Origin: an uncultured bacterium
GTDB taxonomy: Bacteria; Acidobacteriota; Aminicenantia; Aminicenantales; Saccharicenantaceae
Reading direction: 5' to 3'
Length of the DNA: 64,000 nucleotides
NCBI GenBank assembly: GCA_963805015.1
Contig: CAWDSL010000024.1
Location: forward strand, 180,408-244,407
Shown here: in pieces, positions 1 to 64,000 of the stretch
How the letters are laid out: every line of letters begins with the position of its first letter
How positions within the stretch are numbered: position 1 is the first letter of the stretch
Translations under genes and position numbers: made by a program
Notes under the pieces: generated by a model
Told to the model about the DNA's origin: nothing
Database searches by the model: none
What the model saw: the letters and a program-made list of their open reading frames with translations, nothing else

Positions 1-44
1 CTACCGGAAGATGGCCGAATAGCTTTTGCGTTCGATCGTTCCCC

Positions 45-80
45 AGCCCCGGAAGGCCCAGCCTTCCGGGGCTTTTTTTT
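45..80 (+). terminator. Rho-independent terminator (13-bp GC stem AGCCCCGGAAGGC / GCCTTCCGGGGCT followed by T8)
   Basis: Perfect inverted repeat at 45-57 / 61-73 followed by the run TTTTTTTT; the U-tract is on the + strand only. It terminates a + strand gene lying upstream of the window. Confidence 0.8.
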
Positions 81-262
81 GGTACTCCTCCCATTTCCGG
101 GATTCCCTCTTGAGGCGGCGAGGGGATTATCCTCGTCCCTTTCGGGACAGGGTGAGCTAGTGGCCTAGCAGATCCCCGTTGCTGGAGGGGGGCGGCAGGG
201 AGCGGAGTCTGCGGAGCGACCATCAGCGCCGCCCCGGAGCGACCCGGAGGGACGGCGCTGGG

Positions 263-297
263 AAATATCTTAAGAAAGGGCTTTTGGAAGATATTTC
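263..297. promoter_or_regulatory. AT-rich perfect 10-bp inverted repeat GAAATATCTT-N15-AAGATATTTC (candidate operator or hairpin)
   Basis: Seen directly in the sequence; it is locally AT-rich within a 68% GC genome and lies about 80 nt upstream of the promoter at 379-407. Confidence 0.4.
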
Positions 298-378
298 GCA
301 GAAGCCCGGCTCCGAGTCGCTACGCCGTGCTTCTGCCCGGTCCGCTCCCAAGAGTCCGCTTCCCGTTCCACGGCCCGA

Positions 379-407
379 TTGACAGCCTGCGCCGGTGGCG
401 ATATAAC
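379..407 (+). promoter_or_regulatory. sigma-70 type promoter TTGACA-N17-TATAAC
   Basis: Consensus -35 hexamer, 17-nt spacer and a -10-like hexamer about 30 nt upstream of the ATG at 437; an RBS GGGAGGG precedes the start. Confidence 0.6.
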
Positions 408-436
408 CGGGGCGAACGATCGAACGGGAGGGCGAC

Positions 437-1066
437 ATGAACATGAAGAGAAGGGGCGTCGTGGGCGTAGCCGTGCTGGCCGCGGTCCTGCTCCTGCAGA
501 GCTGCGCGGCCCTGGGCGACATGGCGTCGGTCTTGGCCAACCTCCAGCGCCTGAAGTTCAAGATCGGGAGCATCCGGGATTTCCGCCTGCTGGGGATCAG
601 CCTGGGCGGCAAGGCCCGGATCGGCGATTTCGGAGCCGCGGACGCGCTGAGGATCGCCCAAGCCTACGCGTCCAAGAAGCTGCCGGTCGAGTTCGTCTGT
701 GACGTCCTGGCCGTCAATCCCAACGACGGCACGGGCGGCACGCCCAGGACCGTCAGCACCCTGACCGGCCTCGAATGTCGTCTGCTCATCGACGACAAGC
801 CGACGGTCGCCGGCAACATCGACCAGCCGATCGAGATCCCCGGCACCGGACAGGAAGCGGTCATCCCCCTGCGGCTCTCGCTTGACCTGCTGGAATTCTT
901 CGGCGACAAACGCTACGAGGACCTGCTCGGCTTGGCCCTGGCTATCGGCGGGCGGAGCGGCTCGCCCAGCCGGCTGGCGCTCGACGCCCAGCCGACCGTC
1001 TCCACGCCCATGGGACCGATCACCTACCCCGGCCGCCTGACGATCGTCAGCGCCGAGTTCCGCTGA
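437..1066 (+). CDS. hypothetical lipoprotein (signal peptide with lipobox LLQSC)
   Basis: ORF of 209 aa with N-terminal MNMKRRGVVGVAVLAAVLLLQSC; good RBS; no recognisable catalytic motifs. Confidence 0.6.
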   Translation: MNMKRRGVVGVAVLAAVLLLQSCAALGDMASVLANLQRLKFKIGSIRDFRLLGISLGGKARIGDFGAADALRIAQAYASKKLPVEFVCDVLAVNPNDGTGGTPRTVSTLTGLECRLLIDDKPTVAGNIDQPIEIPGTGQEAVIPLRLSLDLLEFFGDKRYEDLLGLALAIGGRSGSPSRLALDAQPTVSTPMGPITYPGRLTIVSAEFR

Positions 1067-1068
1067 GG

Positions 1069-2232
1069 TCAGAAGATACGGTACCGGCCCGCGGTCATGA
1101 GGACCTCTTCCGGCGCGTCCGGAAAGCGGAGGACGACCGAGTGGACGGAGATCCGCGGCTGGGTATCCGGGATGTAGATCCGGTCGAGGTGGATGACCGC
1201 CTCGGGACGCGAGAAAGCGGCCGGGCCGACCTGCCCGCCGAAATGGTCGCTCCGGCCGAAAGCGACGTGCAGGCCCAGCTTCTCGTCGAGGAGGATCTCG
1301 CCGACCGCGCCGATGCCGAAATCGCCGAGGACCCCGAAGCCGAGCTCCGCCATATTCCCGTAGGCCGGTTCGAGGCGCAGACGCTCCGCTTCGTCCTTCC
1401 AGGCAGGGCCCAGCGTCGCCGCGGGACGGACCGCCAGGGCCCGGTTGGCCTCGACGGCGAAGACGAGCACCTCGCCCGAGATCTCGACGGGTAACTCTCC
1501 CCGGGTCCGGCTGGCCGGGCCCCGCTCGCCCTCATAAGGCACGATGTAGGCTTCTCCGCTGGGCAGGTTCCCGGCCGTTCCTTTCTTGGGAAATCGGCCG
1601 CCGCTCTCGTGGGCCGTCCGGTAGCGGAGATCGAAGACCATCCGGTGAGGCTCGAGGCCGTCCTTGATGAACTCGATCTCGGCCTCTTCCGCCCGGTCCA
1701 GCCGGCCCTTGATCAGAGCCACCCGGCGTCCGACCTCTCCGTAGTCCACGCGAAGGGCCGGGATCATCTTCTCGGAGAATCCGGGCATGGTGGCGGCCCG
1801 GAAGCCGTGTCTTGCGGCCGCGTTCTTAAGGGGGGCGGTCGTCGAATATTCGGTCGGAGCGAGGAACAGAGGGACCTCCCGAAAGATCGTCTCGAACCCC
1901 GTGCGGGCCCCCGCCGAGGCCAGGCCCGCCGCGTCGGGCGGCAGACGGCCGCCGATCTCGAACGCCTCGGCCGGCAGGTCGGCGTTGTTCGAGCCGACAT
2001 CGGGGTAGGCGATGAGGCGGACCGCGTCGAGGGGCACGGACGCGGCGCCGCCGCGGAGCAGGGCGAACCACTCCTCGGCCATGGCCCGCCGGGCCCGCCA
2101 ATCGGGATTGTCTCTCGAAGGATCGCGAGGCACGTCGACGAGCAGGCCCAGGCTCCGATCCTCGGGATGATCGGGAAAGACCGATCGGACGAGGTCGACG
2201 AGGTCCTTCTGGTTCAAGCGGGCCATGGTCAT
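1069..2232 (-). CDS. putative aminopeptidase (M29/AmpS-like family; assignment tentative)
   Basis: The start was reassigned to the internal ATG (MTMARLNQ...). This ATG overlaps the TGA stop of the upstream M16 gene (ATGA) and is preceded by GGAGAT. The upstream 141 codons of the track ORF overlap the M16 gene out of frame. Length is about 387 aa. Confidence 0.5.
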   Translation of the reverse strand: MTMARLNQKDLVDLVRSVFPDHPEDRSLGLLVDVPRDPSRDNPDWRARRAMAEEWFALLRGGAASVPLDAVRLIAYPDVGSNNADLPAEAFEIGGRLPPDAAGLASAGARTGFETIFREVPLFLAPTEYSTTAPLKNAAARHGFRAATMPGFSEKMIPALRVDYGEVGRRVALIKGRLDRAEEAEIEFIKDGLEPHRMVFDLRYRTAHESGGRFPKKGTAGNLPSGEAYIVPYEGERGPASRTRGELPVEISGEVLVFAVEANRALAVRPAATLGPAWKDEAERLRLEPAYGNMAELGFGVLGDFGIGAVGEILLDEKLGLHVAFGRSDHFGGQVGPAAFSRPEAVIHLDRIYIPDTQPRISVHSVVLRFPDAPEEVLMTAGRYRIF

Positions 2233-3563
2233 CTCCTTTCCGGAGGCCCTTCGGGGCCGACGGTCACCTTGACCGCCCGTTCGGGCGAAAGGACCGCCCT
2301 GACATAGGCGTTGAGGTCCTCGAGGGTCACCGCTTCGATCGTCGGGCCCAGTTCGGAGAGGTGGCCGAAGCCGAGCCCGAGGACCTCGAATCCGGCGAGG
2401 AGCCGGGCTCGGGCAGCCTTGGCCTCGATCGAGCGGAGGAAACGGCCCCTGGCCATGGCCTTGGTCGCTTCGAGCTCGGCGGCGGTCAGGCCGTCCGCGC
2501 GGAGCTTTTCGAGCTCCCTGTCGAGAGCCTCCGACGCCCGCGCCGATTTGGCGTTCTCGGTCTCGAGGAAGACCTCGAGGATGCCGGCGCCGCGCATCCA
2601 GGTCAGGCGCGAGTCGAGGGTATAGGCCAGACGCTCGTCGGCCCGCAGGCCCCACAGGCGCGAACCCGGCCCTTGGCCGATCAAGACCTCGAGGAGGACG
2701 CCGCGGGCATGATCGGCGGGGGAGGGGGCCGGCAGGACGAAAGCGCGTCCGACGAAGGTCTGTTTGGTCTCCCGGATCAGGCGGATATCGTGGTTTCCCG
2801 GGAAGACCGGCGGGGCGACCGGGATGATCGGGCGTTCACCCTCCAGGAGACCCGGGAAGTAGCGTTCGATAAGGGCTTTGACCGCGCCCGGCTCGAGGTC
2901 CGACACGGCCGTGAAGAAGACGGAGGCCCGGGTGAAGTGACGGCGGTAGAAGGAGCCGACGTCCTTCCGGTCGATGCCTTTGAGGCTCTCCTCCGTGCCG
3001 TAGGGCGCCGAGCCGTATCCCGCCCCGTCGAAGTAGCCGGCCAGTATGGCGGCGTGGGCCGCCGAACCGGCGTCGTCAGCCTCGGCCCGCGCATAGAGCT
3101 TCATGAGCTCTTTGGTCCGGGAGACCCGAAGCCCGGAGAGCAGAGGATCGGCCACGATCTTCCCGGCCACGCGCAGGGCCTCTTCGAGGTTCTCCGACAG
3201 GCACTCGACCATCACCACGGAGAAGTCCTCGAGGCAGACGAAGCTCATCCGCGTCGCCTGGGCCATGAGATCGCGGACCTTGCCTTCGTCGGGGATCTCC
3301 AGGGCCAAACGCGCCGTCATGGCCGCCAAGCCGTCGAGACCCCTCGGAACGGCCGCCAAGCCGCCCGGGACGACGAGGGCGACGACCGTCACGGGAGAGG
3401 ACATATCCCTGTGCAGGATGAGCGGGATCCCCGAACTGAGCACGGTCTTCTCGGGCGCGACACCTCCCGCTTCGGTTCCCCGAACACGCGCGGTCTGCCC
3501 GGCGGGACCGGCCAGGAGAACCGCGAGGACGAACGCGGCGGCCCGGACGGCCGCATCCCTGCC
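2229..3563 (-). CDS. M16 family peptidase, non-catalytic partner subunit (no HxxEH), secreted
   Basis: C-terminal M16 domain similarity; lacks the zinc motif. The start is a putative GTG at about 3563 (MSAGRDAAVRAAAFVLAVLLAGPAG signal peptide); the alternative ATG is at 3404. It lies 5 nt downstream of the catalytic M16 gene. Confidence 0.6.
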   Translation of the reverse strand, partial: GRDAAVRAAAFVLAVLLAGPAGQTARVRGTEAGGVAPEKTVLSSGIPLILHRDMSSPVTVVALVVPGGLAAVPRGLDGLAAMTARLALEIPDEGKVRDLMAQATRMSFVCLEDFSVVMVECLSENLEEALRVAGKIVADPLLSGLRVSRTKELMKLYARAEADDAGSAAHAAILAGYFDGAGYGSAPYGTEESLKGIDRKDVGSFYRRHFTRASVFFTAVSDLEPGAVKALIERYFPGLLEGERPIIPVAPPVFPGNHDIRLIRETKQTFVGRAFVLPAPSPADHARGVLLEVLIGQGPGSRLWGLRADERLAYTLDSRLTWMRGAGILEVFLETENAKSARASEALDRELEKLRADGLTAAELEATKAMARGRFLRSIEAKAARARLLAGFEVLGLGFGHLSELGPTIEAVTLEDLNAYVRAVLSPERAVKVTVGPEGPPERR

Positions 3564-3568
3564 GGCGC

Positions 3569-4933
3569 TCACTTCGTGCCCCCTTTGGGTGGAACGACGG
3601 TGACGGCAGCGTAGGCCGGCCGGCCGAAATGCTTGGCCGCCGCCCGCCGCAGGTCCCCGGAGTCGACGCGGCCGATCCCGGCGAGGTAGGACCCGGGATC
3701 CTCCCGCGTGTTGAGGAGCATGTGCCGGACGAAAGACCCAGCCAGCTGCAGGCCCGATTCCTCGGCTTCGCCCGAGGCGAAACGGATCTGGTTCTTGGCG
3801 CTCTCCAGAAAATCGAACGCGGCCATCTCCGCCTCGGGATCGAGAAAATCCTTCTTCGAATAGTTCTCGCCTCCGGACCGCTTGAGGAAAGCGACGGCCG
3901 CGCGCTCCACGGCCGGGAGGTCGGCGGGGTCGACCTTGATGGAGACGACGGCCGCTCCCCCGAACCGGAGGGCCAGGTAGGCCATCGAGACCCGCTGGAC
4001 GGTGTCGCGCTCGCTTTGCAGGCGGGCAGAGAGCAGGGGGTTGATCCCCCGTCCGAGGGCCTCGACCAGGACGCTCATGGCGTAGCGGTCGGCGTGGTTG
4101 TAGTCGGGGGCAGAGAAGGCCAGATAGATATAGCCGTCCCGGACGTCGCGTTCCCAGCGCACGACCGCGTCCTTCTTGGGCGGAAGGGCCATGGGCAAGG
4201 GCTCCGCGACGAACCCTGTCTTCGGCAAGGGGCCGAAGACATCGCGCACGAGCCGCTCCATGCCGGCCGCCGCGAAATCCCCGACCACGGCCAGGGCGGC
4301 GTTGTCGGCCACGAAGCGCTTGCGGTAGAAGCCGAGGAGATCCTCGACCGTGGCCCCGGCGACGACCTCGCGCCGGCCGTAGACGGACCGCCCGTAGGGG
4401 TGTCCGGCGAAGAGCTCCCGGAGGACCCGGTCCGCCGCGCTCCTTTCCGGGTCGTCCTCCATCTGGCTGAGCTCTTCCAGAATGACCTCCTTTTCGGCCT
4501 CGAGCTCGTCTCGGCGCAGATCGAAACCGAAGAGGATGTCTTTCTGGTTGCGGAGCGCGAATCCGGCGTGCTCGGACGGGAGAGAGATCTCGAATACGGC
4601 CAGGTCCTGGCCGGTCGCGCCGTTGAAGTAAGCCCCGTGGCGCCGGATGTCGGAGCCGACCTGGGTCCCCGACCTGGCCGAGGTGCCGCGGAAGAGGAGG
4701 CAATGCTCGAGGAGGTGGACGAGGCCGTTGGTCTCCTCCGTCTCGTTCTTGGAACCCAGATCGAAACCGGTGACCACGTGGAGGAGGGGCAGGTCGCGCT
4801 TCTCGTAGAGGAAGACGCGGAGGCCGTTATCGAGGATGAAGAACCGCCCGGGATCCCGGTCGCCCGGGAGAAGCGGCAGGGCCAGGAGGCCGATGAGGAC
4901 CGCGACCGGGACCCTCTTCGCGGCCGAATGCAT
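3569..4933 (-). CDS. M16 family zinc peptidase (pitrilysin/insulinase-like), catalytic subunit, secreted
   Basis: Contains the inverted zincin motif HLLEH (VHLLEHCLLFRGT); N-terminal signal peptide; RBS GAGGAAGA. Confidence 0.85.
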   Translation of the reverse strand: MHSAAKRVPVAVLIGLLALPLLPGDRDPGRFFILDNGLRVFLYEKRDLPLLHVVTGFDLGSKNETEETNGLVHLLEHCLLFRGTSARSGTQVGSDIRRHGAYFNGATGQDLAVFEISLPSEHAGFALRNQKDILFGFDLRRDELEAEKEVILEELSQMEDDPERSAADRVLRELFAGHPYGRSVYGRREVVAGATVEDLLGFYRKRFVADNAALAVVGDFAAAGMERLVRDVFGPLPKTGFVAEPLPMALPPKKDAVVRWERDVRDGYIYLAFSAPDYNHADRYAMSVLVEALGRGINPLLSARLQSERDTVQRVSMAYLALRFGGAAVVSIKVDPADLPAVERAAVAFLKRSGGENYSKKDFLDPEAEMAAFDFLESAKNQIRFASGEAEESGLQLAGSFVRHMLLNTREDPGSYLAGIGRVDSGDLRRAAAKHFGRPAYAAVTVVPPKGGTK

Positions 4934-5122
4934 GTGACTGTCTTCCTCGCCGTTCCTCTCTGCGGATCTCGACCCAGTTTAGCACAGGGGAGGGGGGACG
5001 GGCCACCTGGCCTTGCTTTTCGAGCGCGATTCCGCCCGCCCGGGCGAGCACCCCGGGTCCCTACGACGCTCTTCTTGCCGGGAGCGGGATATGCTATCAT
5101 CGCCCCGAGAGGACCGACCACC

Positions 5123-6577
<1,455 letters not shown>

Positions 6578-6897
6578 CAGCGACTCCGGGCGACCGGGGG
6601 AAAGTGCCACAGAAAAGACACCGCCCTTCGGGGGGCGCAAGCCCCCCGGGGAGCAAGGGTGAAATGGCGAGGTAAGAGCTCACCGCCCCGGCGGCGACGC
6701 CGGGGGCAGGGCAAACCCCATCCGGAGCAAGGCCAAACGAGCCCCATTTTGGGATGGCCCGTCCCAGGGGGCGGGTCGGCCGCTGGATCCCGGGAGCAAT
6801 CCCGGGACTAGACAAATGACCGTCGCCCGCGCGAGCGGGGACAGGATCCGGCTTACGACCCGCTCCGGCCGTTCTTTTTCTTAAGGGAGGTCCGCGG

Positions 6898-8127
6898 ATG
6901 GCCCGTTTCGCCTGGTTGAAAGAGGCCTCGCCGGACGCCCGGCGGGCCCTGGTGGCCGCCTCGTTCGGCTGGATGCTCGACTCGTTCGACGTCATGCTCT
7001 ATGCCATGGTCCTGGCCGCCCTGATGGCCGACCTGGGCATGGCCAAGGCGACGGCGGGGCTCCTGGGTTCGCTGACCCTCGTCTCATCGGCCGTCGGCGG
7101 CCTCGTCTTCGGCGTCCTGGCCGACCGGCTGGGCCGGCGCAAGGCCCTGATGGCCAGCATCCTCATCTACTCGGTCTTCACCGCGGCCTGCGGCTTCGCC
7201 ACGGGCGTCGTGATGCTGGCCGTCTTCCGGATCTTCCTCGGGTTGGGCATGGGCGGGGAGTGGGCGAGCGGCGCGGCGCTCGTCTCCGAGACCTGGCCAG
7301 CCAAGCACCGGGGCAAGGCCTTGGGCATCGTCCAGAGCTCCTGGGCCGTGGGCTACGCGGCCGCCGCCGCCGTGGCCGCCCTCGTCCTGCCCGTCTGGGG
7401 CTGGCGGGGTGTTTTTTTCGTCGGCGTCGTCCCGGCCTTCTTCACCCTCTGGATCCAGAGGCGGGTGCGGGAGCCCGAGATCTGGAAGGCCGCCCGCACG
7501 GAAGCTCCGCCCGTCCGGGCGGGCTTCGGCGAGATCTTCGGCCGCAAGCGTCTCCGCCTGACCCTGTTCATCACCCTGATGAACGCCTGCACCATGTTCG
7601 GCTGGTGGGGCTTCAACCTCTGGCTCCCGGCCTACCTGTCGATGCCGGTGGACCAGGGCGGCATGGGCCTGGGCCCAGGGACCATGTCGGGCCTGGTCAT
7701 CTTCATGCAAGCGGGCATGTGGCTCGGCTATATCTCGTTCGGCTTCATCAGCGACCGGTTCGGCCGGAAGAGGTCCTACGTCGGGTTCCTCACGGCCGCC
7801 GCCGCCTTCATGCTGCTCTACGCCCGGGCCCGCTCGCCGCTTGTCCTGCTCGCGCTCGGGCCCTTCGTCGCTTTCTTCGGCACGGGCTACTTCACCGGCT
7901 TCGGGGCCCTGACGGCCGAGATCTATCCGACCGCCGTCCGGGCCACGGCCCAGGGCATCACCTACAACACGGGGCGGATCGTCAGCGCCGCGGCGCCGTT
8001 CGTCGTCGGCTCGCTGGCCCAGACCAGGGGATTCGGATTCTCGTTCGGCCTGATCGCCGGGTCCTTCCTCGCGGCGGCTGTGCTGTGGGCGGGCATCCCG
8101 GAGACGAAGGGGAAGGCGCTCGAGTGA
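6898..8127 (+). CDS. MFS transporter
   Basis: 409 aa with about 12 hydrophobic helices and an MFS signature GVLADRLGRRKAL; RBS AAGGGAGG. Confidence 0.8.
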   Translation: MARFAWLKEASPDARRALVAASFGWMLDSFDVMLYAMVLAALMADLGMAKATAGLLGSLTLVSSAVGGLVFGVLADRLGRRKALMASILIYSVFTAACGFATGVVMLAVFRIFLGLGMGGEWASGAALVSETWPAKHRGKALGIVQSSWAVGYAAAAAVAALVLPVWGWRGVFFVGVVPAFFTLWIQRRVREPEIWKAARTEAPPVRAGFGEIFGRKRLRLTLFITLMNACTMFGWWGFNLWLPAYLSMPVDQGGMGLGPGTMSGLVIFMQAGMWLGYISFGFISDRFGRKRSYVGFLTAAAAFMLLYARARSPLVLLALGPFVAFFGTGYFTGFGALTAEIYPTAVRATAQGITYNTGRIVSAAAPFVVGSLAQTRGFGFSFGLIAGSFLAAAVLWAGIPETKGKALE

Positions 8128-8139
8128 ACGCTTTCCGGG

Positions 8140-9543
8140 CTAGAACGGCCCGGACAAGGCTTGGCGAATGACCGCCAGCAGGTTCCCCGGCCACAACCCC
8201 AGCTCGAGGACGCCGAACAAGCACAGGAACAGGACCAGGGCCAGGGCGGGATTCTCTCTTTCGACGGCGATCTCCGTATCGCCGTCGCGCATGTACATGA
8301 CGACGATCACCTTCAGGTAGAAGGCCACCGAGACGAGGCTGGCCAGCACGGCGGCGACGGCCAGGGCCACATGTCCCTCCCGGACCGCCGCCCCGAAGAC
8401 ATAGAACTTGGCCAGGAAGCCGGCGGTCGGCGGAAACCCGGCGAGCGAGAGGAGAAAGAGAGAGAGGCCGGCGGCAAGCCAGGGGGCGCGACGGCCCAAT
8501 CCGGCGAAGTCCTCGAGGGCCGTGTGCTCTTTCCCCGGCCCGGTCGCGGCCGCCAGGACGCCGAAAGCCCCGACGTTCATGAACAAGTAGGCGACGAGGT
8601 AGAAGACCAGGCTCGAGGCGTCGCGGGAGACGACGGCGACGAGAAGATAGCCCGAATGGGCGATCGACGAATAGGCCAGCATCCGCTTGAGGTCCGTCTG
8701 GCGGAGCGCGGCCAGATTCCCGGCGAACATGGTCAGGACGGCGGCGACGCTCAAGGCCGGGCCGAAGACGGAGCGGCCGGCCGCGGGGTCGAGCCAGGGG
8801 AGCGTGATCCGAAGCAGGACGGCCAGCCCGGCCGCCTTGGGAACGACGGTCAGGAACGCGGTGACGGGCGTCGGGGCTCCTTCGTAGACGTCGGGGGCCC
8901 ACATGTGGAAGGGAGCGACGGCCGCCTTGAAAAAGAGGGCGGTCAGGACAAGCGCCAGGCCGATCGCGCCGGCCGGCGCGAGGCCGGCGACGAGGTCGAG
9001 CCCGCCCGACGTCCCGAAGACGAAGGCCAGGCCGAAGACGTAGAAGGCCCCGGCAAAGCTGCCCATCAGAAAATACTTGGCCGCGGCCTCCGAGGAGGCC
9101 CGGTCCCGTCTCTTGAGCCCGGTCAAGGCATACGAAGCCACGGACAGGACCTCGAGGCCGAGGAAGACGACGAGCCCGTCGGACGAAGACACCATGATCA
9201 TGGCCCCGGCCACGGCCAGGAGGAGGAGGCCGCAGAACGGACCCAGCGGCATGTCCCGCCTGACGGCGTACTTGAGGCCCATGAGAATAACGGCCGCCCC
9301 GGCCACGGCGAATAGGGCCGTGAGGGCCAGGGCCAGGGCGTCGAGCGAGAGCCGGCCGCCGAAATAGGTGAGGCCGTGCCCCCAGGACCGGACGGCGAAG
9401 TAGGCGACGACGCCGAGCGCGGCGACGGCCGCATAGGCGGGAACCTCCGAGCGCTTGTCCCTGAGGAACGCCTCGAGGAGAAGCGAGGCCAAAGCGCCGG
9501 CGACCACGGCGATGAGCGGCGCCAGGGCCATGAACGACGGCAT
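8140..9543 (-). CDS. nuoN: NADH-quinone oxidoreductase subunit N
   Basis: 467-aa polytopic membrane protein of the ND2 / antiporter-like family; last gene of the nuoJKLMN run. Confidence 0.85.
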   Translation of the reverse strand: MPSFMALAPLIAVVAGALASLLLEAFLRDKRSEVPAYAAVAALGVVAYFAVRSWGHGLTYFGGRLSLDALALALTALFAVAGAAVILMGLKYAVRRDMPLGPFCGLLLLAVAGAMIMVSSSDGLVVFLGLEVLSVASYALTGLKRRDRASSEAAAKYFLMGSFAGAFYVFGLAFVFGTSGGLDLVAGLAPAGAIGLALVLTALFFKAAVAPFHMWAPDVYEGAPTPVTAFLTVVPKAAGLAVLLRITLPWLDPAAGRSVFGPALSVAAVLTMFAGNLAALRQTDLKRMLAYSSIAHSGYLLVAVVSRDASSLVFYLVAYLFMNVGAFGVLAAATGPGKEHTALEDFAGLGRRAPWLAAGLSLFLLSLAGFPPTAGFLAKFYVFGAAVREGHVALAVAAVLASLVSVAFYLKVIVVMYMRDGDTEIAVERENPALALVLFLCLFGVLELGLWPGNLLAVIRQALSGPF

Positions 9544-9544
9544 G

Positions 9545-11104
9545 TCAGCGCTCCGTCCCCGCGAAAACCAGGCCGGGAAAAGCCGGCGAGAGGCCCGGCT
9601 TCGCCAGGCTCGCGGCCGCCGGGACCGGGGTTTTCATACTTCCGAGGTACCGTGAGATCGACGCGTCCATTTTCCGCAGGAAGAGGCCCGGGAAAAGGCC
9701 CATGAAGACGATGAGGACCACGACCGGGACAAGATAGGCCAGCTCCCGCCCGTCGAGATCCCGCAGCCGGGTATCGTCGAGGGCTTTGAGCGGCCCGTGC
9801 ATGACCCGGCGGTAGAGCCAGAGGAGGTAGGTGGCCGACAGCACGACCGTCGATACGCTCAGGATGGCCAGGGTCCTGTTCGACTCGAAAACGCCGAAGA
9901 AGCACAGGATCTCCCCGACGAAACCGTTGAGACCCGGCAGGCCGGCCGACGAGAGCATGGCGACGAGAAATAACCCGGCAAAGACGGGCATGCGCGCCGC
10001 GGTCCCGCCGTAGTCGGCGATGAGACGGGTATGCGTCCGCTCGTAGAGGACGCCGACGCATAGGAACAGGGCCCCGGTGCTCAAGCCATGGTTGAGCATT
10101 TGGTAGAGAGCGCCCTGCGTCGCTTCGAAATTGAGGGAGAACACGGCCAGCATGATGAGGCCCATGTGGCTGACGCTCGAATAGGCGACGAGCGATTTCA
10201 TGTCCTTCTGGACGAGGGCCATCAGGCCGCCGTAGATGATGCCAATGACGGCTAGGACGGACAGGGCCGGGGCGAAAGAAGCCGCGGCCGCGGGGAAGAG
10301 CGGTATCCCCAGGCGGATGAATCCGTAGGCGCCCATCTTCAGGAGGACGGCGGCCAGCAGAACCGAACCGGCCGTGGGCGCCTCGACATGGGCGTCGGGG
10401 AGCCAGGTGTGGAGCGGGAAGAGGGGGACTTTGACGGCAAAGGCCAGGCCGAACGCCAGGAAGAGCCAGGTCTGAAGGCCGGCGGGAAGGGGGACGGCGG
10501 CGAGGTCGGCGAAAGCCATCGAATAGCCGCCCGTCGCCCGGTGATAAGCGGCCTGGAGGACGAGGATGCCGACCAGCATCAGCAGGCTGCCGAACATGGT
10601 GAACAGAACGAACTTCATCGTGGCGTAGATCCGGCGCCGGCCGCCCCAGATGCCGATGAGGAAGTACATCGGGACGAGCATGGCCTCCCAGAAGACGTAG
10701 AAAAGGAACAGGTCCAGGGAGACGAAGACCCCGATCATGCCGGTCTCGAGCAGCAGCATGAAAATGGAGAATTCCTTGATCCGGTCGTCGACGGCGCGCC
10801 AGGAAGAGAGCAGGGCCACCGGCGTGAGGAACGCCGCCAGGAGGACGAGGAACAGGCTGATGCCGTCGACGCCGACATGATAGTCGATGCCCCGGCCCAG
10901 CCAAGGGGCCCGCTCGACGAACTCCGGCAAACCCGTTCGCCCGTCAAAGCCGAAGACGAGAACGAGGGACAGGGCCAAGGTCATGAAGGCCGCGGCCAAG
11001 GCGATCGCGCGCACGGACCTGACCGAACTCCCGGGGATGAAGACGAGGAGGACCGCTCCCGCGAGCGGCAGGAAGGCGATCAGGCTGACCAGGGGCACGC
11101 TCAT
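9545..11104 (-). CDS. nuoM: NADH-quinone oxidoreductase subunit M
   Basis: 519 aa of the ND4 family (HTWLPDAHVEAPTAGSVLLAAVLLKMGAYGFIR). The start ATG overlaps the nuoL stop (ATGA). The upstream 600 codons of track ORF 9545..12913 are out-of-frame overlap with nuoL. Confidence 0.88.
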   Translation of the reverse strand: MSVPLVSLIAFLPLAGAVLLVFIPGSSVRSVRAIALAAAFMTLALSLVLVFGFDGRTGLPEFVERAPWLGRGIDYHVGVDGISLFLVLLAAFLTPVALLSSWRAVDDRIKEFSIFMLLLETGMIGVFVSLDLFLFYVFWEAMLVPMYFLIGIWGGRRRIYATMKFVLFTMFGSLLMLVGILVLQAAYHRATGGYSMAFADLAAVPLPAGLQTWLFLAFGLAFAVKVPLFPLHTWLPDAHVEAPTAGSVLLAAVLLKMGAYGFIRLGIPLFPAAAASFAPALSVLAVIGIIYGGLMALVQKDMKSLVAYSSVSHMGLIMLAVFSLNFEATQGALYQMLNHGLSTGALFLCVGVLYERTHTRLIADYGGTAARMPVFAGLFLVAMLSSAGLPGLNGFVGEILCFFGVFESNRTLAILSVSTVVLSATYLLWLYRRVMHGPLKALDDTRLRDLDGRELAYLVPVVVLIVFMGLFPGLFLRKMDASISRYLGSMKTPVPAAASLAKPGLSPAFPGLVFAGTER

Positions 11105-12999
11105 ATCAGCAGGACCCCCAGGAAGGCGACGGCCCCGATGAGGAAGGCCAGGGCATAATCGCGGAGGAGGCCGCTTTGAAGGACGTTCAGGGCCCGGCCG
11201 GCCTGCCCGGTCGCGGCCGCGGAGCCCTCGAGGGCCCCGTCGATCACCCCCAGATCGAAATGCCTGTATATCCCCTCGGAGCCGCGGACGAGCGGCCGGA
11301 CGACGAGGGTGTCGTAGGCTTCGTCGACGCGATATTTGTTGAGGAGCAGCCGGTAGATCCCGGGGAAACGATAGGCCAGCCGGGGCGGGATCTCGGGGTC
11401 GCGGCGATAGAAATAGAAGGCCAGGAATATGCCCAGAAGCGCCGAGGCCGTTGCCGCCAGTACCAGGAACGCTTCTGTCGTGAGGGTCAAGTGGTGGGAC
11501 GGGGAGTTCAAGACCCCTTCGAGGAAACGGCCGAAGCGGTCCGCCTTCTCCCCGAAGAAGACGGGCAGGCTGACATAGCCTCCCAGGACCGAGAGGAGGG
11601 CCAGTGCGACGAGCGGGACGGTCATGGCCGGCGGTGATTCGTGGATGTGCCGCCCCTCGCCGGGCTCCATCCGCTCCTCGCCGTAAAAGGTCAGGTAGAT
11701 GAGGCGGAACATGTAAAACGCGGTCAGGACGGCGCCAAGGAGTCCCAGGCCGTAGAGCACGAAATGACCACCGGCGTAGGCGCTCGTCAGGATGGCGTCC
11801 TTGGAGAAGAAGCCGGACAGGAACGGGACGCCCGAAATGGCCAGGGCGCCGGCGAGGAAGACCGGGAAGGTCACGGGCAGGCGTTTGCGGAGGCCGCCCA
11901 TCCGGCGCATGTCCTGCTCGCCGCCCAGGGCGTGGATGACGCTTCCCGCGGCGAGGAACAGCAGGCTCTTGAAGAAGGCGTGGGTGACGAGGTGGAACAT
12001 CCCCGCGGCGTAGGCGCCGATGCCGCAGCCGAGGAACATATAGCCGATCTGGGAGATCGTCGAATAGGCCAGGACGCGCTTGATGTCGTTCTGGACCAGG
12101 GCGATCGTGGCGGCGAAGACGGCCGTCGCGCCGCCGACCCACGCTACGACTGAGGAGGCCGGGACCGAGGCCGCGAACAGGCCGTTGAGCCGGCAGACCA
12201 TGTAGACGCCGGCCGTGACCATGGTCGCCGCGTGGATGAGGGCGCTGACGGGGGTCGGGCCCTCCATAGCGTCGGGCAGCCACACATGGAGCGGGATCTG
12301 GGCGGACTTGCCCGTGGCCCCGATAAAGAGGAGCACGGCCACGGCGGTGACCAGTCCCGGCGCCAGAAGACCGGCCGCCGGAGCGGCGTTGATCGCGGCG
12401 AACTCGGGGCTGCCGACCTTGGCCAGGAGGAAGAGGATGCCGACGATGAAGGCCGCGTCCCCGATCCGGTTGACGACGAAGGCCTTCATGCCGGCTCTCG
12501 AAGCGGCGGGCCGGTCGAACCAGAACCCGATCAGGAGGTAGGAACAGAGCCCGACGCCTTCCCAACCGACGAACATCAGGACGATGCCGGAGGCCATGAC
12601 CAGGACGAGCATGAAGAACATGAACAGGTTGAGAAAGGCGAAATAGCGGGCGTACCCCTTGTCTTCGGCCATGTAGGCGGATGAGTAGACGTGGATGATG
12701 AAACCCACCCCGGTGACGACGAGGGCCATGACGGCCGCGAGCTCGTCGAAGACGAAGGAGACGGGCACCTCGACCGAGCCGCTCGCGATCCAAGTCCAGA
12801 GGGTTTTCGATAGGCCGGCGGGATCCGGCCCGCGGCCGAGCAGGCGGAGGAAAGACGCGAGGGACAGGCTGAACGAGACGAGGACCGCTCCCGAAGCGAG
12901 ACCGACGATCCATTTCCGGGGGAGCCGGGGACCGGCCAGGAGGAGGGCGAACGCGCTCGCCCCGGGGACGAGGGGAATGAGCCAGAAGAGGTCGGCCAT
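11101..12999 (-). CDS. nuoL: NADH-quinone oxidoreductase subunit L
   Basis: 632 aa of the ND5 family (IPLHVWLPDAMEGPTPVSALIHAATMVTAGVY). Confidence 0.9.
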   Translation of the reverse strand: MADLFWLIPLVPGASAFALLLAGPRLPRKWIVGLASGAVLVSFSLSLASFLRLLGRGPDPAGLSKTLWTWIASGSVEVPVSFVFDELAAVMALVVTGVGFIIHVYSSAYMAEDKGYARYFAFLNLFMFFMLVLVMASGIVLMFVGWEGVGLCSYLLIGFWFDRPAASRAGMKAFVVNRIGDAAFIVGILFLLAKVGSPEFAAINAAPAAGLLAPGLVTAVAVLLFIGATGKSAQIPLHVWLPDAMEGPTPVSALIHAATMVTAGVYMVCRLNGLFAASVPASSVVAWVGGATAVFAATIALVQNDIKRVLAYSTISQIGYMFLGCGIGAYAAGMFHLVTHAFFKSLLFLAAGSVIHALGGEQDMRRMGGLRKRLPVTFPVFLAGALAISGVPFLSGFFSKDAILTSAYAGGHFVLYGLGLLGAVLTAFYMFRLIYLTFYGEERMEPGEGRHIHESPPAMTVPLVALALLSVLGGYVSLPVFFGEKADRFGRFLEGVLNSPSHHLTLTTEAFLVLAATASALLGIFLAFYFYRRDPEIPPRLAYRFPGIYRLLLNKYRVDEAYDTLVVRPLVRGSEGIYRHFDLGVIDGALEGSAAATGQAGRALNVLQSGLLRDYALAFLIGAVAFLGVLLI

Positions 13000-13000
13000 T

Positions 13001-13303
13001 CTATCCCCGCAGGTCCTTGAGGCCGTCGGTCCGGATGGACTTCCTCTGGCGGAAGACCAGCACGATGATGGCCAGCCCGATCACGGCCTCCGCCGCGGCC
13101 ACGGTGATGACGAAAAGGACGACGGCTTGGCCGGCCGCCCCGCCCCGCGATCGGGCCAGGGCCAGGAACGCGAGGTTGCCCGCGTTGAGCATGATCTCGA
13201 CGGCCATGAACTGGGTCAGCAGGTCCTTCTTGACGAAGAAGGCCAGCACTCCAAGGGCGAAGAGCAGGACCGCCAGGAACAAGAAGGCCGACGGAGGGAT
13301 CAT
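13001..13303 (-). CDS. nuoK: NADH-quinone oxidoreductase subunit K
   Basis: 100 aa, three TM helices, ND4L family. Confidence 0.85.
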   Translation of the reverse strand: MIPPSAFLFLAVLLFALGVLAFFVKKDLLTQFMAVEIMLNAGNLAFLALARSRGGAAGQAVVLFVITVAAAEAVIGLAIIVLVFRQRKSIRTDGLKDLRG

Positions 13304-13797
13304 GCCCCCTCCTTGGGGCCGGCCAGGGCCAGCGCCCCGACGAGGGCGGCCAGGATGAGCAGCGAGCTGATCTCGACGGCGTAGAGCTGGTCGGTGAAGA
13401 GGAGCCGGCCGAGCCCGGCCAGGTCGCGGCCGGCCCCCGCCTCGGGGGCGCCGCCCGTCCCGAAAAGCCTGAGGACGGCCAGGACGGTCTCACCGAGCAA
13501 GAGCAGGGCCAGTCCGGCGACCAGGGCCGTCCGCAGCTTCCTTTTTTCGGGGGGATCCGGTTGGCGCAGGTTGAACATCATCAGGGCGAAGAGGAAGAGG
13601 ACCATGATGGCCCCGGCGTAGACGAGCACCTGGACCGCCGCGGCGAACGGGGCGTCGAGCAGGCCGAAGAGGCCGCCCAGCGCGGCGAAGGCCAGGACGA
13701 GAAAGAGCGCGTTGTGGGCTTGGTTGCGGGAAACGATCATGGCCACGACCGAACCGATACACAGCAGGGACAGAACGAGGAATACGGCCCAGACCAT
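13300..13797 (-). CDS. nuoJ: NADH-quinone oxidoreductase subunit J
   Basis: 165 aa, ND6 family; overlaps nuoK (ATGA). It has its own promoter TTGACT-N17-TAAATA (minus strand, about 13813-13841) only about 13 nt upstream of the ATG. Confidence 0.8.
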   Translation of the reverse strand: MVWAVFLVLSLLCIGSVVAMIVSRNQAHNALFLVLAFAALGGLFGLLDAPFAAAVQVLVYAGAIMVLFLFALMMFNLRQPDPPEKRKLRTALVAGLALLLLGETVLAVLRLFGTGGAPEAGAGRDLAGLGRLLFTDQLYAVEISSLLILAALVGALALAGPKEGA

Positions 13798-13877
13798 GGA
13801 ATTTCGTCCCTATATTTAGTTTTCCCGGGCGATAAAGTCAAGCCCGGCGAAGGCCCCGCTCTCCGGGGGAGGGAGGC

Positions 13878-14960
13878 TCAGACGGCGAAGCGGAAGTTGA
13901 TGATGTCCCCGTCGCGGACGGGATAGGTCTTGCCCTCGAGCCGGAGGGTGCCGTCGGTCCGGCACCCGGAAATATCCCCCCGGGCGACGAACTGCTCGAA
14001 AGAAACGACCTCGGCCCGGATGAAGCCGCGCTCGATGTCGGAGTGGATGACCCCGGCCGCCCGGGTGGCCACGGTGCCGTCGCTGACGGTCCAAGCCTTG
14101 ACCTCGTCACTGCCGACGGTGAAGAAGGAGATCAGTCCCATCATCCGGTAGGCCGTGGCGATGAGCCGGTCCAGGGCGGAGCGGGTGATGCCGAAATCGG
14201 ACCGGAATCCGGCGGCATCCGCCTCGGCCAGCTGTCCGATCTCGCCCTCGATCTTGGCGGAAAGGCCGACGACGGCGGTTCGCCCGGCGTCCGCCCAATC
14301 GGCGAACGGGGCCAGGACCTCGGTCTCGCGGCGGATCTCGTCTTCGTCCAGGTTGACGACGGCGATGAGGGGTTTCTGGGTCAGGAAGCGGAAGCCGCGG
14401 AGAAGCATTTCCTCGTCGGGCGTCAGGTCGGCCCGGCGGAGGGGCGTCTCGGATTCGAGGACGGCCCGGCACTTCTCGAGGGCGGCCAGCTCCCGGACGT
14501 CCCGGTCGCTCTTCTTCGCGGCGACCTGCTTGGTCAGTTTCTCGATCCGGTTCTCGACGATCGAAAGGTCGCTCAGGAGGATCTCCGTCTCGATGGCGGC
14601 CAGGTCGCGCCGGGCGTCGACCGAGTCCATGGGGTGGGGGACCGAGGGATCGCGGAACGAGCGGACGACGGCCAGGAGGGCGTCGGCGGTCCGGAGCTTG
14701 CCCAGGAACTGCTCGCTGAAGGAGGTCTTCTTGGGATCCCCGGCGGAAAGGCCCTGGAGCTCGAGGAACTCGATGGCCGCGGCGGTCTTCTTCTTGGGCT
14801 CGAAGATGGCGGCCAGTTTCTCGAGGCGCGGATCGGGGACCTTGACCACGGCCAGGGGGTCGGTCCCTTTGGCCGAAGCCGATTCCGTGGACAAGCCGGT
14901 CAGGGCGGAGAACAGCGAGCTTTTGCCCGATTGCGGCAGGCCGACGATGCAGATCTTCAC
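13878..14960 (-). CDS. ychF: ribosome-binding ATPase YchF (Obg-family P-loop NTPase with TGS domain)
   Basis: KICIVGLPQSGKSSLFSALT P-loop; C-terminal TGS (GKTYPVRDGDIINFRFAV). The start was reassigned to GTG at 14960 with RBS AAGGAA, giving about 360 aa. The promoter is TTGAAA-N17-TATAAT on the minus strand (15031-15036 / 15008-15013 region). A weak hairpin CCCCGCTCTCCGGGG follows the stop. Confidence 0.85.
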   Translation of the reverse strand: MKICIVGLPQSGKSSLFSALTGLSTESASAKGTDPLAVVKVPDPRLEKLAAIFEPKKKTAAAIEFLELQGLSAGDPKKTSFSEQFLGKLRTADALLAVVRSFRDPSVPHPMDSVDARRDLAAIETEILLSDLSIVENRIEKLTKQVAAKKSDRDVRELAALEKCRAVLESETPLRRADLTPDEEMLLRGFRFLTQKPLIAVVNLDEDEIRRETEVLAPFADWADAGRTAVVGLSAKIEGEIGQLAEADAAGFRSDFGITRSALDRLIATAYRMMGLISFFTVGSDEVKAWTVSDGTVATRAAGVIHSDIERGFIRAEVVSFEQFVARGDISGCRTDGTLRLEGKTYPVRDGDIINFRFAV

Positions 14961-15042
14961 GTTCGTTTTCCTTCGGGGGATAAGTTCTACGAAGAAAAGG
15001 AGATGCAATTATAGCGGATTTCGCCCGGGCTTTCAAGAATCG

Positions 15043-15070
15043 TTGACATGGCGGCGGGTTCTGGTATAAT
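15043..15070 (+). promoter_or_regulatory. consensus sigma-70 promoter TTGACA-N16-TATAAT for tRNA-fMet
   Basis: Perfect -35 and -10 hexamers about 12 nt upstream of the mature tRNA 5' end; back-to-back with the ychF promoter on the opposite strand. Confidence 0.75.
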
Positions 15071-15081
15071 GACGCCGTTAT

Positions 15082-15158
<77 letters not shown>

Positions 15159-15216
15159 ACCGAATTCCCGTTCCCTTGATATACGAGGCCTCCGGCCTCT
15201 GTCCGTTCTCCCGCGC

Positions 15217-16623
15217 TCAGTCCGTCCCGACGCCGTCCCAGCAGAAGGTGCAGAGCTTCGATTTGGGCAGGCCGATGGCCGAGACCAGGTCCTCGAGCCG
15301 CTGGTAGCGCAGGGTCGTCAGGCTGAGCGTCCGCGAGATCCATTCGACCATGGCCTCGTATTCGGCGGAACCGGCCTTGGCGTATTCGGCGATATTCTTG
15401 GGCTCCGGTCCTTCCAGGGCCGCGATGGCCTTGCGGGCGGCCAGGTCCATCTCGGACCGCGAGCGCGAGAAATTCAGGTACTTGCAGCCGTAAGCGAGGG
15501 GCGGGCAGGCCGGGCGCATGTGGACCTCGACCGCCCCGAATTCATAGAGCCGCTGGATGGTGTCCTTGAGCTGGGTGCCGCGGACGATGGAGTCCTCGCA
15601 GAAGAGCATCCGCTTGCCCTGGATGATATCGCCGATGGGGATGAGCTTCATCCGGGCCACCTGGTCGCGGACGTCCTGGTTCTGGGGCATGAAGCTGCGG
15701 GCCCAGGTCGGCGTGTACTTGACGAAAGGCCGCCGGAACGGGATGCCCGCCTCGGCGGCGTAGCCCAGGCCGTGGCCGATGCCGGAGTCGGGGATGCCGG
15801 CGACCAGGTCGACCTTCACGTTGTCGTTCCGGGCCAGGAACGCGCCGCAGCGATTGCGGACGGTCTCGACGTTGATGCCCTCGTAGCTCGAAGCGGGGTA
15901 GCCGTAATAGACCCACAAGAACGAACAGATCTGGAGCTTGTCGCCCGGAGGGACCACCTGCTCGAACCCGTCCGGGGTGATCCGGACGACCTCCCCCGGT
16001 CCGAGATAGCGGTCGATCTCGTAGCCGAGGTTGGGGAACGCGCAGGTCTCCAGGGACGCCGCGCAGGCCCCCGGCTTCCGGCCGAGGACCACCGGTGTCC
16101 GGCCGTACTTGTCCCGGGCCGCCAGCAGTCCGTCTTCGGTCAGGATGAGGATCGAGCAAGATCCTTTGATCATCTCCCCGACGTGCCGGATGCCGTCCTC
16201 GAACGTGTCCTTTTGATCGATGATGGCGGCCACGAGCTCGGTCGGGTTGATCTCGCCGCCCCGCATCTCGGAGAAATGGAGGCACTTGCCCTTGAACGCC
16301 CGGGCCACGAGCTCGTCGATGTTCTTGATGACGCCGACCGTGGCGATCGAGAAGTTGCCCAGGTGGGAGCGGACGAGCAGCGGCTGGTCCTCGTAATCGC
16401 TGATGACGCCGATGCCGCGGGTGCCGTGGAGCTTGCCGATGTCCTCCCCGAACTTCGAGCGGAACTGGGCGTTCTCGATGTTGTGGATGTAGCGGACGAT
16501 GGCCGCGCCGTTGCCGACGGCCAGCCCCCCGCGCTTGGTCCCGAGGTGGGAGTGGTAATCCGTGCCGTAGAACAGGTCGTCGACGATGTCGGTCTTGCCC
16601 GCGACTCCGAAGAATCCGCCCAT
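15217..16623 (-). CDS. amidophosphoribosyltransferase (PurF)-family protein lacking the N-terminal Cys nucleophile (MGGFFGV...)
   Basis: Full-length similarity to class-II glutamine amidotransferase / PRTase PurF, including the C-terminal CTFCWDG cluster-type motif. The start is unambiguous (GGAGG-N5-ATG), yet residue 2 is Gly, not Cys. The promoter is TTGAAA-N17-TATGAT (minus strand, 16653-16681). Confidence 0.75.
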   Translation of the reverse strand: MGGFFGVAGKTDIVDDLFYGTDYHSHLGTKRGGLAVGNGAAIVRYIHNIENAQFRSKFGEDIGKLHGTRGIGVISDYEDQPLLVRSHLGNFSIATVGVIKNIDELVARAFKGKCLHFSEMRGGEINPTELVAAIIDQKDTFEDGIRHVGEMIKGSCSILILTEDGLLAARDKYGRTPVVLGRKPGACAASLETCAFPNLGYEIDRYLGPGEVVRITPDGFEQVVPPGDKLQICSFLWVYYGYPASSYEGINVETVRNRCGAFLARNDNVKVDLVAGIPDSGIGHGLGYAAEAGIPFRRPFVKYTPTWARSFMPQNQDVRDQVARMKLIPIGDIIQGKRMLFCEDSIVRGTQLKDTIQRLYEFGAVEVHMRPACPPLAYGCKYLNFSRSRSEMDLAARKAIAALEGPEPKNIAEYAKAGSAEYEAMVEWISRTLSLTTLRYQRLEDLVSAIGLPKSKLCTFCWDGVGTD

Positions 16624-16710
16624 GACGCCTCCTTCCCGGGAATATGCGGGTCATCATAACACCGCCCCCGGTCCGTTTCAATCACGAATAGCTCGGGGAA
16701 TACGGAGGTG

Positions 16711-16802
16711 GAGTTGAACGCCGGCGGATTCCCGGGACATGACCCGATTCTCCCGAATCGGGATCGTGTCCCAGGGACATCCGGAAGCGGAGTTGAACGC
16801 CG
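16711..16802. promoter_or_regulatory. divergent control region: direct repeats GGAGTTGAACGCCG (16711-16724, 16789-16802) flanking a 46-nt interrupted palindrome (16731-16776)
   Basis: The palindrome is CCCGGGACA-tga-CCCGATTC-tccc-GAATCGGG-atcg-TGTCCCAGGG. It lies between the purF-like promoter and the pepP start, and the second repeat carries a -35-like TTGAAC. Confidence 0.5.
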
Positions 16803-16850
16803 CGGGAATATCTGTTATATCCATCTTCAGTCCATCCCGAGGAGGTCGAC

Positions 16851-18239
16851 ATGTTCAAAGCCGCCACCTACGTCGAGAGACGGAAGCTTCTGAGGAAGTC
16901 CGTGGGCTCGGGCCTGATGCTGTTCCTCGCCAACGAGGAGAGCCCGATGAACTACGCGGCCAACACCTACCACTACCGTCAGGACAGCACCTTCCTCTAT
17001 TTCTTCGGACTGTCGTCCCCCGGCCTGGCGGCCATCGTCGACGCCGACCAGAGCACCGACACGCTCTACGGCGACGACATCGGCATCGAGGACATCATCT
17101 GGATGGGCAATCTGCCCAAGCTCAAGGACAGGGCCCTCTCCGTCGGGGTCCGCAAAGTCGCGCCCCGGGCCGCCTTCGAGGAGACCGTGCGCCGGGCCCT
17201 GGCCGCCGGCCGGCCCGTCCACTTCCTGCCTCCCTACAGGCCCGACGCCAAGATCGCCCTGAGCGAGCTCCTGGGCGTCCCGGTCAAGGACCTCAGGGCC
17301 AAGGCCTCCCAAGCGTTCATCAAGGCCTCGGTCGACCAGCGCATCCTCAAATCCAAGGAAGAGATCCGCGAGATCGAGACGGCCGTGGCCGTGAGCCGGG
17401 AGATGTACATTTCCGCGATGCAGCTGGCCAAGCCCGGCCGCTACGAATACCAGGTCTCAGGGGCCATGGAGGGCATCGCCCTGTCCTACGGCATGCACCT
17501 GGCCTTCCCGCCCATCGTCACCATCAACGGCCAGACGCTGCACATGCACGAGCACGACAACCTGCTCGTCAAGGGGCGCCTCCTGGTCCTGGATTGCGGC
17601 GCGGAGGCGCCCAGCGGCTACGCGTCCGATATCACCCGGTCCGTGCCCGTGGGCGGCAAGTTCAACGCCCGGCAGAAGGCCGTCTACGAGATCGTCCTGG
17701 CCGGCCAGGAATCGGCCATCCGGTCGATCAAGCCCGGAGTCAACTTCAAGGACATTCACCTCCAGACAGCCCGGATCATGGCCGATGGCCTGAAGGGCCT
17801 CGGCCTGATGAAGGGTGACACCGGCGCGGCGGTCGAGGCCGGCGCCCACGCCCTGTTCTTCCCGCACGGCCTCGGCCACAACCTCGGCCTCGACGTCCAC
17901 GACATGGAGGACTATGGCGAGAACCATGTCGGCTACGGCGAGAAGGTCGAGCGCAGCGCGCAGTTCGGCCTGGCCTACCTGCGGATGGCCCGCGAGCTCA
18001 AGCCCGGGCACGTCCTGACCGTCGAGCCCGGCCTCTATTTCATCCCGGCCCTCTACGCCCTCTGGCGGAAGGAGAAGAAGCACCGGGACTTCATCGTCTA
18101 CGACGCGGTCGAGAAGTTCCTCGATTTCGGCGGGGCCCGCATCGAGGACGACGTCCTGGTCACCGAGAAGGGCCGCCGGGTCCTCGGCCCGCCCATCCCC
18201 AGGACCGTCGCCGAGGTCGAGAAGGCCTGCCGCGCTTGA
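16851..18239 (+). CDS. M24 family Xaa-Pro aminopeptidase / prolidase (creatinase-fold)
   Basis: 462 aa; HGLGHNLGLDVHD metal-binding motif and VEPGLY; RBS GGAGG. Confidence 0.85.
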   Translation: MFKAATYVERRKLLRKSVGSGLMLFLANEESPMNYAANTYHYRQDSTFLYFFGLSSPGLAAIVDADQSTDTLYGDDIGIEDIIWMGNLPKLKDRALSVGVRKVAPRAAFEETVRRALAAGRPVHFLPPYRPDAKIALSELLGVPVKDLRAKASQAFIKASVDQRILKSKEEIREIETAVAVSREMYISAMQLAKPGRYEYQVSGAMEGIALSYGMHLAFPPIVTINGQTLHMHEHDNLLVKGRLLVLDCGAEAPSGYASDITRSVPVGGKFNARQKAVYEIVLAGQESAIRSIKPGVNFKDIHLQTARIMADGLKGLGLMKGDTGAAVEAGAHALFFPHGLGHNLGLDVHDMEDYGENHVGYGEKVERSAQFGLAYLRMARELKPGHVLTVEPGLYFIPALYALWRKEKKHRDFIVYDAVEKFLDFGGARIEDDVLVTEKGRRVLGPPIPRTVAEVEKACRA

Positions 18240-19078
18240 GGATCGCCCTCGTCCAGCAGCACGCGTCCGGCGATCCGGCCGAGAACAGGGCCCGGGGCCG
18301 GGCCGCCTACCTCGAGGCCGCCCGGGCCGGGGCGAACGTCATTGCCTTCGCCGAGCTGGCCTTCACGCGTTTCTATCCCCAGGTCCCGGCCTCGGCCGGG
18401 AGCCCGTCGCTGGCCGAGACCGTCCCGGGCCCCACGACGGATCTCTTTTGCGCCTTGGCCCGGGAGACCGGCACGGTCGCCGTCCTCAATCTGTTCGAGC
18501 GGGACGGGGACCGGACCTTCGATTCCTCGCCGGTCGTCGACGCCGACGGCTCGATCCGGGGCGTCACCCGCATGGTCCATATCATGGAGGGACCGGGCTT
18601 CCACGAGCGGGGCTATTACGCGCCCGGCGACCGCCCGACCTTCGTCCACGCGACGGCGGCGGGCCGGATCGGTGTGGCCATCTGCTACGACCGCCACTTC
18701 CCCGAATACATGCGCGGGCTGAGGCTCCTCGGCGCGGAGATCGTCGTCGTGCCCCAGGCCGGAGCGGCGGGGGAATGGACCGAGGGCATCTTCGAGGCCG
18801 AGCTCCAGGTGGCCGCCTTCCAGAACGGCTATTACGCCGCCCTGGTCAACCGGGTGGGCCGGGAGGACGCGCTCGAGTTCGCCGGCGAATCCTACGTGGT
18901 CGAACCCGACGGCCGGATCGTGGCCCGGGCGCCGCGCGGCCGGGACCACATCCTCTACGCCGATTGCGACTTCGCCAAAAACGCCGCGTCGCACGCGGCC
19001 CGGCACTTCCTCGCGGACCGCAGGCCCGGCGTCTACCGCGACATGGGCCTCGCGGGCGAGGGACCGGAGGACCTCTGA
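18236..19078 (+). CDS. carbon-nitrogen hydrolase (nitrilase superfamily; N-carbamoyl-amino-acid amidohydrolase-like)
   Basis: E-K-C triad context (FAELAF..., VAICYDRHFPE); TTG start overlapping the pepP stop (TTGA); 280 aa. Confidence 0.75.
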   Translation: MRIALVQQHASGDPAENRARGRAAYLEAARAGANVIAFAELAFTRFYPQVPASAGSPSLAETVPGPTTDLFCALARETGTVAVLNLFERDGDRTFDSSPVVDADGSIRGVTRMVHIMEGPGFHERGYYAPGDRPTFVHATAAGRIGVAICYDRHFPEYMRGLRLLGAEIVVVPQAGAAGEWTEGIFEAELQVAAFQNGYYAALVNRVGREDALEFAGESYVVEPDGRIVARAPRGRDHILYADCDFAKNAASHAARHFLADRRPGVYRDMGLAGEGPEDL

Positions 19079-19554
19079 TGCTCCGCTGGTATGTCATCAA
19101 CACCAAGCCCAAGAAAGAGAGCCAGGTCGAGCGACTCTTCGTCGAGGGCGGATTCAACATCTACTGCCCCAAGTACTTGCACGAGAAGCGCGTCGGCCCC
19201 TTCTTCCCGGGCTACGCCTTCCTGCGCTTCGAGTTCCCCGAGCAGTTCCAGCTCGTGAAATACACCCGGGGGGTCAAGCGCGTCGTCGGCAAGGATGACG
19301 GCCCGACGGCCATCCCGGACCAGGTCGTGGACGGCATCCGGGAGCGGGAACGGGACGGGCTCATCGTCTTCGAGAGGTACGGCGAGGAGCCGGGCCCGGG
19401 CGACGAGATCGAGGTCGTGGAAGGGCCGCTCAAGGGGCTCCGGGGCGTCTTCCGCAAGGAGCTCGGCGCGAGCGAGCGGGTGATGATCCTCCTGAACTAC
19501 GTCTCCTACCAGGGCATGCTTCTCATCGAAAAGGACAAGCTGAAGAAGGCCTAG
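19078..19554 (+). CDS. NusG-family specialised paralog (RfaH-like: short NGN domain + KOW)
   Basis: 158 aa; WYVINTKPKKE...FFPGYAFLRFEF NGN motifs and a C-terminal PGDEIEVVEGPLKGLRGVF KOW segment. It aligns with E. coli RfaH rather than NusG and lacks the NusG insertion. The ATG overlaps the preceding stop (TGATG). Confidence 0.7.
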   Translation: MLRWYVINTKPKKESQVERLFVEGGFNIYCPKYLHEKRVGPFFPGYAFLRFEFPEQFQLVKYTRGVKRVVGKDDGPTAIPDQVVDGIRERERDGLIVFERYGEEPGPGDEIEVVEGPLKGLRGVFRKELGASERVMILLNYVSYQGMLLIEKDKLKKA

Positions 19555-20657
19555 CGCTTCTTCAGGGCCTCGAGAAAGGGCTGGGTCAGGCTCGAGGACG
19601 AGAAGTAGACGACGCCGTCCCCGCCTAGAGCTTTGGTGATCCTCATCTCCTCGATCATGCCCTCGGGCGTGTTCTGGTTGTGGGAGGTCCCGATGCCGAT
19701 CCCCGGGCAGACGAGCGTCCCGCTCCTGGCGTAGCCCACGGCCTCGCGGGCCAGCGTCTCGTAGAGCTTCGCGTCATTCGTATAGAGCATGGGATTGAGC
19801 ATGTCGACGAGGCCCTCGCGGCCCCACGTCGCCCAGTCCTGCCCGATGGCCACCCGGGCGTTCACGGCGTCCGGGAAGACGGCGGCGCTGATCCGGACCT
19901 TCCGGCCGGTCGCCTTGAGCGCGGACCGGAGCTCGCGGACGAAGACGGTCACCCGGTCGGTGTTCCAGCGCAACCAGACGTTCCAAGCCGGGTTGCCCGT
20001 GTCGCGGGCCTTGACGGCCGCCATGTCGATGCCGGTGTCCGATTTGAAGAGGCGCAGGGTCTCCGGATCGAAGCCGAAGAACGGCTCGGTGGGCTCGCAG
20101 GGATAGCGGATGTAGTCGAGGTGGACCCAGTCCACGCCGTACTTCTCGACGACCTCGAGCATGAGGCCGATCTCGTAGGCCCGGACGGCAGGCAGGGCCG
20201 GATTGACGGCGCCGACCATCTCGCCCTTGGGGCTGCGGATGAGCCATTCGGGGTGTTGGCGGACCGGGCCGAGGAGTCCCGCTTCAGGGAAGACACAGAA
20301 CCAGGGATGGACCTCCATCTTTCTCTTTCGCGCCTCGGCCAGGAAAGTCTCGAAGAAGTCCCAGTTCCAGGCCGGGGCGGGGACCCCCGTCCCGCTCGCG
20401 TAATAGACGTGCCCGGAGGTGTCCTTGACCAGCATGATCAGGGTGTTGATCCCGGCTCGGGCGTAGTCGTCGAGGGTCGTTTGCATCTTCGCGACGGCGG
20501 CGGCCTTGTCGGGCCCGAAGAAGCCGGGGTGCATCCAGACGCCCCGGACGGGCATGGCGAGCGAGGCTTCGGCCGCGCCGCCGGAGCAGGCCGGCGCGAC
20601 GGTAGCGGCGAAGCCCATGAGAAGGAAAAGCGTCACGGAAAGAGAGCGGAACTTCAT
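19551..20657 (-). CDS. secreted lipoprotein, glycoside hydrolase-like family 10 (GHL10/DUF187-like TIM barrel)
   Basis: Lipobox ...APACSGG; 368 aa; the start overlaps the hyuB stop (ATGA). The family assignment is tentative. Confidence 0.55.
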   Translation of the reverse strand: MKFRSLSVTLFLLMGFAATVAPACSGGAAEASLAMPVRGVWMHPGFFGPDKAAAVAKMQTTLDDYARAGINTLIMLVKDTSGHVYYASGTGVPAPAWNWDFFETFLAEARKRKMEVHPWFCVFPEAGLLGPVRQHPEWLIRSPKGEMVGAVNPALPAVRAYEIGLMLEVVEKYGVDWVHLDYIRYPCEPTEPFFGFDPETLRLFKSDTGIDMAAVKARDTGNPAWNVWLRWNTDRVTVFVRELRSALKATGRKVRISAAVFPDAVNARVAIGQDWATWGREGLVDMLNPMLYTNDAKLYETLAREAVGYARSGTLVCPGIGIGTSHNQNTPEGMIEEMRITKALGGDGVVYFSSSSLTQPFLEALKKR

Positions 20658-22243
20658 CGGGAACCTCCTTCGCGCGATCCTCCGGGCTTGCCGTATCCGC
20701 CGCCGCCCGGGGTCTCGATCCGGAGGATGTCGCCGGGCCCGAGCTTGACGTTGACCTTGCCGCCGAGCGCCCTCGTCCGGCCCCGGGAGAAGACCGCGTT
20801 CCGGCCGGGCGCGGCCGGCTCGCCGCCCCGCGCCCCGTAGGGCGCGTAGCGCCGCCGCTCCGAGATGACCGTCAGGTCGACGGGGACACGAAACTCGTAC
20901 TCCCGGACGATGCCCTCGCCGCCGGGACAGGCTCCGCGGCCGCCCGAGCCCCGGCGCAGGCCGTAGGACCGGATCTTAAGAGGCAGGTAGTTCTCGAGGG
21001 CTTCGACGGGCGTGTTCAGGGAATTGGTCATGTGGGTGTGGACGCCGTCGAGGCCCGGGGCCGTCAGGGCGCCGCCCATGCCGCCGCCGATCGTCTCGTA
21101 GTAGGCGAAGTGCCGTTTCCGCGCAGGATCGTAGCCGCCGAAGGCGACGTTGTTCATCGTGCCCTGGCTGGCCGCCGGAATGCGGTCCGGGACGGCTTTG
21201 GCCAACGCTCCGAGCAGGACGTCGACGATGCGCTGGGAGGTCTCGACGTTGCCGCCGGCGCAGGCGGCCGGGAACTCGGCGTTGACGATGGAGCCCTTGG
21301 GCGCGCGGATCTCGATCGGCCGCATCAGGCCCGTATTGAAGGGGATGTCCTCCTCGACGAGGCAGCGGAAGACGTAGAGGACGGCCGAGCAGGTGATGGC
21401 GAAGTTGGCGTTGACCCCTCCCGCGGTCTGGGGCGCGGACCCGGCGAAATCGACGATGGCCCGGTCGCCGCGGACCTCGATCCGGACGGCGATGGCCAGG
21501 GGCCGGTCCGTGAAGCCGTCGTCGTCGAGACGGTCCTCGAAATCATACGTGCCGTCGGGAATGGCCCGCAGCGTCTGCCGCAGGAACCGCTCCGAGTAGT
21601 CCTGGATGAGACCGGCGTAGAGATCGACCCGGCCGGCGCCGAAGCGGGCCACCGCCTCCTCGAGCCGCGTCCGGCCGATCTCGTTGGCCGCCACCTGGGC
21701 CAGGAGATCGCCGCGCCGCTCGTCGGGCGTCCGGACGTTGGCCAGGAGAAGGTCGAAAACGCCCTGGTTCAGCCGGCCGCGGGCGTAGAGCTTGAGGGGC
21801 GGGATGATCAGGCCTTCCTGGAAGAGCTCGGTGGCGAGGGGCATGGAGCCCGGCGTCATGCCGCCGACGTCGGAGTGGTGGGCCCGGTTGGCGACGATGA
21901 AGGCCAGCTTGCCTCCGAGGAAGACGGGGGAGATGCAGGTGATGTCCGGCAGGTGCGTCCCGCCCCGATAGGGATCGTTGAGGATGACCAGATCGCCCTT
22001 CTCGAAGGTCACGGCCGCGAGCGCGGCCTGGACGGACAGGGGCATGGCCCCGAGATGGACGGGGATGTGGGAGCCCTGGGCCAGGGTGCCGCCGTCCCGG
22101 TCGAAGAGGGCGCAGGAGAAGTCCTTGCGCTCCTTGATGTTGGGCGAGAGGGCCGTCCGGCCGAGGACTGCGGCCATTTCCTCGGAGATGGCCACGAAGA
22201 CGTTCTTGAACAGCTCCAGCTCGATGGGGTCGACCTTCTTCAT
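20654..22243 (-). CDS. hyuB: hydantoinase B / 5-oxoprolinase subunit (HyuB family)
   Basis: 529 aa with hydantoinase_B type motifs (HIPVHLGAMP, DPYRGGTHLPD); overlaps the hyuA stop. Confidence 0.85.
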   Translation of the reverse strand: MKKVDPIELELFKNVFVAISEEMAAVLGRTALSPNIKERKDFSCALFDRDGGTLAQGSHIPVHLGAMPLSVQAALAAVTFEKGDLVILNDPYRGGTHLPDITCISPVFLGGKLAFIVANRAHHSDVGGMTPGSMPLATELFQEGLIIPPLKLYARGRLNQGVFDLLLANVRTPDERRGDLLAQVAANEIGRTRLEEAVARFGAGRVDLYAGLIQDYSERFLRQTLRAIPDGTYDFEDRLDDDGFTDRPLAIAVRIEVRGDRAIVDFAGSAPQTAGGVNANFAITCSAVLYVFRCLVEEDIPFNTGLMRPIEIRAPKGSIVNAEFPAACAGGNVETSQRIVDVLLGALAKAVPDRIPAASQGTMNNVAFGGYDPARKRHFAYYETIGGGMGGALTAPGLDGVHTHMTNSLNTPVEALENYLPLKIRSYGLRRGSGGRGACPGGEGIVREYEFRVPVDLTVISERRRYAPYGARGGEPAAPGRNAVFSRGRTRALGGKVNVKLGPGDILRIETPGGGGYGKPGGSREGGSR

Positions 22244-24262
22244 CGGGGGCCCGCCTTGCGGATGACCAGGTTGAGATACGGATCGACGCGGGCGACGAAG
22301 CCGGGAGGCAGGAAGGTCGTCGACTCGGGATCGATGACCAGGGCTGGACCCGGAACGACATTACCACTGTGGAGGTGGGTCCTGTCGTAGACCGCGCCCT
22401 GGCGGACCGCGCGCCCCGTGTGGATCTCTTGCTTCCTGACGACGGCCCGGGGATCGAGCGCGCCCGCTCTCGGCTCCCGGGCGAGCGGGAGCTTCGGGGT
22501 GACGGCCACGGCCTTGATCCGGAGGTTGACGATCTCGACCGGCCGGTTGTCATGCCGGTAGGAATAAAGCCGCTTGTGACGGCGGTGGAAGCTCTCGAGG
22601 AAGGCCCGGCCCAGCGTCCGGGCCCTCCGGTAGGGGACGTCGATCTCGTAGGATTGGCCGAGGTAGCGGCAGTCGAGCGAGCGCTCGAGGACGACGCTCT
22701 CGAGGGCGAAGCCGTCCTCGAGCATGTCCCGGCCGGCTTTTGTCCTCCAGGGTCCGGAATTCCGCGTCGAGCCGCGCCGGCGTGACCTGGGCGTCCGTCC
22801 TCATGAGCGACTTGGTGTAGTCCTTGACCGGGTCGGACATCAGCAGGCCGAAGGCCGAGAGGACGCCGGCGTTGCGCGGCACGAGGACGGTCCGCATGCC
22901 CAGGTGGGCCGCCATCTCGACGGCATGCATGCCGCCGGCCCCGCCGAACGAGAGGAGGGCGAAGGAGCGCGGATCGATGCCGCGCTCGACGGAGATGACC
23001 CGGATGGCCTTCTCCATATTGGCGTTGGCGATGGCCACGATGCCGAGGGCGGTCTCCGGGACCGACTTGCCGATGGCCCGCCCCAGGCGCGAGACGGCCG
23101 CCAGGCTCCGCTCCGGATGGATCCTCATCCGTCCGCCCAGGAAGAAGTCGGGATCGAGGCGACCGAGGCAGAGGTTGGCGTCGGTCACCGCCGGGAGGTC
23201 GCCCCGGCCGTAGCAGGCCGGACCGGGATCGGCTCCGGCGCTCTGCGGGCCGACCCGGAGCGAGCCGCCCCGGTCGGTGTAGGCGATGGAGCCGCCGCCG
23301 GCCCCGACGGAGTGGATGTCGATGATGGGAAGACGGATAGGGAAGTCGCCGACCCGGCTCTCGTGGGTTCGCCGGATGCCGCCCTCGATGAGCGAGACGT
23401 CGGTCGAGGTGCCGCCCATGTCGAAGCTGACGACGTTGGGGAACCCGGCGGCTTCGGCCAGCGCGCGGGCGCCGACGACACCGCCGGCCGGGCCGGAAAG
23501 GGCGGTGCGGATGGGCTCGACGCGGGCCCGGGCCGGGGAGATGTAGCCCTCGTTCGACTGCATGATGCGCAGGTCCGCGCCGCCGATGCGGCGGTCGAGC
23601 TCGCCGAGGTAGCGGTCCATGACGGGCATGAGATAGGCGTTGACGGACGTCGTCGCGGTCCGCTCGAACTCGCGGTACTCGGGCAGGAGCCGGCTCGAGA
23701 CGGTGAAGAGCAGGCCCGCCTTCTCGAGCTCCCCGGCCACGATCTCCTCGTTCGCCGGGTTGGCATAGGAGTGGAGGAGACAGACGGCGACGGCCTCGGC
23801 GCCCGAGCGCCCGATCTTCCGGACGAGCTCCCGGACCTCGGTCACCCGGACGCGTTTCTCGACCTCGCCCGAGGCCAAGGTCCGCTCGTGCAGGCCGAAG
23901 CGGCGCTCGGCCGGGATGAGCTCGAAGCGGCTCTCCGGCTGGAGGGCGTACAGGTTCCGGCGGGTCTGCCGGCCGATGGCCAGGACGTCCTCGAAGCCGG
24001 CTGTGGTGATCAGGGCGATGCGGCCGCCCTTCCGCTGGAGGAGCGCGTTGGTGGCCACGGTGGTGCCGTGAACGATGAAGACGGCAGGGGAGTCCTTGAG
24101 GATGTCGCCGACGCCTTCGAAGATGGCCAGCGACGGGTCCGCGGGCGTCGAGAGGACCTTGCGGTTGAAGAGGCGCCCGTCACGATAGACGACGAAGTCG
24201 GTGAAGGTCCCGCCGGTATCGACGCCGACGCGGACGCGGGCCGTAGGAGCTGCTTTCTTCAT
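22240..24262 (-). pseudogene. hyuA: hydantoinase A / oxoprolinase subunit (HyuA family), interrupted by a +1 frameshift at an A4 run (22738-22741 on the minus strand)
   Basis: The N-terminal 500 aa (VGVDTGGTFTDFVV...) run in one frame (track ORF 22550..24262). The C-terminal 160 aa (...LDCRYLGQSYEIDVPY...) run in the +1 frame (track ORF 22240..22725). Removing one A restores a continuous protein of about 673 aa. Confidence 0.8.
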
Positions 24263-24316
24263 GCTGGAGGCCTATTAGAACGTCATCGCCGGTTCGCTGT
24301 CAAGAAAGAGGCCGCC

Positions 24317-24751
24317 CTAATTTAATGAGAAGGGAGGCGTCGTGTTCAGCCCCTGGGACTGCCGCGCCAATTTCCAGTCGAGCAAGAGATAGAACGAAGA
24401 AAACACCAGCGACAAAAGAAAGGAGGGCATAAAGATAAACCAAAGCTCTCCATATTCACGAAAGGCAATTGCGTTGATGACGGCGCCAACCCCGTGAATA
24501 AAAATTATCAGAAGGGGTGAGCGGCTCTTTGTTCGCGAGGAAAAGTACGAGGTCATTAGGAACAGGGCCGTCACATATCCAATATAGAAGACCAGGAAAA
24601 CAAATAAACCCCCATCAGGGACCCACATCATCAAGTAAGACCATGATGTGAAGGCTTTCATGGGGCCGGATGTGCCATGAACGCCGGCGACAGCGATAAC
24701 TAGGCATGAAAACAATAAATATCCAAACGACCTGAGGAGCCTCTTTTTCAT
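24317..24751 (-). CDS. small hypothetical membrane protein (4 predicted TM helices) in a roughly 45% GC island
   Basis: 144-aa ORF with AT-rich codon usage unlike its neighbours. Upstream lies TTGACT-N17-TAATTA and an RBS GAGGG. Confidence 0.55.
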   Translation of the reverse strand: MKKRLLRSFGYLLFSCLVIAVAGVHGTSGPMKAFTSWSYLMMWVPDGGLFVFLVFYIGYVTALFLMTSYFSSRTKSRSPLLIIFIHGVGAVINAIAFREYGELWFIFMPSFLLSLVFSSFYLLLDWKLARQSQGLNTTPPFSLN

Positions 24752-24830
24752 GTAAAAGACCCTCTGGGGCAGAATCCAGCCTAATTAAAAACCCGGGAGG
24801 CGTCAAGTCAAGAGAACGATGGTTTGGAAA

Positions 24831-25049
24831 TCAGTGGCAGGTGCTGCAGGAGCCTGACGAGCAGCTCTTGCAGCTCGAAGAAGAAGCCTTGATGCGGCTG
24901 GACCCGCCGCCGATGCCGAAGCCCGAGATGAGCTTCCGGACGTCGGCCGACCCGCACTTCTCGCAGACGACGTCCTTCTCTCTTCCTGCGTTGACGAGGC
25001 ACTCGAACCTCTTCCCGCACTTCAGGCACGAGTATTCATAAAGGGGCAT
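24831..25049 (-). CDS. FmdB-family zinc-ribbon protein (CxxC-CxxC plus Ser-rich tail, TIGR02605-like)
   Basis: MPLYEYSCLKCGKRFE...CEKCGS and a C-terminal SSSSCKSCSSGSCSTCH; 72 aa. Confidence 0.75.
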   Translation of the reverse strand: MPLYEYSCLKCGKRFECLVNAGREKDVVCEKCGSADVRKLISGFGIGGGSSRIKASSSSCKSCSSGSCSTCH

Positions 25050-25180
25050 GTCCTTAATATTTTATCCGATTCATCGCCCCTGGTCTATACGGTCCGAAGG
25101 GCAAGTCGATGGACGGCCGCAGGTTAGAGGATCCGAGGGGATCGTTGGAGAGAGCATTGCGGTGATTTAGCCGTTCCGGA

Positions 25181-25300
25181 GATGGACGAGGGAAATTTCC
25201 TTGGAAATCGTCAAAACGTGTTTGAGTGAGGCTTAGCGCAAGCCGAGCGAGTTGTTTTGGCGCCGAGTCCGTCGAACGGAACGGCGTGAAAAATCATCGC
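25181..25300. repeat. copy A of a repeated structured intergenic element (about 120 nt; the hairpins carry compensatory changes relative to copy B)
   Basis: Aligns with the reverse complement of 43301-43420 at about 80% identity. Hairpin 1 is ATTTCC-tt-GGAAAT and hairpin 2 is GGCTT-AGCGC-AAGCC. The flanking segments CAAAACGTGTTTGAG and CGAGCGAGTTGTTTTGGCGCC are conserved. Confidence 0.65.
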
Positions 25301-25362
25301 AGCGAACGGAGAGGATCCCCGAGGATCCCTAGCGGCCGGTCGGAGAATGCTCTGTTGAGCGC

Positions 25363-25836
25363 CTACTTGACCAGGGCGATGGCCTCGATCTCCACCTTGA
25401 CGTCGCGCGGCAGCCGGGCCACCTGGACCGCGGCCCGGGCCGGGTTGGGGGCCTTGAAGAACTCGGCGTAGACGGCGTTCATCTTGGCGAAGTCGTTCAT
25501 GTCCTGGAGGAAGACGGTCGTCTTGACGGCGTCGTCGAGCGACGATCCGGCGGCCTCGAGGACGGCCGACACGTTCTTGAGGACCTGGCGGGTCTGGTCC
25601 TCGATCGAACCGGTGTTGAGCTCGCCCGTGGCCGGGTCGATGGGGATCTGCCCCGAACAGAAGACGAACCCGTTGGCGACGATGCCTTGGGAATAAGGGC
25701 CGATGGCCTTCGGCGCCTTGTCGGTCTGGACTTGTTTCTTCACGATCTTGCTCCTTCCGATGCCGGCGAAAACCCGGGACACGGCGGCGGCCGCGAGCCC
25801 CGTTGCGGCGAGGAATCTCCGTCTATTCAATCTCAA
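25363..25836 (-). CDS. RidA/YjgF family enamine/imine deaminase with a twin-arginine signal peptide
   Basis: [25 protein letters not shown] Tat motif plus a YjgF/chorismate-mutase-like core (PYSQGIV...VFCSGQIP). Confidence 0.8.
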
Positions 25837-25870
25837 CGCTCCTAACCCCGATGGGGAACCTCCCCCGTGA

Positions 25871-27325
25871 TCAGGACGACAGGCCGTCGAGGGCCGTCGT
25901 CAGGAACTTCCAGAACTTCCCGACCGAGCCGATGTGGACGTGCTCCTCGGGCGAGTGGGGGTTCTTCATGGTCGGCCCGAACGAGATCATGTCCATGCCG
26001 GGGAACTTTTCCCCGATGATGCCGCATTCGAGCCCGGCGTGGACGGCCACGACCTCGGCTTCCTTGCCGAAGGCCTTGAGGTAGATCTCCTTCAGCTTCT
26101 TGAGCAGCGGCGAGTCGAGGTTGGGCATCCAGCCGGGGTAGCCTCCGTGGAGCTCGATCCGGGCCCCGGCCAGGGCGCAGACGGACTTGATGACGTCGCG
26201 GGTGGCCTCGAGGGCCGAGGCGACCGAGCTGCGCGTGCTGCAGAGGACCTGGAACTCCTTCGGACCGGTCTTGACGATGGCCAGATTGGTGGAGGTCTCC
26301 GTCAGCCCGGGGATCTCGGGGTGCATGGCGATGACGCCGTGCGGTATGGCGACGAGGAAGTCGAGCAGGGTGCGCTGGCAATCCTGGGTCAGGGCGAAGT
26401 CCTTGCCCGCGACGGGCTCGAGGGTGTAGGCCGCGCCCGGCTCGACGGCCTTGAATTCCACCTGGATCTTGTCGAAGGCCTTCTTGAGGGCGTTGGTCAT
26501 CGCCCGGACCTGGACCGGCGGGCAGGCCAGCACGGCCACGGCCTCGCGGGGGATGGCGTTGTGCTTGCTGCCGCCCTCGACGCTCACGATCTCGATCTTG
26601 GCGGCCGCCTGGGCCTGGACGAGGACCCGGGCCAGGAGCTTGATGGCGTTGCCGCGGCCCTGGTTGATGTCGAGCCCGGAGTGCCCGCCCCGGAAGCCCT
26701 GGACGTGGACCTTATAGAGGTTCTTGGAGGCGCTCTTCTTCCGTTCGAGCGGCAGGACCAGGGTCGAGTCCGCGCCGCCGGCGCAGCCGATCGTGAAGGT
26801 CCCCTCGTCCTCGCTGTCGAGGTTGAGGAGCATCTTGCCGGCCAGGAAGCCCTTCTGGATCTTGTTGGCGCCGGTGAGGCCGGTCTCCTCGTCGACCGTG
26901 AACAGGAACTCGAGCGGGCCGTGGACGAGCGACTTGTCCTCCATGACCGCCAGGGCGGAGGCCAGGCCGATGCCGTTGTCCGCGCCGAGCGTCGTGCCCT
27001 GGGCGTAGACCCATTCGCCGCGGATCTCGGCCTTGATGGGGTCCTTACAGAAATCGTGGACCGTGTTGGAGTTCTTCTCGCAGACCATGTCGAGATGGCC
27101 CTGGAGGATGGCCCCGACGGCGGCCTCGCGGCCGGCCGTGGCGGGCTTGGAGACGACGACGTTGCCGACCTTGTCGCGCTTGCCCGGGAGGCCGAGGGCC
27201 GCGGCGACCGAAAGGACGTAATCCCCGAGGGCCTTTTCGCTGCCCGAGCAGTGGGGGATGGTCAGGATCTTGGCGAAATGCTTCCAGAGAAGCCGGGGGT
27301 CGAGCTCGTTGAGAGAGTTGGCCAT
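25871..27325 (-). CDS. pepD: aminoacyl-histidine (Xaa-His) dipeptidase, M20C family
   Basis: The start was reassigned to the internal ATG ([14 protein letters not shown]...) with RBS GGAGAA; about 484 aa; the M20 metal ligands are in context. Confidence 0.8.
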
Positions 27326-27419
27326 ACGATTCTCCTTATGGATGGATATTGCGAGGAAAGGGCATGATGCCACAAAAAAGCGGTGGATTCAAGCCGACCC
27401 GCCGGGTATAATCCTGAAG

Positions 27420-28340
27420 ATGAGAACGCTCGCGCGGTCCCTTCTCGCAGGCCTCTTGGCCGCGACCTCCCTGAGCGCGGCCTTGCCGGCCGCGGCCCGG
27501 ACGCGCATCCTGGCCACGGTCTTCCCGCTCCAGCAGTTCGCGGCCGAAGTCGCCGGGGAGAGGGGAGAGGCCTCCCTCCTCCTGCCGGCCGGCGCCGGGG
27601 TCCACACCTGGCAGCCGCGGCCCGGCGACATCACCCGGCTGGCCGAATGCGACCTCCTGGTCTTCATCGGTTCCGGGCTGGAGCCCTGGCTGCCCAGCCT
27701 GCTCAAGGCCTTCCCGCCGGGGCGGTTCAGGACCCTCGAAGCCGCGGCGGGCCTCGCCCTCGAGGAAAGCGGAGAGGAGCCGGGACACGCGGACGAGCAC
27801 GATCACGGCCTTCTCGATCCCCACGTCTGGCTCGATTTCGAGCTCGACGCCCGGATCGTCGACGCCATCGCGGCCGAGCTCGGACGCATCGACCCGGACG
27901 GCATCCCCCTCTTCGCGGCGAATGCCGCGCGGCTCAAGTCCCGCCTCGCGGCCCTCGACGCGAGCTACCGCGCCGGCCTGGCCGGATGCCGCGGCCGGAC
28001 GCTCGTCCTGGCGGGGCACCACGCCTTCGGCTACCTCGTCCGGCGCTACGGCCTCGTTCAAAGGGCCCTCTTCGGCCTCAGCCCCGATTCCCAGCCCCGT
28101 CCCCAGGACCTCATGGCGGCCGTCGACTTCTGCAAGGCGAACGGCATCAAGACGGTATTCTTCGAGAACTCCGTCCCCCCCGATCTGGCCCGGACCCTGG
28201 CCCGCGAGATCGGCGGCCGGGTCCTCGCCCTCCACGCCGGGCACAACCTGACCCGCGACCAGCAAGCCGCTGGCGTTGGCTTTTTCGACCTGATGGAAGA
28301 GAACCTGTCCCGCTTGCGGGACGGCCTGGGGTGCCGGTGA
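27420..28340 (+). CDS. znuA: zinc ABC transporter substrate-binding protein (His-rich loop)
   Basis: The start is at MRTLARSLLAGLLAATSLSAA (signal peptide); His/Asp/Glu-rich loop EESGEEPGHADEHDHG. A TATAAT lies 7 nt upstream of the ATG, so the gene is probably leaderless. The GGCATGATGCC palindrome upstream is a possible Zur-type operator. Confidence 0.8.
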   Translation: MRTLARSLLAGLLAATSLSAALPAAARTRILATVFPLQQFAAEVAGERGEASLLLPAGAGVHTWQPRPGDITRLAECDLLVFIGSGLEPWLPSLLKAFPPGRFRTLEAAAGLALEESGEEPGHADEHDHGLLDPHVWLDFELDARIVDAIAAELGRIDPDGIPLFAANAARLKSRLAALDASYRAGLAGCRGRTLVLAGHHAFGYLVRRYGLVQRALFGLSPDSQPRPQDLMAAVDFCKANGIKTVFFENSVPPDLARTLAREIGGRVLALHAGHNLTRDQQAAGVGFFDLMEENLSRLRDGLGCR

Positions 28341-28344
28341 GCCG

Positions 28345-29088
28345 ATGGACCTGATCGTTCTTCGAGGGGTCTCTTTCCGATACGACGGGACCCCCGTCCT
28401 CGTCGACATCGACCTGGCCATCCGTGAGGGCGACTTTCTGGCCATCATCGGCCCGAACGGCTCGGGCAAGACGACCCTGGTCAAGGTCATCCTCGGCCTC
28501 CTGCCGCCATCGGCGGGCGAGATCAGGCTCTTCGGGCGCGCCCCGGCGGAATTCACCGATTGGGGCCAGATCGGCTATGTGCCGCAGAAGGCGACCCACG
28601 TCGATCCGTTCTTCCCCGCCTCGGTCGAGGAGGTCGTGGGCATGGCCCTCATGGCCGGCCCTCGCACGGGGAGCCCGTCGGGCCGGGACGCGCGCGCCCG
28701 GGTCCGCGAAGCCCTCGAGCATGTCGGCATGGGCGGATCGGCCCGGACGCCGATCGGCCGGCTGTCGGGGGGGCAGCAGCAGCGGGCCTTCATCGCCCGG
28801 GCCCTGGTCACCTCGCCCCGCGTCCTCTTCCTGGACGAGCCGACGACCGGCGTCGACGCCGACAACCAGACCTCGTTCTACGAGCTGCTCGACCGCCTGA
28901 ACCGGGACGAGGGCCTGACCATCGTCCTCATCACCCACGACATCGGCATCGTCAACAAGCACGTCACGAGCGTCGCCTGCCTCAACCAGCGCCTGTCCTA
29001 CCACGGCAGCCACGCCGAGTTCTGCCGTTCGGACGCCTTCCGCGACATGGTCACCCGCGGCGACCACCTCATCGCGCACGAGCACTGA
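28345..29088 (+). CDS. znuC: zinc ABC transporter ATP-binding protein
   Basis: Walker A GPNGSGKTT, ABC signature LSGGQQQR, Walker B LLFLDEPT. Confidence 0.88.
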   Translation: MDLIVLRGVSFRYDGTPVLVDIDLAIREGDFLAIIGPNGSGKTTLVKVILGLLPPSAGEIRLFGRAPAEFTDWGQIGYVPQKATHVDPFFPASVEEVVGMALMAGPRTGSPSGRDARARVREALEHVGMGGSARTPIGRLSGGQQQRAFIARALVTSPRVLFLDEPTTGVDADNQTSFYELLDRLNRDEGLTIVLITHDIGIVNKHVTSVACLNQRLSYHGSHAEFCRSDAFRDMVTRGDHLIAHEH

Positions 29089-29095
29089 CGGACCC

Positions 29096-29917
29096 ATGAG
29101 CGCCCTTTTCGCCTACGGCTTCCTCCAGCGGGCTTTCGTCTCCGGCGTCCTGATCGCCGTCGCCTGCGCCGTCCTGGGCGTTTTCCTCGTCCTGCGCAAG
29201 GACGCCATGATCGGCCACGGCCTGTCGCACATCGCCTTCGCCGGAGTGGCCCTCGGCCTGTTCCTGAACGTCCTGCCCCTCGGCGCGGCCCTAGTCGTCG
29301 CCCTGGGGGCGGCCATCGCCGTCATGAAGCTCAAGGACCGGGCCGGCCTGCACGGCGACACGGCCATCGGCATCTTCAGCAGCCTGGGCATGGCCGTCGG
29401 CATCCTGCTGGCCTCGCTGGCCCGGAGCTTCAATGTCGAGCTCATGGCCTACCTTTTCGGGGACATCCTGGCCATCGAGCCGCTCGAGGTCGGGCTCACC
29501 GTCGCGCTGGCCGCCGCGGTCCTGGTCGCCGTCCGGCTGAACTACGGCAAGCTCCTGTACATGACCTTCGACAGGGAATCGGCCCGGGCGGCGGGCGTCA
29601 AGGTCGGGCGGCTGGACACCCTGCTGATGGTGCTCACGGCCGTCACGATCGTATTGGGGATGAAGGTCGTCGGTATCCTCCTCGTCGCCGCCCTGATCGT
29701 CATACCGGCCGCCGCCGGGCTCCAGGTCGCCAAGAGCTTCCGGGGCGCGGTGGCCGCGTCGGCTGTCGTCGCCGTCGTTTCGGTGACCATGGGCCTTGGG
29801 CTGTCGCTGGCGCTGAACATCCCCGCTTCGGCGGCGATCGTCGTCCTGTGCTTCGCCGCTTTCGCCGGTTCCTTTCTGTGGAAGAAGGGACGGGGTTTGC
29901 GCCTGCCCGCGAAGTAG
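29096..29917 (+). CDS. znuB: zinc ABC transporter permease
   Basis: 273-aa polytopic membrane protein of the ABC-3 family, immediately downstream of znuC. Confidence 0.85.
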   Translation: MSALFAYGFLQRAFVSGVLIAVACAVLGVFLVLRKDAMIGHGLSHIAFAGVALGLFLNVLPLGAALVVALGAAIAVMKLKDRAGLHGDTAIGIFSSLGMAVGILLASLARSFNVELMAYLFGDILAIEPLEVGLTVALAAAVLVAVRLNYGKLLYMTFDRESARAAGVKVGRLDTLLMVLTAVTIVLGMKVVGILLVAALIVIPAAAGLQVAKSFRGAVAASAVVAVVSVTMGLGLSLALNIPASAAIVVLCFAAFAGSFLWKKGRGLRLPAK

Positions 29918-29932
29918 GGCCGGGGACCGTCC

Positions 29933-31606
29933 TCAGGCCGCCAGGGCCTTAGCGACGATCTCGCGGACGGCCCGGCCTTCCTTTTCCAGCGCTTTCTTGA
30001 AGGCCGCGGCCTGCTTCCGGACACGGCCCGAGAAGGCGGCGTCCTTGATGGAGCCCAGGTTGATGAGGACGTTGTCGTAGGCGCCTTCGCCCGCCGCCTG
30101 GCCGACGAGGCCCGCGACGCCGGCGTCGCTGACCGAGTTCCGGTTGCCTTTCGAAGCCGCGGCCCGGGCCAGGGTGACGGCTTCCACGGCCTTTTCCAGG
30201 ACCTCGAGGGGGACGAGGGTCGCCTCCTTGTTGGCGGCCTCGAGGGCCCGGTCCTTCTCCTCGGCCTGCTCGGGCGTCGCCTTGGGCAGGCGAAAAGCGT
30301 CCATGACCTTGTTGAAGGCCCGGGTGTCGCGGTCGACGGCCTCGAGGAGGGCGTCCTTGAGCGCTTGCCCGCGGACGGCGGTCGCGACCATGTCGCCCGC
30401 GACGGCTTCGTAGCCCTTCTTGCCGACGGTCAGATTGGCCACCATGGCCGAGAGCGCGGCCGAGAGGGCTCCGCAGAGCGCGGCAACGCTGCCGCCGCCG
30501 GGAGCGGGCGAATCCATCGACAGCTCGTCGGCGAATCCGCTCAGCGTCATTCCGACAAGCGCCGGGCCGGTTTCGCGGAACTGGTTCTCGATGATCTTCT
30601 TGTCCGGCTCGAAGGGGACCACATCGCTCAATCCGAGGGAGCGGACCGCCGTCCGGACGAGCTCGGCCTCGGGGACGCCAGGGCTCTTGCCCTGCTTCGT
30701 GAGATAGTGCCGGCCGGCCATGAGCAGGGCCTCCTTGGGGATGAGACCGACGAGCTCGCTCCCCGTGACCCGCAGGCCGAGCTTGGCCGCGAGGCGCGAG
30801 GCCTCGTCGAAAACGGTATGGATGGGCGTGACCTTGTAGTTGGTAAAATTGACGGAGATCTGGGCGATGCCGTAATCCTCCACGTACCAGCCGACGGACT
30901 TGACCTCCTTGAACTTGCCGGGCCGCTTGACCGTATTGCCGCGCGCGTCCTTGACCACGTTGCCGTCCTTGTCGCGCTTGGCCCGGCCGCTCTCGCGCAG
31001 GCTCAGGGCGATCTCGTGCGCCAGCTTGCGGTCTCTCGTATTGAGGTTGATGTTGTAGGCTACGAGGAACTCGCGGGCGCCGATGACGGTCGCCCCGGAC
31101 TTGGGATTGAACACGGCTTCGCCGAAATCGGGGGCCCAGCGCGGATCCTTGAGCTTCTCCGGGAGGCCCTCGTACTCCCCGGCCCGGACCGTGGCCAGGT
31201 TGCGGCGCTCGGGCTTGCGGGCGGCGGCTTCGTAGAGATAGACCGGGATGCCGAGCTCGGCGGCGACCCGGGAGCCGAGCGAGGCGGCCAGCTCGACGCA
31301 GTCCTCCATGGTCGCGCCGGAGACGGGCACGAAGGGACAGACGTCGGTCGCTCCGATGCGGCTGTGGGCGCCCTTGTGGCCGCGCATGTCGATGACCTCG
31401 GCGGCCCGGGCGATGGCCCGGAACGCGGCCTCGGCGACGGCCTCGGGCGGGCCGATGAAGGTCACGACGGTCCGGTTCGTCGAGGCCCCCGGATCGACGT
31501 CGAGGAGCTTGACGCCGGCCACGGCCTCGATCTCCCCGGTGATGGACTTGATCTTCTCGATGTCGCGGCCCTCGCTGAAGTTGGGGACACATTCGACGAG
31601 CTTCAT
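29933..31606 (-). CDS. ftcD: glutamate formimidoyltransferase / formimidoyltetrahydrofolate cyclodeaminase (bifunctional)
   Basis: N-terminal MKLVECVPNFSEGRD formiminotransferase domain plus a C-terminal cyclodeaminase domain. The start overlaps the upstream M16 stop (ATGA); about 557 aa. Confidence 0.8.
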   Translation of the reverse strand: MKLVECVPNFSEGRDIEKIKSITGEIEAVAGVKLLDVDPGASTNRTVVTFIGPPEAVAEAAFRAIARAAEVIDMRGHKGAHSRIGATDVCPFVPVSGATMEDCVELAASLGSRVAAELGIPVYLYEAAARKPERRNLATVRAGEYEGLPEKLKDPRWAPDFGEAVFNPKSGATVIGAREFLVAYNINLNTRDRKLAHEIALSLRESGRAKRDKDGNVVKDARGNTVKRPGKFKEVKSVGWYVEDYGIAQISVNFTNYKVTPIHTVFDEASRLAAKLGLRVTGSELVGLIPKEALLMAGRHYLTKQGKSPGVPEAELVRTAVRSLGLSDVVPFEPDKKIIENQFRETGPALVGMTLSGFADELSMDSPAPGGGSVAALCGALSAALSAMVANLTVGKKGYEAVAGDMVATAVRGQALKDALLEAVDRDTRAFNKVMDAFRLPKATPEQAEEKDRALEAANKEATLVPLEVLEKAVEAVTLARAAASKGNRNSVSDAGVAGLVGQAAGEGAYDNVLINLGSIKDAAFSGRVRKQAAAFKKALEKEGRAVREIVAKALAA

Positions 31607-33090
31607 GATCCGGCTCCTTTGCTGGCGGTGTACTTGAGCGTGCCGCTGGCGTCGTAGACTTCGATGGAGGCGAAGGCGTTGAGGTGGAGGGCCAGCCACT
31701 CGGGCCGGCCGACGATGACGACGAGGGGGCTCCGGGTGAGGTATTTCCGGGCCGTCTCCCGGACCCGTTCCCCGTCGACCCGCTGGAACCACTCCGGCCC
31801 CTTGTCCCACTGGCCGTCGTCGAGGGACAGGGCGACGTAGCGGGCCATCCAGTCGGCGAAACCGCTCGTCGTTTCGAAGCGCATGGGCAGGTTGCCGATG
31901 AGGAACGACTTGGCCTCCTCGATCTCGGACGGGGAGGCCGGTGCCGCGGCCATGGACCCGATCTCGCGGAGGATCCCCTGGACCGCCGGGGCGATCGCTT
32001 CGGGCCGGACCAGGGCCCGGGCCCAGTAGACCCCGCAGGAGCGGAAGAATTCGGTCTCGCTGAAGGCGTAATACGCGTACCCCCGGGACTCGCGGAGGTT
32101 CATGAACAGCCGGCTTCGCGTCGTGCCGCCAAGGATCTGCTTGAGGACCAGAAGCGGGAAGAATTCCGGGTCGTAGGAATCCATGACGACGTTGCCGGCG
32201 AAGATCGTGGCATCGGCCGCGTCCGGCGCCTCGACGAAGCAGATCCTCTCCCGTTCGTTTTCTGCGGGCCGGGCGATCGCCGGCCGGTCGGGGGCCGCTC
32301 CGGACCAGGCCCCGAAATGGCCTTCCAACCTCTGCCTGACCGTGTCCGCGTCGACCGGGCCCGAGACGAGCACGGCGGCGTTGCCGGGCCGGTAGAAGCG
32401 GTCATAGAAGGCCGCGACGTCCCGCGTCGTGATGAACTTGATGACCTCTTCGGAATAGGTCCCCGTCGCATAGGGATGCCCGGCGAAGAGCAGGCGCAGT
32501 AGCTGGCCCCAGGCCAGGACCTCGGGGTCCCGCTTCCTCTCGAAGATCTCCCAGTAGAGGACCCGGCGGACCGCCGCGAGCTCGCGTTCCGTGAACACGG
32601 CCTCCAGGGCGATGAGCCTCATGAGGTAATAAGCCCGGTCCAGAGAGTCCTCGAGGACATGCATGGTCAGGACCGTGTAGTCCATGAGCACCGTCACGGA
32701 AAGATCGGCGCCGATCGACTCGATGCTGCCCTCGATATAATCGGCGGAGAGCATCTTCGTCCCCTTGCCGATCATGCGGGCCGTCGCGGCGGCCACGCCG
32801 GGACGGTCGGAGGGCGAGTCGGCCTCGCCGGCCCGGATGACGAGCTGGAGAGTGACCAGCGGGGCATCGGGCCGGACGGCGACCGCCACGGTCAATCCGT
32901 TGGGCAGGACCGACTTTTGGACGGCGGGGAGCTTGAGCTCGAGCGGCCGGGGATCGGGCAGGGGAGGCGTCCGTCGGAATCGCTCCTGGCCGGCGGCCGG
33001 CGCCGGGCCCCACAGCCCGAGCAGGACGGCGGCGGAAGCGGCCGCGACGGCCAGGCCGGGACATGCGGGAGACGGCCCCTTCGGTCTCAT
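31603..33090 (-). CDS. M16 family peptidase homolog, non-catalytic type (no HxxEH), secreted
   Basis: 495 aa with a signal peptide and similarity to the M16 N- and C-terminal domains; overlaps the stop of the upstream M16 gene. Confidence 0.7.
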   Translation of the reverse strand: MRPKGPSPACPGLAVAAASAAVLLGLWGPAPAAGQERFRRTPPLPDPRPLELKLPAVQKSVLPNGLTVAVAVRPDAPLVTLQLVIRAGEADSPSDRPGVAAATARMIGKGTKMLSADYIEGSIESIGADLSVTVLMDYTVLTMHVLEDSLDRAYYLMRLIALEAVFTERELAAVRRVLYWEIFERKRDPEVLAWGQLLRLLFAGHPYATGTYSEEVIKFITTRDVAAFYDRFYRPGNAAVLVSGPVDADTVRQRLEGHFGAWSGAAPDRPAIARPAENERERICFVEAPDAADATIFAGNVVMDSYDPEFFPLLVLKQILGGTTRSRLFMNLRESRGYAYYAFSETEFFRSCGVYWARALVRPEAIAPAVQGILREIGSMAAAPASPSEIEEAKSFLIGNLPMRFETTSGFADWMARYVALSLDDGQWDKGPEWFQRVDGERVRETARKYLTRSPLVVIVGRPEWLALHLNAFASIEVYDASGTLKYTASKGAGS

Positions 33091-34445
33091 CGGCCTTGGA
33101 GCTCCAGGACGACCCGGTTCTGGGGAATGAAGAACTTGCCGACGAACGCCTGGATGGAGGACGGCCCGACGCCGCGATAGCGGTCCAACTCGCCGGCGAG
33201 CCCGTCAAGCGGAACGCCGGCGAAGACGGCGTCGATCAGGAAAAGGGCCTTGCCCAGATTGGTCGACAGCCGGTCGAGGTAATCCCTCTCGAAGCGGCGC
33301 TTGGCCCGGTTCAGCTCGTCGAGGGAGACGGCGTTGGCCCGCAGCTTATCGATCTCCGAGAGAATGGCTTTCTGGGACCGCTCGACCATGACCTTGTTGT
33401 TGTTGAGACAGAAGAATTTGAAGGCGGCGATGCTCCTCCGGGCGTCCACGGAAACGCTGAAATGGCGCGCGGTCAGGTCTTTTTTGAGGAGCCGGTTCCT
33501 CAATCGGGAGGTCTCGCCCTCGGCCAGGAGATATTCCAACATGCGGAGCGGGTAGACATCGCCGGATTGGAAGGGGAAGAAGCGGATCCCCATGTGGAAG
33601 CCGGCTCCGTCCGTCTCGATCCGGACGGCGCGGACGACGACGTCGTTCGGCCGGATGAAGCTCGGAAGGGGCGGAGTGGGCACGTCCACGCCGGGGGGGA
33701 TGGAATCGAAATACCGGGCCACGAGCTCCCGCGTCCGGGCCACGTCGACGTCGCCGATGATCACGAGGACGGCGTTGTTGGGAACGTAGTAGGTCCGGTG
33801 GAAGGCCAGGATCTCGGTCTCGGGGATCTTCCTCATCTCGGCGCCCGTCCCGATGAGGGGACGGCCGTAGAGCTCGTCGGGGAAGAGGAGCGAGTCGAAT
33901 GCGGCGAAGGTCCCGAAGAAGGGATCAGAGGCCAGCCTGTTCCGATGGGCTTCGATCAGGTCGGTCCGCGTCCTCTCCACCGCCGCCGGGTTCAGGTCCA
34001 GGGACTTCATCCGGTCCGACTCGAGCCAGAGGGCCAGGGCCAGGTAATTCGATGGCAAGGACTCGTAGAAGAGGGTTTTGTCCGCGGTCGTGGTCGCGTT
34101 GAGCTCACCGCCCACTTTCTGCACGAAGCTGACGTGCTGGAGGGGAGGGACGTTCTCCGAGCCCTGGAACATCAGGTTTTCCAGGAGATAGGCCAGGCCT
34201 TCCTGGCCCGGCTTCTCGCGAAGTGTTCCGGCGCCGTAGGCCACGGCCACGGTGACCAGGGGAAGCCGGGCATCCTCGGCCAGGATGACACGGAGCCCGT
34301 TGCGCAGCCGGAATTCCTGGAAGGGGAAGAGCGGGCGCGACGGGGCCGGTCCCTGGGCCCGTGACGGAGAGGCCAGAGGGACGGATAAGGTCACGGCGAG
34401 GAGGAGGAGAACCGCTTTCTTCATGCCTGGCGTAGAGTCCTGCAA
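33087..34445 (-). CDS. M16 family peptidase homolog with a degenerate zinc motif (YLLEN in place of HxxEH), secreted
   Basis: GLAYLLENLMFQGS aligns with the canonical GxxHxxEHxxFxGT but both His ligands are replaced; signal peptide MKKAVLLLLAVTLSVPLA. Confidence 0.7.
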   Translation of the reverse strand: MQDSTPGMKKAVLLLLAVTLSVPLASPSRAQGPAPSRPLFPFQEFRLRNGLRVILAEDARLPLVTVAVAYGAGTLREKPGQEGLAYLLENLMFQGSENVPPLQHVSFVQKVGGELNATTTADKTLFYESLPSNYLALALWLESDRMKSLDLNPAAVERTRTDLIEAHRNRLASDPFFGTFAAFDSLLFPDELYGRPLIGTGAEMRKIPETEILAFHRTYYVPNNAVLVIIGDVDVARTRELVARYFDSIPPGVDVPTPPLPSFIRPNDVVVRAVRIETDGAGFHMGIRFFPFQSGDVYPLRMLEYLLAEGETSRLRNRLLKKDLTARHFSVSVDARRSIAAFKFFCLNNNKVMVERSQKAILSEIDKLRANAVSLDELNRAKRRFERDYLDRLSTNLGKALFLIDAVFAGVPLDGLAGELDRYRGVGPSSIQAFVGKFFIPQNRVVLELQGR

Positions 34446-34467
34446 CCGGAGCGAATGCTAACAATAG

Positions 34468-35817
<1,350 letters not shown>

Positions 35818-35850
35818 CCGAAGAAGATCTCTCCCGCCGCCGGGCGTCCC

Positions 35851-36618
35851 TTAGCGCTGCTCTCCGATCAGTCTCAAGTAGCGGCTGACCGAATCCCGCA
35901 TCTCAGGGTCCGTCACCTTGGCCTGGATCTTCAGGAACGCCGCCTTGGCCCTGGCGTAATCGGTGAGCTTGAAGCAGGCCACGCCCAGGTTGTAATTGAA
36001 CAGAACGTCCTCCGGCACGATCTTGACCGCGGCTTCATAGGAGGAGACCGCCTCGCCGAGGTCGGCCTTTTTCTCATAGACCTGCCCCCGGAGGTTGTAG
36101 GCCATAGCCAGGCGCGGCTGGATCTGAATGGCCTTCTGGACGCAATCCAAGGCCTCGTCGAGCCGGTCCCGGACGATGTAGAGCCGGGCCAGATTGGTGT
36201 AAGGCAGCTCGCGGTTCTGATAGACCGGATCTAGCAGGGCGGCCTTCCATTCGGTCTCGGCCAGATCGAGGTTGCCCAGCCGGTCGTAGACCGTCCCCAG
36301 ATTATTGTGGGCCTCGGTGAACTGCGGATTGATCTCCAGGCACTTGCGGTAGGCCTTGACCGATTCGTCGAGCCTGCCCCTCATGGAATGGGCCAGCCCA
36401 AGCGCGTTCCACGACAGGTAATAGCGCGTGTCGAGAGAAAGGGACTTGACGAAATACTTGACCGCCTCCTCGACGTTGCCCTGGTTGAGGTGGAACAGCC
36501 CGACGTTGTACTGGTACTTGGGGTCCTTCTCCCGGGCCTTTTGGATCCTGACCTGCTTCGAGGCGCAAAAGGTCAGGCTGGCGCAGAGGGTCAGGACGAC
36601 GACGGCTTTGGCTCTCAT
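35851..36618 (-). CDS. TPR-repeat lipoprotein
   Basis: The start is at MRAKAVVVLTLCASLTFCASK (lipobox) with RBS AGGAGAAG, followed by multiple TPR repeats. Confidence 0.7.
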   Translation of the reverse strand: MRAKAVVVLTLCASLTFCASKQVRIQKAREKDPKYQYNVGLFHLNQGNVEEAVKYFVKSLSLDTRYYLSWNALGLAHSMRGRLDESVKAYRKCLEINPQFTEAHNNLGTVYDRLGNLDLAETEWKAALLDPVYQNRELPYTNLARLYIVRDRLDEALDCVQKAIQIQPRLAMAYNLRGQVYEKKADLGEAVSSYEAAVKIVPEDVLFNYNLGVACFKLTDYARAKAAFLKIQAKVTDPEMRDSVSRYLRLIGEQR

Positions 36619-36650
36619 CGGTCTTCTCCTTGTCGTGGAATCGGCGCTCG

Positions 36651-37646
36651 TCACTCCGCTTTGAGGGTCCGGGTCATCAGCTCGGATACGGCCTTCCGCG
36701 GCTCCTTGCCGCGGTAGAGGACCTGGTAGATCTGCTCGGAGATAGGCATCTCCACGCCGAGGGCCCGGGAGATCCGGCGGGCGGCGACCGTCGTATGGAC
36801 GCCTTCCGCGACCATCCGCATTCCGGCCAGGATCTCGGCCAGCTTGCGGCCCCGACCGAGCTCCTGTCCGACGCGGTGGTTCCGGCTGAGCTCCCCGGTG
36901 CAGGTCAGGATGAGGTCCCCCATGCCGGCCAGGCCCGAGAAGGTCTCCCGCCGGGCGCCGAGGGCGAGACCCAGGTTGGTGATCTCCACCAGGCCGCGGG
37001 TGATGAGCGCAGACCTCGTGTTCAGTCCGAATTTCATCGCGTCGGCGATGCCGGCGGCGATAGCAACGACGTTCTTCAGGGCCCCGGCCACTTCGACCCC
37101 GGTGACGTCGGTCGAGGTGTAGGCCCTGATGCTCTCGCTCGAGATGGCCTGCTGGACCTCGCGGGCGGCGGCCGGCTCGCGGGAGGCGACGACCAGGGCC
37201 GTCGGGTTCCCGGCCGCGACCTCGCGGGCGAAGCTCGGTCCGGAGAGGACGGCCAGCCGCGGCTTGACGGGAGCCCGGAAGACCTCCTCCATGACTTGGC
37301 TCATCCGCATCAGCGTCCTTTTGTCGAATCCCTTGGTCAGGCTGACGACGGTCTTGTCTTTGCCGATGACCGGGGCCATGCGGCCGTAGACGGTCCGGCA
37401 GAACTGGGACGGGACGGCGATGAAGACGAGCTCGCCGAAGGCGGCCGTCTCGCGCAGGTCGTCCGAGAAATCGACGTTGACGGGGAACTTGAATCCGGGC
37501 AGGAAGGCGGCGTTCTCCCGGGTCTCCTGGGTCTTCCGGAGGATGTCCGGTTCCCTGATCCAGAGCCGCGTCGGATGCCCGAGCGAGCCGAGGTAGCGGG
37601 CGAAGGCCGAGCCCCAGCTCCCGCCGCCGACGACGGCCGCCTTCAC
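36651..37646 (-). CDS. gpsA: NAD(P)H-dependent glycerol-3-phosphate dehydrogenase
   Basis: MKAAVVGGGSWGSAFA Rossmann motif; 331 aa. Confidence 0.9.
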   Translation of the reverse strand: MKAAVVGGGSWGSAFARYLGSLGHPTRLWIREPDILRKTQETRENAAFLPGFKFPVNVDFSDDLRETAAFGELVFIAVPSQFCRTVYGRMAPVIGKDKTVVSLTKGFDKRTLMRMSQVMEEVFRAPVKPRLAVLSGPSFAREVAAGNPTALVVASREPAAAREVQQAISSESIRAYTSTDVTGVEVAGALKNVVAIAAGIADAMKFGLNTRSALITRGLVEITNLGLALGARRETFSGLAGMGDLILTCTGELSRNHRVGQELGRGRKLAEILAGMRMVAEGVHTTVAARRISRALGVEMPISEQIYQVLYRGKEPRKAVSELMTRTLKAE

Positions 37647-38233
37647 GACGCCCTCTCGCCGAGCTTCCTCTCCGTGCCCTCGACGAGGCGCCCGATGTTG
37701 GCCCGGTGGCGGAGGACGATCAGCAGCGCGAGCGCCGCGGCGACGATCGCAACGTCCTTGCGGCCTCCGGCGACGAGGAACACCGCCGGGAAGGCCAGGG
37801 AGCCCAGGATCGAGCCGAGCGAGACGTACCGCGTGAGGGCCACGACGACCAGGAAGAGTCCGAGGCTGGCCAGGCAGGGTGCCCAGGCGATCGCGGCGAA
37901 GGCGCCGAGCGACGTGGCCACGCCCTTGCCGCCCCGGAAGCCGATGGCGAAGGGGAAGCAGTGCCCGACGACGGCCGCGAAGCCGCAGATCGCGGCCAGC
38001 AGGGGATCGTCGAAGATCTTGACGGCCAGGACGACCGGAAGGAAGCCCTTGAGCACGTCGAAGACGGCGACCGGCAGGGCCGTCTTCCAGCCGCCGACGC
38101 GGAGGACGTTGGTCGCCCCCGTGCTCCGGCTGCCGAAATCGCGGACGTCCTTGCGGCCCGTCCAGCGGACCATCAGGTAGCCCGTCGGAACGGAGCCGAG
38201 GAGATAGGAGGCGAGGACGATCAAAGCTTTCAT
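37643..38233 (-). CDS. plsY: glycerol-3-phosphate acyltransferase PlsY (acyl-phosphate dependent)
   Basis: 196-aa membrane protein, ...LLGSVPTGYL...GSRSTGATNVLR...; overlaps gpsA. Confidence 0.88.
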   Translation of the reverse strand: MKALIVLASYLLGSVPTGYLMVRWTGRKDVRDFGSRSTGATNVLRVGGWKTALPVAVFDVLKGFLPVVLAVKIFDDPLLAAICGFAAVVGHCFPFAIGFRGGKGVATSLGAFAAIAWAPCLASLGLFLVVVALTRYVSLGSILGSLAFPAVFLVAGGRKDVAIVAAALALLIVLRHRANIGRLVEGTERKLGERAS

Positions 38234-38790
38234 GCGAGCTCCGCTTCGTGGACGATCCGGTATTCCGCGCCCTCGGGACGCAGGCGGCTCTCGAAAAGCG
38301 CGACCCGGCGGACCGTCATCTCCCCGAACGAGTCCGCGCGGCGCTTCTCGAGCTCGATCATCGCGTCGCCGATGCGGGCGGGACCCTTGACCCGCCCAAG
38401 GGTGAGATGCGGCTTGAACTCCCGGGGCTCGCGTTCGAAGCCTTCGGCCTCGAGGGTCTCTTCGAGCTCGCTCTGGAGGGCGGCCAGCCCGGGACCGGCG
38501 ACGGCACCGACCCAGAGGACGCGGGGGCTCCGTTCACCGGGGAAAGCGCCCGTGCCTTCGAGCCGGAGCGGGAAGGCGGCCTGGCGCGCGGCGGCTGCGG
38601 CCAGGATCGTCTGGATGCGGAGCGCCCGGCCGGCGTCGACTTCGCCGAGGAATTTCAGGGTCAGGTGCATCCCGCCCGGCTCCACCCAACGGATATCCGC
38701 CCGGGTTCCCCTCAGGCTCCGGACAAAGTCCTGCAAGGCTTTCTTGATGCCCGGATCGAGGTCGATGGCGATGAAAACCCGCATGGACAT
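38230..38790 (-). CDS. thpR: RNA 2',3'-cyclic phosphodiesterase (2H phosphoesterase, LigT/ThpR)
   Basis: Two HxT/S motifs (HLTLKFLG, HLTLGRV); 186 aa. Confidence 0.8.
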   Translation of the reverse strand: MSMRVFIAIDLDPGIKKALQDFVRSLRGTRADIRWVEPGGMHLTLKFLGEVDAGRALRIQTILAAAAARQAAFPLRLEGTGAFPGERSPRVLWVGAVAGPGLAALQSELEETLEAEGFEREPREFKPHLTLGRVKGPARIGDAMIELEKRRADSFGEMTVRRVALFESRLRPEGAEYRIVHEAELA

Positions 38791-38802
38791 GCCCGGGACC
38801 TA

Positions 38803-40059
38803 TTATAAGGCCTTTGGCGGGAGCTTGATAAGGATATTTCTCAGCATCGCGAGGGCCTTCTGAGAGGATTGGTATTTGACGTTGTCGCGGCCGCCGGAGA
38901 AGAGCCGCCGTTCGACCTCGACCCGGCCCCGGCGGGCCAGCGCGATGTAGACGAGGCCGACCGGCTTGGCCGGGGTCCCGCCGCCCGGACCGGCGATGCC
39001 GGTCACCGCCAAACCGAAGTCGGCGCCGGAGGTGGCGCGGATGCCCAGGGCCATGGCCCGGGCCACGGGGGCGCTGACGGCGCCGTGCCGCGCGAGCAGG
39101 CCCGCCGGGACGGCCAGCCGCCGAACCTTGGCTTCGTTGGCGTAGACGACCGCCGACTCCAGAAAATAGGCGGAGCTTCCCGGACGGCCGGTCAGCCGGT
39201 GGCCGAGAAGCCCGCCGGTGCAGGACTCGGCGCAGGCCACGGTCAGCCCGCGGGACTCGAGCGCCGCGCCGACGACATCGGCCAGGTCCGCGCCGTCGCG
39301 CGAATAGATCCACGGGCCGACCCGGCGGACGACCGCCCGCTCCAGCCGGTCGAGCACCGCGACGGCCGCTTCCGCCGGCCCCGGTCCCTTGTATGTCAAT
39401 CGGATCGACAGATCCCCGGGCGCGGCCAGCGTCGTCACCGAGACCTCGGGCGGCACGAGCGTATAAACGGGCCTCAGGCGGGTCTCCATGGCCGATTCGC
39501 CCAGTCCGGTGAGGCGGATGACGCGACGGGACATCAGTCCGCGGCCGAGGCCGGCCAGGCGAGGGAGGATATGGTCCTCGAACATCGGGCGGATCTCGCG
39601 GGGCGGACCGGGCAAGAGGGCGACGCGGCGACGCCCGTCGGCGACCCACAGCCCGGGGGCGGTGCCGTTGGGATTGGGCAGGACCTCGGCGCCCTCGATG
39701 ACGTAGCACTGCTTGAGGTTCGAGGCCGTCATGGGCCAGCCGTGGCGGCGGAAACGCTCCCGGATCTCGCGTCGGATGGCCGGGTCGAAGACAAGCCTCC
39801 GGCCGAGGAGCCCGGCCAGCGTCTCGCGGGTCCGGTCGTCCTCGGTCGGACCGAGCCCGCCCATGCAGAGGACGAGGCCGGACCGGCCGAGGGCCGTCCG
39901 CAGGACCCGGGCCAGGTCGCCGGCGTCGTCGCCGACGATCGTCTTGAAGGCGACGTCGAGGCCGATCGCGTTGAGCCGGGCCGTCAAGAACAGGGAATTC
40001 GTGTCCTGGAAATCAGGCGTGAGGAGCTCGGATCCGACGGCGACGATCTCGATCTTCAT
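38803..40059 (-). CDS. cinA: CinA family protein (MoCF-binding domain + NMN deamidase PncC domain)
   Basis: MKIEIVAVGSELL... N-terminal domain plus a C-terminal CinA domain; 418 aa. Confidence 0.85.
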   Translation of the reverse strand: MKIEIVAVGSELLTPDFQDTNSLFLTARLNAIGLDVAFKTIVGDDAGDLARVLRTALGRSGLVLCMGGLGPTEDDRTRETLAGLLGRRLVFDPAIRREIRERFRRHGWPMTASNLKQCYVIEGAEVLPNPNGTAPGLWVADGRRRVALLPGPPREIRPMFEDHILPRLAGLGRGLMSRRVIRLTGLGESAMETRLRPVYTLVPPEVSVTTLAAPGDLSIRLTYKGPGPAEAAVAVLDRLERAVVRRVGPWIYSRDGADLADVVGAALESRGLTVACAESCTGGLLGHRLTGRPGSSAYFLESAVVYANEAKVRRLAVPAGLLARHGAVSAPVARAMALGIRATSGADFGLAVTGIAGPGGGTPAKPVGLVYIALARRGRVEVERRLFSGGRDNVKYQSSQKALAMLRNILIKLPPKAL

Positions 40060-40071
40060 GGTCTTCCCGGC

Positions 40072-40524
40072 CTAGACGACGAGCAGGACCAGGCGGGCGA
40101 AAGCGGCCGCCGCGAGGCCCGCGCCGACGTCGTCGGCCATGATGCCCCAGCCGCCCGGCAGCTTCTCGAGCTTCCGGATCGGCCAGGGCTTGATGATATC
40201 AAAAAAGCGGAACAGGGCGAAAGCGGCGGCCGCGGCGACCCACGTTCCGGGCAGGAGCGCGCAGGCGACGAGCTGGCCGCAGACCTCGTCGACCACGATC
40301 CGGCCCGGGTCGGCCCGGCCCAGCTCGGCCGCCCGTGCGGCCGAGGCGGCCGCTCCGGCAAGGAAGAGGGCGGCGACGAGAAGGCCGTAGAAAGGCCAGG
40401 CCAGCCCGTGGAGGGCGAGCTTCCAGCCCAGGACGGCCACCGCGCTCGCGGCCGTGCCCGGGGCCAGCGGCACGAGGCCGACGCCGAAGAATTCGGCCAG
40501 CACCCTCGAGACCGCCCGGTTCAC
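40072..40524 (-). CDS. pgpA: phosphatidylglycerophosphatase A
   Basis: 150 aa; GTG start overlapping the rimO stop (GTGA); conserved ...VDEVCGQLVA...FRFFDIIKPWP. Confidence 0.75.
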   Translation of the reverse strand: MNRAVSRVLAEFFGVGLVPLAPGTAASAVAVLGWKLALHGLAWPFYGLLVAALFLAGAAASAARAAELGRADPGRIVVDEVCGQLVACALLPGTWVAAAAAFALFRFFDIIKPWPIRKLEKLPGGWGIMADDVGAGLAAAAFARLVLLVV

Positions 40525-41880
40525 CGGAGCCTCCCGGAGAGGTCGTAGTCGCCGGCCGCGGTGATCTCCACCGGAACGAGGGCCGAGGCCGGCTCGGTCA
40601 TCCCCGGGGGCAGCGAGAAGCGGATGATCCCATCGACTTCCGGGGCCTGGAAGCGGCCGCGGCCGGTCCAGAGGCCGGGGACCGCGGGATCGGGGCCCTC
40701 GACCAGCGTCTCGACCGTCCGGCCGATGAGGGCCGCGTTCTTCTCTCCCGAGATGCGCGCCTGGATCTCCATGATCTCGCGGCGGCGGTCCTCCTTGACC
40801 GCGGCGGGGACTGGATCGGACAAGGCGAACGAGGCCGTTCCCTTCTCGGGCGAGTAAGCGAAAACGCCGAGATGGTCGAAACGGGCCGTCTCGACGAACC
40901 GGCGCAGGACCGCGAACTCCTTCGGGCCTTCGCCCGGGAAGCCCACGATGAGCGAGGTCCGGACGGCCGCGCCGGGGAGCTTGGTCCGGATGCGGTCGAG
41001 CAGGCGCAGGGCGCGGTCGCCGTCGAGGCCCCGTTTCATGGCCTTGACCAGGGCCCGATCGGCATGCTGGAAGGGGATGTCGAAGTAACGGCAGATCTTG
41101 GGACCGGACATGGCCTCGAGCAGGCGGTCCGAGACCTCCTCGGGGTAGCCGTAGAGGAAGCGCAGCCAGGCGACGCCCGGCGACTCGGGCCAGGCGCTCG
41201 AGGAGCTTGGCCAGTCCGTCCCGGACGCCCCGGTCGCGACCGTACCAGGTCGTGTCGTGGGAGACGAGGTCGATCTCCTTGATCCCGAGGCGGGCCAGGG
41301 CTTCGACCTCGCGGAGGACCGAGGCCGCGCTCCGTGAGATATAGGGACCTTTGATGAGCGGGATGGCGCAGAATCCGCACCGGTGGGAACAGCCCTCGGA
41401 GAGCTTGACGTAGGCCCACGAGCCCGGCGTCGTCACCAGCCGCGGCGAGGCGTCGGAGTAGAGGAACGTCCGGCCGGGGGTCCGGACCGGCAGGCCCTCG
41501 ATGATCTCGGCGATCCGGTCGAAGCTGCGGACGCCCGTCCAGGCGTCGACGCCGGGGAACTCCTTCTCGAGACGGGCCCGGTCCCGCTCCACGTAACAGC
41601 CGGCGGCGACGATCCTCTTGCCGGGATCACCGCGCTTGAGCCGAAGGACCTCGGCGAGGGTCGCCTCGGCCTCGTCGCGGGCCGGGCCGATGAAGCCGCA
41701 GGTGTTGACGACGACGACGTCTGCGTCCCCGGCCCGGCCGGTGAGCGCGTACCCGGCCGCCTTGAGCGCGCCGAGCATGACCTCGCTGTCGACCAGGTTC
41801 TTGGCGCAGCCGAGGCTGACGAGGGCGACGGACCTTCGGGCGCGCCGGCCGCCCCGGGCGCCGCGCGTCGAAAGGGTCAA
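40521..41880 (-). pseudogene. rimO: ribosomal protein S12 methylthiotransferase RimO (radical SAM + TRAM), interrupted by a +1 frameshift near 41176-41180 (G-run)
   Basis: The N-terminal MTTase/radical-SAM part (VSLGCAKNLVDSE...CSHRCGFCAIP) lies in the frame of track ORF 40072..42024. The C-terminal part (WLRFLYGYPEEVSDRLLEAMSGPKICRYFDIPFQHAD...TRAM) lies in the frame of ORF 40521..41111. Removing one G from the GGG run rejoins the frames. Putative TTG start at 41880. Confidence 0.75.
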
Positions 41881-43169
41881 GGATAGATCCTGTACAGGAG
41901 CCGGGGGAAGGGGATGGTCTCGCGGATGTGCTTGATGCCGCAGATCCAGGAGACCATGCGCTCGATGCCCATGCCGAAGCCCGAGTGGGGGACGCTGCCG
42001 TACTTGCGCAGGTCGAGATACCACTCGTAGGCCTCGCGGGGCAGCTGGTGCTCCTCGAGGCGCCGTTCGAGCAGGGCCAGATCATGGATGCGCTGTCCGC
42101 CGCCGATGACCTCGCCGTAGCCCTCGGACGCCAGGAAGTCGACGCCCAGGACGACGTCCGGGTTCTCGGGGGCCGGCTGCATATAGAAGGCCTTGATGGC
42201 GGTGGGGAAGTGGGTCACGGCGACGGGCGACGCGTAGAGCTCGGAGATGATGGTCTCCTCGGGGGCGCCGAAATCGCCGCCCCATTCGATGGCCGACCCC
42301 TTTTCGCGGAGGATCGGGACGGCCTCGGTGTACGTCAGGCGGGGGAAGGGCTTGGCGATCGCTTCGAGCGGCCCCGGATCGCGTTCGAGCGTCTCGAGCT
42401 CGAGACGCCGTTTCGTCAGGACCCGCTCCATGATGAACAGGATGAGGTCCTCGCCGAGACCGATGACGTCCTCGAGACGGGCGAAGGCCACCTCGGGCTC
42501 GACCATCCAGAACTCGATGAGGTGGCGGCGGGTCTTGGACTTCTCGGCCCGGAAGGTCGGGCCGAAGCAGTAGACCTTGCCGAAGGCCATGGCCGTGGCC
42601 TCGTTGTAGAGCTGGCCGCTCTGGCTGAGGTAAGCCTTCTGGTCGAAATACTCGGTCTCGAACAGGGTCGTCGTCCCCTCGCAGGCGCTCGGGGTCAGGA
42701 TGGGCGTGTCCATCAGCCGGAAGCCGCGGCCGTCGAAGAAGTCGCGAATGGCCTTGACGACCTCGGCCCGGACGCGGAGGACGGCGTGCTGTTTCGAGGA
42801 CCGGAGCCAGAGATGGCGATGCTCCATCAGGAACGGGGTGCTGTGCTCCTTGAGGGTGATGGGGTAGTCGGCGGCGATCTGGACGATCTCGATCTCCTCC
42901 ATGGCCAGCTCGAAGCCGCCCGGCGCCCGCTTCTCGGCCCGGACCTTGCCCCGGACGACGAGCGAGGATTCCTGGGTCAGGCGGTCGAACTCCCGGAAGA
43001 GGGGGGTGTCCTTGTCGGCGCTGAAGGCCGTCGCCTGGATGAGGCCCGTCCCGTCGCGGACGAGCAGGAAGCGGACCTTGCCCGACGAGCGCTTATTGTA
43101 GACCCAGCCGCGGATCTCGACGTCCTGGCCTTCGTGGGCGGCGATGTCCTCGATGTAAACCCATTTCAT
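41877..43169 (-). CDS. asnS: asparaginyl-tRNA synthetase (class IIb)
   Basis: The start was reassigned to [23 protein letters not shown]; class II motifs ([22 protein letters not shown]); 430 aa. The promoter TTGCAG-N17-TATAAT ends 9-12 nt before the ATG, so the mRNA is probably leaderless. Confidence 0.88.
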
Positions 43170-43275
43170 AGTGCGCTCATTATAAGCGCAATGCGGCCTT
43201 TCTGCAACGACCCGGCTGAGGCTCGTCCGGATCTCCTGTCGGCTCGGAAGCCGGCCTCTCACTCATGGGAAAAGT

Positions 43276-43420
43276 TTGAAGACGCCTGGCCGTGCGCCGG
43301 GCTCGGCGCCAAAACAACTCGCTCGCCGTGCGCTACGGCTCGCTCAAACACGTTTTGTCGGTTTCCGGGGAAACGTCCCTCGCCCGGCACGCGTCCAAGC
43401 TAAACTTTTCCAAATCGTGA
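43276..43420. repeat. copy B of the repeated structured intergenic element (reverse orientation relative to copy A)
   Basis: The reverse complement aligns with 25181-25300. Hairpin 1 is GTTTCC-cc-GGAAAC and hairpin 2 is GCCGT-AGCGC-ACGGC, with compensatory changes relative to copy A. The conserved flanks CAAAACGTGTTTGAGCGAG and CGAGCGAGTTGTTTTGGCGCC are present. Confidence 0.65.
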
Positions 43421-43514
43421 TCGGCCTGCCTCCTCGCCTCCGGATTCTCGATCCGGACGGCCGCGACCGGACTTCTGCGGGAAGCCATTTGCGCCCGACC
43501 GGGGTAATATCGAT

Positions 43515-43543
43515 TTGTTGTAGCGACCACGGGAGCTTATAAT
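43515..43543 (+). promoter_or_regulatory. sigma-70 promoter TTGTTG-N17-TATAAT immediately upstream of the DUF4416 gene (leaderless configuration)
   Basis: The -10 element ends 9 nt before the ATG at 43553. Confidence 0.55.
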
Positions 43544-43552
43544 GCCTTCACA

Positions 43553-44095
43553 ATGGCCCAACCGAAGGAGTTCGCCCCGGTCAAGCTCGTCTGCGGCGTG
43601 ATCTATAAAGAGGATGCGCTCTACGACGAGGTCCGGAGACGGCTCGAGGCGGAGTGGGGGAGGGTTGACCTCGAGGGGCCGGATCTCCCCTTCGACCTGA
43701 CGGATCACTACGAGGCCGAGATGGGCCCCGGCCTGCGGCGGCGGTTCATGAGCTTCGAGCGGCTGGCGCGTCCCGAGACGCTGGCCGGCGCGAAGCTGTG
43801 GACGATCGGGATCGAAGACGGGATGCGGCGGGAGACGGGCGGCGGGGGGCGGTCCGTCAACATCGATCCGGGCTATCTCACGGCCGCGGCGCTCATCATG
43901 GCCACGGCCAAGGACTTCTCCCACCGCGTCCCCCTCGGCCAGGGGATCTACGCCCACCTCGAGTTCCTGTTCACGAGGACGGGGATCAAGGCGCTCGATT
44001 GGACCTATCCGGACCTTCGGCGCGCGCCGGCGCAAGCCTATTTCCGTTCGGTGAGGGAAGCCTACCTGCGGCAGACCGCCGGACGGCCGGTCTGA
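43553..44095 (+). CDS. hypothetical protein, DUF4416-like
   Basis: 180 aa; KLVCGVIYKED...PFDLTDHYEAEMG resembles DUF4416 family members. The family assignment comes from memory. Confidence 0.5.
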   Translation: MAQPKEFAPVKLVCGVIYKEDALYDEVRRRLEAEWGRVDLEGPDLPFDLTDHYEAEMGPGLRRRFMSFERLARPETLAGAKLWTIGIEDGMRRETGGGGRSVNIDPGYLTAAALIMATAKDFSHRVPLGQGIYAHLEFLFTRTGIKALDWTYPDLRRAPAQAYFRSVREAYLRQTAGRPV

Positions 44096-44104
44096 GTCCC
44101 GGCT

Positions 44105-45259
<1,155 letters not shown>

Positions 45260-45284
45260 GGTCCTATTTTAGCAGAACGCCCGG

Positions 45285-45338
45285 AAAAAAAAGAGGGGCC
45301 GTCCTTGCTGGCCTGACGACCGGCGAGGACGGCCCCTC
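45285..45338 (-). terminator. Rho-independent terminator after serA (12-bp stem GAGGGGCCGTCC/GGACGGCCCCTC followed by U8 on the minus strand)
   Basis: Inverted repeat 45293-45304 / 45327-45338 with the A8 run 45285-45292 on the plus strand (U8 on the minus strand). Confidence 0.7.
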
Positions 45339-45352
45339 TATGAGCTCGGGCC

Positions 45353-46252
45353 TCAGCCCAGCTTTTCCTTGAGGATGCGAACGACCTCCAACCCGGCCCT
45401 CTGCTGGCCCTCGGCGGCCGCGGCGCCGAGGTGGGGGATGGGGATGACGTTGGGATGGTCGACGAGCGTGAAGTCCTCGGGAGGCTCCTTGTCGAAGACG
45501 TCCAGGGCCGCGGCCCGGACCTTGCCGCTCTCGAGGGCCGCGAGCAGGGCCTTCTCCTCGACGACCCCGCCCCGGGCGACGTTGACGACGATGACGCCGG
45601 CCTTCATCTTGACGAATTCGGCGTCGCCCAGGATGGGCTTGGCCTGCTTGGGGACATGGAGGGTGATGAGGTCTGCGGCGGCCAGGAGCTCGTCGAGTGG
45701 GACCTGTCTCACCGCGAGGTCGGTCTTGATCGGAATGATGTCGTAAGCGACGACGGTCATGCCGAAAGCCAGGGCCCGCTTGGCCACTTCGTGCCCGATC
45801 CTGCCGAAGCCGATGATGCCCAGGGTCTTGCCGAAGAGCTCCGTGCCCTCGAGCGCCTTCTTCTCCCATTTGTGGGCCTTCATCGTCAGGATGGCTTTCC
45901 AGTGGTTGCGGACGGCGCCCAGCATGAGCCCGAAGGTGTGCTCGGCCACCGTGATGGAGGTCGCGGCCGGCGTGTTGGCCACGAAGATGCCCTTTTCCTT
46001 GGCCGCCTCGCGGTCGATGTTGTCGAGGCCGATCCCGGCCCGAACGAGGACCTTGAGGTCTCGGCCCGCTTCGATGACGGGCCGGGTGATGCGCGAGGCG
46101 CTGCGGACGACCACGGCGCTCACGCCGGGTACGGCCGCGACGAGATCGGCCTCGCTCATACCCTTGGCGACGGTGATCTCGAATCCCGGAACGGCCCGGA
46201 GCTGCTCCAAGGCCGCTTTGTCCATACCGTCGGCGATGAGGATCTTGGTCAT
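45353..46252 (-). CDS. serA: D-3-phosphoglycerate dehydrogenase (short form) / D-2-hydroxyacid dehydrogenase
   Basis: GIIGFGRIGHEVAKRA NAD motif and a catalytic His/Glu/Arg context; 299 aa; adjacent to serC. Confidence 0.75.
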   Translation of the reverse strand: MTKILIADGMDKAALEQLRAVPGFEITVAKGMSEADLVAAVPGVSAVVVRSASRITRPVIEAGRDLKVLVRAGIGLDNIDREAAKEKGIFVANTPAATSITVAEHTFGLMLGAVRNHWKAILTMKAHKWEKKALEGTELFGKTLGIIGFGRIGHEVAKRALAFGMTVVAYDIIPIKTDLAVRQVPLDELLAAADLITLHVPKQAKPILGDAEFVKMKAGVIVVNVARGGVVEEKALLAALESGKVRAAALDVFDKEPPEDFTLVDHPNVIPIPHLGAAAAEGQQRAGLEVVRILKEKLG

Positions 46253-47397
46253 TGCCAGTTCTCCTTGAGCACGGCCTGCGCGGCCTTGATGCCGGCGCCC
46301 GCCTCGAACTTAAAGCCGAGGTCCATGAGGGTCATTTCGAGGGCCGAGAGGGCCGTGATGATGTCAAAGCCGCCCATGTAACCGAGGTGGGCGATGCGGA
46401 AGATCTTGCCCTTGTAGGGTTCCTGGCCGCCGGCGATGTAGGCCATGTACTTGTTCTGCATGGTCTTTACGAGCTTGCCGCCCTCGATCCCTTCCGGCAC
46501 CTTGCAGCAGGTCAGGACGTTGCCCGGCCGCTTCGGCAGGAGCTCGAGGCCGAGGGCCTTGACCCCGGCCCGGGTCGCGTCGGCCAGGATCCGGTGATGG
46601 TCGAAGAGGCCTTCGAGGCGCATCTTTAAGATGATGTCGAGGGCGTGCTTCTGCTGGACGACGAGGGAGATCCCGGGCGTCCAGGGCGTCGTCTTGTCGG
46701 CCAGGTTCTTCTTGGCCTTCTTGAGGTCGAAGTAGAACTTGGGGAGCTTGGAATTGGCCGCCAAGGCCCAGGCTTTCTGGCTGAGCGCGATGAAGGCCAG
46801 GCCCGGCGGGATCATGAACGACTTTTGGGAGCCCGACAGGAAGACGTCGACCTTCCAGTCGTCCATGGGGCAGGGCGTGACGCCGGCGCCGGAGATGCCG
46901 TCGACGACGAGCACGGCGGGCGTCTTGGCCACGACTTCGCCGAATCCCTGGATGTCGAACATGGCGCCCGAGGAGGTCTCGGAGAGCGTCGCGAACACGG
47001 CCTTGCAGTCGGGCATGGCCTTGAGCTCGGCTTCCAGCTCCTCCTTGGCGTAGTCCTTGCCCCACGGGTCGAGGACGATCTCCTTGTAGGCGACGCCGTA
47101 GGCCTTGCAGATGTTGCCCCAGCGCTCGCCGAACTTGCCGCCGTTGATGGTCAGGACCTTGTCGCCGGGGCTGAGGAGGTTGACCACGGCGGTCTCCATG
47201 GCCCCGGTGCCCGAGGACGTCAGGATATAGGCCTCCTCCTTGGTCCCGAAGACGTACTTGATGCCTTCGGTGACCTCCATGAAGAGGGCCGAGAACTCGG
47301 GGGTCCGGTGATGGAAGATGGGCTCCGCCGCCGCCGACAGGGCCCGCTCGGGCACCGGCGTCGGTCCGGGGGAGAGGAGGTAATACTTTTTGATCAT
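46249..47397 (-). CDS. serC: class V aminotransferase (phosphoserine / serine-pyruvate aminotransferase type)
   Basis: 382 aa; PLP-lysine context SGSQKSF; overlaps the serA start (ATGA). Confidence 0.7.
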   Translation of the reverse strand: MIKKYYLLSPGPTPVPERALSAAAEPIFHHRTPEFSALFMEVTEGIKYVFGTKEEAYILTSSGTGAMETAVVNLLSPGDKVLTINGGKFGERWGNICKAYGVAYKEIVLDPWGKDYAKEELEAELKAMPDCKAVFATLSETSSGAMFDIQGFGEVVAKTPAVLVVDGISGAGVTPCPMDDWKVDVFLSGSQKSFMIPPGLAFIALSQKAWALAANSKLPKFYFDLKKAKKNLADKTTPWTPGISLVVQQKHALDIILKMRLEGLFDHHRILADATRAGVKALGLELLPKRPGNVLTCCKVPEGIEGGKLVKTMQNKYMAYIAGGQEPYKGKIFRIAHLGYMGGFDIITALSALEMTLMDLGFKFEAGAGIKAAQAVLKENWQ

Positions 47398-47442
47398 GCT
47401 GAACTCCTTAATGAGATGCTCGTCACGCGATCGCCGAGGCGA

Positions 47443-48573
47443 TCACAGTTCCTTCAACAGTTCAGTCAACAAGGCCGTGCGTTCGATGAGGGACGGCAGC
47501 AGGAGATGTTCGTGCTCGGCATGGAGGCCGTCCCCGTCGGGACCGAGGCCGTCGAGCGTCGGGACGCCCAGCCCCGAGGCGATGGAGGCGTCCGATCCGC
47601 CCCCTGTCCGGCCGCCCTTGAGGACGAGGCCCATCCGGGCCGCGATCTCCTGGGCCCGGAGGAAGAGCTTCTCGGATGCCTTGGTCTTCTCCATGGGCGG
47701 CGTCGTGCCCTCGACCGTGACCTTGATCCGGGCCCCGCGAAGGGTCGGCACCGCCTCGCGCAGGATCTTCAGCACCCGGTCCCGGTCCGCCGCCTTCCAG
47801 AAGCGGATGTCCAGGGTGGCCCAGGCGCTCTCGGCGACGACGTTGGCCTTCTCGCCTCCGCCGATAAGCCCGACGTTGACCGTCGTCTCGCGCACGCGCA
47901 ACCTCTTGAACCGGGCGATCTGGGCGGCCAGCTCCTCGATCGCGCTGGTCCCTTTTTCGGGGGTGCCTCCGTGGGCCGACCGGCCCTTGACGTCCAAGCG
48001 GACGACCAGGCGTCCCTTGCGTTCGATCTTCAGGGCGCCGCCGGGCAGGGCCGGCTCGAGGCAGAGCACGAGGGAGGCCCGGCGGGCCAGCTTGCGGATG
48101 AGGTCGGCCGCGACGCCCTGGCCGGTCTCTTCGGCCGTGTTGACGAGGATCGTGATGCGCTTGCCGGGCTTGGCGTTGATGGCGTGGAGCGCCCGGAGGG
48201 CGGCCAGGACCATGACCAGTCCGGCCTTCATGTCCAGTGCTCCGGGGCCGTAGATCCGGTGGCCTTGGACGTAGAAGGGCATCTTGACGATCTTGCCGAC
48301 GGGCCAGACGGTGTCGATGTGGGTCAGGACGAGGATCTCGTCGTCGGCGTCCTTGACCCGGCCCGGCGCGAACTCCGCCACGACGAGGTCGCCGAGGTCC
48401 TTCTGCGGGTAGGTCGTGACCTTGCATCCGATCCTCTTCAGCTCCCGGGAGACGTACGCCGCGCAGGCGTCGACCGCCTTCTTGTCCTGGGTCGGCGATT
48501 CGAGAACGACAAGCTGTTTCAGCTGGTGGACGAGCTCGCCCTGTCGGGAGCGGAAATAGAGCCTGAAATCCAT
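47443..48573 (-). CDS. M20 family metallopeptidase (ArgE/DapE/CPG2-like)
   Basis: The start was reassigned to MDFRLYFRSRQGEL with RBS GGAGGG. Motifs HIDTV, GALDMKAG and EET are typical of M20; about 376 aa. Confidence 0.75.
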   Translation of the reverse strand: MDFRLYFRSRQGELVHQLKQLVVLESPTQDKKAVDACAAYVSRELKRIGCKVTTYPQKDLGDLVVAEFAPGRVKDADDEILVLTHIDTVWPVGKIVKMPFYVQGHRIYGPGALDMKAGLVMVLAALRALHAINAKPGKRITILVNTAEETGQGVAADLIRKLARRASLVLCLEPALPGGALKIERKGRLVVRLDVKGRSAHGGTPEKGTSAIEELAAQIARFKRLRVRETTVNVGLIGGGEKANVVAESAWATLDIRFWKAADRDRVLKILREAVPTLRGARIKVTVEGTTPPMEKTKASEKLFLRAQEIAARMGLVLKGGRTGGGSDASIASGLGVPTLDGLGPDGDGLHAEHEHLLLPSLIERTALLTELLKEL

Positions 48574-48704
48574 GAGTCCCTCCACGGAGATCGGAGGAAG
48601 TAATCTACCACAGCGACGGGAGAAAAGCACTCCCCCTCGTCTTGATTTCGACCACTCTTTCGCATAGAGTGTTCGGAGAGGAGGCCGCAGGCCGAAACCA
48701 CCGG

Positions 48705-51083
48705 ATGTCCAGGAAACCGATCCTCCTTGTCGTCCTGCTCGCGCTCCTCGCGGGCGGCCTCACCCCCGAGATCTTCTATCCCTGGAAGGATACGTTCATC
48801 GGGGCGCTCGACGCTCCGGGCTGGCCCGGCCTCGTCATGGCCCCCGCCGCGGAGTGCGCCTACGCCTTCCTCTTGCGCGTCCAGCGGGAAGGGGAGATCG
48901 CCGAGGGCATGGACCTCTACTACCTCGTTTCCGAAGTCGGTCCCCACTCGCCCGACGGGCTCTTTGCCCGGACCCGGTTCGACCTCGGCCTGCCGTTCAA
49001 GATGGGCCGGTCGACGCCCATCCTGATGAAGCCGGCCCCGCGACGCCAGTCCCTGACCATCGAGTGGTCGCGCCGGGACGAGCGGACCGTTATCGGCCGC
49101 ATCGTCGCCCCCGCGGACGTCCGGGTGACCCTCGTCCACTATTTTCCCTGGGACCGCAAAGGCGATTACGCCCTGCTCGCGGACGGTCAGGTCCGCGGCC
49201 GCAGCGGCCCGGCCGGGAGCCCGGTCTACGTGCTCTGGACGAGCGCGCCCGGCGAGACCGGCATCGCGCCTCCGGGCGGCCTGGCCCGGACCTACCTTCC
49301 CGGCGACGACCGGACGATCGCCTTCGTCGCCGGCGTCGGCGAGAATCCCGGCGCCGTGAGCGACCGGATCACGCGTTACAAGAACGCGGAGACCATCGGG
49401 ACCTTCCTCGACGAGGAAGCCGTCGTCTACGAGGAGAAGAGGGTCAAGGCCCGGGGCCTCTATGCGGGCGTCGCCGAGGCGGTGACCGACAGCCTCCACT
49501 GGACGGTCCTCTACAAGGCGGGAAGCCACCGCCTCTACTCGCCCGCGAGCAGGACCTCGATCTACCCCCGCGTCGACGGCCGCCGGGACGACTGGACCAT
49601 CACGGCCGATGGCTCCTTCCTCAACGTTCTGGAACTCGCGCTCGAGAGCCAGAAGCTGGCCGTCGACGCCCTCGCTTCCATCCTCGAAACCCAGTACCCG
49701 AACGGGAACGTCCCGGGCTGGCGGAGCCGCTCGGGCGGGACGGCCGACCGCTCGCAGCCGCCCATCGGATCCTATGTGGTGCTGAAGCTCTTCGAGCGGC
49801 TGGGCGACCTGGAGGTCCTGCGCCAAGCCTACCCCGCCCTCCAGCGCTGGCACGACTACTGGACGGCCCGGCGTCCGGACGGCCTGGCCCGCCGCGACGG
49901 TAACGGCGACGGCCTGCTCGAGTGGGGCTCGGACGCCGCCCTCGTCGGCAAGGATCTCCCGTCCTGGGAGAGGAACGCCTCCGGCCGGATGCGGGCCGGC
50001 CGGGAGTCGGGACAGGACGATCTGCCGAACTGGGAGGACGCGTCCTTCAACGAGGCGACCGGGACGCTCGCGATGAACTGCCTCGACCTCAACTCCCTCT
50101 ATGCCCTGGACGCCTGGTGCCTGGCCGAGATCGCCGGCGTCCTCGGCCGGCCCGTCGACGTCGAGCGCTACCGCGACGAATACGACCGGATGAAGGCCCT
50201 GATCAACGCCCGGCTGTGGAACGACAAGGCTGGCTTCTACTTCGACCGTCACTGGGACGGCCGCTTCTCCGTCCACAAGGCGGCCTCGGCCTTCCTGCCG
50301 CTCCTGGCGCGCATCCCCGACGAGGGCCGGGCCCAGCGGATGCTCCGGCGCCTCCTCGATCCCAAGCAGTTCTGGGGCGACTTCGTCGTCCCGTCGATCT
50401 CCCGCGACGACCCCTCCTTCCGGCCGGAGAGCCAGCGCTCCTGGCGCGGCACGGTCCGGCCCTCCCTGAACTACCTCCTCTACCAGGGTCTGAAGGCCTA
50501 CGGCTTCGACGCGGTAGCCTCGGAGCTCGCGCGCAAGAGCGCCGAGATGTTCATGCGCAGCTGGGAGAGCTTCGGCCTGTCGCCGGAGAGCTTCGATTCG
50601 CTGACCGGCGAAGCGGCCGGCGAGCGGCACCACGCCGCCGGACCCCTGGCCGCCCTGGTCGCCGTCGAGGAGTTCCTCGATTTCACGCCGCTCGAAGGTT
50701 TCCGCTTCGGCATCCTCAAGCCGGAGAGCAAGGGCCGCCTCTCCCGTGTCCTCATCCAAGGGCGGCACTACGAGGTCGAAGCCTCCAACTCGGCGACCGT
50801 CCTGCGCGAGGAGGGCGAGACCGTCATGTCCATCGACGGCGGAGCGATCGTCCGCCGCTTCCTCTACAACGAAACGGAGGTCTCCTTCGAGATCAAGGCC
50901 CTGAAGCGGCGGGATGTCCGGCTGCGCTTCCTGAAGAAGGGCAAGTACCAACTCCTCGTCGACGGCCGGGAGACCGACGTTTTTTCCGGCAACGCGCGCA
51001 AGTTCGCGGTGCCCGAAGGCGACCACACCGTCCTCATCCAGCTCCTCGAGGACCTGGACAAAGAAGGCACGAAAGGAGACTGA
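48705..51083 (+). CDS. secreted (alpha/alpha)6-barrel glycoside hydrolase, GH63 / mannosylglycerate-hydrolase-like
   Basis: 792 aa from MSRKPILLVVLLALLAGG (signal peptide); similarity to GH63/GH37-type glucosidases is inferred from overall pattern only. An alternative start lies at 48642. Confidence 0.5.
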   Translation: MSRKPILLVVLLALLAGGLTPEIFYPWKDTFIGALDAPGWPGLVMAPAAECAYAFLLRVQREGEIAEGMDLYYLVSEVGPHSPDGLFARTRFDLGLPFKMGRSTPILMKPAPRRQSLTIEWSRRDERTVIGRIVAPADVRVTLVHYFPWDRKGDYALLADGQVRGRSGPAGSPVYVLWTSAPGETGIAPPGGLARTYLPGDDRTIAFVAGVGENPGAVSDRITRYKNAETIGTFLDEEAVVYEEKRVKARGLYAGVAEAVTDSLHWTVLYKAGSHRLYSPASRTSIYPRVDGRRDDWTITADGSFLNVLELALESQKLAVDALASILETQYPNGNVPGWRSRSGGTADRSQPPIGSYVVLKLFERLGDLEVLRQAYPALQRWHDYWTARRPDGLARRDGNGDGLLEWGSDAALVGKDLPSWERNASGRMRAGRESGQDDLPNWEDASFNEATGTLAMNCLDLNSLYALDAWCLAEIAGVLGRPVDVERYRDEYDRMKALINARLWNDKAGFYFDRHWDGRFSVHKAASAFLPLLARIPDEGRAQRMLRRLLDPKQFWGDFVVPSISRDDPSFRPESQRSWRGTVRPSLNYLLYQGLKAYGFDAVASELARKSAEMFMRSWESFGLSPESFDSLTGEAAGERHHAAGPLAALVAVEEFLDFTPLEGFRFGILKPESKGRLSRVLIQGRHYEVEASNSATVLREEGETVMSIDGGAIVRRFLYNETEVSFEIKALKRRDVRLRFLKKGKYQLLVDGRETDVFSGNARKFAVPEGDHTVLIQLLEDLDKEGTKGD

Positions 51084-51090
51084 CAACGCC

Positions 51091-52155
51091 ATGAGCCGAT
51101 ATTCGAGACGCGAATTCCTCAAGGCGGGGGCCGGGGCGGGAGCGGCCGCTCTCATCCTCGGCGGAACGCGGGCGGATGGGGCGGGGCCGGCGGCGCCGGC
51201 CGGGCCGCGGGTCGTGTCGAGCGGCAACGGCATCCGCGCGACCGCGAGGGCGATGGAGATCCTCAAAGCCGGCGGCGATCCCCTCGACGCCGTCGTCGCC
51301 GGGGTCAATATCGTCGAGGACGACCCGAACGACATGTCGGTCGGGTACGGCGGCCTGCCCAACGAGGACGGCGTCGTCGAGCTCGATTCGTCCGTCATGT
51401 ACGGGCCGACGCACCGGGCCGGAGCGGTGGCCGCGCTGCGGAACATCAAGAATCCGTCCAAGGTGGCCCGGCTGGTCATGGAACGGACCGATCACGTCCT
51501 TCTCGTCGGCGAGGGCGCCCTCAAGTTCGCCCGGGCCCACGGCTTCAAGGAGGAGGATCTCCTGACCGAGCGGTCCCGGGAGGCCTGGCTGCGGTGGAAA
51601 GAGACCATGTCGGATGTGGACAACTGGTTCCCACCGAAGGTCGAGAGCCTGCCCGCGGACATGCGCGCGGTCATGCAGACCCACGGGACGATCAATTGCC
51701 TCGCGCTCGACGCCGGCGGCCGCCTGGCCGGCGTGACGACGACCAGCGGCCTGTCCTGGAAGCTCGCCGGACGGGTAGGCGACTCGCCGATCATCGGCGC
51801 GGGCCTCTACGTCGACAACGAGATCGGCGCGGCCGGCTCCACGGGTCGGGGCGAGGCCAACCTCCAGACGTGCGCCAGCTTCCGCATCGTCGACGCCATG
51901 GGCCGCGGGATGTCGCCCGAGCAGGCCTGCCTCGAAGCTTGTAAGGCTGTCGCGGCCAAGACCAAGCTCGTGCCCCGCCTCTGCGACGACAAGGGCCGCC
52001 CGAAATTCGGCCTCGATTTCTACGCCCTGAACAAGAAAGGCGAATACGGCGCGGGCGGCCTCTATCAGGGCGGATCGTACGCGGTCCACGACGGAGCCGA
52101 GAACAAGCTCCGCGAGGTGGCCTACCTCTTTAAAAACCCGGGGGACGGCCGCTAG
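51091..52155 (+). CDS. Ntn-hydrolase asparaginase / glycosylasparaginase family protein with a Tat signal
   Basis: MSRYSRREFLKAGAGAGAAAL twin-arginine signal; autoproteolytic GTINCLALD...T nucleophile context; 354 aa. Confidence 0.8.
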   Translation: MSRYSRREFLKAGAGAGAAALILGGTRADGAGPAAPAGPRVVSSGNGIRATARAMEILKAGGDPLDAVVAGVNIVEDDPNDMSVGYGGLPNEDGVVELDSSVMYGPTHRAGAVAALRNIKNPSKVARLVMERTDHVLLVGEGALKFARAHGFKEEDLLTERSREAWLRWKETMSDVDNWFPPKVESLPADMRAVMQTHGTINCLALDAGGRLAGVTTTSGLSWKLAGRVGDSPIIGAGLYVDNEIGAAGSTGRGEANLQTCASFRIVDAMGRGMSPEQACLEACKAVAAKTKLVPRLCDDKGRPKFGLDFYALNKKGEYGAGGLYQGGSYAVHDGAENKLREVAYLFKNPGDGR

Positions 52156-52158
52156 GGC

Positions 52159-52800
52159 TCACTCCCGGACGATGATGACCGGATAGCCCTCGGCGGCCAA
52201 GCGCCTGGCCAAACCGTCGGCCTCTCCCTCCTCGGCCCGGACGCGGACCCGGAAGAAGACGGCCGTCGGGGACTCGAACCGCGTCACGGCGACGTTCCTG
52301 AACGTCGCCTCCAGTCTCTTCTTGATGGCGTAGGCCGACTCCTGCACCGTGTAGGCCCCGACCTGGAGCCAGACGATCCCCCTCCGCTCGGACGAGGCCG
52401 GGGCCTTGAAGCCTTTCAGGGCCTCGATCCGGACGCGGGCCGTGCCCGGCCCGACGAGGCCGATGACGCTCGCGGCCGCGTAGGACAGGTCGATGACGCG
52501 GCCGCGGACGAACGGCCCCCGGTCGTTGACGCGGACGACGACCGAGCGGTCGTTCCCGAGGTTGGTCACCATGACGTATGTCCCGAAGGGGAGGGTGCGG
52601 TGGGCGGCCGTCATGTCGTTCATGTCGTAGATCTCGCGGCTCGAGGTCGGCCGGCCGTGGAACTCTCCCCCGTACCAGGAAGCGATGCCGACCTCGGTCC
52701 CGGAGGGCCGGCCGGGCCGGGGGAGGCGCACGCAGGCGGTCGCGGCCGAGAGGAGGATCAGGGCACCCAGGGCCGCCGCGGCGGAGCGACGGTCACGCAA
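52159..52800 (-). CDS. rlpA: septal ring lytic transglycosylase RlpA family (DPBB + SPOR domains), lipoprotein
   Basis: Lipobox LLSAATAC; GIASWYGGEFHGRPTSSGE..YD DPBB motif; C-terminal SPOR-like domain. Confidence 0.8.
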   Translation of the reverse strand: MRDRRSAAAALGALILLSAATACVRLPRPGRPSGTEVGIASWYGGEFHGRPTSSREIYDMNDMTAAHRTLPFGTYVMVTNLGNDRSVVVRVNDRGPFVRGRVIDLSYAAASVIGLVGPGTARVRIEALKGFKAPASSERRGIVWLQVGAYTVQESAYAIKKRLEATFRNVAVTRFESPTAVFFRVRVRAEEGEADGLARRLAAEGYPVIIVRE

Positions 52801-53530
52801 GGGTCTCCAGGAGCTTCTTCTTGAGATAGGCGAAGGCTTCCTTGGGCGTCGAGCAGACGCGGAAGAGCTTGAGATCGTCGGCGCAGATGGCGCCCTTCTT
52901 GACCATGGAGTCGAATTTGATCAGGTCGCTCCAATACTCCTCGCCGTAGAGGACGAGGGTCATCTCCTTCTTCGAGATCTTGCTCGTCTGGAGAAGCGTG
53001 GCGATCTCGAAGAACTCGTCGAGCGTGCCGAAGCCGCCGGGAAAGATGATGACGGCCTTGGCCTTGTAGGTCAGCCAGAACTTCCGCATGAAGAAGTAAT
53101 GGAAGGATAAGGACAGCTCGGGGGTGACGTAGGGATTCGCGCCCTGCGGCTGGGGCAGCGAGATATTCATGCCGATCGTCTTGCCGCCGGCCCGGGCCGC
53201 CCCGCGGTTGGCCGCCTCCATGATGCCCGGCCCGGCCCCCGTGCAGACGACGAAATCCTTGCCCTTGGGCGTCTTGAGGCCGATAGCCCACTTGGCCAGC
53301 AGGTAGGCCAGCTCTTCGGCCTCCCAATAATAGCGGTGGAAGGCGGAATCGGCGTTGGTCGGGTCGGCCTTGGCCGAGCCAAGGAAGAGGATGGTGCTGT
53401 TGATCTTGGCTTTGTCGAGGCGGGTCATGGGGCCGAGATATTCGCTCAGGATGCGCAGCGTCCGGCCTTCCAGCGATTCGAGGAATTCCGGATCACGGAA
53501 GGATTGTTCGGGATGCTCCGGCTTTGTCAT
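52793..53530 (-). CDS. LOG family protein (TIGR00730; cytokinin riboside 5'-monophosphate phosphoribohydrolase-like)
   Basis: GGGPGIMEAANRGA and PGGFGTLDEFFE motifs; 245 aa; promoter TTGAGA-N17-TACAAT and RBS GAAGGAGG. Confidence 0.85.
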   Translation of the reverse strand: MTKPEHPEQSFRDPEFLESLEGRTLRILSEYLGPMTRLDKAKINSTILFLGSAKADPTNADSAFHRYYWEAEELAYLLAKWAIGLKTPKGKDFVVCTGAGPGIMEAANRGAARAGGKTIGMNISLPQPQGANPYVTPELSLSFHYFFMRKFWLTYKAKAVIIFPGGFGTLDEFFEIATLLQTSKISKKEMTLVLYGEEYWSDLIKFDSMVKKGAICADDLKLFRVCSTPKEAFAYLKKKLLETLA

Positions 53531-53665
53531 GGTCGCCTCGACCTCCTTCGCTGTTCGAGGACCGATTGTATCAGATTAGGCTTCGTTTTCTCAAGGACAG
53601 GCCGCGCCGCTCCTTTGACTTGGCTTCCGGGGCTGTGTTATCAATAGGCCCGAAAGGACGGACCG

Positions 53666-54406
53666 ATGGACGCTCCCCTACGACTTCTCGCGACCCTCGA
53701 ATACCCCGGCCGGCTCATCGCCATCGGTGCCCCGCGCCGCGACGGCCTGGCCGTCATCCTCTACGCCATCACCGGACGTTCCCCTTCGAGCCAGGCCCGC
53801 AAGCTCGTCTTCGGAGACGGCGGGATCTGGGTCCAGCCGACCGACGAGGAGACCTTGAAGAAAGGCAACATCGACCTGCTCGTCTACCCGGCCGTCCTCT
53901 TCGGCGAGGCCGGGATCGCCGTCTCGAACGGCAAGCAAACGCGCGACGTCCGCGACGGGCTTGTGACGGGCGCCGACCCGGTGGCCGTGCTGTCCCGGGC
54001 CCTCTCGGGCTGGGATTTCGAGCCGGACGCGCCCATCTTCACGCCGCGGATCAGCGGCTGTCTCATCGGCCCCCGGGCCGGCCTCAGCGTCGTCCGCCGC
54101 GGCGCGTCGGGCGAGAGCCTGCGCAGCTACTTCGAGGCCGGCCTCCGGCCGGGGGAGGGGCGGCTCGTCTCCACGTACGAGGGCCCCAACGCGGATCCGT
54201 TGCCGGTCTTCACGGGCGAGCCGCGCCGGCTGGCCTTCGACGGCGCCACCGCCGCCGAGACCGCCGAGGCGGCTTACTCCGCGCTCGGCCCGGCCGCCGG
54301 CGGGAAGGACCTCCGCGTCGCCGTCGCCTGCGTCTTCGCCTCCCTCGCCGAACCGCCCGCGATCGAGGTCCGCATCATCAACCGCATCGAAAGGACGGGA
54401 CCATGA
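53666..54406 (+). CDS. purO: IMP cyclohydrolase, archaeal PurO type
   Basis: [26 protein letters not shown] and VSTYEGPN align with PurO of methanogens; 246 aa; promoter TTGACT-N18-TATCAA upstream. Confidence 0.65.
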
Positions 54407-55484
54407 GCAAACCCGAACGCACCGCCCGCAGCCAGTATACGACCAAGGTTCGCGAGGACTTCCCCGACACGCTCGTCCTCGGCGACGACACGTTCATCAA
54501 GAAGTTCCCCATGCGCTACGGCGAAAACCCGGGCTACCCGGCCGCCTTCTACCAGGAGGCCGGGGCCGAGGGCCCGAACATGGGCCGGATCGAGGTCCTT
54601 CAGGAAGGGACCAAGGGCCTGAGCTACATCAACGTCGGGGACATGGACCTCGGCCAGAGGCTGGCCCGAAAGCTCGTCCAGGTGTTCCCCGGCCGCCAGG
54701 CCTGCGTCATCATCAAGCACGAGATGCCGAGCGGCGTCGCCCTCGGCGACGATCCCGTCGGCACCTTCGAGAAGGCCTGGAAGTGCGACCCCCTGTCGAA
54801 CTTCGGCGGCGTCGACGTCTTCAGCTACCGGGTCACGGAGCCGCTGGCCCGCCTGCTCGTCGAGAGCCCGCGCAACGTCGAGGTCGTCTACGCACCCGAA
54901 TTCGCCCCCGAGGCCCTCGAGGTCCTGGCCACGCGCAAGGTCCTGCGCGTCGTCCGGATGGGCGCGCCCCTCGAAGCGCCGGCCGTCGACAACGGGCTCG
55001 AGTTCAAGCGGGTGGCGGGCGGCCTGCTCGTCCAGAAGCGGTTCGACTCGAAGATCGTCTCGCCGGAGTCGGTCGACGTCGTCTCCAAGCGGAAGCCGAG
55101 CCGCCGCGGAGGTCCGGGCCGCCCTCTTCAACTGGACCGTGGCCTGCTTCACCCGGTCCAACGCCGTCGTCATCGGGACCGAGGACAAGACCCACGGGAT
55201 CGGCTCCGGCCAGCGCAGCCGCATCGATTCGGCCGAGGACGCCATCCGGCTCTCGCGCCGCGGCTACGGCCCCGAGGGAACGCGTCCTCGCCTCCGACGC
55301 GTTCATGCCCTTCCCGGACGTCGTCGATCTGGCCGGAAAGCACGGGATCACGGCCCTCATCTATCCCCTCGGCTCGGTCAAGGACCAGGAGGTCATCGAC
55401 AAGGCCGACGAGCTCGGCCTGGCCATGATCATCACCCGCAGGCCCGGAGAGCTCGATTCGGAGCGCTGCTTCCTCCATCGGTGA
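54403..55484 (+). pseudogene. purH: AICAR transformylase-only PurH (no IMP cyclohydrolase/MGS domain), interrupted by two +1 frameshifts (about 55100 and 55279)
   Basis: The ATG overlaps the purO stop (ATGA). Three collinear frames each carry PurH AICARFT segments: ...VDVVSKRKP, then [52 protein letters not shown], then [49 protein letters not shown]. Each junction is repaired by deleting one base (a C at about 55101 and an A at about 55279-55280). Confidence 0.75.
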
Positions 55485-55497
55485 CGGCGGAGGGGCC

Positions 55498-56910
55498 ATG
55501 ATCAACCGCATCGTCCGCCTGCCGCTCGCCGCTCTCGTTCTGTGCCTGTCGTTCTCCTGCGTCCGGCAAGGCAGGCCGGCCGGGGCGACGGAGCCCTACC
55601 GGGAAACGGTGGACCGGCTCCGCGAGGCCGGTCTCACCGGCGAACGGGCCCACCGTCTGCTCACCCGGATCTGTTCCGTCGGGCCGAGGCTGACCGGGTC
55701 CCCGCAGGCGGACGCGGCCGTCCGGGTGTCCCTCGAGCTCATGTCGGAGATGGGGCTCGACGAGGTCCACAGCGAGCCGGTCGAGGTCGGCCACTGGGTA
55801 CGGGGAGAGGTGGCCGTGGCCGCCGTCGTCGCCTCCGGTGATCGTCCCGCCGTCCCGCTGGCCGTCTGCGCCCTGGGCGGCAGCGTCGCGACGCCGGCCG
55901 GGGGGCTCGCCGCGCCCGTCGTCGAAGTGCGGTCGCTGGCCGAAGCCGCGGCCCTCGGCCGATCCGCCGCGGGCCGGATCGTCTTCTTCAACCGGCCCAT
56001 GGACCGGCGGATGACCGAGCCCTTCGCGGCTTACGGCGGGGCCGCCGACCAGCGCGTCGCCGGGGCCTCGACCGCGGCCCGCAACGGCGCGGTCGCGGTG
56101 CTCGTTCGATCCCTGACCTTCCGCGACGACCGCCATCCCCACACCGGCATGCTGAGATACGAGGCCGGCGCTCCGGCCATCCCCGCCGCCGCCATCGCCA
56201 CCGCCGACGCCGACCGGCTGAGCGCGCTCCTGCGCGAGGAGAAGGACGTCGCCGTATCGCTCGAGATGGATTGCCGGGACATGGGCCGGGTCGTCTCGGC
56301 CAACGCGGTCGGGGAGATCACCGGCTCCGAGCGGCCCGACGAGATCGTGCTCCTCGGCGGGCATCTCGACAGCTGGGACCTCGGCGCCGGGGCCCACGAC
56401 GACGCGGCCGGCTGCGCGGCGGCGCTCGAGGCCCTGGCCCTCATCCGGGACCTCGGGCTGCGTCCTAAGAGGACCATCCGGGCCGTCTTCTTCATGGACG
56501 AGGAGTTCGGCGGCACGGGCGGGCGGGCCTACGCCGCCTCGCCGCTCCGGAAGGGCGAGCGCCACATCGTCGCGGCCGAGTCGGACCGGGGCGCGTTCGC
56601 CCCGATCGCGCTGGCGATCGGCAAGCCGGGATCGAAGGCCCTCTCGCGGATGAGGGCCCTCCGCGACCTGCTCGGGCCCTTCGGCATCGCCTCCGTCGGC
56701 CCCGGCGGGGGAGGGGTCGATGTCGCTCCTCTCGTCGAGCAGGGGGCCGTGCCGGCCGCCGTCATCCCCAACTCCCAGCCCTATTTCGACGTCCACCATT
56801 CCGCCCTCGATACCGTCGCGAGCGTCCATCCGCGCGAGCTCGAGCTCCAGGCCGTCGTCCTGGCCGTCCTCGCCTACGTCCTGGCTGAGGAAGGGATCGC
56901 GGCGCCATGA
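55498..56910 (+). CDS. M28 family aminopeptidase with PA domain, lipoprotein
   Basis: Lipobox LVLCLSFSC; HLDSWDLGAGAHDDAAG and FFMDEEFG M28 zinc-binding contexts; 470 aa. Confidence 0.8.
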   Translation: MINRIVRLPLAALVLCLSFSCVRQGRPAGATEPYRETVDRLREAGLTGERAHRLLTRICSVGPRLTGSPQADAAVRVSLELMSEMGLDEVHSEPVEVGHWVRGEVAVAAVVASGDRPAVPLAVCALGGSVATPAGGLAAPVVEVRSLAEAAALGRSAAGRIVFFNRPMDRRMTEPFAAYGGAADQRVAGASTAARNGAVAVLVRSLTFRDDRHPHTGMLRYEAGAPAIPAAAIATADADRLSALLREEKDVAVSLEMDCRDMGRVVSANAVGEITGSERPDEIVLLGGHLDSWDLGAGAHDDAAGCAAALEALALIRDLGLRPKRTIRAVFFMDEEFGGTGGRAYAASPLRKGERHIVAAESDRGAFAPIALAIGKPGSKALSRMRALRDLLGPFGIASVGPGGGGVDVAPLVEQGAVPAAVIPNSQPYFDVHHSALDTVASVHPRELELQAVVLAVLAYVLAEEGIAAP

Positions 56911-58877
56911 GCGGTCCCGAGTTCCTGTTCGCGATCCACAACCACCAGCCGGTCGGCAACTTCGACCACGTGTTCGAGTCGGCGTTCGGCGACTGCTACC
57001 GTCCCCTGCTCGAAGGCCTGGTCCGCCATCCCTCGTTCAAGTTCGCCCTCCACTTTTCCGGGCCGCTCTGGGAATACATGGAAAAGCGCGAGCGGGCCTG
57101 CTGGGACCTCGTCGCAGAGATGGTCCGCCGCGATCAGGTCGAGCTCCTCGGCGGCGGGTTCTACGAACCCATCCTGACGCTCATCCCCGAGGCCGACCGG
57201 ATCGGCCAGGTCCGCATGATGAGCGACTTCCTGGCCGGGCATTTCGGCCGCCGGCCGCGCGGCGTGTGGCTGACCGAACGGGTCTGGGAGCCCCACCTGC
57301 CGCGCTCGCTGGTCGAGGCGGGCATCGAGTACACGCTGCTCGACGAGGAGCACTTCCGCTACGCCGGGATCCGGGACCTCCACGCGAGCTACATCACGGA
57401 GGACGAGGGCCGCGCGCTGCGCGTTTTCCCCATCGACAAGACGCTCCGCTACCTCATTCCCTTTCGGCCCCTCGACGACCTCGCCGGCTACCTCGGCCCG
57501 ATCCGGGACGCGGGCGGCACCGCCATCCTGGGCGACGACGGCGAGAAGTTCGGCGTTTGGCCGGGGACCCGCAAGTGGGTCTACGAAGACGGCTGGCTCG
57601 AGCGGTTCCTGGTCTTCGTCGAGGAGCGGGGCCTCCGCATGACCTCCTTCTCCGAACACCTGGACGCGCACCCGCCGGCCGGCCGCATCTACCTTCCCCC
57701 GGCCTCCTACGAAGAGATGATGGAGTGGGTCCTCGAGCCCGAGGAGCAGGCCGCCTACGAAAAGCTCAAAGCGGGAGCCGGACCGGAGGCCCGGCGGTTC
57801 CTGCGCGGCGGTCTCTTCCGCGACTTCCTGCGCAAGTACCCGGAGTCGAACCACCTCCACAAGCGGATGGTCATGGTCTCCGAGGCGGTCCGCTCGTCCG
57901 GCGCGCCGCCCGAAGCCCTCGTCGACCTCTACAAGTCCCAGTGCAACGATCCCTACTGGCACGGGGTCTTCGGCGGGCTCTACCTGCCGCACCTGCGCGA
58001 AGCGGCCTTTCGCCACCTCCTCGAAGCCGAGAAACGGACGCCCGATCCTCCGGGTTGGCGGGCCGTCGACTACGATTGCGACGGGCGTCCGGAGCTCATC
58101 TTCCGGGACGGGACCTTCGGCCTGACCGTCAAACCGGACCCGGGCGGGACGCTCGTCGAGATCGACTACCGCCCCTGGCCGAGGAACCTCTCGAACGTCC
58201 TCTCCCGCCGCCGCGAGGCTTACCACCGGCCCTCCGGCTCCGGGGCGGGGGAGGGAGGGGAAGGGAAGAGCATCCACGAGCTCGGCAAGACGCTGCCTCC
58301 TGACGCCGCGGACCTCCTGCGCTACGACCGGCGGCTCCGCCATTCGCTCATCGACCATGTCTTCGCTCCGGGGACCTCGGCGGAGGCCTTCCGCGCCGGC
58401 GAGGCGAACGAGCGGGGCGACCTCGCCGACGGGGCCTTCGCATTCGCCGCCGACGGCCCCGTCCTCCGGCTGGAGAGACGCGGGTCGTTCCAGGCCGGGG
58501 GCGAGCGCCTTCCGCTCGCCGTCCGGAAGACGGTCGCGAGCGCCGACGGCGGCCTCCGGGTCGGGATCGAGCTCGAGAACCTGTCGGACCGGCCGCTCGA
58601 GCTCATCTACGGCTCGGAGTGGAACCTGTTGGCCTTTCCCCACGAAATAACGCTCCTCGGCGCCTCGGGCGCTTCCCTTTACGGCGGGGCCCTGCTCTTC
58701 GAACCCGGATCGGCCGACGCGGTGTGGTCGTTCGCCCTCCGGACCCTCTCCCAATCCGAGGGGGGTTTTGATATAATCCATCAAGGATATTGCCTCTGCC
58801 CCGTCTGGTCGGTCGGTCTGGCCGGCAAGGGAACGAAACGCCTGTCCGTGGTGCTGAAGGAGCCGCGTGGCCGATAA
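56907..58877 (+). CDS. GH57 family alpha-glucan enzyme (alpha-amylase / 4-alpha-glucanotransferase type) with a C-terminal DUF1925/1926-like region
   Basis: N-terminal LFAIHNHQPVGNF...HFSGPLWEY is the GH57 signature; 656 aa; overlaps the M28 gene stop (ATGA). Confidence 0.8.
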   Translation: MSGPEFLFAIHNHQPVGNFDHVFESAFGDCYRPLLEGLVRHPSFKFALHFSGPLWEYMEKRERACWDLVAEMVRRDQVELLGGGFYEPILTLIPEADRIGQVRMMSDFLAGHFGRRPRGVWLTERVWEPHLPRSLVEAGIEYTLLDEEHFRYAGIRDLHASYITEDEGRALRVFPIDKTLRYLIPFRPLDDLAGYLGPIRDAGGTAILGDDGEKFGVWPGTRKWVYEDGWLERFLVFVEERGLRMTSFSEHLDAHPPAGRIYLPPASYEEMMEWVLEPEEQAAYEKLKAGAGPEARRFLRGGLFRDFLRKYPESNHLHKRMVMVSEAVRSSGAPPEALVDLYKSQCNDPYWHGVFGGLYLPHLREAAFRHLLEAEKRTPDPPGWRAVDYDCDGRPELIFRDGTFGLTVKPDPGGTLVEIDYRPWPRNLSNVLSRRREAYHRPSGSGAGEGGEGKSIHELGKTLPPDAADLLRYDRRLRHSLIDHVFAPGTSAEAFRAGEANERGDLADGAFAFAADGPVLRLERRGSFQAGGERLPLAVRKTVASADGGLRVGIELENLSDRPLELIYGSEWNLLAFPHEITLLGASGASLYGGALLFEPGSADAVWSFALRTLSQSEGGFDIIHQGYCLCPVWSVGLAGKGTKRLSVVLKEPRGR

Positions 58878-60519
58878 GTTCTTTACCCTCGTCCTCCACA
58901 GTCACATCCCCTACGTCCTCGCCCACGGCAGCTGGCCGCACGGGATGGATTGGCTCTACGAAGCCGCCGCGGAGTCCTACCTTCCCCTCCTCGACGTCTT
59001 CGAACGCCTGGCGGACGAGGGTCTCCCGGCCCGCGTGAGCATCGGCCTCACGCCCGTCCTCATCGAGCAGCTCGAGGACCCCGCGTTCGTCCGGGGATTC
59101 GACGCGTACCTGAGGATGAAGAGGGAGATCGCCGCGGCCGACGCGCGGCACTTCGAAAAGACCGGGAACCCCGTCCTGCGCCCGCTCGCGGAAGCCTGGG
59201 AAGCGTGGTACGCGAAGCGGCTCGAGGATTTCAGCGTCCGCTTCCGCGCGGACATCGTCGGCGCCTTCCGCTCGCTCCAGGACCGCGGCCAGATCGAGGT
59301 CCTGGCCTCCGCGGCCACTCACGGCTATTTGGCCCTGCTGGGCAGGGACGAGAGCGTCCGCCAGCAGGTCCGGCAGGGCCGGCACGTCTATCGCAGGTCC
59401 TTCGGCCGCGAGCCCCGGGGCTTCTGGATCCCCGAGTGCGCCTACCGGCCCGGCTACGCCTGGACGAATCCCCTCACCGGCGAGGGGCCGGAAGAGCGCC
59501 GGGGCGTCGACGAGATCCTCGGCCAGGAGGGACTGGAATATTTCTTCGTCGACGGACCTCTCCTCAAGGGGGGCGAAGCCAAGGGGGTCTACCTCGACCG
59601 CTTTCCCGGGCTCCAACAGCTCTGGGAGAAGTACCGGGACGCTTACAAGCCCGGCCGGGAGCTGCCCCGCGATCCCTATTCGCCGCACCTGGCCCATCCC
59701 TCGCGCGTCCCGTTCTTTGCCCGGGACGGAGTTTCGGGCTCCCAGGTCTGGAGCCGGGCCATGGGCTATCCGGGGGACGGGGCCTACCTCGAGTTCCACA
59801 AGAAGCATTTCCCCGGCGGCCTGCGCTACTGGCGCATCACCTCGGGCGAGGCCGACCTGGGGCTCAAGGAGCCTTACGACCCGGCCGTGACGAGACGCCG
59901 GGTGGAGGAGCACGCGGCCCACTTCGTCACCGTCCTCGCCGGGACGCTCGCGGGCCGGGAGTCCGGCACCGTCGTAGCCCTCTACGACACGGAACTCTTC
60001 GGCCATTGGTGGTTCGAAGGCCCCGAATGGCTCTACCACGTCGTGCGCCAGCTCGCGGCGGGTCCGGTCGTGCCGATGACCGCGGAGGGGGCCTTGGAGG
60101 CCCGGCCGGCGACGACGGTCGTCTCCCTCCCCGAAGGCTCGTGGGGGGAGGGCGGCTTCCATTGGATCTGGCTCAACGACGACACGGCCTGGATCTGGAA
60201 GAAGATCTACCGCATCGAGACGGCTGCGGCCGCCCTGGAACCGCGCCTGGCCGGTCTCGACCGTCGCATCCTCAAACAGTTCATCCGCGAGAAGCTCCTG
60301 CTCGAGAGCTCCGACTGGCCGTTCCTCGTCTCGACCTGGTCGGCCCGGGATTATGCCGAGAACCGGGCCGCCGAGCATTACGAAAGGGCCCTGACCCTGG
60401 CCGGCTGGCTCGAGGCGGGCCGCGTTCTCAGCCCCGCCGACGAGTCGCTCCTGGCCGCGTTCGAAGCCGAAGACCGCCTGTTCGAGGAGGTCGTGCTGCC
60501 CAATGGAACTATTATCTAA
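58867..60519 (+). CDS. GH57 family 1,4-alpha-glucan branching enzyme
   Basis: FTLVLHSHIPYV..HGSWPHG and ATHGYLALL motifs are typical of GH57 branching enzymes; GTG start; 550 aa. Confidence 0.8.
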   Translation: MADKFFTLVLHSHIPYVLAHGSWPHGMDWLYEAAAESYLPLLDVFERLADEGLPARVSIGLTPVLIEQLEDPAFVRGFDAYLRMKREIAAADARHFEKTGNPVLRPLAEAWEAWYAKRLEDFSVRFRADIVGAFRSLQDRGQIEVLASAATHGYLALLGRDESVRQQVRQGRHVYRRSFGREPRGFWIPECAYRPGYAWTNPLTGEGPEERRGVDEILGQEGLEYFFVDGPLLKGGEAKGVYLDRFPGLQQLWEKYRDAYKPGRELPRDPYSPHLAHPSRVPFFARDGVSGSQVWSRAMGYPGDGAYLEFHKKHFPGGLRYWRITSGEADLGLKEPYDPAVTRRRVEEHAAHFVTVLAGTLAGRESGTVVALYDTELFGHWWFEGPEWLYHVVRQLAAGPVVPMTAEGALEARPATTVVSLPEGSWGEGGFHWIWLNDDTAWIWKKIYRIETAAAALEPRLAGLDRRILKQFIREKLLLESSDWPFLVSTWSARDYAENRAAEHYERALTLAGWLEAGRVLSPADESLLAAFEAEDRLFEEVVLPNGTII

Positions 60520-60532
60520 GAAGACCCTGACC

Positions 60533-61687
60533 ATGATCCTCTGCGGAGGCAAGGGCGAGCGCCTCTACCCGCTGACGCGCGACCGGGCCAAGCCGTCCGT
60601 GCCGTTCCTCGGCGCCTATCGGATCGTCGACTTCAGCCTGTCGAACGCGCTCAACTCCGGGCTCCGCCGGATCGCCCTCCTGACCCAGTACAAGTCGCTG
60701 TCCCTCGACCGCCACATCATCAACGGCTGGAACATCTTCCATGCCGAAAGCGGTGATTTTATCCTGTCTCTCTCGGCCCAGGGCCGGGTCAGCGACAACT
60801 GGTACGAGGGCACGGCCGACGCCGTCTTCCAGAACATCTATACCATCCAGCAGGAGAATCCCGAGGCGGTCCTGGTCCTGTCGGGGGACCATGTCTACAC
60901 CGCGGATTACCGGAGGCTGCTCATCTTCTTCGGCCAGGCCCAGGCCGACGCGCTCATCATGACCCGGACCATCCCCGTCGAGGAGGCTTCGCGCTTCGGC
61001 GTCATCGGCGTCGACGGCGAGCGCCGCATCGTCCAATTCATGGAGAAGCCGCGCAAGCCCTTCCCGACGCCGTGGGACCCCGGCCGGAGCCTCATCTCCA
61101 TGGGCGTCTACCTGTTCAAGACCCCGGTCCTGATCAAGGCCCTGCTCAAGGACGCCCGGAATCCCAAGAGCTCCCACGACTTCGGCAAGGACATCATCCC
61201 GTCGCTGATAAGCGGCCACCGCGTCTTCGCCTACACCTTCGACGACTACTGGGAGGACATCGGCACGATCGACGCCTACTGGGAGGCCAACATGGCCTTC
61301 CTCGAGCCGTCCCCGCCGGTCATCCTGCGCGATCCGGCCTGGCCGGTCCGGACATACAAGCCGCAGTACCCGCCGACCTTCGTCACGGGCGGCGACCTGC
61401 GCGCGTCGATCATCGGCCCCGGCAGCTCCTTCACCGACTGTCGCATCGTCCACTCCATCATCGGTCCGGGCGTGCGCGTCGACGAGGGGGCGGAGATCAT
61501 CGACTCGATCGTCTTCGGCGATACCCACGTCCGCCGGGGCGCCCGGCTCCGCCGGGCCATCGTCGACAAGTCCTCCGTCCTGCCCGAGCGCTTCGAGGCC
61601 GGCTTCGACGCGGACCGGGATGCCCGCAACTTCAAGATCAGCCGGGCCGGGATCCGGGTCGTGCCCAAGGGGTGGACGTCCGAATGA
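60533..61687 (+). CDS. glgC: glucose-1-phosphate adenylyltransferase
   Basis: The start was reassigned to MILCGGKGERLYPLTRDRAKPSVPFLG (canonical GlgC N-terminus); left-handed beta-helix C-terminus; 384 aa. Confidence 0.85.
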   Translation: MILCGGKGERLYPLTRDRAKPSVPFLGAYRIVDFSLSNALNSGLRRIALLTQYKSLSLDRHIINGWNIFHAESGDFILSLSAQGRVSDNWYEGTADAVFQNIYTIQQENPEAVLVLSGDHVYTADYRRLLIFFGQAQADALIMTRTIPVEEASRFGVIGVDGERRIVQFMEKPRKPFPTPWDPGRSLISMGVYLFKTPVLIKALLKDARNPKSSHDFGKDIIPSLISGHRVFAYTFDDYWEDIGTIDAYWEANMAFLEPSPPVILRDPAWPVRTYKPQYPPTFVTGGDLRASIIGPGSSFTDCRIVHSIIGPGVRVDEGAEIIDSIVFGDTHVRRGARLRRAIVDKSSVLPERFEAGFDADRDARNFKISRAGIRVVPKGWTSE

Positions 61688-63033
61688 TCGAAACCTTCAA
61701 CATCCTCTCGCCCGACTTCGAGCGCGACGCGCCCCGGGAGCTGATGCTGCTGTCGATCATCTCCCAGAGCTTCTTCCAGCCTTTCTCGCTCGAGGACAAC
61801 CTCCTGGTCATCCTGACGGCCCTGACCTCGGGCTCGGGCGTCGGCTTCAACCGGGCCATGCTGTTCCTCCGGCAGGGCGACCGCCTCAAGGGGGAGATGT
61901 GGCTGGGCCCGCGCTCGGCCGAGGAGGCCGGCCTCATCTGGGAGGTCCTGTCGACGCCCGGCATAGGCTACGTCGAGATCCTCGAGCACAACCGGGCCCT
62001 CGTCGCCAAGAACCAGGACACCCTGAGCGGGCGCCTCAAGGGCCTCGTCTACGCGGCCGACGAGGAGTCGGCCCTCGTCCCGGCCTCGGCGGCCTGCCGC
62101 AAGGAGCTCCTCCACGTCCGCGACGCCGCGAACGATCCCCTGGTCGACCGCCGCTTCCTCAATCTCATCGGGGTCGACGAGTTCCTGTGCGTGCCGCTCC
62201 TCGCCCGGGACGACGTGGTGGGCGTCATCGTCCTCGACAACGCCATCACCCGGAACCCCATCGCCGCCTCCGACATCAAGCTGGCCGGCGTCTGCGGCCT
62301 CATGGCCGGCAATTACATCTACTCGACGAACCTCCACAAAAAGCTCCTGGAGATGGAGAAGATGGCGGCCATGGGCGAGGTGGCCCTATTCGTCACCCAC
62401 CAGCTGCGCAATCCCATCGTGGCCGTCGGCGGCTTCACCGACCAGCTCCTGAAGCCCGACGTCCCGGAGGACAAGAAGCGGCGCAACCTGGCCATCATCC
62501 GCGACGAGGTCCGGCGCCTCGAGGACATCATCTACCAGATGGGCCACTTCCTCAAAGTCAGCCTCAAGGAGCCCGTCTATTTCGATCCCGGACCGGCCGT
62601 GGCCGCGGTCGCCGGGAGCCCTGAGATCCAGGCCAAGGCCAGCGGCTACGACCTGAGCGTCCGGGTCGATCCCTGCCCGCCCGAGATCCTGTGCGATCCG
62701 ACCTCGTTCGGCGAGGTCGTCCGTAACCTCCTCGACAACGCCATCGACGCCACCCCCCCGGGCGGGGCGGTCGCCGTCCGGGGCTACCGGAAGAACCGGA
62801 CCGAGTACATCGTGTCGGTCCGCGACAACGGCAGGGGGATCAGCAATCCGGACAAGGACCAGCTCTTCCGCCCCTTCTTCACCACCAAGGAGAAGGGCAT
62901 GGGCCTCGGCCTGCCCTTCATCAAGCGGGTCATGGACACCTGCGGCGGCAAGATCGACGTCCAGAGCCGGGTGGGGAAGGGGACCATTTTCAAGCTGACC
63001 TTCAATTACCGAGAAAGGGAGCCGAATCCATGA
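61684..63033 (+). CDS. cytoplasmic GAF-domain sensor histidine kinase
   Basis: GAF region followed by the H-box VTHQLRNPI and an HATPase_c domain (N box LLDNAIDA, G boxes DNGRGI / GMGLGL); the ATG overlaps the glgC stop. Confidence 0.85.
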   Translation: MIETFNILSPDFERDAPRELMLLSIISQSFFQPFSLEDNLLVILTALTSGSGVGFNRAMLFLRQGDRLKGEMWLGPRSAEEAGLIWEVLSTPGIGYVEILEHNRALVAKNQDTLSGRLKGLVYAADEESALVPASAACRKELLHVRDAANDPLVDRRFLNLIGVDEFLCVPLLARDDVVGVIVLDNAITRNPIAASDIKLAGVCGLMAGNYIYSTNLHKKLLEMEKMAAMGEVALFVTHQLRNPIVAVGGFTDQLLKPDVPEDKKRRNLAIIRDEVRRLEDIIYQMGHFLKVSLKEPVYFDPGPAVAAVAGSPEIQAKASGYDLSVRVDPCPPEILCDPTSFGEVVRNLLDNAIDATPPGGAVAVRGYRKNRTEYIVSVRDNGRGISNPDKDQLFRPFFTTKEKGMGLGLPFIKRVMDTCGGKIDVQSRVGKGTIFKLTFNYREREPNP

Positions 63034-63386
63034 GAAAGAAGATCCTGCTCGTCGAGGACGAGAAGGCCCTCTGCCTTCTCTACGAAGAAGAGCTGAGCCG
63101 GGACGGCTACGAGGTCGTCGCCGTGCAAGACGCCGAGGCGGCCCTGGCCGAGATCGGCCGGACGGCCTTCGACCTGATCATCACGGACATCCGCATGCCG
63201 GGCAAGAACGGCATCGAGCTCATCACCCAGATCATGGGGCTGCGCAAGGACGTGCCGATCATCATCAACTCGGCCTACCAGAGCTACAAGGAGGACTTCA
63301 TGACCTGGGCGGCCGACGCCTATGTCGTCAAGTCCGCCTCCCTCGACGAGCTCAAGTCCAAGATCAAAGAAATGCTGGGGGAATGA
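63030..63386 (+). CDS. stand-alone response regulator receiver (CheY-like)
   Basis: KILLVEDE...DLIITDIRMPGKNG...; 118 aa; overlaps the histidine kinase stop (ATGA). Confidence 0.88.
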   Translation: MRKKILLVEDEKALCLLYEEELSRDGYEVVAVQDAEAALAEIGRTAFDLIITDIRMPGKNGIELITQIMGLRKDVPIIINSAYQSYKEDFMTWAADAYVVKSASLDELKSKIKEMLGE

Positions 63387-64000
63387 TGTCGGAACTGAGG
63401 AAAGATCTCGTCAGCGGCCGCTGGGTCATTATCGCCACGGAGCGGGCCAAGCGGCCCGACGATTTCCGGCCGGGCGGCGGCCCGGCCGCCCCGGCCGCCG
63501 AAGCCGTCGGCTTCTGCCCTTTCTGCGAGGGCAACGAAAGCAAGACCCCGCCCGAGGTCTTCGCCCTCCGCGCACCCGGGACGGCGGCCGATTCGCCGGG
63601 CTGGACCGTCCGGGTCGTGCCCAACAAGTTCCCGGCTCTCAACCGCGGCACGCCGCCGCCCAAGGCCGGCGAGGGCGTCTTCCAGTGGATGGAGGGGACC
63701 GGCGTCCACGAGGTGGTCATCGAGAACCCCGTCCACGCCTTCGAGCTCTCCGACCTCCCGGTCGCCCACGTCCGGGACGTCCTGCGCGTCTTCCAGCAGA
63801 GGATCCGCACGATCGAGAGCGAGCTCCATTACCAGTACGTCCAGCTTTTCAAGAACAAGGGCAAGGAGGCGGGGGCCTCCCTGAGCCACCCGCACTCGCA
63901 GATCGTGGCCACGCCCATCGTCCCCAAGCGCATCAAGGAGGAGATATACGGGGCCGACCGGATGCTCCGGGCTTTCAAGGAGTGCGGCTTCTGCCGCATC
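63383..64000 (+). CDS. galT: galactose-1-phosphate uridylyltransferase (HIT family), 3'-truncated by the window end
   Basis: MMSELRKDLVSGRWVIIATERAKRP, CPFCEGNE and HPHSQI (HxHxQ-like) motifs; the ORF is open to the window end. Confidence 0.8.
   Translation, partial: MMSELRKDLVSGRWVIIATERAKRPDDFRPGGGPAAPAAEAVGFCPFCEGNESKTPPEVFALRAPGTAADSPGWTVRVVPNKFPALNRGTPPPKAGEGVFQWMEGTGVHEVVIENPVHAFELSDLPVAHVRDVLRVFQQRIRTIESELHYQYVQLFKNKGKEAGASLSHPHSQIVATPIVPKRIKEEIYGADRMLRAFKECGFCRI

What the first reader, a model, noticed from the sequence alone, without database searches (positions are those of the whole stretch)
25181..25300. Repeated ~120-nt intergenic element with covarying hairpins: candidate novel structured ncRNA or REP-like repeat
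Region 25181-25300 (+) and region 43301-43420 (reverse complement) align over about 115 nt at about 80% identity.
- The differences fall so that two hairpins stay paired. Hairpin 1 is AUUUCC-uu-GGAAAU in copy A and GUUUCC-cc-GGAAAC in copy B (A-U to G-C swap).
- Hairpin 2 is GGCUU-AGCGC-AAGCC in copy A and GCCGU-AGCGC-ACGGC in copy B. Two stem positions carry compensatory changes and the loop is identical.
- The flanks CAAAACGUGUUUGAGYGAG and CGAGCGAGUUGUUUUGGCGCC are conserved and can form an outer CAAAAC/GUUUUG helix.
- Compensatory changes with conserved loops are the signature of selection on RNA or DNA secondary structure, not of chance similarity.
- Both copies sit in unusually long intergenic gaps: 313 nt between fmdB-like and ridA, and 383 nt between the divergent leaderless promoters of asnS and the DUF4416 gene.
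- In one orientation each copy lies 100-150 nt upstream of a small protein gene (fmdB-like; DUF4416). In the other orientation, copy B abuts the asnS promoter.
- No T-box or known riboswitch consensus is present.
Basis: seen in the sequence. Interest (0 to 1): 0.72.

Follow-up and report, generated by a model that had tools for sequence, protein, structure and literature searches.

The report
Modular hairpin repeat of Aminicenantes genomes
The two look-alike intergenic stretches are copies of a previously undescribed hairpin-forming repeat, about 250 bases long, that is scattered through the genomes of the uncultured Aminicenantes bacteria; it behaves more like a small mobile palindromic DNA element (REPIN/BIME-like) than like a conventional RNA gene.

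Summary
Copy A (25184-25287, +) matches copy B (43385-43282, -) at 82.7% over 104 nt (E = 7e-26). Both reported hairpins carry compensatory changes.

The element is about twice the reported size. It is an imperfect hairpin ("rod") of about 220-260 nt: A is about 25101-25350 (+) and B about 43220-43462 (-). No Rfam family matches either strand.

An exact-core scan found 111 copies in 32 assemblies, nearly all labelled Aminicenantes, with at least 5-9 copies per genome.

- **Structure:** 96-97% of cells are paired, and 22-24 pairs per type show double compensatory changes.
- **Strand:** the fold is strand-specific, with G-U far outnumbering A-C and conserved tandem G-A pairs.
- **Modules:** the reported "core" is one of several interchangeable apical modules, set on at least three types of basal rod.
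- **Turnover:** loci flanked by the same two genes differ between genomes in rod type, apex, orientation and presence.
- **Neighbours:** flanking genes are housekeeping genes. No sigma-70-like promoter drives the element and no intrinsic terminator follows it.
- **Position:** the 3' end sits 4-8 nt upstream of the -35 box of the next gene, or abuts a convergent stop codon.

Best reading: a non-autonomous REPIN/BIME-like palindromic repeat whose fold is selected in a single-stranded intermediate. An RNA role remains possible.

The parts
25101..25350 (+). Copy A, whole hairpin element (type A basal rod plus three-way-junction apex)
   Evidence: RNA fold -117.9 kcal/mol, z = -6.3. DNA fold -56.6 kcal/mol against -46.5 for the opposite strand. 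Profile match 25123-25347, E = 2e-62.
25184..25270 (+). Copy A apical domain. It is bounded by GGAC-GA-GG and CC-GA-GTCC. It contains a side hairpin (25195-25208), the stem CAAAAC/GTTTTG, the asymmetric loop GTGTTT/GTT, the motif GA-GY-GA / GA-GC-GA, and a terminal hairpin (25230-25244) with loop AGCGC.
   Evidence: On 93 copies, 36 pairs are 97.5% paired, and 20 pairs change on both sides against 8.2 in shuffles.
25123..25183 (+). Copy A, 5' arm of the type A basal rod (GGATCCGAGGGGATCGTTGGAGAGAGCATTGCGGTGATTTAGCCGTTCCGG...)
   Evidence: Consensus and structure of 44 type A copies. The same arm occurs with other apices in metagenome loci.
25271..25347 (+). Copy A, 3' arm of the type A basal rod (...CGGAACGGCGTGAAAAATCATCGCAGCGAACGGAGAGGATCCCCGAGGATCCC...GCGGCC). 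It ends 15 nt before the ridA stop codon (25363-25365 on the - strand).
   Evidence: This arm is conserved at the fmdB-ridA locus in L162 and L142, while the apex differs.
43220..43462 (-). Copy B, whole hairpin element (type B basal rod plus the same three-way-junction apex)
   Evidence: RNA fold -132 kcal/mol, z = -4.9. Profile match 43236-43450, E = 9e-54.
43299..43385 (-). Copy B apical domain (GGGC-GA-GG ... CC-GA-GCCC), homologous to 25184-25270
43179..43207 (-). Context: the asnS promoter. The -35 box TTGCAG is at 43207-43202 and the -10 box TATAAT at 43184-43179. The ATG at 43169 lies 9 nt after the -10 box. The -35 box begins about 13 nt after the 3' end of copy B.
   Evidence: Read. 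Own position-weight scan gives 14.5 bits. The same arrangement is seen in L038.
25059..25087 (-). Context: promoter of the FmdB-like gene (TAGACC-17-TAAAAT, ATG at 25049). It points away from the 5' end of copy A and lies about 15-35 nt from it.

Best explanation
The two stretches are copies of an interspersed, non-autonomous, hairpin-forming repeat that is specific to the Aminicenantes lineage (class Aminicenantia of Acidobacteriota).

**Anatomy.** Each copy is an imperfect palindrome of 220-260 bp, and some copies are longer. It is built in layers. A basal rod comes in at least three sequence types, and its helices are separated by tandem G-A/G-A mismatches. An apical module sits on top of the rod. 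It occurs on rods of types A, B and C. Type A rods also carry several other apices.

**Shown here.**
- The fold is conserved through many compensatory changes.
- The fold is conserved on one strand only.
- The copies lie in housekeeping intergenic regions.
- Across genomes the copies are gained, lost, flipped and re-capped.

**Inferred mechanism.** Like REPINs, BIMEs and other palindromic mini-elements, the family probably persists because copies that keep the hairpin on the 'top' strand can be recognised and copied or moved by an enzyme supplied in trans. That enzyme would act on a single-stranded (DNA, or possibly RNA) hairpin. New modules probably land in the apex of resident hairpins. Copies survive where they do little harm, just upstream of the -35 box of a promoter or just after a stop codon. 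Any effect on the neighbouring promoter is secondary and untested.
For: **Copy number and range.** The core pattern gave 111 copies with the fixed 44-nt spacing in 112 stretches, from 32 assemblies that are nearly all labelled Aminicenantes. There are no matches in plasmids, phages or viral contigs.

**Structure.**
- Type A (n = 44): 62 pairs, 96.9% paired, 24 pairs with double compensatory changes.
- Type B (n = 38): 63 pairs, 96.7% paired, 22 such pairs.
- Controls with the 3' partner slid by 1-2 columns pair in only 31-46% of cells.
- The counting tool on 93 copies gave 20 pairs changed on both sides against 8.2 in shuffles, with 0 of 500 shuffles as high.
- Pairing extends to about 130 nt on either side of the centre.

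**Strand specificity.**
- G-U against A-C counts are 157:13 (type A), 141:18 (type B) and 182:10 (inner 36 pairs).
- The given strand folds better than its complement in 98 of 101 copies, by 18.6 kcal/mol on average. This also holds with DNA parameters for copy A.
- A cruciform alone would not favour one strand.

**Modularity.**
- A scan with the 3' arm of the type A rod recovered 108 elements. The other 89 lack the exact core: most keep the type A rod with a different apex, two are near-variants of the core, and some are mosaic forms.
- Other-apex type A elements in genome loci carry a short REP-like palindrome (GGGACAYGTAC..GTACRTGTCCC) nested in the apex.
- At the fmdB-ridA locus of copy A, the 3' arm is conserved in L162 and L142 (76-83% identical genomes) but the apex differs. 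L162 also keeps the 5' half of a type B core element.

**Turnover.** Of 21 groups of loci that share the same two flanking genes, 7 carry different rod types and 4 carry the element in opposite orientations. One example is asnS-DUF4416, where L074 is flipped relative to the window and L038. Two empty sites were found.

**Neighbours.** By inspection of their sequences they look like housekeeping genes (mnmE, tolB, ileS, efp, ispF, lepA, thyX, ffh and others), not transposases.

**Not an ordinary RNA gene.**
- Sigma-70-like promoters in the folding direction give 6 hits upstream against 59 downstream across 90 copies.
- In L094 only 18 nt separate the -35 box of the divergent gene from the element.
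- No terminator-like site follows either window copy.

**Precedent.** REPINs are hairpin doublets with conserved ends, a variable spacer and frequent compensatory changes, predicted to fold 'in ssDNA or mRNA' (PMC3116915).
Against: - No mobilising enzyme was found. There is no IS200-type TnpA in the 1.7 Mb of DNA held, although this is a small and biased sample and whole genomes could not be searched.
- No target-site duplication or fixed target sequence could be read at the junctions.
- Orientation does not follow GC skew (45 of 97) or the general gene strand. This differs from IS200/IS605-type single-strand transposition, which is coupled to lagging-strand synthesis.
- Many copies are old and inherited vertically: 85 of 89 comparisons between loci with the same flanking genes are occupied.
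- The apical core is extremely conserved. In a sample chosen independently of the core, 19 of 21 core-type apices match all 22 pattern positions. This degree of conservation could equally mean a function for the host.
- The orientation-specific placement of the 3' end 4-8 nt from a -35 box (16 copies at 11 distinct loci) is not explained by passive tolerance. The same rule holds for type A rods with other apices.
Confidence: 0.58

Rival explanations
1. A host-selected cis element of promoter regions. The rod sits immediately upstream of the -35 box of (often leaderless) genes. It might act as an insulator or road-block against incoming transcription. Alternatively it might be a supercoil-sensitive hairpin that changes promoter geometry when extruded. 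Its repeat-like spread would then be a means of recruiting this function.
For: - 84 of 88 fully classifiable copies have at least one gene start facing them. Divergent regions hold 43% of copies and convergent regions only 4 of 88.
- The 3' end lies 4-8 nt from a -35 box in 16 copies at 11 distinct loci. In total, 66 of 99 copies have a co-directional promoter within 230 nt downstream.
- The same rule holds for 72 type A rods with other apices.
- The divergent promoter on the 5' side never abuts the element.
- When the element is flipped in L074, the spacing asymmetry flips with it.
- Copies are retained at the same loci across genomes that are 76-86% identical.
Against: - Empty sites exist next to the same genes.
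- Rod type, apex and orientation are exchangeable at one locus, which is unusual for a tuned regulatory site.
- About a third of copies have their 3' end against a stop codon and not a promoter.
- A duplex or cruciform role does not explain the one-strand bias (G-U far above A-C, and conserved G-A tandems).
- A terminator role predicts enrichment between convergent genes, and the opposite is seen.
Confidence: 0.2
2. A family of independently expressed structured small RNAs. These would be rods of about 250 nt with a conserved three-way-junction head, for example a protein sponge or guide-like RNA, encoded at many loci.
For: - The fold is strand-specific, with G-U pairs, tandem G-A motifs, a conserved asymmetric internal loop and a conserved AGCGN loop. 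Covariation is strong.
- The apical domain is a three-way junction and not a simple palindrome.
- The 5' side always keeps 25-60 nt of non-conserved spacer, enough room for a promoter, while the 3' side has none.
- The upstream neighbour is divergent in 73 of 96 copies, as expected for a separate transcription unit.
- No Rfam family matches, so the RNA would be new.
Against: - Almost no sigma-70-like promoter lies upstream in the right direction: 6 hits against 59 downstream.
- The upstream spacer is not conserved even between loci with the same flanking genes, and it can be as short as 18 nt.
- No intrinsic terminator follows either window copy.
- Many copies per genome with swappable heads and rods, fragments and nested palindromes are not typical of RNA genes.
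- REPIN-type DNA elements show the same kind of compensatory changes (PMC3116915).
Confidence: 0.14
3. Chance similarity or an assembly artefact, such as a chimeric join or a duplicated contig end.
For: None found.
Against: - E = 7e-26 within the window.
- 111 copies lie in independent assemblies from different studies, inside long contigs and between conserved genes.
- A further 108 related elements lie in metagenome contigs.
Confidence: 0.01

Closest known systems
REPINs (REP doublets forming hairpins) mobilised by RAYT transposases
   Same: - Intergenic hairpin made of two inverted conserved arms around a less conserved spacer.
- Frequent compensatory changes.
- Predicted to fold in ssDNA or mRNA.
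- Dozens of copies per genome, long vertical persistence in a lineage, and clusters and remnants (PMC3116915, PMC3337134).
- Type A rods with variable apices fit this layout.
   Different: - 220-350 bp, against about 70-110 bp for REPINs.
- Several stacked helical layers with tandem G-A mismatches.
- One 'spacer', the three-way-junction core, is more conserved than the arms and is shared by three types of arm.
- No RAYT has been identified.
- Copy number is lower (at least 5-9 seen per genome).
- Placement next to -35 boxes depends on orientation.
BIMEs (bacterial interspersed mosaic elements) of enterobacteria
   Same: Mosaic combinations of palindromic units and other motifs in intergenic DNA. 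Units are nested or combined in different arrangements (own knowledge).
   Different: BIMEs sit mostly at the 3' ends of operons and between convergent genes. This family avoids convergent regions (4 of 88) and sits upstream of promoters. There is no sequence similarity.
ERIC/IRU elements and Correia, BOX and RUP-type MITEs
   Same: Imperfect palindromes of 100-200 bp in intergenic regions. They are present, absent or inverted at the same locus in related genomes. Some variants carry internal insertions, and some lie close to promoters (own knowledge; reviews PMC10969869 and PMC3184786 are listed but were not read).
   Different: No terminal inverted repeat plus target-site duplication could be defined. 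The fold is strongly biased to one strand. The apex is a three-way junction. The family is restricted to Aminicenantes.
Integron attC sites and other folded single-strand recombination sites
   Same: The structure, more than the sequence, of an imperfect palindrome is conserved. One strand is the active one (own knowledge).
   Different: The copies are not in cassette arrays. The neighbours are housekeeping genes. The RYYYAAC/GTTRRRY boxes are absent at the ends (read). The element is 2-4 times longer.
6S RNA and other rod-like bacterial RNAs
   Same: A long irregular hairpin of about 200 nt.
   Different: No match to the Rfam 6S models at E <= 10. There is no large central bubble. There are many copies per genome and no promoter of its own was detected.

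Membership tests
Any Rfam RNA family (release 15) | Covariance-model score at or above the family's gathering threshold | tested here: not met
   The whole window at gathering thresholds gives only RNase P and one tRNA. Both copies at E <= 10 give only noise: MIR2933 at 17 bits against a threshold of 70, and sR32 at 10.7 against 40.
REPIN / REP-RAYT system | Two inverted conserved arms forming a hairpin around a variable spacer, with compensatory changes | tested here: met
   The arms of the type A rod are conserved with at least four different apices. Each type has 22-24 pairs with double compensatory changes.
REPIN / REP-RAYT system | A cognate RAYT (Y1 HUH transposase) gene in the genome, usually flanked by the repeats | not testable with these tools
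That sample is small and biased.
REPIN / REP-RAYT system | Short REP units (about 20-40 nt) and a doublet of about 70-110 nt, in tens to hundreds of copies | tested here: not met
   Elements are 220-350 nt. At least 5-9 core-type copies were seen per genome, a lower bound because the scan was truncated.
Classical MITE (DDE-transposase derived) | Terminal inverted repeats flanked by a target-site duplication of fixed length | tested here: not met
   The junctions of 20 short-form copies show no direct repeat and no fixed flanking sequence. The two empty-site comparisons are too diverged to define a duplication.
Classical MITE (DDE-transposase derived) | A related full-length IS with the same ends | tested here: inconclusive
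   No transposase lies next to any of 105 copies. Apparent 'half-elements' turned out to be complete rods with other apices. Whole genomes were not searched.
Integron attC | R''/L''...L'/R' boxes (RYYYAAC...GTTRRRY) at the ends, in arrays of promoterless cassettes | tested here: not met
   The ends read GGC-GA-GG...CC-GA-GCC. Copies are dispersed singly among housekeeping genes.
Independent sRNA gene | Own promoter upstream and a terminator downstream, on the folding strand | tested here: not met
   6 forward promoter-like hits upstream against 59 downstream, across 90 copies. No promoter or terminator for it was found in either window copy. Only sigma-70-type promoters and intrinsic terminators were tested.
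Intrinsic or bidirectional terminator hairpin | Located at gene 3' ends, enriched between convergent genes, with a GC stem followed by a T-run | tested here: not met
   Convergent regions hold 4 of 88 copies. No T-run terminator was found in either window copy.

The most novel reading that the evidence does not exclude
The rods may be a new class of strand-specific nucleic-acid structures attached to promoters. One form of this idea is an abundant family of about 250-nt RNAs with a conserved three-way-junction head, made from unconventional promoters. Another is a single-stranded DNA hairpin, extruded from the non-template strand right at position -40, that the cell uses to set the activity of leaderless housekeeping promoters. 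In either case their mobility would be how the function is distributed around the genome.
Probability: 0.15. Interest if true: 0.8.

Novelty: new variant of a known kind. Interest (0 to 1): 0.5.

Why it matters
**For annotation.** Aminicenantes (OP8) are abundant, uncultured sediment and subsurface bacteria whose non-coding DNA has hardly been examined. This work defines a repeat superfamily that marks the lineage. It can be used to recognise mislabelled MAGs, and it warns annotators that these intergenic hairpins are not riboswitches or sRNA genes by default.

**For biology.** Two features go beyond the textbook picture of REP/MITE elements. The first is the layered, re-cappable architecture, in which new palindromic modules appear in the apex of resident hairpins. 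The second is the orientation-specific seating of the 3' end a few bases upstream of the -35 box. Either the insertion machinery reads promoter architecture, or the host uses the hairpin at promoters. Both ideas can be tested with metatranscriptomes and reporter assays.

**For method.** The case shows that compensatory changes, even with G-U bias, do not by themselves separate an RNA from a single-stranded-DNA element.

Tried and rejected
- **Known RNA families:** Rfam at gathering thresholds and at E <= 10 on both strands found nothing.
- **More copies in the window:** exact and fuzzy patterns and an nhmmer profile found only the two.
- **Own promoter:** a position-weight scan for sigma-70 promoters, the tool's consensus scan, and alignment of three loci with the same flanking genes show no conserved promoter upstream of the element. 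AT-rich hexamers seen by eye 4-9 nt before short-form copies lacked a -35 partner, and an AT-content profile showed no peak there.
- **Terminator:** no T-run terminator in either window copy, and convergent regions are depleted.
- **Target-site duplication or fixed target:** none.
- **Conserved extension beyond the rod:** blastn among 5' and 3' flanks found similarity in only about 1-1.5% of copy pairs (39 and 63 of 4095), which were not checked against the shared-locus groups.
- **Replication-strand bias:** none.
- **Boundaries from single-sequence MFE:** too noisy to use.
- **Half-elements as ends of a full-length IS:** they are complete type A rods with other apices.
- **IS200-type transposase in the DNA held:** none.
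- **Similar DNA elsewhere:** none in plasmids, phages or viral contigs.
- **Literature:** no paper combines Aminicenantes with structured RNA motifs or REP elements.
- **Source contig of the window:** the DUF4416 protein is not on record.
- **Conserved small ORF inside the element:** copy A has a 15-codon ORF, but other copies lack its ATG (read).
- **Gene caller:** my first codon-usage gene caller picked shadow frames and was replaced by an iterated one.
Full report
**1. Checking the observation**

The two regions are as described. A BLAST of the fmdB-ridA spacer against the whole window gives one non-self hit. It joins 25184-25287 (+) to 43385-43282 (-) at 82.7% identity over 104 ungapped nt, with E = 7e-26. 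The next best hit has E = 0.19. The two conserved flanks each occur exactly twice in 64 kb and never in 100 shuffles.

Both small hairpins and their compensatory differences are present. Pfam confirms the neighbouring genes: Zn_ribbon_8 (FmdB-like), RidA, an AsnS-type class II synthetase and DUF4416.

One correction is needed.

**2. The element is larger than reported**

Outside the similar core the two copies differ in sequence, but each is self-complementary. Each copy folds into one long imperfect hairpin:

| Copy | Region folded | Strand | Energy (kcal/mol) | z-score |
|---|---|---|---|---|
| A | 25095-25350 | + | -117.9 | -6.3 |
| B | 43215-43480 | - | -132 | -4.9 |

The opposite strands fold less well, at -89.4 and -120 kcal/mol. 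With DNA parameters copy A gives -56.6 against -46.5 kcal/mol.

Rfam has no match on either strand, at gathering thresholds or at E <= 10.

**3. Relatives**

An exact scan of one genome per species used AACGTGTTTGAG-N(8-38)-GAGTTGTTTT.

- 111 matches have the same 44-nt span.
- They come from 32 assemblies. Most are labelled Candidatus Aminicenantes. Some are labelled Acidobacteria or, probably wrongly, 'uncultured Eubacteriales'.
- Four matches with other spacings, in a Pseudomonadota MAG (two), Polaromonas and a Bathyarchaeota MAG, are close to the few chance matches I estimated beforehand.
- Single genomes hold at least 5-9 copies.
- The window shares 76-86% nucleotide identity and gene order with several of these loci. 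It therefore comes from this lineage.
- Nothing similar is found in plasmids, phages or viral contigs.

**4. Anatomy**

Aligned copies show a conserved apical domain of about 87 nt. It consists of:

- an outer stem closed by GA-GA;
- a side hairpin (GUUUC-NNNN-GAAAC) that covaries freely;
- the stem GCCAAAAC/GUUUUGGC;
- an asymmetric loop, GUGUUU opposite GUU;
- the motif GA-GC-GA opposite GA-GC-GA, which in some copies is replaced by Watson-Crick pairs (CUC/GAG or CUU/AAG);
- a terminal hairpin with loop AGCGN.

Below this lies a basal rod that comes in at least three sequence types:

| Type | 5' arm ... 3' arm |
|---|---|
| A | GCGGTGATTTAG...AAATCACCGC |
| B | TTGGAAAAGTTTAG...AAACTTTTCC |
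| C | GTAGGGAAAGTTTAG...GAACTTTCCC |

Further outer layers are present in some copies. Pairing across the centre is frequent out to about 130 nt on each side and then falls to background.

**5. Covariation and strand**

| Set | Pairs | Cells paired | Pairs with double compensatory changes | Partner-slid controls |
|---|---|---|---|---|
| Type A (n = 44) | 62 | 96.9% | 24 | 31-46% paired |
| Type B (n = 38) | 63 | 96.7% | 22 | 31-46% paired |

On the 93-copy alignment the counting tool gives 97.5% pairing for the 36 inner pairs. Twenty pairs change on both sides, against 8.2 ± 1.5 in shuffles (0 of 500 as high) and 7-10 in slid controls.

The 22 positions of the search pattern are invariant by construction. 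In a sample chosen independently of the core, 19 of 21 core-type apices still match all 22 positions.

The fold belongs to one strand:

- G-U pairs outnumber A-C mismatches 157:13, 141:18 and 182:10.
- The given strand is more stable than its complement in 98 of 101 copies.
- The conserved G-A tandems would be C-T mismatches on the other strand.

A duplex or cruciform role alone cannot produce this bias. A single-stranded state of the top strand, either RNA or DNA, must be under selection.

**6. Genomic context**

I used a self-trained codon-usage gene caller. All 105 full-length copies are intergenic.

- The upstream neighbour points away in 73 of 96 cases.
- The downstream neighbour is co-directional in 64 of 97 cases.
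- Divergent regions hold 38 of 88 copies. Convergent regions hold only 4 of 88.
- When the downstream gene is convergent, its stop codon lies within about 20 nt of the element's 3' end. Copy A and ridA follow this pattern.

A sigma-70 position-weight scan of 90 copies gave these hits:

| Region | Forward hits | Reverse hits |
|---|---|---|
| Just downstream of the element | 59 | 4 |
| Upstream of the element | 6 | 44 |

- The upstream reverse hits are the promoters of the divergent genes. They never abut the 5' end.
- In 16 copies at 11 distinct loci, the -35 box starts 4-8 nt after the terminal CCGAGSC.
- For copy B, the asnS promoter (TTGCAG-17-TATAAT, ATG 9 nt later) begins about 13 nt after the rod.
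- No terminator-like site, and no promoter for the element, is found in either window copy.
- Orientation is unrelated to GC skew or to the overall gene strand.

**7. Evolutionary behaviour**

The neighbours are housekeeping genes (mnmE, tolB, ileS, efp, ispF, lepA, thyX, ffh, nadB, queC and others; identified by eye). No transposase recurs among them.

Many loci recur across genomes with the same two flanking genes. Among 21 such groups:

- 7 carry different rod types;
- 4 carry the element in opposite orientations.

In the asnS-DUF4416 spacer, the window and L038 point to asnS while L074 points to DUF4416. The short-3'/long-5' spacing flips along with the element.

Two empty sites exist: L067 against L075, L096 and L032, and L064 against L093. 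No target-site duplication could be read.

**8. A modular superfamily**

Weak profile hits near some copies turned out to be complete type A rods with other apices.

A metagenome scan with the 3' arm of the type A rod (CACCGCAGCGAACGRAGRNGAT) gave 108 elements. The other 89 lack the exact core. Two of them are near-variants of it. Most of the rest keep the type A rod under another apex, most often ...CGGGACGGATACGCGGACTCCTCCCATCGGATCCGGACCGGG.... Some are mosaic forms that contain a short REP-like palindrome GGGACAYGTAC..GTACRTGTCCC or an AAATATCT..AGATATTT module.

These elements obey the same promoter rule.

At the window's own fmdB-ridA locus, the 3' arm of the type A rod is conserved next to the ridA stop codon in L162 and L142, but the apex differs:

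- the window has the three-way-junction core;
- L162 has the common alternative apex, plus the leftover 5' half of a type B core element;
- L142 has a plain hairpin.

The rod is therefore old at this site, and its cap has been exchanged.

**9. Interpretation**

The combination of features matches interspersed palindromic repeats:

- many copies per genome;
- conserved inverted arms around exchangeable middles;
- nesting, remnants, and gain, loss and inversion at fixed loci;
- housekeeping neighbours;
- no own promoter or terminator detected.

The closest known kinds are REPINs and BIMEs. In REPINs, compensatory changes in a hairpin 'in ssDNA or mRNA' are already documented (PMC3116915).

I therefore read the element as a non-autonomous REPIN/BIME-like repeat whose top-strand hairpin is what gets recognised.

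- **Shown:** the fold, its strand, the modularity, the turnover and the promoter-adjacent position.
- **Inferred:** mobilisation by an enzyme supplied in trans, through a single-stranded intermediate, and insertion of new modules into hairpin apices.

**10. What does not fit neatly**

- No enzyme was found (whole genomes could not be searched).
- There is no replication-strand bias.
- The apical domain is very strongly conserved.
- The 3' end is seated next to -35 boxes in an orientation-specific way that passive tolerance does not explain.

These points keep two rivals alive. One is a host-used cis element at promoters. The other is an expressed structured RNA with an unconventional promoter. 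Transcript mapping and a genome-wide search for a linked recombinase would decide between the three readings.

Noticed in passing
window 181-380: A different palindromic repeat lies at the start of the window (...GGGAAATATCTTAAGAAAGGGCTTTTGGAAGATATTTCGCAGAAGCCCGGCTCCGAGTCGCT...; inverted repeat I1, 235-324). It shares the AAATATCT..AGATATTT..GGCTCCGAG..CGCT layout with modules found beside or inside type A rod elements in metagenome loci L166, L178 and L179.
   Followed up: partly
window 43167-43207, 43535-43553 and 25047-25087; many loci: Promoters here have clear TTGACA- and TATAAT-like boxes, with the start codon only 7-10 nt after the -10 box (asnS, DUF4416, fmdB-like, and many genes in the loci). 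This suggests that leaderless mRNAs are common in this lineage.
   Followed up: partly
L109:959-982, L101:2902-2925, L014:4694, L032:4427 and others: A short REP-like palindrome, GGGACAYGTAC-N(2-30)-GTACRTGTCCC, occurs 36 times in the 1.7 Mb of DNA held. In L109 and L101 it sits nested in the apex of a type A rod. There is no copy in the window.
   Followed up: partly
L020, L040, L052, L080, L013, L095, L045 (3' arm of the element): In seven copies the inner 3' arm is replaced by an unrelated hairpin, CGCTGGGGC...GGATCC...GCCCCAGCG. The 5' arm is left without its partner. This looks like a further palindromic unit inserted into, or recombined with, the element.
   Followed up: no
L162:3488-3935 (also L195, L208): A chimeric locus at the fmdB-ridA site. 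The 5' half of a type B core element breaks off inside the side hairpin (...GGACGAGGGCAGTTTCAGTGG|CTGGCC...). It is followed by a complete type A rod with another apex.
   Followed up: partly
L003-L005, L009, L014, L016 and others (assemblies CAZIQR, CAYOYQ, CAZGJS, CAZZCH, CAZNPB, CAZFZU, CAZFBC): MAGs whose records are titled 'uncultured Eubacteriales' carry multiple copies of this Aminicenantes repeat, with the same neighbouring genes. Their taxonomic label is probably wrong.
   Followed up: no
window 6494-6870 and 15082-15155: Bacterial RNase P RNA class A (262 bits) and one tRNA are the only Rfam matches at gathering thresholds in the window.
   Followed up: no
5' junction of short-form copies (L009, L016, L049, L072, L094, L098, L108, L110 and others): An AT-rich hexamer (TATTGA, TATCGA, TTATGA, AATAAA, TATTAA and similar) lies 4-9 nt before the first G of the element in about 13 of 20 short-form copies. 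It has no -35 partner. It may be a displaced upstream promoter element or an insertion preference.
   Followed up: partly
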